A stretch of DNA of 64,000 nucleotides. Source: Trichoplax adhaerens (taxonomy: Eukaryota; Animalia; Placozoa). Position 1 is the first letter of the stretch. Each line of letters starts with the position of its first letter. Under the pieces are notes generated by a model, which was not told where the DNA came from, did no database searches, and saw only the letters and a list, made by a program, of their open reading frames with translations. A program made the position numbers and the translations under genes. Shown here in pieces: positions 1 to 64,000 of this stretch. Where the stretch lies: assembly GCF_000150275.1 (NCBI RefSeq), contig NW_002060943.1, positions 1,664,832 through 1,728,831 of the forward strand, read 5' to 3'.

Positions 1-265
1 ATCAATCATTTCTTGCAGTATAGTTGATTAACCAATTAATTATCAAGCCTAATAATTTTGATTAAGACATTTGAAAACTTCCAGAAATAAGTTAATAAGT
101 CTTATTCATTTATCAATATTAGGCAACATTATTTAAATGACAAAATTAGAGTTTTATAGCACCTTTCTCTAAGTATCAAAAAGACTGTTTATAGATTTTC
201 AAATCTATAATTGAAGTTAAATTTAACTGAGATATATATATGTTACGGTCAATCTCCGGAACCAG

Positions 266-332
266 CCATTCCCTATGACTGACCGAGCAACTTCGGAAAT
301 AGCCGAATTGCTCGGTCATGTCCTAGGAATGG
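266..332. repeat. Imperfect inverted repeat / hairpin (about 67 nt) in intron 2 of cyclase paralog 1
   Basis: ccattcc..tgaccgagcaa-c-ttcgg [aaatag] ccgaa-ttgctcggtca..ggaatgg; GC-richer than its flanks. Confidence 0.75.
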
Positions 333-639
333 ATTTGCCATGATGTACTGTTCACTGTATTTAAGGGATACAGATGTTTGGATTAAGTGATTAATATTTA
401 TCGGTGTTTGCTTATTATGCTAACCAAAAAACTATAACGCAATAGTAAGGTATGATATATTCCAATATCCTTATTGATATGTAACTATGTGCTGTGAAAT
501 CAAATTGAATCAGATGCAAATAGATTAGTAACTACGCAATAATATACTCAATTTATTTATTCTTATATAGATTTAATTAGATGCAAAAAACTAGATACTA
601 TTTTATAAATTAATAGAAACGTGTCGTATATCTGCTAAC

Positions 640-1390
640 CCAGGAAAAGTATTTTCCAATGTTTCTAGATTTTTAACAGCTCTGATGTAGAGGTGTGCAA
701 AGCTATAAGTTCCGGACCAAAACACAGACTATATCAGTAGAAAAGCATATTAAAAATTTTCCGTTAGTACGCTGTATTGAATAATCAGGCTAAAAGTGAG
801 GAGAAAATTTTATTACCTATAAGTTAATATAATAGGCCACAAAGTAATGTACTTTTGCCTAAAACTATATTTAAATCGCTCTTGCAGTACATTTCAAATT
901 ATATTTTTAATTTGATAAAATTATTCTTTTAAGATATTGAGTTTAGCGATAGGAAAAAGAATTGTTAAAATATAACTAGAATTCACTCAGGTAGCAATGA
1001 TGCTACGCCTATGACCACTTAAGAGATGAGACTAGCCCTTCTATTAACCTGAAGCAATTTACAAAGTGATATATTGAAAGATTGATTATTCTAGCAATAT
1101 GTAATAATGAGCCTAGAATCATACCGCATCTTTAGTATAGGCACAGAAACTTCTTTAATAAAGTTATCATATTCACTTGCATTAACGGCACAAGGTTCTT
1201 TAAATGCAAACACACGGCTGAATTGATTCCATACGTGAATACAATCAACTTGACGTTGCAATTTATTTACAGCTTGATATTCTGAACAACGGCCAATAAA
1301 GATTTCTTGGATGCGAGCCGTTGATCCATGAGCTAAAGACCAATCAATATAAAGTGTAATGATTACGATAATGGATGCGATCAATTTCAT
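640..1390 (-). CDS. ADP-ribosyl cyclase / cADPR hydrolase (CD38/BST1 family), paralog 1. Exons 1-2 only; the rest lies left of the window. Apparent 1-bp frameshift at the end of exon 1 (pseudogene, null allele or assembly error).
   Basis: Exon 1 1390-1125 (signal peptide, IFIGRC, VDC, FKEPC; donor GTATGA). Exon 2 728-640 (SVFWSGTY...ETLENTFPG; TACTAAC branch point about 769-763, AG acceptor, GT donor), 89 nt like exon 2 of the paralog. Matches CD38 W125 and the TLED region. Confidence 0.85.
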
Positions 1391-4300
1391 CTTGATGCGA
1401 TTTTATGTCTACTGAGAAGTAGCAAATTGCAGGTTCTTCCTAGCGAATCAAAAAATGAATGATGATGCTGATACCATAGATATCGATTTAGAATGCTTGC
1501 TGTGAAGAGTTGTTTCTATATATATGTAAGTGTATACCATCCAAACTAATTATATATTCTATAGCTTTTCATAAAGAAATAGAAGGGAGACATTGTTTTT
1601 TTCTCACGTTAGCAAATATTTTAACGTTTAGTCATGATTTACATATTACGAAATGATATCAAGCTGTCAATTATTCGAACTGAAATTATGCTAGCATTCA
1701 GGTCAAAGCAGCGTAAGAGATCTTGTGATAACACATAGGAATATCTTTATCAAATACTAATGCACCACAACGAGTTGGTAGCCGATTTTAAAATTTTTCG
1801 AGTCTAAAATAAAATTTTAATTTTAGTTTATTTATCATAGGAAAAATAGACTTTGCATTATACCGCTGGATTCATTGAAATAAAAATCACTTGCAAACAG
1901 TGGAACTAGTTTTCTACGATTTTAGAAAGAAAAATTGATAAGCCAAGAACTGATTATACCCATACAGTTGAAAATAGCGGTCTGTAAAGTTTATCGGTAT
2001 ATTGACATCACATGCACTTTTAATTTAATTAAGTATAACCTGGATTCAATTTGGCTTAACTTAATTAAAGATTTTTATCTTGAAGCAGTACTTAGACCAC
2101 TAACTACAGGTTGTGTAAACATTATCAAGCCCAAATATATAAAGGTAATATATTAAGATATACCGAATCGTAAGTACTATATTTACTGCATCAACCACAG
2201 CATTATACCGTATGTAGTCGCTAATTATTTGGAGATTCAAAATTCTATACGTCTTATCATAAATAGCGCTTTCAAAATTAAGAGAAATAAATTGCTTTTA
2301 CGGGTTAAGAAAGAGTAACTATGCTAAAGTATACGTTTAATTTGAGTTAATTAAATAAATTAACCAAAAAATTACATGCTAACTCTTCAATAATTGCTTG
2401 TAATGAAATAGTAGCTGATACCCTTTAATTAGAATTATCAATTCTTTAATTCAATTTCAATTCAAGGAGATAAGTCTATTGCTGATAATGCGAGATATGC
2501 TGTAAAGTAAAAAGATTTCCTCCATTTCGAGAAATTACTAAAGCGCTATTAAGACTCTGCAATTTTAGAGACAATAGTGTTAAATGCTTATAAATTTCAC
2601 GTATGTTAATGAAGAAACAATAGTGAACTCTAGTAGAGTCAATTAAAATATGAATAGCTAATTACCGATGTTAAAATACAATATAATAAATAAGTTTTCC
2701 AGTAACGGTGTTTACTATCCGTCATCCATACGAACCATAGGTAGACTCCCACGGTAAGTGATTAAAGGTTAAGATTGTTGACAAACTTGTAAATCAGTTC
2801 AAGAAATCACGTTTTTATCTAATCATTATCACGCTGAAAATAATTCAATAGATTGCAAAAAAACATTATTCATTATCTTTATTTGCTACGCAAAAATAAA
2901 CTAGTTTGCAAACATCGCATTGCACCTTAATTACAGATTGTACCATCGATATAGTCTAGTCAATTTAATGGCAACATGATTTACCATCACTAATTACCCC
3001 GCAAAAATAAACGATTGAATAATTAAAATTCACGTGCAAAATATATTTGTGCCTTTCTATGAAGTGAAAGCCATCTAAGGCATTAGTATCTTATAGAACT
3101 ACTAGTAGATAAAATAAAATGCTTAATAATTTTATCATATCCAATTTTATGTTAATCTGTTACTAATGCTCTTATGTAATTATAAGAATATATTTTTTAG
3201 AGAATTTTTTATAATGCACACCCTCTCTTAGGTTGCATAGATAGCTGTATTATAAACGTTAATCAATTTTTATATGTCCAAGAGTTGAACCTATCTATTT
3301 ATTCGAAGTTACTTTATTAGTGATGATAATCGAAGCCAAAATTGACACAGAAGTATCATTTGAAATTTACTTATGCCAGTCTTGGTGTCCATGTTAATTC
3401 AAATGTGTTTTACTATCGCCATATCTCTACCTTGTACTTTATTTTTTTAGAATACAAATAAATTAACAATACATACAGCAGTGGAGAATTAATAGCATTA
3501 GCTATAATTATTCCATAAATCGGTAGCCAACACATTACTTCTTAGCAAATTAATTAATCAATGATGGTGGTCATCATGAACCTCTAATACTAATCAATAA
3601 ATAATGTCTTCGATTAAGTAAACAGTCTAATTGGCAGATGATAGGTAGACGCAATCTGTTATGTACAATAGCATCGGTAATATTTGCGTTCTATGATAAA
3701 TAAGCACCATTGAAACAGTTCTTAATCATTAAAGGGCATGAGATTGATGATGTAAGCAGATTACCTGAGGATAAATGCCCACAGATAGAACAGCTTCGTC
3801 ATTGAACTCGAAGAAAGCTACTAGGATGACTTAACAATAATTTTTTCAAGTTATGTGACATGAAGAGCTCATTAAAGATTTTATGCAGGCTGAACTTTCT
3901 AGTGGCCTATTCCAGGAGAGAATACGACAAAATGAAGCATTACTAATTCTTGATATGAACGAAAGATTTCAAAATATATTGTAATGAAATGAAAAGTGTA
4001 GAGATCAAGCTACAAAACTTTAACAAACTTTGATTCTACTTTCGTTGCACTCCGGTCGACTTAACGCTAATACTTTGACACCAAATAAAATTTGGGGAAA
4101 TAACCGAACAACAATTTATTTCACAACAAAAATGGAGAGAAGTATAGACCGAACAACCTTACAAATACTTAGCTTTAAGTATCATTAAAATAAATGACAG
4201 ACTTAAAAACTGTCAACGACCAAACAACCTTTCAAAAAGAAGAACGTTTTAACATACGACAATTCGACCCCGAAGGCCTTTTAAATTCAACATGTTCTTC

Positions 4301-4872
4301 AAATAAAATCTTCTTCTACTCTCTCTCTAAATTTTCTAATTGCACTATCATTTATAGGCTTCGTAGAGCCGTCTGAGGTATTAAAAACTAAACATTTGCT
4401 AACCAATTCGCACCAATCGCTCTTAAGATCCGTTTTAGAAAACTACTTTGCATCATTTAAGAAAACAAAAATCATTCAAAGTTCAGACACAATTTACCCT
4501 ACGATTCCCTTACAAAACACTATAAAAGTAACAAGCTAACTATAAAAATACATCAAACTTCATTTCTAACATAATTTCTATCATTAATACACTATAAAAG
4601 TCTAAAAATCAACCTTTAAACATCAAAATTTAGTCATAAAAACAACATTCTAACTACCTAACAATCAACACAACCTCTGCCAATTTCCATCTTATTTTCT
4701 ATTTTCCTCACTAAATCTCCTAATGTGACTTCAAGTCACGTCATAAAATTCCAAAGTTTCAAATTCATAACAAAAAGTCCAAATCTCAAAAATCAACTCT
4801 TACGATATTTTTCACAAACAAAAATCCAAAAATTAAAACAGAAAAATTATAATTCAGACATAAATTAAAAAT

Positions 4873-4975
4873 AAACCCGACCGGTTCCAAAACAGGAAAA
4901 TTATATCGGACACAAACCCGACCGGTCCCAGAATCCGAAAACTATATCGGACACAAATCCGGAAAAATTCGGTTT
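4873..4975. repeat. 41-bp tandem repeat (about 2.5 copies) at the end of a G-poor segment
   Basis: aaacccgaccgg...tatatcggacac units start at 4873 and 4914, with a partial copy at 4955. Confidence 0.8.
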
Positions 4976-5589
4976 TATAAAGATCACAGTAATCGCTTAT
5001 CAAAAATTTATATGACTATTACAACTACTTTTCTGACATTAGTATCGCTTAGTATTCGCGAGTATTGACAGTTGATGTTTTAGCGTCAGATTGTACTGTA
5101 ACTGTACAAGTATAGACTACATTACAGTACTTTATCGTCATCTCATGTTATAAATCCCCTTTCTCTAAGGATAGGGTTTTGCTACTAAGTCAAATTTCTT
5201 TACAATTTGAATAGACGATGAAACGCCCTTTCTTTAGATTAGGCATTTGCTCTATAGGGCTACTTCTATAGTAATCTATATAATACCTTGCAAAATAATG
5301 AAGATGAAAAGATGGCGATATGATGATTTGGCAGGGTAAAACTTAAAGGCACTATCACTTTGTAGGTATTTTCTATAGTAAAATAATACTAATTACATAC
5401 TAAAAACTACAAAGGACTCTACTTTTAGTCCTTTTACTACATATATCAGGAGCTCTAGATATTAAGTTATACTGTATTTCTAGGGAAGTACATTATGGTG
5501 CCATTTAAATTTTAATTATTACCGGCCGGTACCATGATTACGTAATTTTAAATTTTTTGAAGTACAATTTTTTCCTTAAAATTATTTCT

Positions 5590-6500
5590 CACCTCATTGT
5601 TCTTAAGGTCATTAGTAGATATGATGCAATCGATTTGAATTAGGTCGAGGCGGTTGATGCGAAGTAATTTATGTACTGTTACGGTGTTGCCTTATCATTA
5701 GGATAGTTTAAAAAGTACAGTAGTAGCTAGTATGGAGAATATCCATATTTGTAGTGCTAGGTAAGATAAGTAATGCCTTAACGTGGATGTTGTTTGTGAT
5801 AGTTCATTACATATTTGATATTGATTGTTATTGTGTGATAGATAGCAATCAGTAAGATGATTCAAGTTCTAGTTGATGATAGTTGAATTGGACAACCTAC
5901 GAGCTTAGATTAAGATTAAGTATGAGTAAGAGATTCAAAATATTTACTGATAGAAAAGCTACGTAAGGAACATCTCAGTTCGAGATATTTCTCCTAGTAA
6001 GGCATAATAATAATACTGCTGCTTTTTACAAACTAGACGGCTCCTATATAAACGGGAACATTTGAGTTGAGTGGGGCGGTAAAAAGTTGTAGATGTATCT
6101 TAGCTAATAAAAGTTTTATCTTTACAGTATTTTGCTGTGTGTATTTAACATTAAGTAAAAGGGCGTTTAAGTCAGTAGCTACTTATAGACTTTTACTGTA
6201 CGTTACCTTGTTGCAGAAGTGAAATTGTGACATGTACATATCTAAATTATTCTATTGATTCTAGTCCAGGCTAACATGTTATACGCGAAGTCGCTTATAC
6301 GTAATTATATGTCGTAATTGCATAACTTAGAGTTTTTATGAGGTACAACTTGACCTTAGAATTATTCATCACCGTATTTATTCTTAAGATTATTAACAAA
6401 TGTGATACAATCGATTTGAATTAGGTCGAGATGGTTAATGTGCAATAATTTACGTACATATCTAAATTACTGTAATGATTCTAGCCAAGCTAGGATATTA
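5590..6500. repeat. Degenerate repeat family
   Basis: caatcgatttgaattaggtcgag at about 5627 and 6408; gtacatatctaaatta..gattctag at about 6234 and 6454; related atcgatttgaattgg at about 11826. Confidence 0.6.
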
Positions 6501-8106
6501 TATGCAAAGTACCGGTAGCATATATACAATTATAGAGTAAACGCGTATCTTAGGATTACTTTTTGACTTCATAATACGATCCAGCGCAATCATCATGAAC
6601 ACTAGGAGACATGCAAATATAGTGTGCGTTTAAACTGCCTGTTATGCTGCAGATGTTAATCAGGTACTTTATTTTTAAGTCTATGAAATCATTCTGCAGC
6701 TCTCATGTTACGATGGTAGTGAATAGGTTCTATAACCCCTTCGGTTTGCAATTACGAACTCGGAAATTAGAGTTATTAGAGTTGAGCAAATTCCTAACGT
6801 GACTCAGCACTACCGCACCTCATTTACTACTGTAATTAGCTGGAACTACTACAAAGACCCATGAATATATTAGTCCTGTACATTACGGTCCTTCAATGAT
6901 TCTTTTTCTAGAATCAGAAGTTAGTCAGGTGATACTTGGTAACAATACACGAATATACTTAAAGTATACCTTCACGGACACTTAACTACTGTACATAGGC
7001 TTCTGAAGTAATCTTTATGTAAATAAGAGAACTATCGTAACAAAATAATGCCTCTACCCCCAAAAATCACTACTTGCAGGTTTGCAAGTGAATTTCCTTC
7101 TATAAAGTCTAGATAATTAATATATAATTATCTAAGTGTTGAGGAGAACTAGGCGTAACATAACTACTATTAGATAAGGTTAAAGAAATTTAGCTAAAAC
7201 AAGATTAGCTATAATGTTATTCATATTCGTGTAGATAGCTACTTACATACATCATGTCATCGAAATTATATTAATGCTGTTTATGTGTAGCTAAACTATA
7301 AGTTAGATGGTACTTTAATTGCATTGGAGAATCATAGCTCAGTTTGAGTATAGACTTGCGATTGGAGTATTCTACTGATGACCGGGTTTGTTGGTAATCA
7401 GAGTAATATAGTAGGGTAGATGCTGATAACATTACTTTGGGCAATAAACACCTTACTTTGCTCAAACCCTATTCCGATATAACTAAAATACTAGCACTTG
7501 AATTTTAGACAATAAATGAATGTTAGTAATTTATGAAGAGTTAACCTCCGATCTTATAGCAGCTTTGAGTGGATCAGGATTAATTATAACACCTATCAAT
7601 CAAGAAAGTATGCTTTTAACGTAAATTATTTATTAAGGCAAGTACAATAACCATATATGCGCAGACATGCTGAAAGTAACTGGCTTTCCAAATAAAAAAG
7701 TTGCAAACTAAGGATACAACGGCTACTCCGGTGAAATATAATAACACGATAAAGGCATCGAAATATTCTTAACTAGGCAACCCATATTATCCTGAAATGT
7801 GTATGAAACTGTAATCTACATCTATGCAGGCTTTTCACTTATGTTAACTCAAGTCGTAGTTTCTTGTATGAATACGGCAGATCATCAATCAATAGACATT
7901 GATAGATAACATCTGTAGTTATATGAGGTATGAAATAAGGTAAAACTGACAGATACATTCAGTGATCACTTATTGTTAAGCACCGTACATGTATATAGAG
8001 GTCTAAATAATGCAAAGATATACTTATGCTTAGAAGCTTGCTATAAATTTTAAGAAATGGAAAATTGATTCCTGGATTAGCCAGTAAACGAAATAACTTA
8101 ATCTTA

Positions 8107-11100
8107 TTAAGCTTTAACGTTTTGTGCCATCTTTAAATATCTTGTTGCCCTCCCTCTTTCACACAATAGAGCAATAATAAAACCTGCTAAGATAAATATA
8201 AGCACTCCACCGGATGCTAGAGCTGCCAAAAGAACGATCCTAGAAACTCCATGAATACTTCGACATCGGATAGTATCGGGCGTAGAGGTACAGAGATGGT
8301 GATATATAGGGCTACAAACATTTGAAAGAAATTAGTAAAAGACATTAGCTATTCATTTTCACCTAAATTAGTCATAAAGTGAAACGTGTTATCGTGTAAT
8401 AGTTATCCTGGTTTCCTCTTTAGACTATCACAAACTATTCTTTTTGATAAGTAAGGTAAAAATTAAAACGAAATGTAAATATAATAATTAACCCTGGATT
8501 ATCAGCACAGGTCCAAGCGAAGTTGTACTGTTCTATCAGACTCTGCAATTCTTTTATTGAACCTGAACCACACCTCTCCCTGACGTTTTATAATAATATA
8601 TGATTAGTCAGTTTATGAGTATGAAAAGAAAAATTAGTTTTCATCCAGAACTTCCCAAAAATATAAAACAGATGTATTTCTCTTACTTTGGATTATCTTT
8701 ACCGTCGATGCCATGAACAACAATAATCTCTATTTTATTTACTTTATCATGTGGGAGATTGGGCAATTCAAATTTGGCGAAGAAGCTTCATAATACAAGA
8801 ATGTAATAGAAATGAAACTTTGATACCATTATGCGCTTATCAACTAAATCCACGAAAATAGAAATTGTAAAATAATCGCTCTTGAAATATAAATTACCTA
8901 TCTGATGCGAAAGCTGGATCACGGCCTGCATTTAGTATCACTTGAACAGACCCACTGGCACTTTTAGCAAACTTATTATTGGATTAATTAATAGACAAAT
9001 TAAATTAGTAATTGTCTAATACTACATTAGAAATGATTTAACAGGTGTAATCTCTGATCTTACTGCCATATAATTTCCAAGATAAAGAACCAAAATGAAA
9101 TATTTTTACTAAAGTATTCTTTTAAATATATACTCGTACACCTATATATGATCTGATTAAAATCCGATCCCTGCCATTATGTGTAATAGCTGGCTATCGT
9201 TGGCTGAAATATATAAATATATATATGCATAATATGGACAGTCTAAGTACGGAATGAAGGCACTTATCATTCATTAATAGTACGGACACTAATTATAACT
9301 ATCTATTAACATAACGACTAAAGGTGCTATTTTAGATTTTAAGTTAAAGATTAAAACAGATTGTAACTATTTTTTTTAATTAAATTAATGCGTATGCCGC
9401 AAACAGAAGACTTAAATTTGTTATGCAGAACTTTACAAAAGAGCCGCATGTGGTTACAGTTTTACGTACAATGAAAATTAACAGAATACAACATGGAAAA
9501 ATACAGTTTTGTCTAAGCTGACGTTTTATAAATGATACGTAAGTATTATACTAAATTGCAAAACAATTACCAATCATAAAAGAAAAAAAATTATAGGTAA
9601 TAACACACAAGCAAACTACTTTTATAGTTGTGAATATATCCCTACCCAAGTCGACATTTTTGCCCAGAAATCGTATGTATTATTCTTATTACATCCTTGT
9701 GGATCTGAGCAAGTTTCATAGTTGATGCCAGGAGATTTTTCTTGGCCACACCATGTTAAGCTATTGACTAAATATCTATGATTTACCAGAAAACAATAAT
9801 TATGATTCGATTTCGTCAAGTAACAAATTTAATTGTTTGTTTCGGCGTAATTTTTAAGTATAAATTCGCCTTTAAATACGGATTTAATCAAATAAGCGTC
9901 ATGATCTCATTATAATTGAAAATTTTACACGTATCGACTAAAATTTAGCTCACCAAAGAAACTAGTTGTAGCTCTTCTATATAAATGATTATGCCAGCCA
10001 CTTACCCCGGTAAAACATCCTCGAGTGTATATAAATTTCCAACAGTTTTTACGTAACTATGTGTGAAATCATATGTTCCGGACCAGAATACTGACTTTAC
10101 GATTTAAAATAAAATGGAAAAAGATTCAAGTGTTGAATATCATAATTGTTTGCAAATACCAGAATATAGCCAATCTTATTAATAGCCCAAGAACTGCATG
10201 TTTAATAATGCACTTGGGTAAAGGAAAGATGTCAGTATTTATGTTTGCATATATATAAGGGAAACTAAATGTCTGCACATCTCTGCTAGTCTATTACCCA
10301 TACATGCATACCTATAACATGATATAATTCCTAGATAGCTAAAAGTACGTTATTTTAACCGATATCATTTTCCTATTAATATTTTTACGTATCTTTTTGG
10401 ATTATATTAATAACAATGTCGATAACTATCATTGACCTCTTCACTGTTTGATTAGCTGTATAAAATAAGTAAACGCTGTTTGATTAGCTGTAACATATAC
10501 TTAAGCTATCGTTCATTTATGATTTCATCATATCGATTTTAGCGAGAGATGAAGACGATATAGTGCATATAAAAGTAATCAAAACACTTAGTACTAGTAT
10601 TAATCGATAGCTACGATTTCTGATGAACTGTGTAAATTACTTAGACTATCATCTATTTTTGATCTTATTATTTTATCTAATTTTTTGGCGAAAGGTGAGC
10701 ATGATACGTAGCACATAAAAGTAATAAAGCAGTAATGTTAATTAATAGCTATTTAATGAAAAGGAATACTGAATGTATCATTCATTTTTGGTTTTATCAC
10801 TTTATCTAAATTTAAGCGAAGGATAAAGACGAAGTAGCGCGTATAAAGCAATCAAGTTATTCGCTATTAAGCATTAGCTGATATGAGTATCTTACGCCAT
10901 CTTGAGGAATTGGCACAGATGATTTCTCTATGAATTTATCATAGCCAGCCGTTTGTACTTTGCAAGGATCTAAATTAGCGAAAACGCTAGAAAATGTCAT
11001 CCATAATTCATGGCAATCGACCTCATGCTCCATAGTATGTGATGCTTGATAATCTGAACAGCGTCCAATGAAGATTTGATCAATCCTAGGTGTTGTACCA

Positions 11101-11195
11101 GCATCATCACTTAGTCCATAAAATGGATATCGATAATGGGACAGTCCAACTTGGCTATAGGCAAAAATCAAGCAGATATAGAGAAGAATTTTCAT
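8107..11195 (-). CDS. ADP-ribosyl cyclase / cADPR hydrolase (CD38/BST1 family), paralog 2; complete, 7 exons, 327 aa; signal peptide plus C-terminal TM helix
   Basis: Exons 11195-10896, 10094-10006, 9775-9646, 8971-8898, 8785-8687, 8579-8493, 8311-8107; all GT-AG, phases consistent, 984 nt. Motifs FIGRC, VFWSGT, TLEDVLPGYL, LTWCG, DFWAKMS, FAKFELPNL (catalytic Glu), ERCGSGS; 10 family-conserved Cys. Confidence 0.93.
10530..10860. repeat. Degenerate about 140-bp tandem triplication in intron 1 of cyclase paralog 2
   Basis: ttagcgagag..tataaaagtaatcaa (about 10540), ttggcgaaag..cataaaagtaataaa (about 10685), taagcgaagg..tataaagcaatcaa (about 10813). Confidence 0.55.
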
Positions 11196-11287
11196 CTTGA
11201 TTCAATAAAAAGACTAATTGTGTTTAGCAAGATGTCTTTGGTAGATAGCAGGCCGTGAAAGTGATGAATTGTAAACTCAAAATTCTG

Positions 11288-11296
11288 CTTTTATAG
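11288..11296 (-). promoter_or_regulatory. Candidate TATA box of cyclase paralog 2
   Basis: CTATAAAAG on the minus strand about 95 nt upstream of the ATG. The AT-rich background lowers specificity. Confidence 0.35.
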
Positions 11297-12599
11297 TATG
11301 CTTTTGCATTTGCATAATAAATAAGAGGAGCCTTTATAAAAAGTATAATAGTCCAGATGTATAAACTAATTAGTTGAAATAATGGTTTTTAACTCGTCGG
11401 ATTTATTGGCTAACGCTAAAATATATTAAAACACTACCGATATTTAATTTAAATCGCTTTTAGGGTTAATTAAATAATTGATTTCACACCATGCCCTAGG
11501 GCTTAATTTTATTAAACTTGATAAATTGATTTTTTTGCTATTTCCATTAATTATAATCGAACAATTGCTATTGTTATTCTTGATAGGGTAGCGATGGCCG
11601 TGAAAATTTTGCTAAGAAAAAATTTAGCTACACTACAATATTGAGGGATCATTCCAGCTTCAATGCAATAGTATATGATAAGGATTAACCTATGATCTCC
11701 TCTCCGTTCACAAATTGTCAGCTATATCAATACATATTCGTTGCTAAAGTTTAATATTTGAATCCATTAGTCTTCGATGATTCAGCTCTGCATGAGATAT
11801 TACTTTTTATCAGGTGAGAATTTATATCGATTTGAATTGGATCACGAGATGAATGGTCTCGCAGTAATTCATATAACTTATAAAAAATTATTATACTATA
11901 AAGAATATGGTGTATTAAAAGATGAGAATTTTAGATTACGATTTTAAGGTCTTTTTGGAATCTTAAGTAAAACTTGCTTTGATAAGATTGTAGTTAGATC
12001 TTCTGTATGCATTTAGAATAGTAATTATTCCAAGAGTCAAGATAATCTCCGTCCCTTTTTTGTAAATTTTTGTTTTTTTAGATTACTCAACCTTGGTTGC
12101 ATTTAGATAAATAATTAATTCGCTGAGTAAAGGAAAGCAACTAAGCGATTTATTTCGTTAGTAGGATTGATAAAATGAATTTGTCAGTAGACGCTAGCGT
12201 TAGGCGCTCCAAATTCTCATAAATTAGCCAATTTTAATCTATACTATCAGAGATATTAGAAAACTTTTAATACTTTTCAGCCATAGTGTATCGATGAGTG
12301 GACTAATCCTATATTGTAAAGGCTTGAGCTTAGCATGCTGTTTTGCAAGGTTTGCGTATTTGCAATTTTGTGGCATTTTATGAAGAACTACCGTATTATA
12401 GCGTCACTTGTATATTACTGTAGTTAGCTCAATGGCCTACTTTTAAGTTACCTAACTGTAATGATATTCCCCAACAGATATCTATTAGAAATAATTACTT
12501 ATTGACTTTAGCTAGATGAACAATTACATTTATAATAATAGAGGTTAACAGCTGCCATAGGTAAACTGTGAACTTATTCAGAACAATTACAATTATAAT

Positions 12600-13001
12600 T
12601 GTGATTGAGGGTTCGATATCTCGGAGGATTGAGATTTAGTTGCCATTTACAATAAGTACACCAAAAGTTGTATAAAAGTTATACTTTATTTTAAGTAGTA
12701 AAGTAAGTACAGCGAGGTAGTTACGGTAGACCAGCGTGCAAGCTGCCGTGAGTAACGTGTGAAGATTAAGCAGGAAACGAACGATTTCTGAGGTGGAAAA
12801 CGGCGGTATTTATAGTTTAAAGATAGAGCACATGCAGAGAATAGGATTGTAGAATTAGATACAACATATACCCTAACAGGTTACAACATAGCTGATGATT
12901 GTAGCAAACAGCGAGTAATATAATAACTAAATACAGTAGCCTATATATGAATGTGAAGTAAGCGGACTGTAGATATGTTTAAATATAAGAGCAATACAAC
13001 A
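12600..13001 (-). mobile_element. Possible solo LTR (about 400 bp)
   Basis: TG...CA ends; minus-strand CTATAAATAC (12815-12806) followed by AATAAA (12690-12685); lies between copies of a local repeat (aataatagagg.taacagctgccatag at about 12534 and 13056). No clean TSD. Confidence 0.3.
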
Positions 13002-14319
13002 TATCTATATTTAAGAGTAGGATATAGTTACAGTATATTCTAAATACACTAAAATAATAATAGAGGCTAACAGCTGCCATAGATAAACTGCGAACTTATT
13101 TAGAGAAAGGCATGGGACAGTTGGTAGTGCAGCTTAAGTAATAGCTTACTATATCTTACTAACAGCGATTAATAGCTGCCATACATAAACCGTATACTTA
13201 TGTAGAGAAAGGTATAGGACAGCTGATAGTGTTGCTTAACTAATAGCTTTCTATACCTTATTAATGTTTTTAAGAAAGCTTTAAAATTATACTGGGTCAA
13301 GGTTAGTTCATTTTTAAACAGGATATCACAGACCTTTTAATATCGAGTAACCAATATACAAACGTGTATCTCCTATCTTAAATTCATTCTCTTAGTTTTG
13401 GCTAGCATATCATTCAATCGAAGGATAAATATCCTTTATTCTGTGCTTATTTTTTTCTAACCTTTTCTGTAAACAAAGATGCAAAATTACTGGTTAATTA
13501 TTTTGGGCATTCTAATTTCATCTCTCCTGCATCTACTAAGCGTTGGAAGACATAGCGTCTGTTCATGATGATCGAAATAGAGTGACTTTGTGTACAAAAC
13601 TACTGATCATTTTATTTATGGTAGTTAGATTCCATTTTTCGTACGTATACTAAACATTAAAAGATACAAACTTCTATTCAAGGCGATCGCATTTTATTTA
13701 ACTCTATTTCTCAACTTCTGTTACAGTGACTATCTTCTATGCTTAATTCATGTAATAAGATCATTATTATTTGAGACATGAAACACTCTATTTAAACTGA
13801 ATCATTGCTAACCTTACATTAAATAGGATTCCTTTTTTACACCACGCTAATTAAACATAAAAGAATACATATAACCAAAGGAATAGAATCAGTAAGCCAT
13901 TACCTATTGTTTATGCTAATTATTCAGCTCTTCAATAACTATTGGAATGATTAGTAATACTATTGCTAATTAATTACGTCGTATTAAATGCCTTGCCAAG
14001 ACAATAAATTGAAATCAGTGGGTACAGAAAAGATAACTCTGTCTAGATGATTTTCCAGTAATTCTATAAATGTGACGAGCATCTGTAAAATATTGATGAC
14101 CTGCATTAATTTAAAATTAATTTGTGCTATTATTTCATATTTCCATTATCTACTGCATTATTTAGTAACTAATTAACGCTAAATAACAATTTAGACAAAT
14201 CGATAGTTACGATAAATCTCTTGATTAGATACAATATGGCTTTGTCTTATTGATTTAACTTTAGGAAACTATAATAAATGGGCAGTCAAGAAGTCTGATT
14301 GTTCAAATTTATAAATTGA

Positions 14320-16110
14320 TGCCAATTCCTTATACTGCAATAGAATTAGAATGATTGTTTAGAATCGTTTAAAATCAACTATTGCATGAAACGGTATTTA
14401 ATTCGATACTTGGGGCTTAAGCTACATTAGAAACAACATAAAACGCTTTTTGCGAGATATTTTATTCCATTATATTGTGGAAATGATGCCACCCAGCATT
14501 ATGTTATTTAATTTAATGGAATGGTTGTCCAAAACAGTTCAAATCAATAATTGAATGAAATCTAATTTCATATCTTGTACTTAAGCTAAAGTAGTACCAA
14601 CATAAGACGCCTTTTCAATATGCACTTATTTCAAATCGATAAATTTATACCACAATTCTATACTTTAGTTGAATTAGAATATTCGTTCAGAAAAATTAAA
14701 ACCAACATTTATATAGAACTTTTTTTAATTTGATACTTGGGAGCTTAAGCTACTTTAGCACCAACATAAATAGCTTTTTCCGAGACATTTTATTCCACTT
14801 CATTGAGGAAGCGGGGCTATCAAGCATCATGCTACTTAATTTAATGGAATGGTCGCTCAAAATAGTTCAAATCAACAATTTAATGGAATTCAATGCGATA
14901 CCTGGTACTTAAGCTACTGAGTAGCAACATAAAACACCTTTCCAATATACCATCTTTTCGAATGGATAGATTCATGATATCGTTCTATACTTCAGTTGAA
15001 TTAGAATAATTGTTCAAAACAGTTAAAATCATCTATTGCATAAAATTGTATTTCATTCGATGCCTGAAGCTTAAGCTACATTAGTACCGACATAAAATGT
15101 TTTTTTTGAGACAAACAATTCTATTATATTAAGAAAGTGATGCTAACAAGCACCAAGCTATTTAATTCGATTGGATGCTTGTCTAAAATAGTTCAAATCA
15201 GCGATTGAATGAAATCTAATTTGATTCCTGGTGCTAAGCTACAGTAGTACTAACATAAATCGCCTTTCCAATATCCAATTATTTTGAATTTATAGATTTA
15301 TGCTACCTTTCTAGACTTAAGTTGAACTAGAATAATTGGTCAGAATAATAAAAATCAGCTATTTCACGAAATTATACTTAATTCGATACCTGAGGCTTAA
15401 GCTACATCAGTACCAATATAGAACATTTCCCCAAGACATCCTATTCTGCTACGTATAGGAATTGATGTTCCTAGCACTATGCAACTTAATTCTATTTAAA
15501 ATTGATAGACTCATGCCACCATTCTATACTGCAATTGAATTAGAACGATTGTTTAAACGATTAAAATCAACTATTGCATAAAACAGTGTTTAACTCGATA
15601 ACTGGGGATTAAGCTGCATAAGTATCGATATAAAACACATTTCCAGAGACATTCTATTCTGCTATGTTGAGGAAATGATATTATCCCATGCTACTCAATC
15701 ATATTTAGGATTGATAGATTTATGATACTATTCTATATTTCAGTCGAATTAGAATGATTGTTTAGAGCAGTTAAAATCAATTATGGCGTGAAATGGCATT
15801 TCATTTGATGCCTGGGGCTTAAGCTACATTAGTACCAAGGTAAATCGCTTTTTCAGACGTTCTATTTTGCTAGGTTGAAGAATGGACGATAGCACCATGC
15901 TACTTAATTAAATAGAATGGTTGTCTAAAATAGTTAAAGTCAACTATGGAATGAAATAAATTTTTTTTGCAATAGTTGAATTTAAACCACACGGTGCTGA
16001 TTAATCATAAATTCTAATTCAGCTGCATTATAGAATGGTATCACGAATCTATCAATTCGAAATAGTCGGATATTGAAAGGCGTTTTTATGTCGATACTAC
16101 GTAGCTTAAA
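14320..16110. repeat. Degenerate tandem array, about 163-bp monomer in alternating A/B (about 327-bp) units, with an inverted terminal copy
   Basis: ttaagcta cores at about 14417, 14581, 14744, 14909, 15071, 15235, 15398, 15609 and 15819; recurring gaattagaat and agttcaaatca. 15970-16110 is the reverse complement of the unit. Confidence 0.85.
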
Positions 16111-17049
16111 TTACATTGATAAATTATTTTTCATAAGATTTATAGCAATTTTGTTTTCGCTAACTTATTAGCAGCTATTTCTAATCCTTCACCTTTACTG
16201 CGAATTGTAAACTAGATTATCTGGCTGTGTGGTAATTGGAATCAATTATATGACATTGATTGAATGATCACAGCAGCTTTCCGCAGCAAATATCCTACCT
16301 GGACAATTAATTAATGGTTACCGGTGCCATTCCAACACTGATAGTATTCTGTTGATTTCGTGAGATGTCTACCTATCCGAAATATCTAGAATGTTCATTT
16401 AAATTGCAATAATTACAAATTATATCTGCATCCGTCGATCTATTAAATTACGTGAATATGCAGATCATAAATAGAGGTTTTCTTTTGCACTAAATAATCT
16501 GCTTTACTAGCAGAAATGCCAAATAAAGTATCTGCTTCCGAAAAATTTTGGGCATATAAAATAGAGCACCTTTTCATGCTTCATGAAGTAGGATATACAG
16601 TAAATGTTATAAGAAATCATCGTGTTATTAACATGCCTTACAAGGATAGGCATAATTATTAAAATTAGCGCCAGGATTATTCCATTTGAGCTTTCTACCT
16701 TTGCATTAATTTTGCTACAGTTACAACATAAGTAAAATAGAACGGCAAATACAAAATTGATGAAAAATATCAAAGTTGTTATGACAGTAGAATATAGTAT
16801 AACAAGTTCAGCATTCATTTATCAACGGCAATCGTATAGAATTTTTGCAGATGAAAATTTTTTCTTTTCCATTATATTATTAGAAATCTTTTGCAAGAGA
16901 TTTTATTAATGTCTTTATGTTTATCGTTGCGATAAGATCATGCATGGTACATTTAAACTAATTTTTGTGGCTGGAAATATATTGCTCTTAATACTCTAAG
17001 AACTTTTATTAGCGGTGTACTCTAAAATTTGTCCTATAATAAAACTAAA

Positions 17050-18930
17050 TAACATAAATTAAATTCATTTTTTGTAGCTTTAAATTTCTCATTTCTAACT
17101 CTAAAGGAGCTTTCATGAATGCCCAATAATTATTGCCCATGTTGTCATCACTCTCATATAATCATCCAGTGTTGAATTGATTTTCTGGAAGTGTAAAGTT
17201 CTTGCTCTTCATTCTCTAAGAGCATTGGTCAATACTCACATTTAAACTACTGTGATACGATCAAAGAGTATTAAATTATATTAGTTTTCTGAAGCTAAAA
17301 AATTCTTGCTGTTAATTCTATACCGGCTTTTCATGAATGCCTGTATTGTCGTAATAGAATCAAGCAGTATTAATTAAATTGATTCTCTTTATAAGTGCAA
17401 ATTTCTTGCTTTTGATCTTTTAAAAACTTTATGAATGTCCTTCTTTCACCACCGTTATATCATCGTAAAATATTTAATTAAATTGTTTTTCTGTCGCTGA
17501 AAGTTTCTTACGATTAATTCTAGAAGAGCCTTTATGATTGCCTGTATTTCTTATCGTCGTGATAGAATCATGCCCTTTAAAATAAGTAAGCATTCTATCC
17601 CTGCAAATTTGTTTCTCTTCATTGTATAACCATCGGTCTTACTCTCATCATAGCGATCTACTGTAATCATACAATGTTAAATTGATTTTTTGTAGCAGAA
17701 AATTTTTTTCCTGTTAATTCTATATGACCTTTGTTAAATGCCTGAGTTGTTGTTGTGATAGAATCAAGCAGTATTAAATTGAATCGATTTTTCATTAACT
17801 GCAAATCTCCCTTCTTTCCATCACTGACACATAATGAATCACCAAATATTCAATTGAATCGTTTTTCTGTGGCTGAAAGTTGTTACGATTAACTCTAGAA
17901 AAGCTTTTACGATTACTTGTGTTTCTCATCGTCATATTAGAATCATGTAGCATTAAAATAAGCTGATATTCCATCGCTACAAATTCATTGCTCTTGACTA
18001 TGTCACTGCTGCTCCTATCCTCATCACAGTGATATAGTCGTACAGTGTTAAATGGATCCCCTGTAACTGGGAATTTCTTGCTGTTAACTCTAGAATAGCT
18101 TTTATGAATGCCTGCGTGCATTTGGTCTGGTAGAATTGTGCAGTGTTCAAGTTTGCTAATTTTCTATAGCTACAAATTTCGGGGCTTTGATCCTGTAATC
18201 GCCTTTATTAATGCTCTTATTTTCATTATTACGTTACAATTATGCAGCGTTAAGTTAATTTTCAGTAGCTGAGAATTTCTTACTCTTAACACTATAAGAG
18301 CTGCAGTTGCTGTAATGCTCATGTTCACATGGCGATGCCATCATGTAGTATTCAGTATTGATTGATTTTCTGCAGTTACTAATATCTTGCTTTTAATTCT
18401 CAAAGAGCTTTTATTAATGCTCTTATTTAAGACATTGTTACATAATCACGCAGCAGCTAATTGAATTGATTTCCTGCAGCTGGAAATTTCCTATTCTTAA
18501 TCTCAGATGTGCTTTTATTCATGGCCGTATTCTTGTCACGGCGCCATCATCAAGTGGTGTTCAATTGAATTGAGTTTTTATGGTTAAGATTTTCTTGTTT
18601 TTTTAATTCTCTAAAAGCGTTCGTTCATATTCATATTCTATTGTAATTATAGAATCATGTAGAATTAAATCGAATTGATTTTCTGTAGCTGGAAATATTT
18701 TACTTTTTAATTCCCTGAGAACGTTCCTATTCTAACGTAGTTCTAACGTAGTTATGGAATCATACAGAATTAAATCGAATTCATTTTCTGTGGCTAGAAA
18801 TTTCTTGCTTTTAATTCTCTTACAGTATTTATCCATATTAATATCCCTACAAGATTATAAAGTAGACTCATGTAGTGTTAAATCGAGTTGATTTCCTATA
18901 GCTGAAAGTTTCTTGTTCTTAATTCTCTAC
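17050..18930. repeat. Degenerate tandem array, about 100-105-bp unit, roughly 18 copies
   Basis: Consensus-like ttgattttctgtagctggaaatttcttgcttttaattctct recurs at about 17065, 17178, 17281, 17380, 17483, 17682, 18362, 18466, 18570, 18675, 18780 and 18888. Confidence 0.85.
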
Positions 18931-19879
18931 CTGTGTAATAAACTCTTATTTAAAAAGAAAACTTACTCCATTGCCGTAATAAAGCTTAAAATTAAAGTAT
19001 TTACAGGTTATGAATATAATGAACTTAGTCAACTTTGAAATATCTTGCAATTATGTATTACCAGTGGTGCTTTACGCTTAGTGAAAACTGATTGCATGCT
19101 ATAAGATAGAATAAATATGAAAATCAATAAAACTAACTATAGTTGCTTCAGTGCCTGTAACATTTAGAACTCTATACGATAGGATAGGTTGCCTTTCCTC
19201 ATGTTGATGGATACCTTATGATCTGAAATATATCGTAGAGATGATAATAACTGAATGTCAAAACTTTCAGTGGCTGCAGCAGCGCTAATAAACAAGTGTA
19301 ATTCACATAAGAAGTATTTGGAAGGAGAAGCCTTTCCTTCCATTAGAAAACCCAAATTGAAGTTATAGTATCGCCCGATTAATAAAGGGCAAATTCTTAT
19401 AAAAGTATGCTACAATGCATGCTGATTTAGATTAGCTAATTCAATGAAAAAATTCGACTCCTACTGAATCTAGTCATTGACGACGGTGCTACTTGGACAT
19501 AATCCATGTCGAAGGTTGTCGATGTATGAAATGACCTCCATCTTTAAAAATACTTCGCCAATTGCCAAGATGCCGGACATTTGAAAATAGATTTCAGGTA
19601 CAATATCATGCACGATAATATTAACTTAAAGTCGGTACGGACAGAGTCTAAGGAATTTTAAAGCGAAGGCAAATATTCATCGGCATATTCAATGGGTACC
19701 GTGTAAGTTGGAAGCGGCCATTGTGGGCTAAATTAAGGCATTGGATATTATCTACTAATGGGGTAGCCAAAATTGAGGTTTAAGCCCTAGTTTCAAAGGA
19801 CGAAAAACAGGTTTTAGGATTGACAGGAATAATGCCTTTATCTTCCCTTTAAATTTGCCAGCATTTGTCTTGAACGCTT

Positions 19880-21040
19880 AAAGTAAAATGAATTTACATT
19901 ATTTGCTGTCTTGATTAAAGTGCTAGCTAGTAAAGTAATATACCGAGTTATCCTCTTAACTTGCCGGTATCTGTCATAAAGCTTAAAATGAATTTACAGT
20001 ATTCGTTGTCGTGATTCTCAACATGTATGCTCATCTAATAATAATAATAATATGCCGAGCTATCCTTTCAATATGTCTGTATCTATCATTAAGGTAAAAA
20101 TCAAATTTTGTATTCTTCGCTGTCATGACTGAGATGTAATAGAATAAATCAATCGATCTATTCTTTAAACTTGCTGCCTCCTTCTGTTTCCAAAATTGAA
20201 AATAAAGCGAGTTTATATTCTTTACTGTCATGATTGAGATGGAAAAGCGTAAAATAATATACCAGCTATCCTTGCCAGTTGTGTTATCAAATTTTAAGTA
20301 AAATGAATTTGTATTATTTACTGTCAAGACTGAGATATAAGCTAGGTAAAATAGTATATCGAGCTATTCTTTAAACTTGCAGCCTATAGCTATCTCCAAG
20401 ATTTAAAATAAAATAAGCTTGCATTATTCGCTGTGATCACTGAGATATGGGCTAGTAAAATGATGTATTAACCTGACCTACTCTTCATACCTGTTGCCCA
20501 TTTCTATCTCCATCATTTCAAATAAAATAAACTTGCCTTAGTTGCTTTTTTGATTGAAAGGTAGGCTAGTAAAGTGATATATCGAGCTATTCTTTAATTA
20601 ATTAAGCTAAATGTCCAAAATTGTCTCTAAGATTTAAAATAAATGAATTTCCATTATTCGCTGTTGTGCTTGAGATGTAAGTTAGTAAAATAATATATCG
20701 AGCTATTCTTTGGTTTAAACTTATTTTCTATATCTTTTTACTAGGTTTAAAATGAAAAAACTTGCTTTAACGCTGCCATAACTGAGGTGTAAGCTAGTAA
20801 AATAATATATCGAGCTATTCTTTGATTTAAACTTATTGTCCATATCTGTTTACAAGGTTTAAAACAAAAAACTTGCTTTATACGCTGTCTTAACTGAGGT
20901 GTAAGCTGGTAAATAATATATTAAGCAATTGGTTTATCCCTTGAACTTGTCAGTATCTGTCATTAGAGTTAAAAATAAAATGGACTTGCATTACTCACTG
21001 CTTTGATTAAGGTAGAAGCTAGGAAATAATATATCAAAGT
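19880..21040. repeat. Degenerate tandem array, about 112-bp unit, about 11 copies
   Basis: gctagtaaaataatatatcgagctattcttt-like cores at about 19926, 20341, 20451, 20565, 20681, 20793, 20905 and 21018. Confidence 0.85.
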
Positions 21041-24000
21041 TAAGGTTGTCCGAGATTTGACTTGCTAATCGAATGTAGTTCAATATCAGTCATTGTCAAT
21101 TTCTTGAATTCTACCCTACTTCTATTACTGCCCAAAACCAAATTTAGGTAGCCATACTCTAGGATTACCTATTCTACAACAAGAAATCTACGAAATTAAA
21201 GTAAGGTAGGTAGATTCAATTCCTTAATCTACGAATTCTCCAATCTTCTTGCGTAGAAATCATACGACGATTTTAACTATGAAATCAATCGTTAACTAAT
21301 CACAGAAAATAATCAAAAGGATTGATCAACTATTGAATTTGGTTTTCCATCACCTTTACTACTAGCGAATAACAAGCAATATCATATGTATTTCATTTTG
21401 CTGTAGCGTAATTCATAGAGCAAGGAAGCTTTAGGAAGCTCAAGGAAATGAAGCATTTTCAAAGCTAAAATAATTTGAATCAATCACCCAGCAACGTAGT
21501 ACAAATTATACACAATAAATTACTGTACAGTATACCAACAACTTGAATCAACTCTTGCAAGTACTACTATCTAATTTGACGCTGTCAAATATCCAAATAT
21601 CCAACATCATTCATCATCTTATTCACTAATAATTCATTGAAGTTAGAACTCATTCCTACACGACTCTTTTGGTGCCCTGTAGACAAATGGAATAGTTCCC
21701 TTTTCCTTGATACTCTTTGAGTTCATTTTTTTTTTCTTTAACAGACTGAGCGTTTCCCATTGTATAGGATAATGGAAAATTCTAAAATTAAATAATGAAG
21801 CCATAATAGCTGTCTTAACGAATCTATGAAAATAAAATAGCATATTGAGTAAGCAACTATCATGTCTTATTTGTTTTCATCATCAATACATCGCATTAGA
21901 TGCATAGAGTAACAGACTTGTTTAGGTGGTTAATTCTTTCTCAACAATAAAAGGATATTTCTTCATAGTGTGTTGTTTAAATACCCTACATTATTAGAGC
22001 TGTAAGCATTATAATGGAGAATAGATGATAATCCAGGTAATGTTAATTTACTGTATTAAAATTGTCTCCTAGGTAATGTATACTTGAATCAATTACAATA
22101 CTCATAGAAGCGCTAGAATACAGCAGATTAGTAGCATGCATGTTGCCTTGGTCAATCACCATTGATTGAAATAGATATTTTTAGTCATTTAATTTAATGT
22201 CAACCATCCAATTTATTCCCTTGGTAGTTGTTCGACAATATCCTACTACAGAAAAAATGGCTGTATCATACGTAGCAATTCTTTAGCTTATAGCTACTAT
22301 AGTAGAAGACACTTGAATTAAGCGAGAAGCTCGGGCATAATCTTGTAGATTGGAATTGATACGAGTGATTGCTATTTCCTACTTTGATACAATACTTTAT
22401 AGGCCTATATTATAGCTATACAAGGGCAAAGTGTAGGATATCAATTAGAATCAGACATAATTACTTTGGCTGTAAATGAAATATACTCAAGATTTAATTC
22501 AATGGAATAGCATTATGTTATTTAACTATTGTAGGCAATAATCTGTAGCAAGCATTAAACTATTTATCAGGGTATCTTAGTTTGTATAATAACGAAACAG
22601 TCTCCTCTAGTAATAGGCAATGATTGAATTATTACTATTTGAATTTAACTTTGTTTCTATGACATACAAGGAAAGTATTGGTACATGTGGTCAAGTAAGG
22701 AAAATTGACTAATGGATACCTTTAATTAATTTATTCAGCCCTGAATGTGGAGATGATGCAATGACATGGATTATGTAATTATTGACTCCGCTCTTGGACA
22801 TTTTAGGAAATCTTTTTCAGTTCTGCAAATGTCCCCGGTACTGTATTGACCATGACAGATAGAAGGGAATCTCGATTTATGAAAGAAAGCATCTCATAGC
22901 AAATTTTATTATCATATCATTGTCAGCATGGTTGAAACTAGTTTCTAGGATAAATGTCAGCATAATCACCATACTAGCGACAAATATATCGTAAGTTTAC
23001 ACCGATTCATGCTTGATGGTACTACTTTGCAATATAAAACACTAGAGAAGCCTATCTTGCCGCTATCTAATAGCAAAGATAAAATAGACGCCAATTTTGA
23101 CGGACATTTTGCCGTGCAATTCTCTTCATTTATGATTATTTCTACCGCATTCTACTTGATTAACATAGACTCATTTCATAAAATGAATAGCAGCATTGGA
23201 CTAGAGTAAATAATATCTGATTAATATACAGGTATGTATCATATTGTACACAGGAATGATGACGTCTATCATGACATATGTTGTAATATAAACATATTTT
23301 GCCTCTGCTAGGATGGCAATTTTTGCCGCTATGATGGAATTGAGGTGGATAAGGTGGCTAGCAGCTCTTTTTAACTTTAACCAGGAGAAAGTATACTTCG
23401 TTATAGGATTGGGGCTTTTGATTGTTTTTGATCTTATTGTATCAGGATCGTTTTCAACTTTTGCAACAGCGGTCATTGATCATCTGCCGTTGAAAAGGGA
23501 AGAAAAAATCATTTTCTCTCTACTTTCTCCAATATAGAGATTTTCGATCTATTAAAAAAATAGAATGGATTGCATTGATCATTCTTCTTAGGGTGTCTAT
23601 TAGTTTTATTCAAGCCATTGTAGTCATTGCTGTGGACTTGATAGCATCTTATTATCCATTAATAAATTACTTCTGGGCTGTAATCGCCTGAAATAACTAT
23701 TGACTCGCATAAAGACAATAGTCTTCTTATTTTGTTAATCTATATTCTTCTCTACAAACAAACTGTAAACTATTATTCAACTCATTTGGATCCACTGTTT
23801 GAAACTATTTTTCTTCTGACCGCCAATTTTAACGGCTGCTTTATTACGATAACAAAGCAACAACATCATTACTGTATAAAGATCAATGCAATCATCAAGT
23901 GAATAGATTCCATCATATAGATTTTTCTTTATAGCGATGATATTGTTTTAATCATTGTTAATTTAGTATATTCATTCCCCTTTTTGACCATTAATGCATA

Positions 24001-27000
24001 AATTCTTGTGTTGTATTCTCCATTCAATGATAATAATATTGCTAATCGCAATTATTGATCGTCATTCTCAATAGTCAATGCATAATAATGCGACAAAAGG
24101 TGAAGAAAAGCTGTATAACACAGTGAAAAAAAAGTGATTCTCTTGTCTATTCATAGTGGAAGAATAATTTGTGGATATGTTGTATGCAATCGATCAATGC
24201 GTTGATTTCCTATATCAAGAATAGGCGATCCTTTTTCAGTGGATACAATCTTTAATATTGAAATCGAGCTCGATTAGCAAAAATATTGACCCACTCTCAA
24301 GGCAGAACGACACGATAGAATAATGATGCTATCCAATTCCCTCCCCTTCGTTTAATTTCTAGTTTGTTAACGCGTAATTATCCGCTGACAGGCGATCAAC
24401 AGAAATAACAGCTGCTAATCATATAAGAAGGAGGCTGGTGCAATAGAATATCACCAACAATAGTGGCAACAATTCTGTTTTATGTTGTGTATTATAGCTT
24501 ATTCTAATTTAAACAATACTTCCCCATGAATAAAAAGAATGAAAGATTCTTTCAAAAAACAGCTGCTAATGACCTGATGATGATGATGATGATGACTCAA
24601 AGGCGTAGCAAACTTTATTTTTTATTTTTTATTTTTTTTTTACTCTCTCTCTCACGTACAGTTCTTCCTTTATTTTTGTTGATCTTTTTATAACATCCTT
24701 CTACAGGATGCTCATACACATCTGTCACTAAAAGTATGCTAAGCTGGATAACTTCCATTCCATTTAAATACTATTCAATTCGATTGATGAAGTTATTATG
24801 CAATAACAGTAGTCTTGACAAGTAATTCAATAACTTCAATAGAAAGCATAATAACAGCTTTAAATTTATTCTATTAGCTTACAATGTCAATCTGAAGTCT
24901 ATCGTCCTTTTTTTTTACATCTATAGATCTAATTATTTTTTTATTTCTAGGAATAAAATTGGTATGACGCAACCAGTTTTTTTTAATAACTTTAACTTAA
25001 AGCTATAGAAAAGGAACATTTCTATACATTTGGAGCTTAAAATGGTCGCCAACTTGTTATTCAGTGAAAACTAGATCCATCATGATCGATAGGCAATGAT
25101 CACGAGCAAGGAGTAGGAAATTGAAAATTACATATTTACCTTTCTACTCATCTTCATCATGACATCATGAAGATAAAGCTGTCAAGGCATCCATTCAATA
25201 GATTCAATTTTCCGACCGCAAAATAACCTTCAAGCCTATTGTTCGCGCGGAAAGTAATTTTACAATATTAATCCGTACAAGCGGGAGAAATAAAAAAATA
25301 GGAGAGTACTAACCACAAATTGAATTTAATGTTAATTCTGTTTACTGTCTTGTTATTATTATTCAAGTTACTGTAATTCAATTATGTTGAAGACAACAAC
25401 ATGTTGTAAGAATGTTTTCTACGTTCTAGGAGAAACCACGAGATAAACTAAAGTATAATATCTACATAAAAGAAATTGAATTGTTCCAACCTTGATGATT
25501 AATTGTCTACAAGTCAATATTTTTCTCCTCCTACTACCTTGCCTCTATTCATAGTAACAAATTCATCATTTTACTTGTCAATAGTGATTGATCTATTCAA
25601 AATGGACAGAAACAATTCGATATGTCAACAGGATGATGATCATGATGGACATGTTCAACTCGTCGATATAAAAGTTATCAACGAAAAAGAATAATATCAT
25701 TGCAAAATAATGCATGATTATACAACTAGCGTATTTGTATTTCCGCTATTTATTATTTTCCCCTGGGATTGAATAGGCCAATGACACAATGTTGGTTAAC
25801 TTTAAATTTGCAACAAGTGACAATGGTAATTAGACAAATGTTCAAATTGGATCGATAATTTCATCTGCATCCAAGTTGTTACTTATTCCAACTTGATCCA
25901 TAATAGATACACTAATTAGAATAGATTCTATTTATTAACAATCTTTCATTGATTTCATTCATCCTGTCTACTTGCTTTTATATTGTTTCACTGGTAATAA
26001 GCTAGATTAAAAAATCATAGTAGTGTTCATAGTGAATCGATAGTCCATTCTCATTCGATCGAGGGCTTTAATTCGGGCCTACGCTTTTCTCATGACAATC
26101 AATAAAAATCAAAAACATGCTACCACGAGGATTTCTTACATTATTTGTCTACAATACGGGACAATATAGACATCGATAGTCATTAAAATGAACATTACTA
26201 ACTTATAGAATTGAGCTAATGGATGTGTTACAAAAACAAATTCTGAAATGTCAACCACAGTATTAATAGGCTAATGTTAACCTAAAGAAGAAACATGATT
26301 AAAACAGATGTAATGAAAAATTAAAACAATAAATCTTGAACTTCAGCGGTAGTTCAATCTTTCATTCCTATTATACGAACCATCGAGATTTTATTACCTC
26401 TATAATACGAACAAAGCATCGTCCATTTTTATCCGCTCAATAAAAGTGAGTCCTACTGCATAAGGGATATTTTGAAAACAATCTAATTCATCAATAGAGT
26501 TATATTATAAGTCATTGTCACAACAATTCTAACATAAAAATGTTTGATTAGCTTTAGAATCAATTCAGTTCATGATAGCAGGATGCATTAATTACAATGT
26601 ACGTATATCTTAACTAAAGCTGCCACATCTACGATCTTCTGGTTGTAAGATTTTATCGTGATATCGCAGCTATTAAAGTACAGGAATAGCATGGATTGAT
26701 GATGAGAAAACATCCATTTCTCTATGCTATTTGATAATTAACTAACAGTAGTAAAATCTTGAAAAGTGCTATAGAGCATAAAGTGGTAATGGTATCATGA
26801 AATACTTTTACAGTTAAAAATATTCATTCAACAAATTAAATCATTACTCTTCAGTTTTCATTCAGTTGGACAATCGAGGCAGTGCGGTAGTAACGCAGTT
26901 ATTATGCATCCAGGTTACTGCTTCAGTATAGGTACAGAAATGCTAATCATGTGCTATTTAACATCCAAAGCCATGACATAATAAGGGATTGCAAAGGGTT

Positions 27001-30000
27001 TTCGATATTATAGTAGCGATAAAGTATCTATCAATAAATCAAACGGCTAGTATAGTGTTCGCATTTTGTGCGTAACAACAAAGCAAAATCATTCATAGAA
27101 AAAAAACAGTGAGCAACAATAGGTATAGCTATACTACGATTAACATTCATATTCTTATAATCGATTGTTTTAAATGTCTTACTTGATAATCTCAAACCTT
27201 ACCAATCCTTTCATAGTAGTATGTCAGACGAGTAAAATGAAATGTACCAAAACTGGATATTATTGCTACCGTATCTAATAAGTATCAAAGCATTACAACA
27301 CTATACTTTCATTTAGATTATCCTAGAGTTAATAGATATTATTTCTATTAAAGGATCGTTTCTTTATGCTCAATTAGCCTCTCCTATTTCAAATTTACAA
27401 AACATGCTAGCTTCTGTAATAGGACCTTGCATTTTAACCATATCTATTACTAATTTTAATGTACAATAATACAAGAACTAATAATAAATGAAACCCTCAT
27501 CTTTTCATTTCTGTGGTAGCTCATATTTTTCAAAAATTCAATAATCTAGTTTCATTAAATGAATTGATACAGCGTAAGCTACCCGTCATTTTTACCATCT
27601 CAACTAACCAATACATTATGCGATCATTTCAATGGATTGTACAAGAAGATTAAATTTTTCGACGAGATAGATAAAAAGAATAGAAAAGTTCCAGCCTATG
27701 GAAAAATGATCTAAATCTTTAATCAAGATATTATTCTATCTCGTTGTTATAGCAGATACGAAAAATAAAATTCTGAATCATTGTTTTAATTATTTAAAAA
27801 TTAGGAAGGTATCTTTGTATGATTTCGGTATTAACTCAATGGTTGCCTTATTTTATCAACGAGCATAATTCAATACGTGTAGATAGCTTTTGCCACTGCT
27901 ATCCTAAGTCAATTATTCCTCATCCAATTTCATCTTTGGAAGAAATCAATTTAATTCATTAAATTAGCACTGCACACCAATAGGATACAGATAAGAACTA
28001 AATAAATCAGTTGAATTAGATGTTATTGCTACCAAGAAATATATAGATTCCGGGCCAATTTAGTGAATTACGGTAACTTATGTACGATTTATTATCATAT
28101 TCTACTAAAAAAAGGATAACAGACGACTAAAGCTAAACCAAGATTATTAATTAATCAGCATCTTCCCTATCATGTCATCATTCATCGGTTGACGACTTCT
28201 ACATTACAACACTGATATAAATTGCATAGGAAACGACAACAAATGTTATTTGTTTTGAAACCAAGGCCATTACATAGTATATTATAATGAATCCATATTA
28301 TCTCAAGTTGATAAGCATTTATATACTAGAAGTTCAATCGAAGACTGCATACAATAGCAGTAATAAAAAGTTTGGAATATTTATGATGTGTGACATTTTC
28401 CTTTGATTTCGATCGAACATAATTAAAATCAATGAAATCGAAAGGCAAATTTTAAATACTATCCCAATAAATCACTCCGGTAATGATAATAATAGATCAG
28501 GAAATCAATTAAAGAATGCTAATGAAAGAAAATGGTTGTGTCGATACACTAATAATGCTGAAAGATCAATCGATAGGTAGACTTATGCTATTGAAGAATG
28601 ATCACAAATAAACTAATAAAATTGCTTGAGAGTATAATAAAAGTGTTTTCATCTTATCAATAAATTCGAAAGTGCGTGCAAGTAATAATTTCTTATTTAA
28701 ATTCTGTATTCTAAATCCTGTTTATAGTGTATTTCAACAAATGTAATAGTTCAATATCTACTAATGAATTATAACGGCGGACCGTTATCAAGGACAAACA
28801 GCTAAATAAAATATCTTAACATTCAATACAATCTAAACGTAGAAATAATTACTCGAGCACTTTCAATGCATGCATGATAACCATCGTATACCCTAACTAG
28901 ATGGGCTGATACGATGCACAAGTGTAAAATGAATATGATTACAATCAAATTAAACAGGTGAATTAACTGAAATAGCTATCGTGCTCACTATGGTACCTAC
29001 AGTTTAGATGACTAGTGATCAAAAATGAGCTGCACCGCCTTTTTATTTGATGATATTGCTTTTCAAATGTGAATAAAGTGTACTCGAAGGTCAACATTGC
29101 CATTGTATACGCGGGTCCATAAACTATTTTTGCTACTGCACTGATGTACTTCTGATCAGAAATAATAACACAAAAATAGTTCGCTGAGCGCAGCCAAATG
29201 CTGTTGCTATACTATTTTCTAAAATAGTATATACTACCATCAGTCAAGCCGTAAATAAAAGGTAATCATTGAATATCATCCATAACACTCACAAACTTAG
29301 AGCAGTGCAAGGACAAATTGATGAGTCTAGTGTTAATAATTTTTTTATTTTACGTCTTACGCCAAACATGCAGTTCAACGCATTCAACTCTATTTTTAAA
29401 CTTAAGTTATACAGTAATTAATCGTTTCACCCAACAAGTTTTTTTACGTCAATATATTGTGTAATTTGGTAATAGTTACCCATCGATAAACTAAAATATC
29501 GATGGACCGAAGTTGCTTCTTAATGATATACCAATGGCTAGTAGAAAACTAAAGACAAATAAGCCAAGTCAAGTTAATTATATTAGTATAGCTACTAACG
29601 TTACCATCGCAATATAAAAAGAATTTGAGACAAAACAGTTATCAATATCAAACTAACTACTACAACTCATCACATTAGCAGATCTGTAACATTAATCAGT
29701 ATATCTATTACTTTACTATCAAACTACATTCAAGTATTACATAATATTTCTTCTTGATTAAAAACTCTCTTATATAATTCCCTAGAAGGAGTTCCAGATA
29801 TAGCTACTTCGACAAAATTAATACTGTTAATGACTAGGCAATAGTTATGAGAGAATGTATTAGCAATCGTTACAACATACTACAATCATGATAAAAGCAG
29901 CATCATAGCCATTCCTTCAATTACGATGATTGCACAGCCTTGTTATGTACAATCAGTATAGATTATGGAGCATGAGAATCATATTTTTAACCTCGACTTG

Positions 30001-31216
30001 ACGTAAAAGTGTCACGACACCGCGAAAGGTGCGAAAAATATTGAAAGAGACAAAGAACAGAAACGGTTATAATTTTATAGAGAACAAAATAGAACAAAAT
30101 ATCTTTAAAGAGGCTGTAACATGTAAAGGAAACCGATAGAACACATCTACCATTATCATTGACCTTTTCGCTACATTACAAAGTTACATTGGAAAGAGAA
30201 TGTACCATAAACATAGTTAGCTATTACATCTAATTATCCCATTGATTAATCATAGCTTAATTACTATTTCCCTTCCTAGAAGTTGATCAAGGGAAGACAT
30301 TAATTGAAAGTCGCAGTACTAAGCATTGATAATTTAAAAAAACGAGAAAAGGGAAATATGATAACAATGCAATGGTTAAGAAGACAAAGAAAGAAAAAAG
30401 TTATAATAACAAAGTGCTACCATATTCAAGAGAAAACAGCATAACGCAGACGGTAAGAATTGAAAGGCAATAAAAATTTTGTCGTGATACAGTATTGTAA
30501 ATATATTGAGAACAATTACCATACAGTTGTAAAGTAATATACACATTAATTATAATAGTAGTAGGTTCAATTTATAATATCACTCTACATATAACGACAA
30601 TATCATACGAATTCAAGGTTCTTATAACTATTAAAGTGAAAAATATCGTTCCTATCATGACTACACCCTTATTAATTTCACTTTATTGTCAAGAGCACTA
30701 ATATTACAAATACGTTTAATATCGCTCTAAAGACAACAATTCCCTATAAACTTTATGCCCATCAAAACAATTAAAAAACGCTATCCAAACATTATCATTT
30801 TCATAACTGGAACAAGTTATGAACGCTATTATTTTCGATATAACTAAGTTAACCTGTATAATTTTGCGATAGGAGAATTACAGCATGATGACCATGTTCT
30901 GCAGAACGCCGAACCGAAAATAAATGTATGCACGTTATGATGAAGGCCAATCATATAATCAAACTCCTTCGCCTGACCAATTTGGCTTCTACTGTATGTT
31001 ACATAGGCCAAAAGTAAAAAACTACGTTAAACAGTCAGAAGAAAACCAACGATACCACCACGATTGTAGCATAAACTAATTCACTTTACGGAATAGTACC
31101 AATGTCGTTCCATCATGTCTATGTTTACATCATTATTCTTGTCTGCGTGAACTATAAGTTATTTCCCTTTGCACTAAAATTTTAATATGATTTTATGATT
31201 TATTAATTTCTCACTC

Positions 31217-33280
31217 TTACAGGTATTCAACGTTATTTTGGTTGCCAGGATTGGCAGGCCGAGACGACTGAACCTGATTAACATAGGGTGGATGTCCTTG
31301 TGGATTGACTACCATCGATTGGGAAGCATTACCGCCACCGCCTGCTGGAGCACCAGTAGCAGGTGCTTGATCATGTTGCTGCTTGACCATAATGTATCCT
31401 GGCATAGGTTGATGAGATGTTTGATAATATGGAACGAAGTATCCTCCTGCAGCAGCCCCATGTGGTGCCGATTGATTTGACATCACTGAAGGCATCGTTG
31501 TTCCGTTAACAAAAACTGGCCCACCGGTTGCAGCCATAGTTGGGTAACTGTAGATCTGATTGCTGTTCATAACCTCGGTTGTCATTGGCCTCATCGAACC
31601 ACTACCACCTTGCATGTCAACACCTCCGGCAGCTCTCTGATTGGCAACAGCAGCAGCAGCAACTGCTGGATCCATAGGATATGTAGATGTAGGCACTGCA
31701 ACGAACGCCCTGAATACGTACAACCAATGAAAACCATGTTAATTGTATAGAATGATAGATACTGTGTATCCAAATAAAGTTATTTATTATCTATCTCATC
31801 CAGCAATCATAACAGCTTCAATTCGAAAGGAACTTGTTTGCAAAAATGAACACATAGCATTTAGCGTTGTAACTTTGTCATAGTACAATTTTGATATGAT
31901 GCGACCTATTCAATATTAAAATAGTAGATTGCCAAGGAACACCAAAATGCGAATGATCTATTGCCTATAGGATCGCCGATCAAGCAATCGTCTATAACTA
32001 TAGCCAGATACAGTAAACTATGTACAGTAGCAGCTCGTGCCCATTACCGGTGTACTGTATGGGTTGGTATATCGTTAAATAGGCCATCGATAGAATAAAA
32101 TAACTTTCCTACATGTTAACACTGAATAGAGATTGAATCATGAAATAAATTACGAAATTTGATGCAATACCTAATTGAATAGATGAGGCTACACGAAAGT
32201 TATTCATAATTGACAATGACTATTTGAAAATTACCAAATACGAGATTGGATTTCACGCATAATCAATTAAAATGATATAGTATCATAAAGAGTACAATCA
32301 TCCATCTCCAAACTAATCTTTATCCTTGCAGTCACTGCTACAAGCTTCAATATATATATATCTGTTGCATGAAAGGATTCATTCGATTGATATCAAGTAC
32401 TTACTGTAATTAACTAAACGACAAAGATTAATGAAAGCAACTAGTACGGCATATGACTTATACAGTACAACGTCAATGCTGTAAACAACCCTTCAGTCTA
32501 GAATGTATTGCAAATTGAATGCGATAGTAGTACCCTTAGCTGTAAACTCTCACTATCGCAGACTGAACAAACTCGATGGTAACACTTGTAAACAATTGTT
32601 GCGTTTAAAAGAAAGCTACATGCCGGTAGAACAGCTTGTAGCGACTGTAAATCAATGATTGACACTGTTTTAGCGAAAACAGTTCAAGTGCTCTATGGCC
32701 AATACGTGTAATATATATCATCAAGTATGATAGAGATTTTAAAGGTGAGCACGAAAGGCAGTAAAAAATGAAAAGAAATGTTATGATGAATCCTCCAGGT
32801 AAATCGCTACCATTTGGAAACCACACTCAATCTCAACTAGATTAATGTACGTCAACAATTATCATTGGAAACTGTGTAACAAACTTGAATAACATGAGTC
32901 GCTTTTGACGGCGACAACAACAGCATTATGCCGTATACAATCCATAAAACAACACTATTTTTTTTTAACAATATACATATCCACTTATAAAGTACACTAA
33001 TTTACCTATCTTTCTTTATTAATGATTTGGGCTTACGACGAGGTCGATACTTGTAATCTGGAAAATCTTTCATGTGTTGAGTCCTTAAATGTTTGGCTTC
33101 ATCAACAAATGGCCTCTTTTCAATGTCAGATAGCATCTTCCATTCTGCACCTAAGCGCTTACTGATTTCAGAATTGTGCATTTTAGGATTTTCTTGAGCA
33201 ATTTTGCGTCTTTGAACTCGCGACCATACCATAAAGGCGTTCATTGGACGCTTAACGTGATCACTGTTCGACTTTGACAT
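31217..33280 (-). CDS. SoxB2: SoxB2-group (Sox14/Sox21-like) HMG-box transcription factor, 255 aa from the 33280 ATG; possibly 264 aa with an upstream exon at 34423-34399
   Basis: Exon 33280-33006: [59 protein letters not shown] (SoxB HMG box plus group-B tail; the short MSK..DHVKRP start and RRKPK resemble Sox21/14). Phase-2 intron 33005-31710. Exon 31709-31217 is Ala/Gly/Gln/Pro-rich. Confidence 0.93.
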
Positions 33281-36200
33281 GGCTATTTAGAAGAGACGTT
33301 AGTGAATGCAAAATAATAACAATTAATCAAGTAGCATTACAATCTTTTTTAACAAGCTTAAAAAGTTTTGTATAATTCTAATAGAAAAAAGGCGCTGCAT
33401 ATTATTTTAGGGTATGCAGTGTACGACTATGTCTAAGTGAGTTCAACATTCAAGACTTTTAAAGGAAAGTTCAATTTCACATTGAAAATAAGGAAATATG
33501 GAGTACGAAAATAAGAATGTTGATTGCTTGTAATGCAATAACTGGGCTATTCTATTGTATGCCTGTATCCATCATGATCAACGATACATAGGACGATAAC
33601 TAGGAAAAAATTGGTCCAGTACACACATACATACACATTAATATCAGCCCCCAAAAAAGCAGTGGTGGAAATGTGCGCTACAGTAGGCTGTATGAGACGT
33701 ACCTTTCTGTATTTTTCTTTCTTTTTTGGGGGGGGGGGGATAATTAATAACTGCAAGATTTGCTTTCAAAGTAATTGATTGCAAGCTACGTCTAGCGTTG
33801 AAGTTGTATTGATTCTTTGTATGATGATGGTTGAATAGAATGGAGTAGTTTATCCTACAGGTTTGAGCTTGAATTTCTTTCCACTCTTGTACTGGATTGA
33901 CAATCTACATGGTATGGAATAATCGGCCGTCAAAAAATAAATCATGACAGTGATCGTCGTTAGTGTCAAATTGAAGCTAACAACAATATGCTGGACGCTA
34001 TCTTATGAATGTTCTATGACTGAAATAATTGGTTTGAAGCAAATGAATGTCAATTGAATCATTTACTCAAAACATAGGCAAGTTGACATTGAAAAGTGGC
34101 ATGGACAAGAAATCAAGTCCTACATTGATAGTAGCCTCAATAAAAATTTAAAATTGACATACAAAAACACAAGGAAAGGTTAAAAAGTCTATAAAGACGA
34201 TTAAATTAGATCCAGTTAAAAAAAACATAAAGACAATTAAACTGGAGTACACCAACAATACAATGAAAGAATGTCCAAAGAAAAGGAGGAAAAATGATTT
34301 CAAGTCGCGTTGTATTGAAAAATGCAATTGCAAGTGACGAGTGGAAAAAGCAATGGCATCGCTCCATTGCTACTACTATTAGCCGACTGACTACTTACCG
34401 TCCTGGCGGGATAATCGTTTCATGCAGTATGCATGAACAAATTACTCTTTTTTAAGGGTTCCCTTTCCCTCTCTCTCTCTCTTCACTGAGGCAAATTTTT
34501 TCTGTTTTTTTTTTTCTTTGACAGGGATCAACTTACTACTGTGAATGAAGCTGACTGGCGACATTCAACAGTTGAAAAGAATGCAATTGAAGCGACAAGA
34601 ACAAAAGGAGTTGGTGAAGAAAAGAACGATGAATAGAATAGAAAATTGACTCGTCTTTATGCTTCGCTACTACAGTAGTTCAATCCTATTGATCAACGTT
34701 GCGCCTGACAATCCAATCATTATTCTTAGAGCAAAGCAGTTGTATTATCTCCATTCTTTTGTTCACTCAATCAACGATACTGCTATTGACCGTCAATGAA
34801 ATCGCTTGGACTGTGCGTCATTCGATACGGTACTGTACGTGGTGGAGTCGGTTCACTCCACCGCGGGCAACCTACACAATACATAGAATAAAGGACTACC
34901 ATTCAAGTGACAACAGTAGACGTGTCGACATGATCATTGTTTTCAATCATCACGGACGAGTCAGTCGACACCAACTCACGATGCAGGAATCTAAGCGTAG
35001 ACGATGACGAGAATGCCATTAGTTAATTTGCGTAGGCATTCCATCTCCAATTGGAACTGACTTTATAAAATGCTCATCCTTTATTCAATATGTCAAAATA
35101 GTCAAAGCGTTGGACACCGATAAAAACAAATTGGAGGGGGTAATGATGGTAGAAATCGCTTTGCTTTTTCCAACCAGCAAATGAATAAAAAAGCGCGGGC
35201 TCACCGATATGCCTACTCAGACAGCCTTCGATACTGTGGATGACGTTTTCTTGCGATAAGCTACAATGTCCTTCTGTCCGTCTGTCAAAACGAGGGGGAC
35301 ACTGGCATTCAAAAAAGAAATGCTGTAAAAAAAAAAAATGTACGCTATCTCCACAAATGGAGGCCAATAAAAATAAATAAAAATACAGTACGGCCGACAA
35401 CATAATCTAAGTATAGCAAACGATCTTCATATTGTCATATTGATTATTATAATTTCAAATGAAGCATTTTCCTATCAAACAAGACAACAATAACGCCAAA
35501 CCTCAATGGAAATAGCGATGAAGATTAATATGGCATGAAGGGGGGGGGGGGAAGAGAGAGAGAAAAGAAATTATTAGAAAGACTATGCTGTATACTGATT
35601 GATGTAGAATACAGCAAGAAGGAGAAAATAGAAATTCATGTTTAGAAAATAAAATAAAAATACAAGGTTGTGTATTAAAAATAGAAAACATCCATAGAAA
35701 AATATATAAAAGGTTCTCATTTCTTTTTTTTCTTTTCTTCTATTTCATAAATTTAATAATCTCTGCTATAAAACGCCAAACCAAAGGCAACAACAGAGAA
35801 TAGAGATAAAATTCTATTAATACGTAGTGTAATTGATTTTTATTTTTTCTTTTCATTCACAACTGTTTTCATTTTTATTGCATACGACTAATTGGTAGTA
35901 ACGAATTAACAAAAGTCTTCCAACTACGGATTACAACCCATGTTAGCAAGCGAGTCAATTAAGTTACGATAGAAAAGGACGGATTTAAACAAAATGACTT
36001 ACACAACATATAAACACCAACAACCAATGCATCATCATGCTGTAGCTACACTACAAGTAGTCTACAACATGACCAATCGATTTGTCTGCCAACGTAACAG
36101 GAAATCTAAAGTAATACCTTCATTAAAATAAGATGTACGTAACCCTTTGAGTTGGATTGCTGCCTACAGTACACCCACACTGGAGTAGAAACACCGATTT

Positions 36201-39200
36201 AACGTTGTATCCAATTATCGTTACTTTTCAAATTGTACTCATCGTTAACTTTCAAATATGCAACATGGTGATGCATCGATTGTAGTCGTTGTGAACAACT
36301 CGTACAACTTCAGGTGGTTTCCATTGACCAGGAATAGATTGAAACAGTCAATTGATGAATGTGCATAGCATGTCGCTATCCGATCGAATGATTCTACTTC
36401 TAGATACGTGTACAATGTCCAACTTTTGAGGCACAGGCGTACATTAATCAATGACAAATCGAAGCATGAATTTGCATGCTCTTATCATCAGCCCTACTTT
36501 TATTCTATGCTGAGATGGTGTCCAAGCTATAGTACAATTGATTAAAGCAATCTTTTCTGATTCTCCATCGATTGAAATAGATTCCCATTGCGATTTGACA
36601 GTACTGTACCACCAGGAAATGCAATATAGCTATAAACAGTCCATGAATTCAAAGTGACCAAGAGAAAGTCAACTTCAATGAATCGATGTATCGTCTTCAT
36701 TTTGGGTTGTTGTCTGAAGGGTAAGAAATCCATTTAAGAAAGGAGTCTACTGTATTTTGCTCTATTGGTGAACAAGTTGTAATCGATCGAAAGAGAGTAT
36801 TTGATGAATTGATGACAACTCAATTCACCATGACTAAAAGTTTGAAAAGTCAGAATTGCGCCAAAAAGTGACGTACTAGGTCAATCATGCCACCGACATG
36901 GCCTAGATCAAACATGCAAACGTTGTTGTATACAAAGGAATACAAGGATGCGAAGTCCAGATTCTCACGTAATATTATCCAACTGCCCCATCATGTCTTC
37001 TTCTACAAGCGTGAGAGGTAAGCACATTAGGTGAAAGAAGGAGAAAGAATATCATTGGACGAGTCGCCCCCCCTCACCCCCCCAAAAATCAATCGTCGAC
37101 AGTATACATGACATTCTCGCCGTTAGCATCGATGGACAATCTTTGATAAGGCATCGATAGAGTAGAGTCTACAACTTACCCACAAAGTGGTGCAAATGAA
37201 CGTTGATTGATGAATGTGTATCCAGGCTAGATGGCAATAAGATCTACCACGCGGTTGTTGGAAGGAACTCTTTGGCCAAACTAGTTGAACAATTTGAATA
37301 AAGAAAGCAATCAATTAACCACAGTATTGAAGGAAATCATTCACATCATGTTATGCCACTTTGTTCACTGACAACTGGTATAAGCTTCAGTAATACTGTC
37401 GATTTGTTCTACACTCTTTCAACTGTTGCTCGACTCCGCTTTAAATATCCAATCAACTTGATGCAAAATGGACCGTTATGGCCTGACGAATATGACAGAA
37501 AAAAAAAATCCACTACTCACCGTTAACGGATTTGCGTGAAATAATAGCAAGTCAATGGTGGACGGGTTGAGCTCAACTCTTGCCGTGCTTGTTACTACGT
37601 ACAATGTTGCTCGATCGATGCTACTGAGAATAGAATGAAACACTCGTAGTAGACAAGCGTTGCCTGAAATTTGCTTTCTACTACTGATTGGACCGGGGGC
37701 TTTTTGCTCTATTTGACTCCACACTATATGAGGTAATTACTACTTAACGGCAAATGGCTTTTGCTTACACAAATAAGTAATGAGAGAAGAGAGGAGGAGA
37801 AATAAAAATAACACCGTCCCAATAATAGCTGACAATTATGATGAACAATAGGCGGATTGATTGTATTCAAATAGTTCAATGGAATAATACAATACGAGTA
37901 GAAAAGGTTACGCATCTCATCGCTTCAACCGACTGCAATGTATGTCAATCAATCATTCATTGACCAATTATAGTCGTCAACAATAGGCTTGCACAAAAAA
38001 TTCCATCTGTTACTATGGGTGGAGGTCTGCAACATAATGATAATAATAATAATAATAATAATATATTAATTAAACGTCAGTCCACACCGTGGAGATAGGG
38101 AAGAAAAACTCGACACTGAGACAGAGGAAAAAAATAGCCAGTATAAACTACGAGTACAGGATTCACCAAAGTAGAGTGAACAGGAATAAGAAGATGATAT
38201 CTTGTAGCGTATTCCTTTAGCCGACTTATTCGCCATGTCACTCATTCTACTGACTATGTACAGTATATTGTACACTCTTCGTAGTCCACTCTTGTGTCCA
38301 CATCTGCACCACTATACATCATCATCACTTTGAAAAGTTAGCCGACTGCACAAGTTCGCAAACTGCTGACTCCAGTACTTACAGTACTTCGCTGTGAATC
38401 CAATCATTTTAAATATCATTCACGGTAAAGTGATATTGGATTCACTCTGAAAGATGCAATCATCCCCCCCCCCCCTAAAATGCAAAAATAACGGTCCAAA
38501 TGATCCTAGTTGTACCACTAAAGTTCGCACGAGTACGAGGCCTCACTTCATTATTCATTTCAACTCATTCAACACTTTACATTTCGAATATTGATTTTTG
38601 ACTGTCGTCCCAATTTAGACATGTGATAAAGTAATTAATCATATACATCATCAATGTAAACTGCCGTCCCTTTCCCTTGCGCATAAGAATGAAGAGGGAC
38701 GCCTTACTATGCAATCACTTTGTTATAAAATCCATGATAACTATCCAATCTTCCATCATCGATATCAACAGTTACAATACTGGAGAACGAGAGCTGGTAG
38801 CAGGATCAATTTGAAAATTTGCATTACTACCCTACTGCACCGTACGTAGATTGTAAGAGACGAAGCTGTGCCATTCAATTCACAAATATCATTCATAATG
38901 TTCACAACGATCAACTTTGATCGTTTTGAATGCGTTAGTTATGCAAATGTACTGACGTATATCCAATTTCATGGCAATTTTATGTTATACTTTATCTGGT
39001 AGTTGAAATGAAATTAAAATGTTCCTCATCCTCCAATACAGGTATCAACAGTATGCGTAATCTATTTACATTAGTACAGTACTGTAGCCTAGACGTTGCA
39101 AATGACAACTGTACAGTACTCGTAGTTGATCCATGTACAGTAGTCAGTAAATCGATAGAGCTGCATAATTGTTCTCATCCAAAACTGATTTAAGATTAAC

Positions 39201-39538
39201 TTGAATTGCTGCAATCTGTTATCGACTTTGACTGCTACAGTATCTATGATCCGATACGATTGCAATTGTGCTATCAGACTGCTAGTGTCGCTATTACACT
39301 AGCTTACAACACTAGATCGATGCCAAGTCTACAGACGATTACAGCTTTATTGTTGCATTGACGGTCAGAAATGTAGCAGTACATCGTTTCAACATGTCCA
39401 ATTTGGTATTTACATTTGCGAAGGGGACATTTAGCAGAAGATCATCATGACTGTGATTGCGCTAAGGCCTACAGTAGTCTCCCGCTTGCCTATCTTCATC
39501 TCAATCACAAAAATATTTCCAATACAAAGTCCATGAGG

Positions 39539-40225
39539 ACAATAGAAAACATAACGGGTGAAAAAGAAATGACATTCTATTCTATTCTTGCTAAATTGTT
39601 TAAACAAAACGAAACGGAAAAAAAGAGATGAACAATAGAAAGAAAGATAGTTCATGTAGACAATAACAACAACAAAAAATAGGGAGAAAAATGAAAAATA
39701 GATCGTGACAATGATGACCCAAAAAGGAACAAATAAGCCTCGCTGATTCAATAGAAAGGAAAAATTAATCGACATTGCGTCCCATGTTGGACGAAACAAT
39801 ACATGAACAATGCGCTCTTCCAACAATAGGCATCGGCTGATCGTATTACGTAACCATTCGACTCGGACATTTGGACGACCAGATATCGACCTAGGCACAG
39901 TCATAGTCATGTTGAACCCTCGAGAGGCCAGTGTATTGTCTTCCTACTGTACTGTGTAATCGACCCAGGGACAAATAGGCCATTGTGGACGCTATTGTTG
40001 ACGGTAACAATAGCGGACAATCATCCTGGTGAAAGCAACACTAGGCAAAAAAATGTTGACAATTAGCCTATCAAAGAGGAAGATGATATTGGCAAAAGTG
40101 AACAATGCCGCTCGATAGGAATGCTGCAAGACAAGAAATAATACTAAGCAAGATAAATAAAAATGATTCAATAGTATAAAGATAAAAGAAAAACAATTGT
40201 CAATCGATTGAATAACCATTACAAT
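39539..40225. promoter_or_regulatory. Cluster of Sox/HMG core sites (ACAAT/ATTGT); candidate distal enhancer
   Basis: 16-17 cores in about 690 bp counted by eye, versus about 3 expected from base composition; many are AACAAT or GACAAT. Confidence 0.45.
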
Positions 40226-43200
40226 CAGTCTGCTCGATGAGAGCAGTATTCTGCAATAAGGAAGTGATTGGATCCACTCCAGGAAAAGAAACTGCGTCAG
40301 CAACTGGATACTTTCACATGATTGAAATGAAGGCTAAAAAAAAAAATAAAAATAAAATAGATGAATAGTGAGTTTAATTGGATACACAGTGGCAGCTGGT
40401 TAGCTATTCTAGGTGTTAATGAAGAAGAGCTAAACATCAGTTGAACAGAATGATCAAATTAGATCAATTTGTTTAGGTCAATATTCAGTATACGAGTATA
40501 GACTGATCAGGCGAATGATCACATAGCTGAAAAATACATGAATATCATCGCAGATTTTGAAGGAATTTTTCTTACAAGATGTCTATTGCAATGCTGTATT
40601 AGAGAATTCATCAAATAATCAACGGGTGCCATGCGGTAGTAAAACAAAAATGACTTAACTCAATCACTAATATCGCCATTACAAGTATTCAATGAATTTT
40701 TCTTCTCAGATATCATTTGCAATGATTTGAGAAAGAAATAGAATCCATAAATGACAAGGACGTCTATCATCGTTAGAACACACTAGAAAAATAACTTAAG
40801 TTCAATCGCCCATAAATACCAACCTACTACAGTATCAAAATATCTGCTAGTGGATTGACAATAGCTTTTGGTTCTGACGAAAAATTTACCAACAAACTAA
40901 CAATGCCAATCCAAACATTCACCTTTTTGCCTCATTTCTTGCCGCTAGGAAGATAGATTGTAATCTGCTGCCATTCTCTCACGGGCGTCCATTCAAAGAT
41001 TCATGGCGAATGAACTGGCATACATGCAGCAATAACAAGCCAGACAATAAATACTCTGAAGGTCATTCTACAGCCTTGCAATGTCATCGATTATACGTTG
41101 ATGCACTCTTTGACTCCATATAAAATCAAGGGAATAATGAATAATAATAATAATAACAACTGTAATCATAATCATTAACTATAATAGATGATTATTATTA
41201 TTATTATTGATGATACAGTTGAACTCCAACATTAAGAATTACTACCGACACTCAGTGAATGCTAAGATTAACTGCCTCGATACAGCATATTTCATCTACT
41301 TGATACTACTATCGTGCATAGATTACTACGTCCGATTGCACTCGATACTAGCTAGCATTACGAGTACTATATTGTAATCGTAAAGATGAACGAAACAAAA
41401 TCCAAAACCAACAGTAAATATGCCATTTTGTTTTAGCGGAAAAATATGCATCACGTTAGTGCATGTAATGAAAGGCGTGCAGTAATTCGCCTACCTAGCA
41501 TGTCAAAGTCAATCTATTGAATTGCACATTTTCTATTTTCCCCATCTATATTACATAGCACATAATAATGGAGAATGAATCCTGGCAACGGCCACAAATA
41601 GTTCTCTGGCCGTTGTTGGTCAAACACGTACAATGACTTATCAATCATAATGGACTCGATGTCTTACGTGCTGCGTTATGGCCATACAAGTTGCCATCCA
41701 CATCCAACAGCAGCAGTCCTTCATGGACAGTACTCTACCTGAATGCATGATTAATTAAACAAATTTCTTCGTACAGCTATACTTATGAAAGCAACAGAAT
41801 AGCGCATTGAGAGAGAGCAATAATAAACATAAGAGTATTTATATTGATACACATGTGTATACTGTACTGTATGTAGACAAATATTATACCATTTTATAAA
41901 CGTGTCAATAATATTATAATCAATCAATGAAGCCATCTACTGGAATAGGTAAGAGCAAGCAGGGATTATCTTAGCGTGCAAACGTAAAAATGAAGTCATT
42001 AAACAGTAAACATTAATACAAATAGCTGAAGTTGTCTCATAGTGGCCCAACATGGTACCTATAGTAATCATTTCATTCGTTTGCAGCATTTTCAGTGCTC
42101 AAATTCAGCCCAAAGTGAGGAACGATACGAATCAATAATTAAGATGATGTCGTTGCTTCAATAAATATGAGCTAAAGAACTAGCATTTAAAAATAATTTA
42201 ATCAAGATACCAAGTATAATACTATGCATAGCATAAAGTTTATAAAATCATTCTTTCCTAGAAATGCAGGAAATAATATGGCACTTTGATGCGCTACTAA
42301 TTACTGTCATTACAGTATGCTGTACGGCCTCATACCTACCTACACTAGAATCCTTGCAAGGGAATATTCTTAAAATCTAATCTTATAACTACAGATATAA
42401 CAAGGCTAATGCAAAAGCCTAAAACAGTCATATTATAATTATTATTTATCCTTGCATTAGTAAAGTATGATTTTATAGCCAGTTTTGAATTTTAAAGTCT
42501 TGATCTCAAGATACTGAAAAAGTTTCTGAAAACGAGGAGGGATGTTAACAGAAGCTATTGTATAATATAAACGTCATAAATTTGACATTATGTAAAATCA
42601 ATGTGATTATTATCTAAACTAATGTAAAACTGCAAGTTTGTAATCTTTAGCAACAAAATAGATTGCTCAACTTGTTACTAGATTCGAATGATGAACCTTC
42701 AACAGTTGTAGCTGCAGTATTACAGGATATCGTCAATTTTTCTGAACTTTAACACGGTCAAGCCTTCACTCCATAACCTATTAGTTCCTCTGCAGATATA
42801 TTTGGAACCGCCTTAATCTGTAGCTAACCATACCAAAATGTTCGAACTACGAATACGTTACTTTTAACAGTCTTAGCTACAATACCGTAGGATATCACCA
42901 ATTCCTGAACTTTAAATATTGTAGCACTTTGATTCTATAGTCTAGAAGTAACACTATAAATGTGCGCAGGTGTATTTGAAATTGCCTAAATTTTTTACGA
43001 CTAAAAATAAAATGGTATCATGCGACGCATCTTCTCTTGATTTTCAGTTGTGCACGCTGTCCATTAGACCGTTCAGATTTTAACTTGATGAGTAAGTAAA
43101 CTTAAGAATGCATTACTGAGTAAGTAATGTGGTAAATGGAAATAATAAATACCGTCCGAGTGCCATTACTATTGTATACAACCTAATAAATGGAGACAGT

Positions 43201-43662
43201 AAATATATGCCAGAACCCCTATAAACTGTTAAATGGAAGGTAATATTATACGCATGGCGAAAATTTCAGGTCTATTTCACTGTCATGACTGATAACTTTA
43301 TTGTATTCCGATAATGGTGTTGCCTATACTGGATTTACACTTTATACTACGTACCGTCACTAGACAATTTTAAATCTATTTTTAAAATATGAGACTAAAT
43401 GCTTGTAACTAGAGATTGATCCAGACTTAAAACGGACTATGATCTGTCTTAAGATAAGCTAAACTATAGTGAAAACTGAAGATCTCAAAATGGTCTCCCA
43501 CTTCACTACTATCAAGAAATACGATCCTACAATGTCGATTTACATACACCCGATATCTAAAAGACATTTATGCAAGTACATGAAAGGAATCAGCCCGAAT
43601 TTTTGCAATTGTATTTAAAAAGTTGACTATTGAAAATTTTATAATTTACTTTAGGAGGGATT

Positions 43663-43704
43663 ATCGATCGGAATACAACTCCGATCGATTTACTAGCAGC
43701 TAGT
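43663..43704 (+). mobile_element. Helitron-like 3' terminus (hairpin plus CTAG|T)
   Basis: Perfect 10-bp stem atcgatcgga-(7 nt)-tccgatcgat at 43663-43689, then CTAG at 43700-43703 followed by T. Confidence 0.3.
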
Positions 43705-46700
43705 TAAACCCGACGTTTTCCGAGTTATCTTAGAAAATGAAATTTATGACGTGAAAATCGCTCAAATCAAATATCAAATTTGTTCTCCAAGTTATGATAC
43801 AAGTAATTGTGAATGATTTATTAGGCAACCCATTAACTGTGCACATCCCCTTTAGCATAGTACTGTATACAGGTGGATATTAACATTAGAATTTTAATGC
43901 GATTGTTATACTTTCAATTATACGTAAAAGATTGTTGTAATAAAGTTAGAAAGGTTCAGTGTACAATTCTTTTAATATACCAAACTAATTACAATATTTA
44001 CACTCCGCAACACGAGCGTACATATACCATTAGCTGCATGGCTAAGTAGATATTATGATGATACTGTTTTACCTTTGTAAACTATATCAACACGAAGCTA
44101 TAAGATGGAAAAGGTATAACCATGGGTATACTTAAAGCGATATCATGATGATACTATTCTATCTTTGCAAGCTGTATTAACATGAAGGTATATCGTGAAA
44201 AGGGTAAATACCGTTATCGAGACATCGAACTATAGTCTCGTTTAAAGTATCAGCTCATCTATCCTTTGTGATATTCATTCATGATTTACACTACCATTTC
44301 TGCGAAGTAGATATCTAATGTACTGGAGTGCAACGGGGCGAACACTTCAGCGACAACTTCATTAGCATGTTGAATGTATACTACCAAAATCTATGACTTT
44401 GATCTGTATTAATGTATACTCAAACAGAACCAAAACATGCTACAAAATGTAACAGGAAGTAGGGAATCATGTGCACTAAAGCTGCAGTAGCTGTAACCTA
44501 TCTATTGCTACCTAATCAGTAATAATGTCGCTATGCGAGTATTTGTCCTGTAGTTATATGAAATACAGATATGAGATACAAATTCTTTTTTTGACCGCAA
44601 AAAGTTTTGTTGTGACGTTCTTTCTATTACACTATTAATTATAAATATTACTGCACACCTTTAGAATACTTTAGAAACATGTAACAAGAATCTATTTGCT
44701 TATTAATATTTGGCGCTAAAATTGTATCCATGTCATATGAATCCTCAATAATCTATGATAATTAATTGCTGAAACTTGCAACATAGGTCGCTACATCTAA
44801 TGAAAATTCACGGTAGAAAAGTACCACTGTTATAAATTTCGTTTCAGTCAAGGTGTTTTTATTTATTATACAATTAAATAAGAGATATTCTAAATTACGC
44901 AAGGGATATATGCAGCATATTCGTACGAGTATATGCCTTCTCTGTACAGGATCTTAAATTAAAAAGATTTTATAGTCGCAACTTCCATGAGCAACAGCAT
45001 TATTTACAGGTCTAAATACTAGTTTGTATATTCTTCGAACATTAAATGTGCATTTAGGTTGTCATTCTACGCAATGGCTTGATTTTACTGCTAATCAAAA
45101 TATTTACATCATGTCATTAAGAGAGAAAAGGTAGAATAGTGCGCAATTGCGTTAACATATTAAAGCTTTAAAATTAATGTGAATAACGGTCTGGATATTA
45201 TAGAAAGGTCTATAGCTTATGCATTAAGTGCGAGATGGTAGCTCAGAAAAAATAATATATCTAGACTTGTACATTGTGATCATCTGAAGGAATGTCGCGT
45301 AATCTTTGTTAATGAGGATTAGAGATAATATCACTACCTTAATTGAACACTTATATGCTGCTATTTTGAACGACAGATATGAAATCTCTTAGTAACGTAA
45401 AGATTGTGGAGAGTAAAGATTGTGGAGATAGAGGGAAAATCTCTTAATTTTACAATGTAAAAATAGTGAAAGTTTAAGGCTTAGGATTTAGCATAGAATT
45501 ATGGGTAATTTGCTCCTGAGTGTACTGCTGTATCCATTTTATAAACCTGTCGTCAAGACTTTCGGTTTGGATAACAATGTAGGCATAAATTTATAGACAA
45601 GAAATCTTGTAGTGTAGCGGTATGTGAAAGATGTGAATTATTTACTTATCCTGCATTAATACTCTATTATCATTCAAGTGATTACTTTTAATCCAGTCCT
45701 TTTCATCATTTTCCATGATAATGACTTAACTTATCGTGGGCTCTACATCTGTCATTCATGATATTTACAAAGAGAAATTGAAAATAAAATTTTTTTTCGG
45801 AATCATGCACTCTATTATTAAGAAGGAATTCTTTACAGTTGATAAACATTAGGGACCCAAATAGAGCTTACAAACCGTTATGAAATTTCTAGGAATATGT
45901 CATGTTGATGAAGGTCCTTTCTATAGCCCCAGGGTTGAAATTGATCTCAACTAAATATTCATTCGGAAGATTAGAATAGATTCTTATTTACATTTTCTTT
46001 ATTAAACCTATTCACAGTCAGTAAACATCGTTACCGACTGGAGGGGTACATGCAATATTTATTTACCATAAAAATGGTTCGGTTTCACCATATCAACCAA
46101 ATAATTTTAAAATTACTGTTTGATCTAGTAAATATCTTCCAAAGGATACTTTAGTTTTGCCTCTCAGGGCTATACTGTACTTATATGCTGCCGTCTTACT
46201 TATATCTCCTCTCTTTAATAGAACTCTCTATTCACTAGTCTTAGTCTTTCTTCCTTTTACTTATCATAGCATGCAATGTCTGTAATTGAATCACCAATAT
46301 GCAATTGCTAATTTACGAGTATGTATACTACGTTACGGCATTTTTACTGACATAAGGCCTTTGCTTTGATCTCATAATTCTTATGAACTATATTCTATCC
46401 AATATTTTCATCGTTGTCTTTATTATTCCTAAGGCTATGGCTTTAATATCTAAATTTAGTCATGCATTCATTGAAAGTGATTCTTTCAAGGCAGTACTTC
46501 TTTCGTAGGTGAACTTACTATTGTTACCAGCTGCGGATCTATTGCAGGACATCAATTTATTCTTAGCTAGCAAATAATATGAATGAAGTCGGGATTAAAT
46601 TGGTAAATAAAAGAATTGGCCGTTAATAGTTTAGATAATAACCTTGTAAAACAGCCTGAATAATGTTCTTACACTACATACTACTACCTACAGATCAATA

Positions 46701-47588
46701 TTAAGGTTACTTTACTAAATATTCAGGATATAATTCAATCTTAAATGGTTGAGATTGAGTTAATGAGGCTGTGCAAATGTTAGAGATTATTTTCATCGTC
46801 ATTCTCCGCTTCGACTTCCGAAATACCAATCAACTAAAAGTTGGCATTTATTTTACACTACGCATTTTTAATCTATTGCTATAAAGTATTGATCATGGGT
46901 TTCTACTCTTGTAAAATTAGCCTGAAGGTATTACGTTTATCTAAGCCCTCAGTCCATTCTCAATTATTATTTGTTTTGTACATTAATTTTTCAAAACAAG
47001 TTAATCAATCATTCATGAAAATGGCAGAGGGAGCTAGTACGGCATACGATTTATTTCTGTGACTAAAACGTCAATCTAGAGCTCACCATGACTAATTTGA
47101 AATACCTAATAGCTAGAAATAACTAAGATGATTTATTGCCAGCAGCATTAATCTTTAAAGAATTGGTAACAGTAGATCTTTTTATCTATTGATGCCTTTG
47201 ATCTCCAACATTTTTTATACAGCTAGGAAGTTTTACAATAAACATAATATTCATCTAATTAGCGGAAGATCGATTGATGGATTTATGAACTTGAGGTATA
47301 AAGTCTGACTAAGATTACATGGACTAGGAAAGAATATCTTGGATCAAATACGTAAAAAACTGCATCCACTGTATGTTAACCTCAGATGGTATGGACAGCT
47401 TGTCCTCTCTTGCCGCCAAAATACGCAATCATCAGTTGGGCATAAAAAATTAAGGAATGGTCGATAACCATTCATCTAGCCAGTAATACTTTTTATTGCT
47501 ATTCTAGTGATTCTATCAGGTAGAATTTTTAGCTTCTGCTACCCCATCAAGTAATTTGTCACACGCTGCCTTTTATTTAAAGAGAGAC

Positions 47589-50500
47589 ATGGTAAGATAA
47601 AAGATTTAATTTTTATTTCAGCTCATATCCCTGCCATTAATTGTTCTACTTTTATATAACCAAACGACCATCGACTCTGAAAATATTTTAAGCACTTTTA
47701 CTTTAAATACGTAAACGTCATTTATTGTTAATGCCAAAACTGCAACACGCCAAATTATAATAAAGATATTTCTAACGAAGGCAGAAATGGATAGGACATT
47801 CTCTGCCACCCTATCTGAATACTTAAATTTAATTTTAGTTAACTCGCACCACCCTTCCACAGATGATTATAACATGATTTAATCCGACATCAAATCCAAG
47901 ATAATGATCGCCAAGTGCATATACTAACATACGATGTTGTTCCTAATTTCGATTTAGTACGGTATTATCAATCATGTTTTTCAAGTCCTGGTGGAAGAGA
48001 GATTTGGCAAAGACACATGGCAACAGCTGAGGTAAAAAAATTAAACTAGATTCCTAATTCTCTGATACGGTACGAAATATAGAGAAGGTAATTTCTGTCT
48101 CGTTAATAGTGCAGAAGAGTTTTAATAGAAATTATCATAGTTGATTTCTATCGGATGTGACCATCCTTACTTGCTATAAAAATTATTTTTATCGTAAAGA
48201 TTTAATCCTTTTGCCTAATTTTAACTATATACTGGTATATGCGCACTTAGGATATAACAAATAATTCTAGAATTTTTAGCACGGTAATACTGTTTGTCAA
48301 ATAGCATATTGTACAGTAATTATGAATCACTTTTAATAGAGATTATCATCGCTGTATCATCTCCAAGTTAGGACGTATGTAGCATTTTAATTTACTACAC
48401 AAAGTTACTGAGGCCACGATAAATTTGAACAATAGTACAAAACCATCATTACATTTCCCTCACAGAATCTATTTTATATCGATAATTAAAGTCATTTCTC
48501 GAAGTACTGTCCTGTATAAGTATAACACAGCATGACTATAACATTTGTAAGATTTGAGGCAAGATTTCAATTTGTAGATGTGTTAAGTGTTGATCAACCC
48601 GTAAAAGCTGCTGGAATAAATCTAAGCATCTATAAATAATTATACCTTATCCACATTAGCGTAATTTTACATCCCTTTAAAAAAATATCCGTGAAAGACG
48701 ATTCATTTTTTAAGAAAGAAGGATATAGACTATCAAGAAAATCGGGCTGATACAATTTCCGGGCTTTTGAAGACATGAATCGCCTAAAGTACTATTTAGA
48801 GGTTGCTTTAGAAATATACAAGGCACTATTTTGATTTAACCCTTACTTGATATACAGTATAATAAGTACGGTATGCCTGCGATTATTCACTTGTTGTTGC
48901 CCATAACACCTTTTGTTTACGAAATTTCCAATTTGTTTGTAATAAGATTGAAAACAAGGAATTATTTCTGCTACGATAATTCAACAGCTGCTATTTCTAT
49001 TGATATGCTCGTATTACTGTAAAAGTAGACATTAGGCTTCTGTAGAAATGTATTATTCATATTCACTGCGTCTTATATTAAATCCAGTCCTTATTGATAA
49101 ATTCTAGTAAACTTCCATATTATGAGAATTCAATTTACCTTACATGAGTTTTTGAATATTTTATTTCAAACCATTAATCCTTTATTGAGCTAATTTTACC
49201 GTTCGTCCACTGATTGTAAAAGTATAGTTTGCTAACCAAAATGCTGTATTCTTTAAACCTTTGATGTTTCTTTAGCAGTCGGGTTATTATGTCTTTACTT
49301 TCGATATATACTCTGTATATCTTGTTGATTGCGTAGCGTTATTCTTAATTAAAGTAAGCATTACGTCACCAACATTGTTACAGATTCTTTACTATATAAA
49401 TAGGAATATGCCAATGATTCAACACAAGTGATTTTATATACCTATAACGGCAGAAGGTGCCACTATTTCTCCTCCTTACCTGCATTTAAATTATCAAACA
49501 AGGTCTTCCCCAATTTATGATGCAATTACTCCTTTGCCTAAGAAGCATCATTCCCTACCTTATATCGATATTTGAACTATACATGCATATATTAAGCCAA
49601 TTTATTAAAATAGATTAATATGAAATCTTGGAAATAGATGCAGCATCACTACTGACAGCCACTTCATCTTATAGGATATCGTAAAATGTATTATTGCATA
49701 AATCATCCATTATAACCCATTTACTGTTCTGGATTATTCTGTAACTACTAGTAACGCTAATATACAAATACTAAATCATTAAAGAAACTAGGCCTTCAGT
49801 ATAAGAAATACCCATATATCAAGCTAATTAGATGGCGTAAAATAGCAAGCATTTATTAAACTGACGTGATCCTAGGGCTATGGTATTTTCATCACTAAAA
49901 GCAACGCGTAGTATTCTATAAAAATATAAGACTCTTGGAAAATTATTGTAATTCATTAAGATTTTTCGATCAGCATGATATTTAATTTAATTAATTATAA
50001 AAAATTCAATATATAAATTGCTAATGAAAGCCATTTCATCAAATGCCATGAAAGTGTTGCTGTAATATTAAACTTAATTGCTTAAGATAAATAAGAATCG
50101 TTGCTTCCAAGAGCGATATATAGTACTCTTAATGTGTTTGAAAACCAAATATACGTTAAGATAACCTTACCATCTATAGATTATTTGATCCTTGCCATAT
50201 TCTAACTTTGATATTAAGATTCTAAAATGAGTAACGCTGTAATTTTTATGCAATGTAGGAATAAAATAGATTGTATTCCGGAGAAATTTATCATGAAACA
50301 TCCTTACGATGACAACATTACCGTAGACGTCGCTGAAGAATGTTCTAAATTATTGGGTATATATTGATCTATAGATTAGTTGTGTATCCATACCTATAGC
50401 ATTAATATATAATTATAGTACAGCATATTAGAGGTTGATGTTAAAATCTTATAATGACTTCCTAATTTTCTATTTCTATCTTTCGCTGTTTCTCTCCAAT

Positions 50501-53500
50501 ATATCATTTACAGGTATTTCAGTAGATCAATTTCTAGAAACTTATGGACAATTCTTTGTTGTTTGGTGCCATCGTACTAATTATGTCAGCATGATAAAAG
50601 TCATTGGATCTAACCTCTTCAATTTCTTAAGTAATCTAAATGCCCTCCATGCTCATCTATCTATGACTTTCAATGGTATGAAACCTCCAGAGTTTCAGTG
50701 CATGCCTTCAGATGATCCAAAAAAGTTTTACCTCCATTATTATTCGTGTCGTGAGAATTTATTCGGTATCGTTGTTGGTGCAACTAGAGAAGCTGCCCGC
50801 TCCCTCTTTAATCGTCGAATCTCCATTAAAATAATCAGTAAGACAGTTGACAATAGTCGTTATGCCAATCGCCATCACATCGTCTTCGAAATTTGCGATT
50901 TAGGTTACGCCGATATTAAATTGGCACGTACGGAAACAATTGCAATGGAGCCTGGAGCAGCAATGTTTGTTCACATGAATGGCTACAGCAGTGAGAGTTT
51001 TGATTACCAGTCACAAACTGAATACGTCAATTCTAAAGTCTTTTGCCGTATTTTTCCATTTCATATTATCTTCGATCAAGATTTAATTATTAAACGTGTT
51101 GGTGTTGGTCTTTATCGACGCTTACAGGATTTAAATACAGCGGATAAACCACGACTGGATCAATTTTTCGAATGTCTTAAACCACCTGTTAAACTATGTA
51201 AACGAAGTATTAAAAGCTACAGAAATAACGATTTTATCTTACAATGTAAAGATAAATCTATTAAAGAAGGCAATTTATTTCAATTAAAAGGTGAAATGGT
51301 CGAATTAGAAGAACATGGTTCACATTATATGTTCATCTGCTCACCCGTAGTTGAGAAGTTAACTGATTTACAAAATCGTGGTCTCTTTATAAGTGATATT
51401 CCACTTCATGATATGACTCGTGAATTATTGCTACTAAATGAGCAACGTTTAGCAGAATTTCAGCTGTCTAAGCAATTAGAAGAGACAACTGCTCAATTGC
51501 AAGCAACATCGGTAGCCCTAGAAATGGAAAAAGTTAAAGCAGATAATTTATTACATAGTATGTTGCCACCATTAGTCAGCGATCGATTACGCAATGGTGA
51601 TACAGTAGAGGCTGGAGAATATGAACAAGCTAGTATTATGTTTAGTGATATCGTAGGCTTTACAACCATTTGCAGCCAGTGTAGACCTATGGATGTGGTT
51701 CAGTTTCTGAACAGTTTGTATGTGAAATTTGACAAGCTAACCAATGTTCATGACGTTTATAAGGTGAGATCTACTGTTGCATACTAAATTATTATTTGAT
51801 TTATTTTCGCCATCATGTCAAGCGGTCTCCAATCGATTATTTTAGAACGAGACGAGTATAATTCAAGTTGAATATAGTGCCAGCTACACTGTACATATGT
51901 TATATTCAGATGCGGTGAAAGTACTATAAGAACACAATAAATTGCATCTTTCCCTAGAATTCTAGTTTTAAAAAATTTGTAATCGAATCATCTTAAGTGA
52001 AAACATTCGGTCATAATTAATTGAAGTCTTTTATGTCAACCACTTGATCATTTACGATGGATTGATTCTTACCACATTGGTAAATCATTTTTGCTAATAC
52101 ATCTAGTGATATCATTTCGCTAGTAAGATAAAATCATTCACTTTATTATCGATAATGATTGTCATAATGAATTTAATTTCATTGATATTAATGAAACACT
52201 ATTATAACAATCTATCAGGTGTTGTACTTCGAATCATTAACAAGTAGAGTTTGCCTTATTTTGTTTAGGTAGAGACTATTGGTGATGCATACATGGTAGT
52301 AGGAGGTTTACCGGAACCATGTGCTAATCACGCTGAAAAAGTAGCTCGAATGGCGTTATCTATGGTTGATTGTGCTGTGCAAGTATCATCTCCATCTGAT
52401 AACAAACCACTTCGAGTAAGTATAAAAAATTCTTTATTTTAAATAATAATCATTAGAATTACAGCTACAACTAATACTATAATTTAGATCGTATCTGCTG
52501 GACAGTATGGTGATTTTAATACATAAATGTTATCAAATACTGCATATTTTCAGTAATTGGTGTAGGTGATAGTATTATAGGTATTATTATATATCCTGCT
52601 TAGGAAGGACTATAAGTAAAAACGTTGATGCTTACATGATTCTATCTTAAGGCAAAGAACGTTTACAGTTTAAGTAAAAGATCTCATGTTCAGATAAAAT
52701 TTAGTAACCAATTTGTTACCGGTTAGATATGCGTAGAGATGAAGTAAATAAATTATTGGAATAAAAGGGGTGAACAGGAAATTAAAATCTACTTTCCAAT
52801 ATTACAATGACTTTCATGAAATATATCAGTAATAAGCAAGAAAATAGTATAATAATTTGGAGAGATGATAGGTACTGTAGAATCTTTCTATATTATTATC
52901 ACAATAATACTAATAGCATCTTTTATACCAGAATGGGAATTCATTTTAGCCATTTACGATATTGATTAAGATGGATAGCGAGTTATGCTATTGTTTAAAG
53001 TCATTAACAGCCTATCTTAAGCCAATTGATAGGACAATGTAATCGTATTTGCATCTGCTGGATAAATCTAATTTCTTCTGATACCATTTATTTTCATTAA
53101 CATGAGTTAAAAGGTAAACGTTACCTTTACTACATTATCGTAGATTAGAATTGGAATACATTCTGGGCCGGTAGTTGCAGGTGTTGTTGGAAGCAAAATG
53201 CCTCGCTACTGCTTATTTGGTGATACTGTTAATACTGCAAGTCGCATGGAAAGCCATGGCTTGCCTAGTACTATTCACATCAGCGAAGCCTGTTACAAGT
53301 AAGATAATTTAATAAGCTTTTATACCTTCACTCATTGAAATCGAACTACATTAGAGTGTTCTATAAGAGCATTCTCGCAGTGTTCTCTATTTAAAATATC
53401 AATATTACCAATCCTAAAGAAATGATAAACTTTGACAGATATTTGAAAGGTAAAGGGTTTCGAATGCAATCGCGAGGCAAGGTGGCAATTAAAGGAAAAG

Positions 53501-53709
53501 GATTAATGAACACTTACTTTGTTTTACGTGAATGTCAGAGATCGATCAATTTAGAGGATGATCCACTAAGGAAAAAATCGGAAACTGTGCCCCCTCTTTC
53601 TACCCTAAATCGGCAACTTGTTGATGATAAATTACCAGTCACTTCTAATTGCTTAAATATGGTATCGTGGAAAGCATCTAATGAGCAAAATTCCTGTGTA
53701 ATACAGTAA
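47589..53709 (+). CDS. Soluble guanylate cyclase, beta-type (beta2/atypical-like): H-NOX, PAS/HNOBA, coiled coil and cyclase domains; 665 aa; C-terminal CaaX (CVIQ)
   Basis: Exons 47589-47591 (ATG only), 47958-48031 (YGIINHVF), 50259-50356, 50514-51763, 52269-52415, 53144-53298, 53439-53709; GT-AG, 1998 nt in frame. Motifs NLNALHAHL (heme His), [65 protein letters not shown]. Confidence 0.95.
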
Positions 53710-54785
53710 ATCTAAATATCATTAGCAGAAATTTTATTAAAACTATAGTTTTAATCATCAATGAACACATGGATATTTGAATATAAATCATATTAGATTT
53801 TAGAAAAGACCATTAATATCATAATTATATTCGAAATGCAATATTGCGTAATCGAATTCGCTTCAGCCATCGACTCCAGAGTGCTTCCTCAGTAAGATTA
53901 GAATAAACTGTGTTATGTAGACTTTGAAACATGCCAATTAAGCAAAATAGGACCAAATCAATATAGTACTGAAATATCTTGGTAATAGCCATCGTTACTA
54001 TGCTTTCTATCACCTATTTCTCCTTGTTATTGTAGCTGCTATAATAACTGGCCAATCATTGTATATCCATTGTTAAACAAGAGATTCTGAAATGAAGTTG
54101 TAACAATCTTTATTTTACGCCTAACTCCATTAACTGTAAAATTATTCTATTCGAAAGATATAGCTGAAGGTACAGCAAACAATCGAGGGCAGATTTACTG
54201 TATCAACATAATAAATAAAATGATCGCCTTGTGGATCGTCTTCGGTTGTCCATGGTCAATTGATACACGGTATAAAAGTAATTTTAAAAAATTATAACAA
54301 GAATTTTCTATTATAGGATTCTTTTTTGCCTTGCTGATTCCGTATATTACATTGGTTAGAAATCTTTTAGTTGGCTAACAGTTGACAAATTGTGAAGGAT
54401 GCAGTTTCCTTCAAGTAATTGTAAACGATAAAATGATGTTGTATACGTCATTAATGTCACTACTATCATTCTACAAAGAATAATAGTCCATGTTATTAAA
54501 ACCTCTTAAACACCGACATGAAGCAACAATAATTACTTCTTTCTCTAATAATATAAATAGTATCATATTTGCAAGTAATAATATTCATACTGTAAGTTAA
54601 CTTCTCACGATAATGTTCTTTAAAACATAGTCCTGCTAAAACTGTAATTGATATTAAAGATCTGGAAAAACGCAACTAAAATTTTGACTTAAATATTTAT
54701 CAACAGCATTGACACCAAATGTTAGTTAAAAATTAAGTTACCAGTAGTTCATTACTATTTTAATACCAATGCTAATATTATTATT

Positions 54786-54841
54786 AATAATAATAATAAC
54801 AATGGTAGAACCGTAACGATAATAATAACTATAACGTAATA

Positions 54842-54872
<31 letters not shown>

Positions 54873-55000
54873 TAATATTAATAATAATAGTAATGATAAT
54901 GACAACAATAATAATAATATAATACTAATAATATAATAGTAATAATAAATATCATAATAATAATATAATAATAATGATAACAATAATAATAATAATGATA
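54786..55000. repeat. Degenerate (AAT)n microsatellite
   Basis: About 215 bp of aat/gat/aac triplets between the convergent 3' ends of the sGC and MBNL genes. Confidence 0.9.
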
Positions 55001-55898
55001 TAAAGAAATAGACGACAAATACTCATATAGCCTAACATGTTAAATTCGGAATAGTACGTAGCGCAGAAAGTACTAGGAATAGAAATTCGGCAGATATTTC
55101 ACGATACAGTCATGTCATTTTTACTCGATGATTGGGTACAATGCCATCGACCATTCACATTGTCGCGAGTACCAGAGAACATCAAATTAAATAAAATCTT
55201 TACTAAATACCTAAACTTTTTTAACTATCAGATCTTCGAATTCATAGACCTGTTAAAAAATTCTAAAAATGTTTGATACTTTGTGATAAACATATAGTTT
55301 AAAAACATTTTAGAGAGCTATTTTTATATTGGATATTTTGCGTAAAATCGTAATACTGCCTCTTTTAGTTTGCAATTATTTGGATAGAATATAATCTTCA
55401 GTATACCAACAGCAATGGATCTTGTCGAATATGTTTATCAGATTACGTTTGTCAGAAAGTATTTTCAGTCCGAAATTACTCCTATAATCAGATTATAACC
55501 TCAGTATCAACAGTCGTCCGTCGTAATAGATAAAAATCGCTATCTGGTGATACCCTTAAAGCGCATTTAAACATACATCAAATTGTTACGGCAATTGCAG
55601 TGTATCTCGTGTCACATCATATCTCACCGTCAGGCATCCTCTAGGGAACATTTACGGGAAGGAATCCACAATCGTTACAGATGATAAAGAAAGAAAAATA
55701 ATCTTTCATTAATACCATAGACGGAGCATGACAATAATTTCATATAAAAGTACGCATGATATTATACTAATAAGCGTAGATAATAACAAGGTTGCATAGA
55801 AGCTAACTAAAGTTAACTTGAACCCGTAAAGTGAAATAGTACCTGATACAATGGCGTGAACGAAATTTAAATAAAAACACAAATACAATCATTACTTA

Positions 55899-58800
55899 TT
55901 AATATTCGATAAATACCTGAATAGGCACGAATGTCGGTGGTACACCAGAAGGTGTAATAAAATTAGCAGTACCAACCGTAGCCGGGACCGTTGGCATGTG
56001 TGTGTGAGGGACTATGGTAAAAGATAATTTTGCTGCTATTAAATTGCTGTACTAATGACGATACTTTAAGAGTTTAAGATAGCAATTGCTGACAAAAGGT
56101 AGATACCTATTGAATGCGTAATCAAATTAATAAACGGCGAAACTAAATAATTTACTACTTACTTGGCATTCCTGGTAACTGAGCCATGGGAGTAAAAAAT
56201 GGCGTAAATACTTGTTGCTGTTGCCAAGCTAAGGTATTTGGACTAACTGCTCCATTAAAATTATTTACGTTGACTCTTCTTTTAGGATGAAATGATTCAT
56301 TGACAAAGTTCTGAAATTAGGAAAAACTTGTCAATGGAAACTGCTTTGTAGCATGGTAATCTTTTATACTTAGATTAGCGTGTCAGTACATCAGTATTAT
56401 CCGGATAGATGATACTTTTCGTTAGAGGTAGATATTACTACGTAGTTTATTATTTATGGTCGAAAAAACTTGCTTTGTTGTATCTACACCATAAATTGAT
56501 AGATGTACTAATTCTGACTAATGTGAGGGTTGTACTATAACGTACACTATATTTCTCTGTAAAGGACCGATTGGCCTCATTTGTATATGATACGAAATAA
56601 TTACAACTCATTGTTAGATTATACTGATACAATGAATAGTGTACTGAATGCTATCATCAGATATTAGCATTATTACTGTTCGATCAATATAATTTATGAA
56701 CGAAGTATTCGTTAGTCTTTTTGACGAACATGTTCCGAGATTATAACTAAGTTGCAGACAAAAAACCTTATTGGTAGCCAGTATCGCGGATAAAAATATC
56801 ACAGGGTAGAGACTGCCACAAAATTTTTTGATTTAGATTAGTTTTATACATAATATAAGCAGCGTGTACCGTATCGTTATGCTCCAGCTTGCGTTTTCTG
56901 CCGTCAGTCTAATTAGTAACGGTAGCAAGCGTTAGGCAGCAGCAGTGGCATAGCATAAGAGTAGAAAGTTATTAAAGTGTTATAAAAATGTCTGAAAAAC
57001 GAAGCTGACAGCAAAGCTTAGTGTGATTCAACTGTCAAGCAATATATCACTGATTACATTAAAATAAATGCGTGAATATATTCTTAAATTCTATATCAGC
57101 GTATGTACTATGTGCTATTTAATGCGTGCTACCAGTCTAGTCGTCGTTCATTGTCAGTGATTCAGAGTCAATAAATATCGAAACTTTATTTCCATAATTG
57201 TTACTGAAAAGATTTCGTCGTTAATATCGTAAGGAGAAGAAGTGAAAGACGGGTTTTTATTATCAATTCTAAATAGTATGATGCCAAGTGTGAAAGTTGC
57301 CTGTTTAGGAATACAGTAGTTGTAAAAATTTAAGCTGTGATTCGCGAATACAGCGGATATGTACACTTATAGATGGCAGAAGAAATTATTAGATTCTGAC
57401 AGTACGGTATACGTAAATCTGTATGAAAACGTATACAAAAACAGGTAAAGCAAGTCTAGTTCAAAATACTTACAAGCAACACGCACTGACCTGATCTGTT
57501 ATTTGCTGTTGTTGCGGAGGTTGCTGTTCTAGTGTTGATTGCTGTTGTTGTTGTGGTTGAGGGAGAGGCTGTTGGACCGGCTGAGCTTGCTGTTGCTTTA
57601 CTCGTGTTAGTAGATGCGGAGGTGGATGAAAGTATCTGCATACATCGCGTTGGCACTTCCCTTTGATGTGATCCATGCATAATGTGACAGTGTTATCATA
57701 TTTATCGATAACAACATTAGTAGGAGGATGAGCGTAGCGACATTCATCTTCACCCCGTGAGCATGTGCCACGTCTGTACTGCCGACAAACCTAATTAATA
57801 AATTAATTATTACACTAGTCATGAAATGCATGATTTACGAAAGTAAAGGGTTTTATTATTCGCTGTATTTGATAATTTGAATTACCTCCATTCGGTCAAC
57901 TTTAGCAGGCTTCTTAGGCATAGAATTACCGATAGCATTGTTAATCAGTATCGGTTCTAGTGGAGCACTAGTTACATATTCCGGATATAATGCTGGAACT
58001 ATGCTAACAAAAGGTGCGCTCTAGAGAATTAGGCAAATATGCGTATATTAGGTACAACATACACTGTGCATGCATCGTTTATTTAATATATCTATATCTA
58101 GATATTTGAACATATGGCAGAAATCGATTATAGTGTATTCCTTCCTTAATATCTTAAATAAATTGTAGAACGAGACCGATGTGATATGTATGTATTCCGT
58201 TTGCAAATATTACAACATCTAGTAAATTTGTTGAAAAGCTCTTATATTCTACTTACTATTGGTTGCCCTACGAATGGTGGTCCAGTTGTAAGTAGCAGCT
58301 GTTGCTGCATCTGTCGTTGTTGCTGTTGCTGTTGCTGGTGTTGTTGTTGCTGTCTTAAGTTTAGTCTGCCGTTGTTTTCTAGTTGAATTTTTAAATGCTT
58401 CGGTGGATGAAAGTACTTGCAAACCTCACGATTACATCGATTCTAATTATGAATCACAATTAGGCGGTTTCGTTAACTAATACCGGCGTATTACATTTAA
58501 GACATGATTACAGATTGAATTTCCTTGTTTGTTTAAATTTATTAGCTATCATGTAGGATCCAATGAAACCGGCAGCATTTCCTACAGGTGCTATTCTTAA
58601 AGTGGCTATACAATGTACCTCTTTATAACACTACGACATACTGTACATTTTATTCTGTTACAGTGAATACATGTACAACGCAGTCAAGCTGATTGCGATA
58701 GTTGTTTAAAAGAATAGGCACCAGATGCTCTGATGTTATTGACTCAAAATCACAAGCATCAATATAACACATTATATTATCTCCTTCCATAACCTAACTA

Positions 58801-61661
58801 CGGGCAACTAAAAGAAAATCTACTAGGTTTTCTTCTAATGGTACGTGACCTAGCTCAAATAACTACATTATAATGTGCAACAGCATATTATGTCATTAAA
58901 AGAGGTAAGTATAATGTAATCCAATGACGGTAAAATAAAACACAAAGGTACTGACTATGATCATGACTTAAATTATCACGGTAAGTGATGATTAATCCAT
59001 TCATTTACTTTTAAATAATTGGTATTGGATACAAGCGATGTTGCTCCAACTTTGTACAAAGATAATATTGTAAATTATATCAGAATAAAGAGAAATAACA
59101 ATTGAAAATGTAAATATCACGCGCTATTCGAATTTCCCATCTGCCCAATATTAATTATAAGTACTGCGTGACATAAGCATATGGTGTCATGTCGTTAGAG
59201 AAAATGAATTTCTATATAAAGTAATTGATTTGATTGAATACAGATTCGATGGATGCAATTACAGTTATTGAGGAAACAAGGTCTGCGATTGACAAGCAAT
59301 CTAAAACAAAATGATTTACGTGATGACCATGTTTTAGGAAAAGCTATCACCCAACAACCAATCCTTGTAATGATTACTGTCGTAGCATAGATAAACAGAT
59401 TCATTAATTATACAGTCATTGAAAGGTGTTAGATGCAATAACACCAAAAAATTGCTCTTGCACGATTTACAGTCAGCAATCTTACGCAAGAATGTGCCAT
59501 ACACTTAAGTCTAAACTTTTAAAGTACGAATGTCGCGCATATACCATGCAAATACCGTTAAAAGCTATTCGTAGAGAATCTTATTTTGCGATCGTTAAAA
59601 TGAGACTGCAACTGCTTTGATTCCATCAAGTCACCTACCCCTTGCGATAGGTCCTCAAATTAAATGGTTACTATAGTATTTTTTATATGACTACTCATTC
59701 AAAACCCACGTTTAAAAGAAAAAGAAATGATTGCTGCAACAAAATTATATCTATAGTTCTTTAACAGGGATGATGATGATCCAGTTAATTTTTCATATTC
59801 TTGTTCGTTTAATAGCAAGCACCTTGCGTTTACAAATTTTAGCGATGCTAACCAGCAATACACGCATACTTTACGTCATAGATGCCAACTTTTTAGTACA
59901 CAAACCCAAAATTTATAAATGATTTTAGAATCTTAACTATATAAAGAAGTTAAACAGCAAGAGCGCAAAGAATACAGAGAACGGGATTTTTATTGGGTTC
60001 ATCGACTGTTCGATAGGGTGCAGTACTGAATCTCTATTTCCGTAGACGTAAAGTCAGATAGTCAGACTTTAACATGGGCAGGGGTGATGACCAACCGTTC
60101 AGGTTTCAAATTTACTGTACGTATAAAAGTAAGCAGTCATGAGATTTTGCTGCAAAAGTAAATCTCTATTGCCGAATTATATAATTATCGGAATCAACGT
60201 AGCGCAATAGTACGATTAATAGTATGTAAATCAAAGAGTTACTGCCATCTATGGCAATGTATCGTAACTGGTTAATAATTCAGTTCCAATATACCTATAC
60301 GGAATTAATTAATTACCCAGTAGATCTTTAATAATTTTACTAGGCGATCTCATTTTGATAGGCCTAAACTCCTTCATAGCACATCTCAAACCGCGATAAC
60401 AATTATTTACTATTAGCGTGTAACTTAGTGAATTACTAGGATATGCTACCAGTAAAACTAATAAAACTAAGACTACTTCCATAAAAATAATTGATTAGAC
60501 CCAAAAATTATTGAATTGGGCGACGGAAGACGAAATTGAACAATCACTGTCACCCATTTACAATAAAATAAATAAATATATTATACTCGAATTACAGTTA
60601 TATTGTATGAATAGGACTGTATAAACCTCAGCAAACAAGTTTAATTTTGGATGTCGAAAGTTATGCTTTAGTGTACAAGTTCTTTAGCAATTAAAGCAGT
60701 TCGCTTGACTATGAATGATCGTAAAATCCTGCAAACTCGGCATAGGCGAATAAGCAAAAACTTTCGGCCCGTCTTTGTGGAATATTGTTTTACAGTACTG
60801 TACTAGTATGAGGATTAGGGGTCGGTACGATACATTTACAAATCCGCCTAATACAGTATATGCTCAACATACGTCAATCGTTAGCTTTACTCATGTAATT
60901 CAAGTCGTAGACACGCTAAATCATGGATGACGACCATCTTGTTATAAAGAAAAATTATCCATGAACTATATAGTACAGTACTTGGCTATAGTGATAGGCT
61001 TTATTATTAGGTATACACGTTGATTCTATTCTTGGATCGCAATATGTGGTGGTAAAACGGTATCAGAATCGATCAACGATACTGACAGTGTCAATTTTTA
61101 TAAACGCTAATTCATTATCTCTTGTAAGAACTATTGAAGATTTTGATTGAGCAATGTACTGTGCATTATGTTGGGTAGTCAATGCATGATAGAATTATGG
61201 CATGAAATGACCAAGGATTACTTTGTGTTTATTTAGTAGCAGAACTGATCGTAGTAATCTACCAGTGAACTAGATCGATGTGTTTGATCCATAAATGCAG
61301 CAAAAGCCCTACAATAACTTTTTAGGTTACGCCTTCACTAAATCGTAAGCAATCACTATAGCGTCAATGATAGCATCAACGAGGGCATATGAAATTAATG
61401 TCAAAAGATGTTGAGTTTTTGACCCACGGTGATGGAAAAATTGATATCAACACCAATCAGTAGAATTAAGAGACTTACTTTGATAGAATCGTAACAGGCA
61501 GTTACGAAGCCATTGTCGATTTGAATATTGTTACCAGGATGTGCGTACCTGCATTCACCTTCATCTCGTGCACATTTGCTACGTAAAAATTCTCGACAAA
61601 CTTCCACTTGTAGCCAGCTTGTATCTTTGCCAGTTGTAATATTGGGATGAGTCATTTGCAT
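55899..61661 (-). CDS. mbl: Muscleblind-like RNA-binding splicing regulator (4 CCCH zinc fingers); exact last exon uncertain
   Basis: Exons 61661-61479 ([25 protein letters not shown]), 58442-58257 ([26 protein letters not shown] plus polyQ), 58020-57886 (..DRME), 57790-57491 ([30 protein letters not shown]), 56908-56870 ([13 protein letters not shown]), 56310-56163 (..HPKRR..NGA..WQQ), 56011-55917 with read-through stop ending 55899 (..PATV..). All GT-AG and in frame. Confidence 0.93.
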
Positions 61662-62749
61662 GATTGTTGTTCAAAATGGATCAACACTATCAACATGCAG
61701 AGGATAATGAATCTTAATAGTAAGAGAGAGCAGCGATGATTGTATTTACCGAATCAAGCTTATGCGTACGTAGTTGCTAGAGTGGTCGACAAGAGCGTTG
61801 AAATGGAAAAGAATAATCAAAAAATGTTATTCACCTTAAGGTTAAGAATCAATGTTGGGAATCGGCGATAATACAGTAGAAGGGGGAAAAAAAGAAAGGG
61901 GGAGCAAATCAGCAATAGCGTCTGTTACAGCGTAATTTTTGAAGAAAAGGGAATACAATATTGAAAATTGTAATTTAGCTGGGTTGTATATCGCTTGACT
62001 ACAACATCAAGTCAATGGAAGCTGTATTGGATCTTTCAATATATTAATAGTATATTGTCCAAATGAGAAGACAATAACCAAATTGAAATTAGTTTAATTG
62101 AATATTGCTTCGTTGCGGGAGGGGTGCAAATTGGAATACGGTTAAATAATCCTGGTCATACAACAATAGTATCAACAGGGTAAAAGGACCAGCTGGCTTA
62201 CAAGATATCCTTGCCGTATTGACGAAAAGGATGCAATACCAAATTGCCCAAAAAAGCAATGTCTACAATAAGCAATGACCTTAATTAAACAAGCAAAAGA
62301 AGCACAATTTGATACTATAGCATCGCAGTTGAATTTCAAAGTAAGGACTAGCCAGTGTGCTTGGCAAAGCAACAAGTCGTTCAATTCACCAACAAACAGT
62401 ATAGTCCAAAGTCAAAAGAAAGAACAAAAAAAAAAAATGCACTTTGCTTGAGTGAAAATGGTCAAAGTAAAATCAACCGCCAAGTACAAATAGTGTACTA
62501 CAATCTGTCAACAAAGTAAAAATAAATCAAGTCAAATGGATAATTTCCAAGGACTAAAGTCAAGTGGACCATTCGTCAAAGAAAAATGAGTGAAAAAATG
62601 CCAATTAAAAATGTTGCTCTTTCGTCTTTGGCGATATTCCCTTTTCTTAGCAATGCGGCGAAAAGCAGCAGCAGCGGAATCGGGACAGTGATAGTGTGAA
62701 CGCGTGCGTGTGCAGCCTACATAAGGTATTGTAAGGATTAGACGGCAGA

Positions 62750-62905
62750 CGGCCAATACCGTAATTTAAGTAGATTTTCACCTTGCCAACATGACCGTGA
62801 CTACATGGGTACAGTACCGACGGCACACGTACAACACCACAACGGTGTGTTGCAGTGACGTCAAGTTAGCATACTGTCGTACAATGGCGTTGGTGGTCCA
62901 ATCAT
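62750..62905. promoter_or_regulatory. Candidate MBNL promoter elements (CRE palindrome, CCAAT boxes)
   Basis: TGACGTCA at 62856-62863 and CCAAT at about 62753 and 62898, in a locally GC/CpG-richer patch about 1.1-1.2 kb upstream of the MBNL ATG. Confidence 0.35.
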
Positions 62906-63044
62906 CCGCTAGCCCATCCGACGTCGACTCGATCCAGTCTCAGGTCGACTGACAGGTAGAGACGGACGTTTCTCATGTTGTCACAGATCGATAGCACACA
63001 CAGCCCCACCCTCACAGTCGGTTAATCTAGACATGGCAGAGCAA

Positions 63045-63665
63045 AGCTAGCTGCTACGCTTTCCTCTCCTAGTACTGAGCTTTTCACGTTCTGGTCTAGT
63101 TCGTTATTTATTGATGATTATGCGGGATAGAAAACATTTTAGTATTCAGGATTCTCCATCTGATTTTCGCGCTTACTGGTCTAGTTAGTTATTTATTGAT
63201 GATTATGCGGGATAGAAAATATTTTAGTATTCATAATTCTCCATCGTCGTTGCTACCATGCAATCACATCTTGCTCTTGTACCTCGAGAGACAAAGCTTA
63301 GCGGCTGCTAGCTGCTACGCTTTCCTCTCCTCATAAGTAACCGCTTCTAGTACTGAGCTTTTCGCATACTCCTCTGGTTATTTATTTATTGATGATTATG
63401 CAGGATAGAAAACATTTTAGTATTCATAATTCTCCATCATCGTTGCTACCATGCAATCACATCTTGCTCTTGTACCTCGAGAGACAAAGCCTAGCGGCTG
63501 CTACCTGCTACGCTTTCCTCTCCTCATAAGTAAACGCTTCTAGTACTGAGCTTTTCGCATACTCCTCTGGTTATTTATTTATTGATGAATACGCACATTT
63601 TAGTATTCATAATTCTCCATCGTCGTTGCTACCATGCAATCACATCTTGCTCTTGTACTTCGAGA
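63045..63665. repeat. Young tandem repeat, about 193-bp unit, with internal sub-duplication
   Basis: ctgctacgctttcctctcct at 63051, 63312 and 63505; attgatgattatgc.ggatagaaaa at about 63110, 63195 and 63388; gttgctaccatgcaatcacatcttgctcttgtac three times, near-identical. Confidence 0.92.
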
Positions 63666-64000
63666 TACGAGTAGATTTAGATTGCTCGTGGGTGCAGAGA
63701 TATCCAACTCTACCATCGACTAGGAAAGACTGCCATCCTACGTCGAATCTACTGTATAAATGCAATCATAGACTCAAAATATCCCAAAGATAACAAACAT
63801 TCCCCGACTAGGATGAAATCAGGCATCATAAAATACTGCCCCTAAAATCACTTTCATCATAATTTGACATCCATTTTATCATTTCTCATCCATACTCGCA
63901 TCAATTATATTTCATAATTGTCAAATCATGAATAAGAAAGGCCATAATGGTGTTGGTATTTTCTCCTCATCGTAGCCAGCGCATCCATCCAAATGTATCC

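Follow-up and report, generated by a model that had tools for sequence, protein, structure and literature searches.

A candidate MBNL-repressed KR-motif cassette in the single MBNL gene of Trichoplax adhaerens and its counterparts in corals

Autoregulation of MBNL through an NLS exon is central to the biology of myotonic dystrophy, and is usually described as a developmental timer in muscle and nerve tissue. The exon concerned, exon 5 of MBNL1 in humans and other vertebrates, is said to have been characterized as an autoregulated NLS cassette in work attributed to Gates in 2011 and to Kino in 2015. The sole MBNL gene of Trichoplax adhaerens, which is single-copy by genome search and lies on the minus strand of the 64-kb window (the whole stretch of DNA analysed here), raises the question of whether a comparable switch exists in a placozoan; a first reading of the window, made from its letters alone, had proposed a micro-exon of this kind, embedded in YGCY motifs, and a feedback loop that would predate the bilaterians.

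Judged by its sequence, the gene is the Trichoplax MBNL orthologue: its product is 100% identical to TRIADDRAFT_4444 (P0001), and two tandem CCCH zinc finger pairs, the LEV box and the spacing of the MBNL family are all present. A HMMER search with it recovered 987 relatives, the best named matches being TRIADDRAFT_4444 (100%) and a protein of Trichoplax sp. H2 that is named 'Muscleblind-like protein 3' and carries MBNL Pfam domains. The micro-exon is found at 56908-56870 on the minus strand, exactly where the sequence-only reading had placed a 39-nt exon of phase 0/0, within a host intron of 1180 nt and between the exon of the fourth zinc finger (ZnF4) and the exon carrying PKRR (57491, 56908-56870, 56310, all in phase 0; Table 1). 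The upstream exon ends in ...QQQITDQ at 57491, in phase 0, with the donor CAG/GTCAGT. The first KR motif, RKRK, is encoded by the micro-exon at 56899-56888, and the second basic motif, with KRR at 56283-56275, by the downstream exon, so that coordinates and translation bear out the predicted arrangement RKRK-x15-KRR, in which 15 residues separate the two motifs once the exons are joined. The second KR motif as a whole (56289-56248) aligns with the vertebrate second-motif segment and with coral PFKKQTALE. The micro-exon is absent from both public gene models, XP_002108472 of T. adhaerens and RDD39259 of Trichoplax sp. H2.

Table 1. Exons, intron halves and motif groups around the candidate cassette, in window positions
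Feature	Position	Strand	Details
Upstream constitutive exon	57491..57788	-	zinc fingers 3 and 4, Q-rich linker; RNA joints 57788/57884 and 56310/57491; translation; 100% TRIADDRAFT_4444 match
Host intron, upstream half, 582 nt	56909..57490	-	unspliced in total-RNA run X6
Seven-YGCY cluster (TGCT, TGCC, TGCT, TGCT, TGCC, CGCT, TGCT)	56924..56955	-	candidate MBNL binding platform; densest in the window
Cassette micro-exon (candidate), 39 nt, 13 residues	56870..56908	-	acceptor TTAG/ACT, donor ACG/GTACAC; donor joint in X6; KR1 profile rank 1/576
Two overlapping YGCY (CGCT, TGCT)	56858..56864	-	6-12 nt past the donor; motif starts 56864 and 56861
Host intron, downstream half, 559 nt, GT..AG	56311..56869	-	removed separately in X6
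Downstream constitutive exon	56163..56310	-	joints 56310/57491 and 56011/56163; translation; vertebrate and anthozoan protein comparison

The predicted peptide of the micro-exon matches the KR-motif cassette found in other animals, and the match has statistical support. Its GRKRKLE fits the KR-motif consensus G-[KR]-K-R-[PA]-x-[DE], and with a profile (KR1) derived from 22 such cassettes, all from other animals, the 11-mer that starts at its first codon scored 10.1 bits, ranking first among 576 in the intron (the runner-up scored -0.5) and second among 56,685 across the six frames of the window. The GC content also differs, with 51% in the micro-exon versus 34% in the host intron. The reading frame by itself proves nothing, since the 1180-nt intron holds 28 in-frame AG..GT segments, and it is the RNA joint, the YGCY cluster and the score with the profile that make the case for the micro-exon. 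The claim that both splice sites are weak was correct for the donor, as GTACAC is weaker than the other donors of the gene (GTAAGT, GTCAGT, GTATTT), but not for the acceptor: the 30 nt before the AG of the micro-exon are 63% pyrimidine versus 50-67% at six RNA-confirmed acceptors of the MBNL gene, and a poor pyrimidine tract was therefore rejected as a special feature, being the same at the constitutive acceptors. Among strains, 0 SNPs fall in a 133-nt core versus 7 in the rest of the intron, a difference of no statistical weight since the number expected for the core is itself about 0.9.

The splicing of the region was followed in RNA contigs from four runs, namely X6 (total RNA, with the library recorded as RNA), X9, X11 and X14. 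The joint from 57491 to 56310, which skips the micro-exon, occurs in X11 and X14, from two studies, and a joint that links 56870 with 56310, and coincides exactly with the predicted GT and AG, occurs in X6 alone (depth 8.75); this second joint spans 559 nt, ends in CT..AC on the plus strand, and has a side of 29+1 nt, as expected from a k=31 graph and equal to that of the constitutive joints in X6. The acceptor joint from 57491 to 56908 is found in the contigs of none of the four runs, so that of the predicted alternation between inclusion and skipping the contigs show the skipped mRNA and the use of the donor, and use of the acceptor would be the predicted step that completes the cassette. 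Its absence from the contigs is weak evidence, because contig assembly drops minor variants and the bubble-popping step removes minor cassette isoforms; the level of inclusion could be very low. One X6 contig (contig 11) extends without interruption between 56870 and 57788, through 56908 and 57491, with the next intron upstream already spliced out, and therefore the donor-spliced molecules may mostly retain the upstream intron. The same run also holds an unspliced contig, 56282-56899, and covers the entire host intron; DNA contamination was rejected as the source of this coverage, which is attributed to slow or regulated splicing because depth is zero at 55641-55916 and 58443-58800. Run X9 shows no joints whatever, behaves like DNA or pre-mRNA, and is uninformative.

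The YGCY motifs lie where the sequence-only reading had put them, seven in 32 nt upstream of the micro-exon (starts at 56955, 56950, 56944, 56941, 56938, 56931 and 56927) and two past the donor. The upstream cluster occupies -47 to -16 relative to the AG, and encloses a CTAAC branch-point candidate at 56935-56931, with the branch A at 56932, 23 nt from the AG. The cluster goes beyond chance and is statistically exceptional: it is the densest in the 64-kb window on both strands, first-order Markov simulations of the window (n=300) gave a maximum of 5 YGCY per 32 nt, with 0/300 reaching 6, and in a further 190 kb of the Trichoplax genome the sole cluster with at least 5 YGCY is a pure (TGC)n microsatellite. 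A stable hairpin that would present or hide the motifs was rejected, the fold of 56850-56990 having z = 0.35 versus shuffles. YGCY is a short and degenerate motif, usable by other factors.

The closest likeness to the Trichoplax arrangement comes from anthozoans. In six of them (Exaiptasia, Stylophora, Pocillopora, Montipora, Actinia and Orbicella), NCBI isoform pairs differ solely by a cassette of 14-15 residues, (L)(E/D)GSRKR(P/A)..E.., inserted at the same position, as in Orbicella XP_020631502 versus XP_020631525 and Exaiptasia XP_020903399 versus XP_020903406. The anthozoan cassette (42-45 nt, (L)EGSRKRPHD..EL) resembles the micro-exon in size, phase, position and peptide (DGSRKRAHE compared with DGRKRKLEH), and no paper in the literature searched describes it in cnidarians, where it is annotated only as NCBI isoforms X1/X3/X4. 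A metagenome scan with an alignment (A1) yielded coral and other metazoan loci, whereas a scan with the single exon found no relative. In two related coral loci, L026 (Orbicella-type) and L020, a 45-nt exon of the form AG/../GTACTT is flanked by the ZnF4 exon on one side and the TFGEPFKKQ exon on the other, with eight YGCY in the 100 nt upstream, which are the only sense-strand windows of the locus that dense, and a block of about 250 nt around the cassette is 98-100% identical between the two loci, versus about 61% for the introns. Conservation of the YGCY cluster in cnidarians, which the sequence-only reading had named as a check, is seen in these corals, which share with Trichoplax the weak GTAC-type donor (GTACTT and GTACAC), a (CTG)3-containing YGCY cluster within 100 nt upstream, and a following exon with a second basic motif (PFKKQ..ALE in coral). 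The coral introns are longer (about 2 kb versus about 0.6 kb), and, unlike that of Trichoplax so far, the exon of the corals is annotated with inclusion isoforms and has a flank conserved at 98-100% between two species. Among other metazoan loci, L058 (13 per 100 nt), L009 and L019 have top-ranking YGCY clusters in the roughly 150 nt that precede the cassette; in L061, another metazoan locus, the KR cassette lacks such a cluster. A hint of a possibly still older origin comes from a protein that is probably of a sponge (P0005, ..ARKRPSS..x..YRRP..).

The comparison with human MBNL1 exon 5 points in the same direction, although the two exons differ in several dimensions. Both are small and frame-preserving and occupy the slot after the ZnF4 linker and before the second-motif exon, the next exon supplying the second basic motif; the KRxLE core that had been aligned is indeed shared, as KRPLE in human and KRKLE in Trichoplax, and in both a weak 3' splice site is separated from the branch-point region by multiple YGCY. 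A further likeness is that the form without the exon predominates in mature tissue (the human forms with and without exon 5 are P0046 and P0067). The differences concern size (39 nt versus the 54 nt and 18 residues of exon 5), the linker between the basic motifs (15 residues versus 19) and the branch point, for which the Trichoplax candidate lies 23 nt from the AG inside the cluster, whereas the human one is far-distal, at -141, with a 90-nt response region; the vertebrate exon is, in addition, surrounded by an ultraconserved element. In its repression of exon 5, human MBNL1 acts through YGCY located in the stretch from the branch point to the 3' splice site (PMC7901844). C. elegans resembles Trichoplax in having a single MBNL gene, and its counterpart of the candidate cassette is an alternative exon, mbl-1 exon 7, that gives the first of two KR motifs, although this exon codes for 75 residues versus 13; in the worm, the protein is nuclear with two KR motifs and diffuse with one, and the exon is under repression by MBL-1 itself (PMC10773944, PMC13191465). 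Other RNA-binding proteins, such as FOX-1, co-regulate the equivalent C. elegans exon (PMC10773944).

Heterologous assays bear on the Trichoplax protein itself. Its cDNA has been cloned, and MBNL-null cell lines reconstituted with it exist. The protein represses a minigene of human MBNL1 exon 5, its activity across reporters is 60-80% of the human level, and in mammalian cells it binds CUG-repeat foci (PMC5041496). The cDNA form, whose exon content is not given in the text of that paper, is nuclear and cytoplasmic in MEFs and HeLa (PMC5041496), a localisation that resembles that of the C. elegans one-motif forms (PMC13191465).

The explanation preferred here, with moderate confidence, identifies 56908-56870 as the placozoan orthologue of the KR-motif cassette of MBNL, known from human MBNL1 exon 5 and C. 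elegans mbl-1 exon 7, and regards it as an MBNL-repressed NLS switch with negative feedback. Skipping joins ...ITDQ to the downstream exon and gives a protein with one basic motif, the main form in whole-animal mRNA, and inclusion would insert the 13 residues to create a bipartite-type NLS, RKRK-x15-KRR, expected to keep the protein nuclear. The seven YGCY that surround the likely branch point may be binding sites for MBNL itself; at high nuclear levels MBNL would occupy them, recognition of the branch point and the 3' splice site would be blocked, and the exon would be skipped, which would constitute negative feedback on nuclear MBNL. The anatomy of the exon, the skipped mRNA, the use of the donor, the homology of the peptide and the conserved coral layout are the direct support for this model; use of the acceptor, the binding of Trichoplax MBNL with repression of the exon, and a change of localisation would be its predicted steps, those of repression and localisation by analogy with published results from human, from C. 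elegans and from heterologous cells (PMC5041496, PMC10773944, PMC7901844).

Some of these observations could also reflect other situations. The exon may be vestigial or barely used, an ancestral KR cassette with a working donor that is almost never joined upstream and drives no localisation switch, the molecules observed being dead-end or slow intermediates; this is unlikely, the least so of the alternatives. It agrees with the lack of the acceptor joint in the four runs, the unbroken X6 contig across 56908 and 57491, the gene models that skip the exon and the weak GTACAC donor; nevertheless, an open frame, an intact RKRK, an island of 51% GC and an exceptional YGCY cluster have all been kept in an intron of 34% GC, as would not be expected of a decaying exon, and absence from contigs weighs little. 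A second situation takes the same X6 contig at face value: the ZnF4 exon would read through 57490-56870 and then be joined from 56870 to 56310, and because of an in-frame stop six codons into the intron the outcome would be a four-finger protein cut short, or else an RNA that is detained in the nucleus or targeted by NMD, the cluster tuning the level of MBNL and not its localisation. The unbroken contig 11 (56870-57788), from which the neighbouring intron has been removed, together with the 56870-56310 joint in the same run, suggests such an isoform, which is nonetheless improbable, since De Bruijn contigs do not place retention and the donor joint on one molecule, the coral counterpart is an annotated frame-preserving cassette, and the in-frame 39 nt, the KR match from the first codon and the AG with a branch-point candidate at -23 would be left unexplained.

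Alternatively, the cassette may be real and alternative but independent of MBNL, the pyrimidine- and GC-rich block being there for a different regulator (a CELF, PTB or Rbfox-type factor, for instance) or as plain splice-site context. The degeneracy of YGCY, the co-regulation by FOX-1 in C. elegans (PMC10773944) and the KR-cassette locus without a cluster (L061) are compatible with this reading, which is quite unlikely in view of the YGCY clusters that recur immediately before the cassette in the placozoan gene, in corals and in three further metazoan loci, the nearly invariant coral block, and the action of Trichoplax MBNL through YGCY-type sites, including repression of the human exon (PMC5041496). 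Chance resemblance, that is, a cryptic donor used as splicing noise beside a fortuitous GC-rich patch, could be invoked from the 28 in-frame AG..GT segments and the detection of the donor joint in one run; it is, however, very improbable, as it requires independent events of low probability at one spot (first rank of 576 with the profile, the YGCY cluster, and a donor exactly as predicted), the cluster was reached in 0/300 simulations, its one match in another 190 kb of the genome is a microsatellite, and the same layout is present in corals.

In summary, the self-regulating MBNL switch probably predates the bilaterian animals, because corals have the same layout as Trichoplax, and the suggestion of the sequence-only reading that it does so is supported by the cassette, the upstream YGCY cluster and the second motif in the next exon that corals share; this support is independent of Trichoplax, since corals show an alternative cassette with a near-invariant YGCY flank. 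The broader proposition, that the feedback loop is ancestral to at least the common ancestor of placozoans, cnidarians and bilaterians and works without muscles or neurons, and that the coral block is comparable to the vertebrate ultraconserved element, is evenly balanced. The widest published claim for the autoregulatory KR cassette is Bilateria, with none made for non-bilaterians (Verbeeren et al. 2023, PMC10773944), and the Trichoplax case lies outside that range. With one MBNL gene and short introns, Trichoplax is a tractable organism for this switch. If the preferred reading is true, the origin of the circuit would move before the cnidarian-bilaterian split, and its presence in an animal without muscle or neurons would indicate that its first role was the general control of nuclear versus cytoplasmic MBNL.

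The 39-nt micro-exon between the exon of the fourth zinc finger (ZnF4) and the PKRR exon of the Trichoplax muscleblind gene is most likely the placozoan orthologue, mostly skipped, of the MBNL KR-motif cassette, the alternative exon carrying the first KR basic motif. Human MBNL1 represses exon 5 by way of YGCY motifs in the stretch from the branch point to a weak 3′ splice site (PMC7901844), and in C. elegans the KR-motif exon is repressed by MBL-1, which is nuclear with two KR motifs and diffuse with one (PMC10773944, PMC13191465). The C. elegans KR-cassette work set the range of the cassette at Bilateria and made no claim for non-bilaterians (PMC10773944), and no description of the cassette outside Bilateria was found in the searched literature on muscleblind/MBNL in cnidarians, Nematostella, and placozoans. 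According to Oddo et al., a human exon 5 minigene is repressed by a Trichoplax MBNL cDNA, whose activity across reporters is 60–80% of the human level and whose product binds CUG-repeat foci and is nuclear as well as cytoplasmic in mammalian cells (PMC5041496).

The window (GC about 31–35%) encodes a four-finger muscleblind protein, the sole MBNL gene copy in the whole assembly (105.6 Mb, 1414 contigs). In a database protein search, exon 57787-57491 matched 987 MBNL relatives, headed by T. adhaerens TRIADDRAFT_4444, a partial protein of 247 residues with the same sequence as the window exons, and next by the Trichoplax sp. H2 model 'Muscleblind-like protein 3'. The public gene models P0151 and P0001 both seem faulty; RDD39259 (Trichoplax sp. 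H2) has no 186-nt exon for the second half of zinc finger 2, although this exon is present in RNA contigs of three runs, and XP_002108472 (T. adhaerens) is incomplete, with 15 residues translated from intron. Proteins from the green alga Mesostigma, a liverwort, a fern, and a lycophyte (P0003, P0184, P0033, P0193) carry several MBNL-type CCCH fingers and match the Trichoplax MBNL query at E = 1e-40 to 1e-55, so this finger type is not animal-only.

Coordinates of the features in the Trichoplax muscleblind gene region
Feature	Position	Strand	Remarks
Micro-exon	56908-56870	minus	39 nt, AG and GT borders; codes 13 residues
YGCY cluster	56955-56924	minus	seven YGCY motifs around CTAAC
Second-densest YGCY cluster	62650-62690 (62676)	minus	6 in 32 nt, ccGCTGCTGCTGCTtttCGCCGC; MBNL sense strand
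Muscleblind coding region	~61661 to 55100	minus	four fingers
186-nt exon	58257-58442	minus	absent from RDD39259
65-nt exon	55640-55576	minus	contains stop codon, ..RMPDGEI*

The micro-exon has the position and frame assigned to it by the sequence-only reading, being phase 0 to both neighbours (the exon ending ...ITDQ at 57491 and the exon from 56310); since the host intron holds 28 frame-preserving AG..GT segments, an open frame by itself carries little weight. The post-ZnF4 regions of database proteins were aligned, including vertebrate MBNL proteins with and without exon 5 and many protostome proteins with ..GKKRPRDPADD..PYKR.., and a profile was drawn from 22 KR cassettes, Trichoplax excluded. 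Against it, the 11-mer from the micro-exon's first codon scored 10.1 bits, ranking 1/576 in the intron (runner-up −0.5) and 2/56,685 in the six frames of the window. Inclusion would create RKRK-x15-KRR, with both basic motifs where they had been predicted.

The YGCY motifs, seven upstream around CTAAC (branch A 23 nt from AG) and two more 3′ of the donor, were likewise as described, and the candidate MBNL-binding block would overlie the branch-point and 3′ splice-site region of the micro-exon. This cluster has the top density in the entire window, both strands counted; the highest count in 300 Markov simulations was 5 per 32 nt, and in another 190 kb of genome the sole cluster of at least five YGCY was a plain (TGC)n microsatellite. 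The approximately 100 nt around the micro-exon are the GC-richest part of the intron (~50% vs 34%), and folding of the region found no stable RNA fold there. The claim of weak splice sites held for the donor, GTACAC, the sole weak site, but not for the acceptor, which is as pyrimidine-rich as the confirmed acceptors of the gene. The second-densest cluster precedes the start codon (61661) by ~1 kb and is probably part of the promoter or 5′ UTR; binding of human MBNL1 to its own exon 1/5′ UTR is also known (PMC5389549).

The RNA evidence consists of contigs from four runs. From X11 and X14, runs of two different studies, came a long mRNA contig each, with the joints 58257/58020, 57884/57788, 57491/56310, 56163/56011, and onward; in both, therefore, the skipped form predominates. 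In X6 (total RNA, random-primed according to its record, from a strain that differs slightly), the predicted micro-exon donor is spliced onto the downstream exon (56870 to 56310, exactly 559 nt skipped, GT..AG ends); the 29+1-nt side of this joint is the expected remnant of a k=31 graph at a branch, of the same length at X6 constitutive joints. The X6 contig ending at 56870 continues without a break past 56908 and 57491 as far as the ZnF4 exon, with the next upstream intron already spliced out. Skip and donor joints of the proposed switch were thus recovered, but the acceptor joint 57491/56908 was not seen in the contigs of the four runs, which is weak evidence because contig building removes minor cassette variants; the fully included mRNA is a prediction. 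X9, with no splice joints at all in its contigs, was uninformative. The 3′ end of the coding sequence shows another very small alternative splice: X11 and X14 use the 65-nt exon with its stop codon, and X6 instead has a form of only 12-13 nt (AGGATGCCTGAC, donor GTGAGA), which joins to 55482/55481 and gives ..RMPDGVISD*.

Among the main rivals is a retained-intron or distal-donor isoform with a protein truncated at VSACCL*, where read-through from the ZnF4 exon would terminate. X6 covers the entire 1180-nt host intron and has zero coverage over intronic 55641-55916 and 58443-58800, which rules out DNA as the source and shows that splicing is selectively slow, or the intron retained, around the micro-exon; with its upstream half joined to spliced upstream exons, the host intron resembles one that is detained or spliced slowly. 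The other main rivals are a vestigial exon and a cassette under another factor's control; pure chance is very unlikely. That the micro-exon is a genuine homologous exon is highly probable and, if so, its inclusion would probably raise nuclear retention, and the YGCY block may well mediate self-repression.

Cnidarian genes extend the comparison. NCBI isoform pairs from Exaiptasia, Stylophora, Pocillopora, Montipora, Actinia, and Orbicella differ by exactly 14-15 residues, (L)(E/D)GSRKR(P/A)(H/Y)(D/E)....(E)L, between the ZnF4 Q-rich linker and GEPFKKQ..ALE. Among 80 MBNL loci from a metagenome scan queried with the anthozoan isoform alignment, L026 matches Orbicella faveolata MBNL exon by exon (89–100% identity, most exons 100%), and L020 is a related coral. 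Both contain a 45-nt cassette (AG|...|GTACTT), present in isoform X1 and absent from X4, ~1.8 kb past the ZnF4 exon and ~2.1 kb ahead of the next exon. An upstream YGCY cluster was found here too, with eight motifs in the 100 nt upstream, a density reached in the 20-kb locus only by cassette-abutting sense-strand windows. From ~175 nt upstream to ~30 nt downstream of the cassette, a block of ~250 nt (L026:11829-12078 vs L020:11703-11952) is 98–100% identical, against ~61% for the introns overall; this makes it an invertebrate equivalent of the ultraconserved element that surrounds MBNL1 exon 5 in vertebrates. KR cassettes of three more animal loci (L058, with 13 YGCY per 100 nt, L009, and L019) have the strongest YGCY cluster within ~150 nt upstream; YGCY density in L061 placed no such cluster nearby upstream of its KR cassette. 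A GTAC-type donor is common to the Trichoplax micro-exon, the coral cassette, and L009.

P0005, presumably from the sponge Sycon ciliatum (EukProt id style 'scpid'), has a similarly spaced pair of basic motifs beyond its zinc finger 4, ..LLNARKRPSSTPADVLSNDYRRPTMPY.., which hints that the motif pair may be older than the placozoan-cnidarian-bilaterian ancestor. The proposal that the switch predates bilaterians is likely, because of the coral evidence, whatever the Trichoplax inclusion level; the mechanism is already known, and the lineage is new for it.
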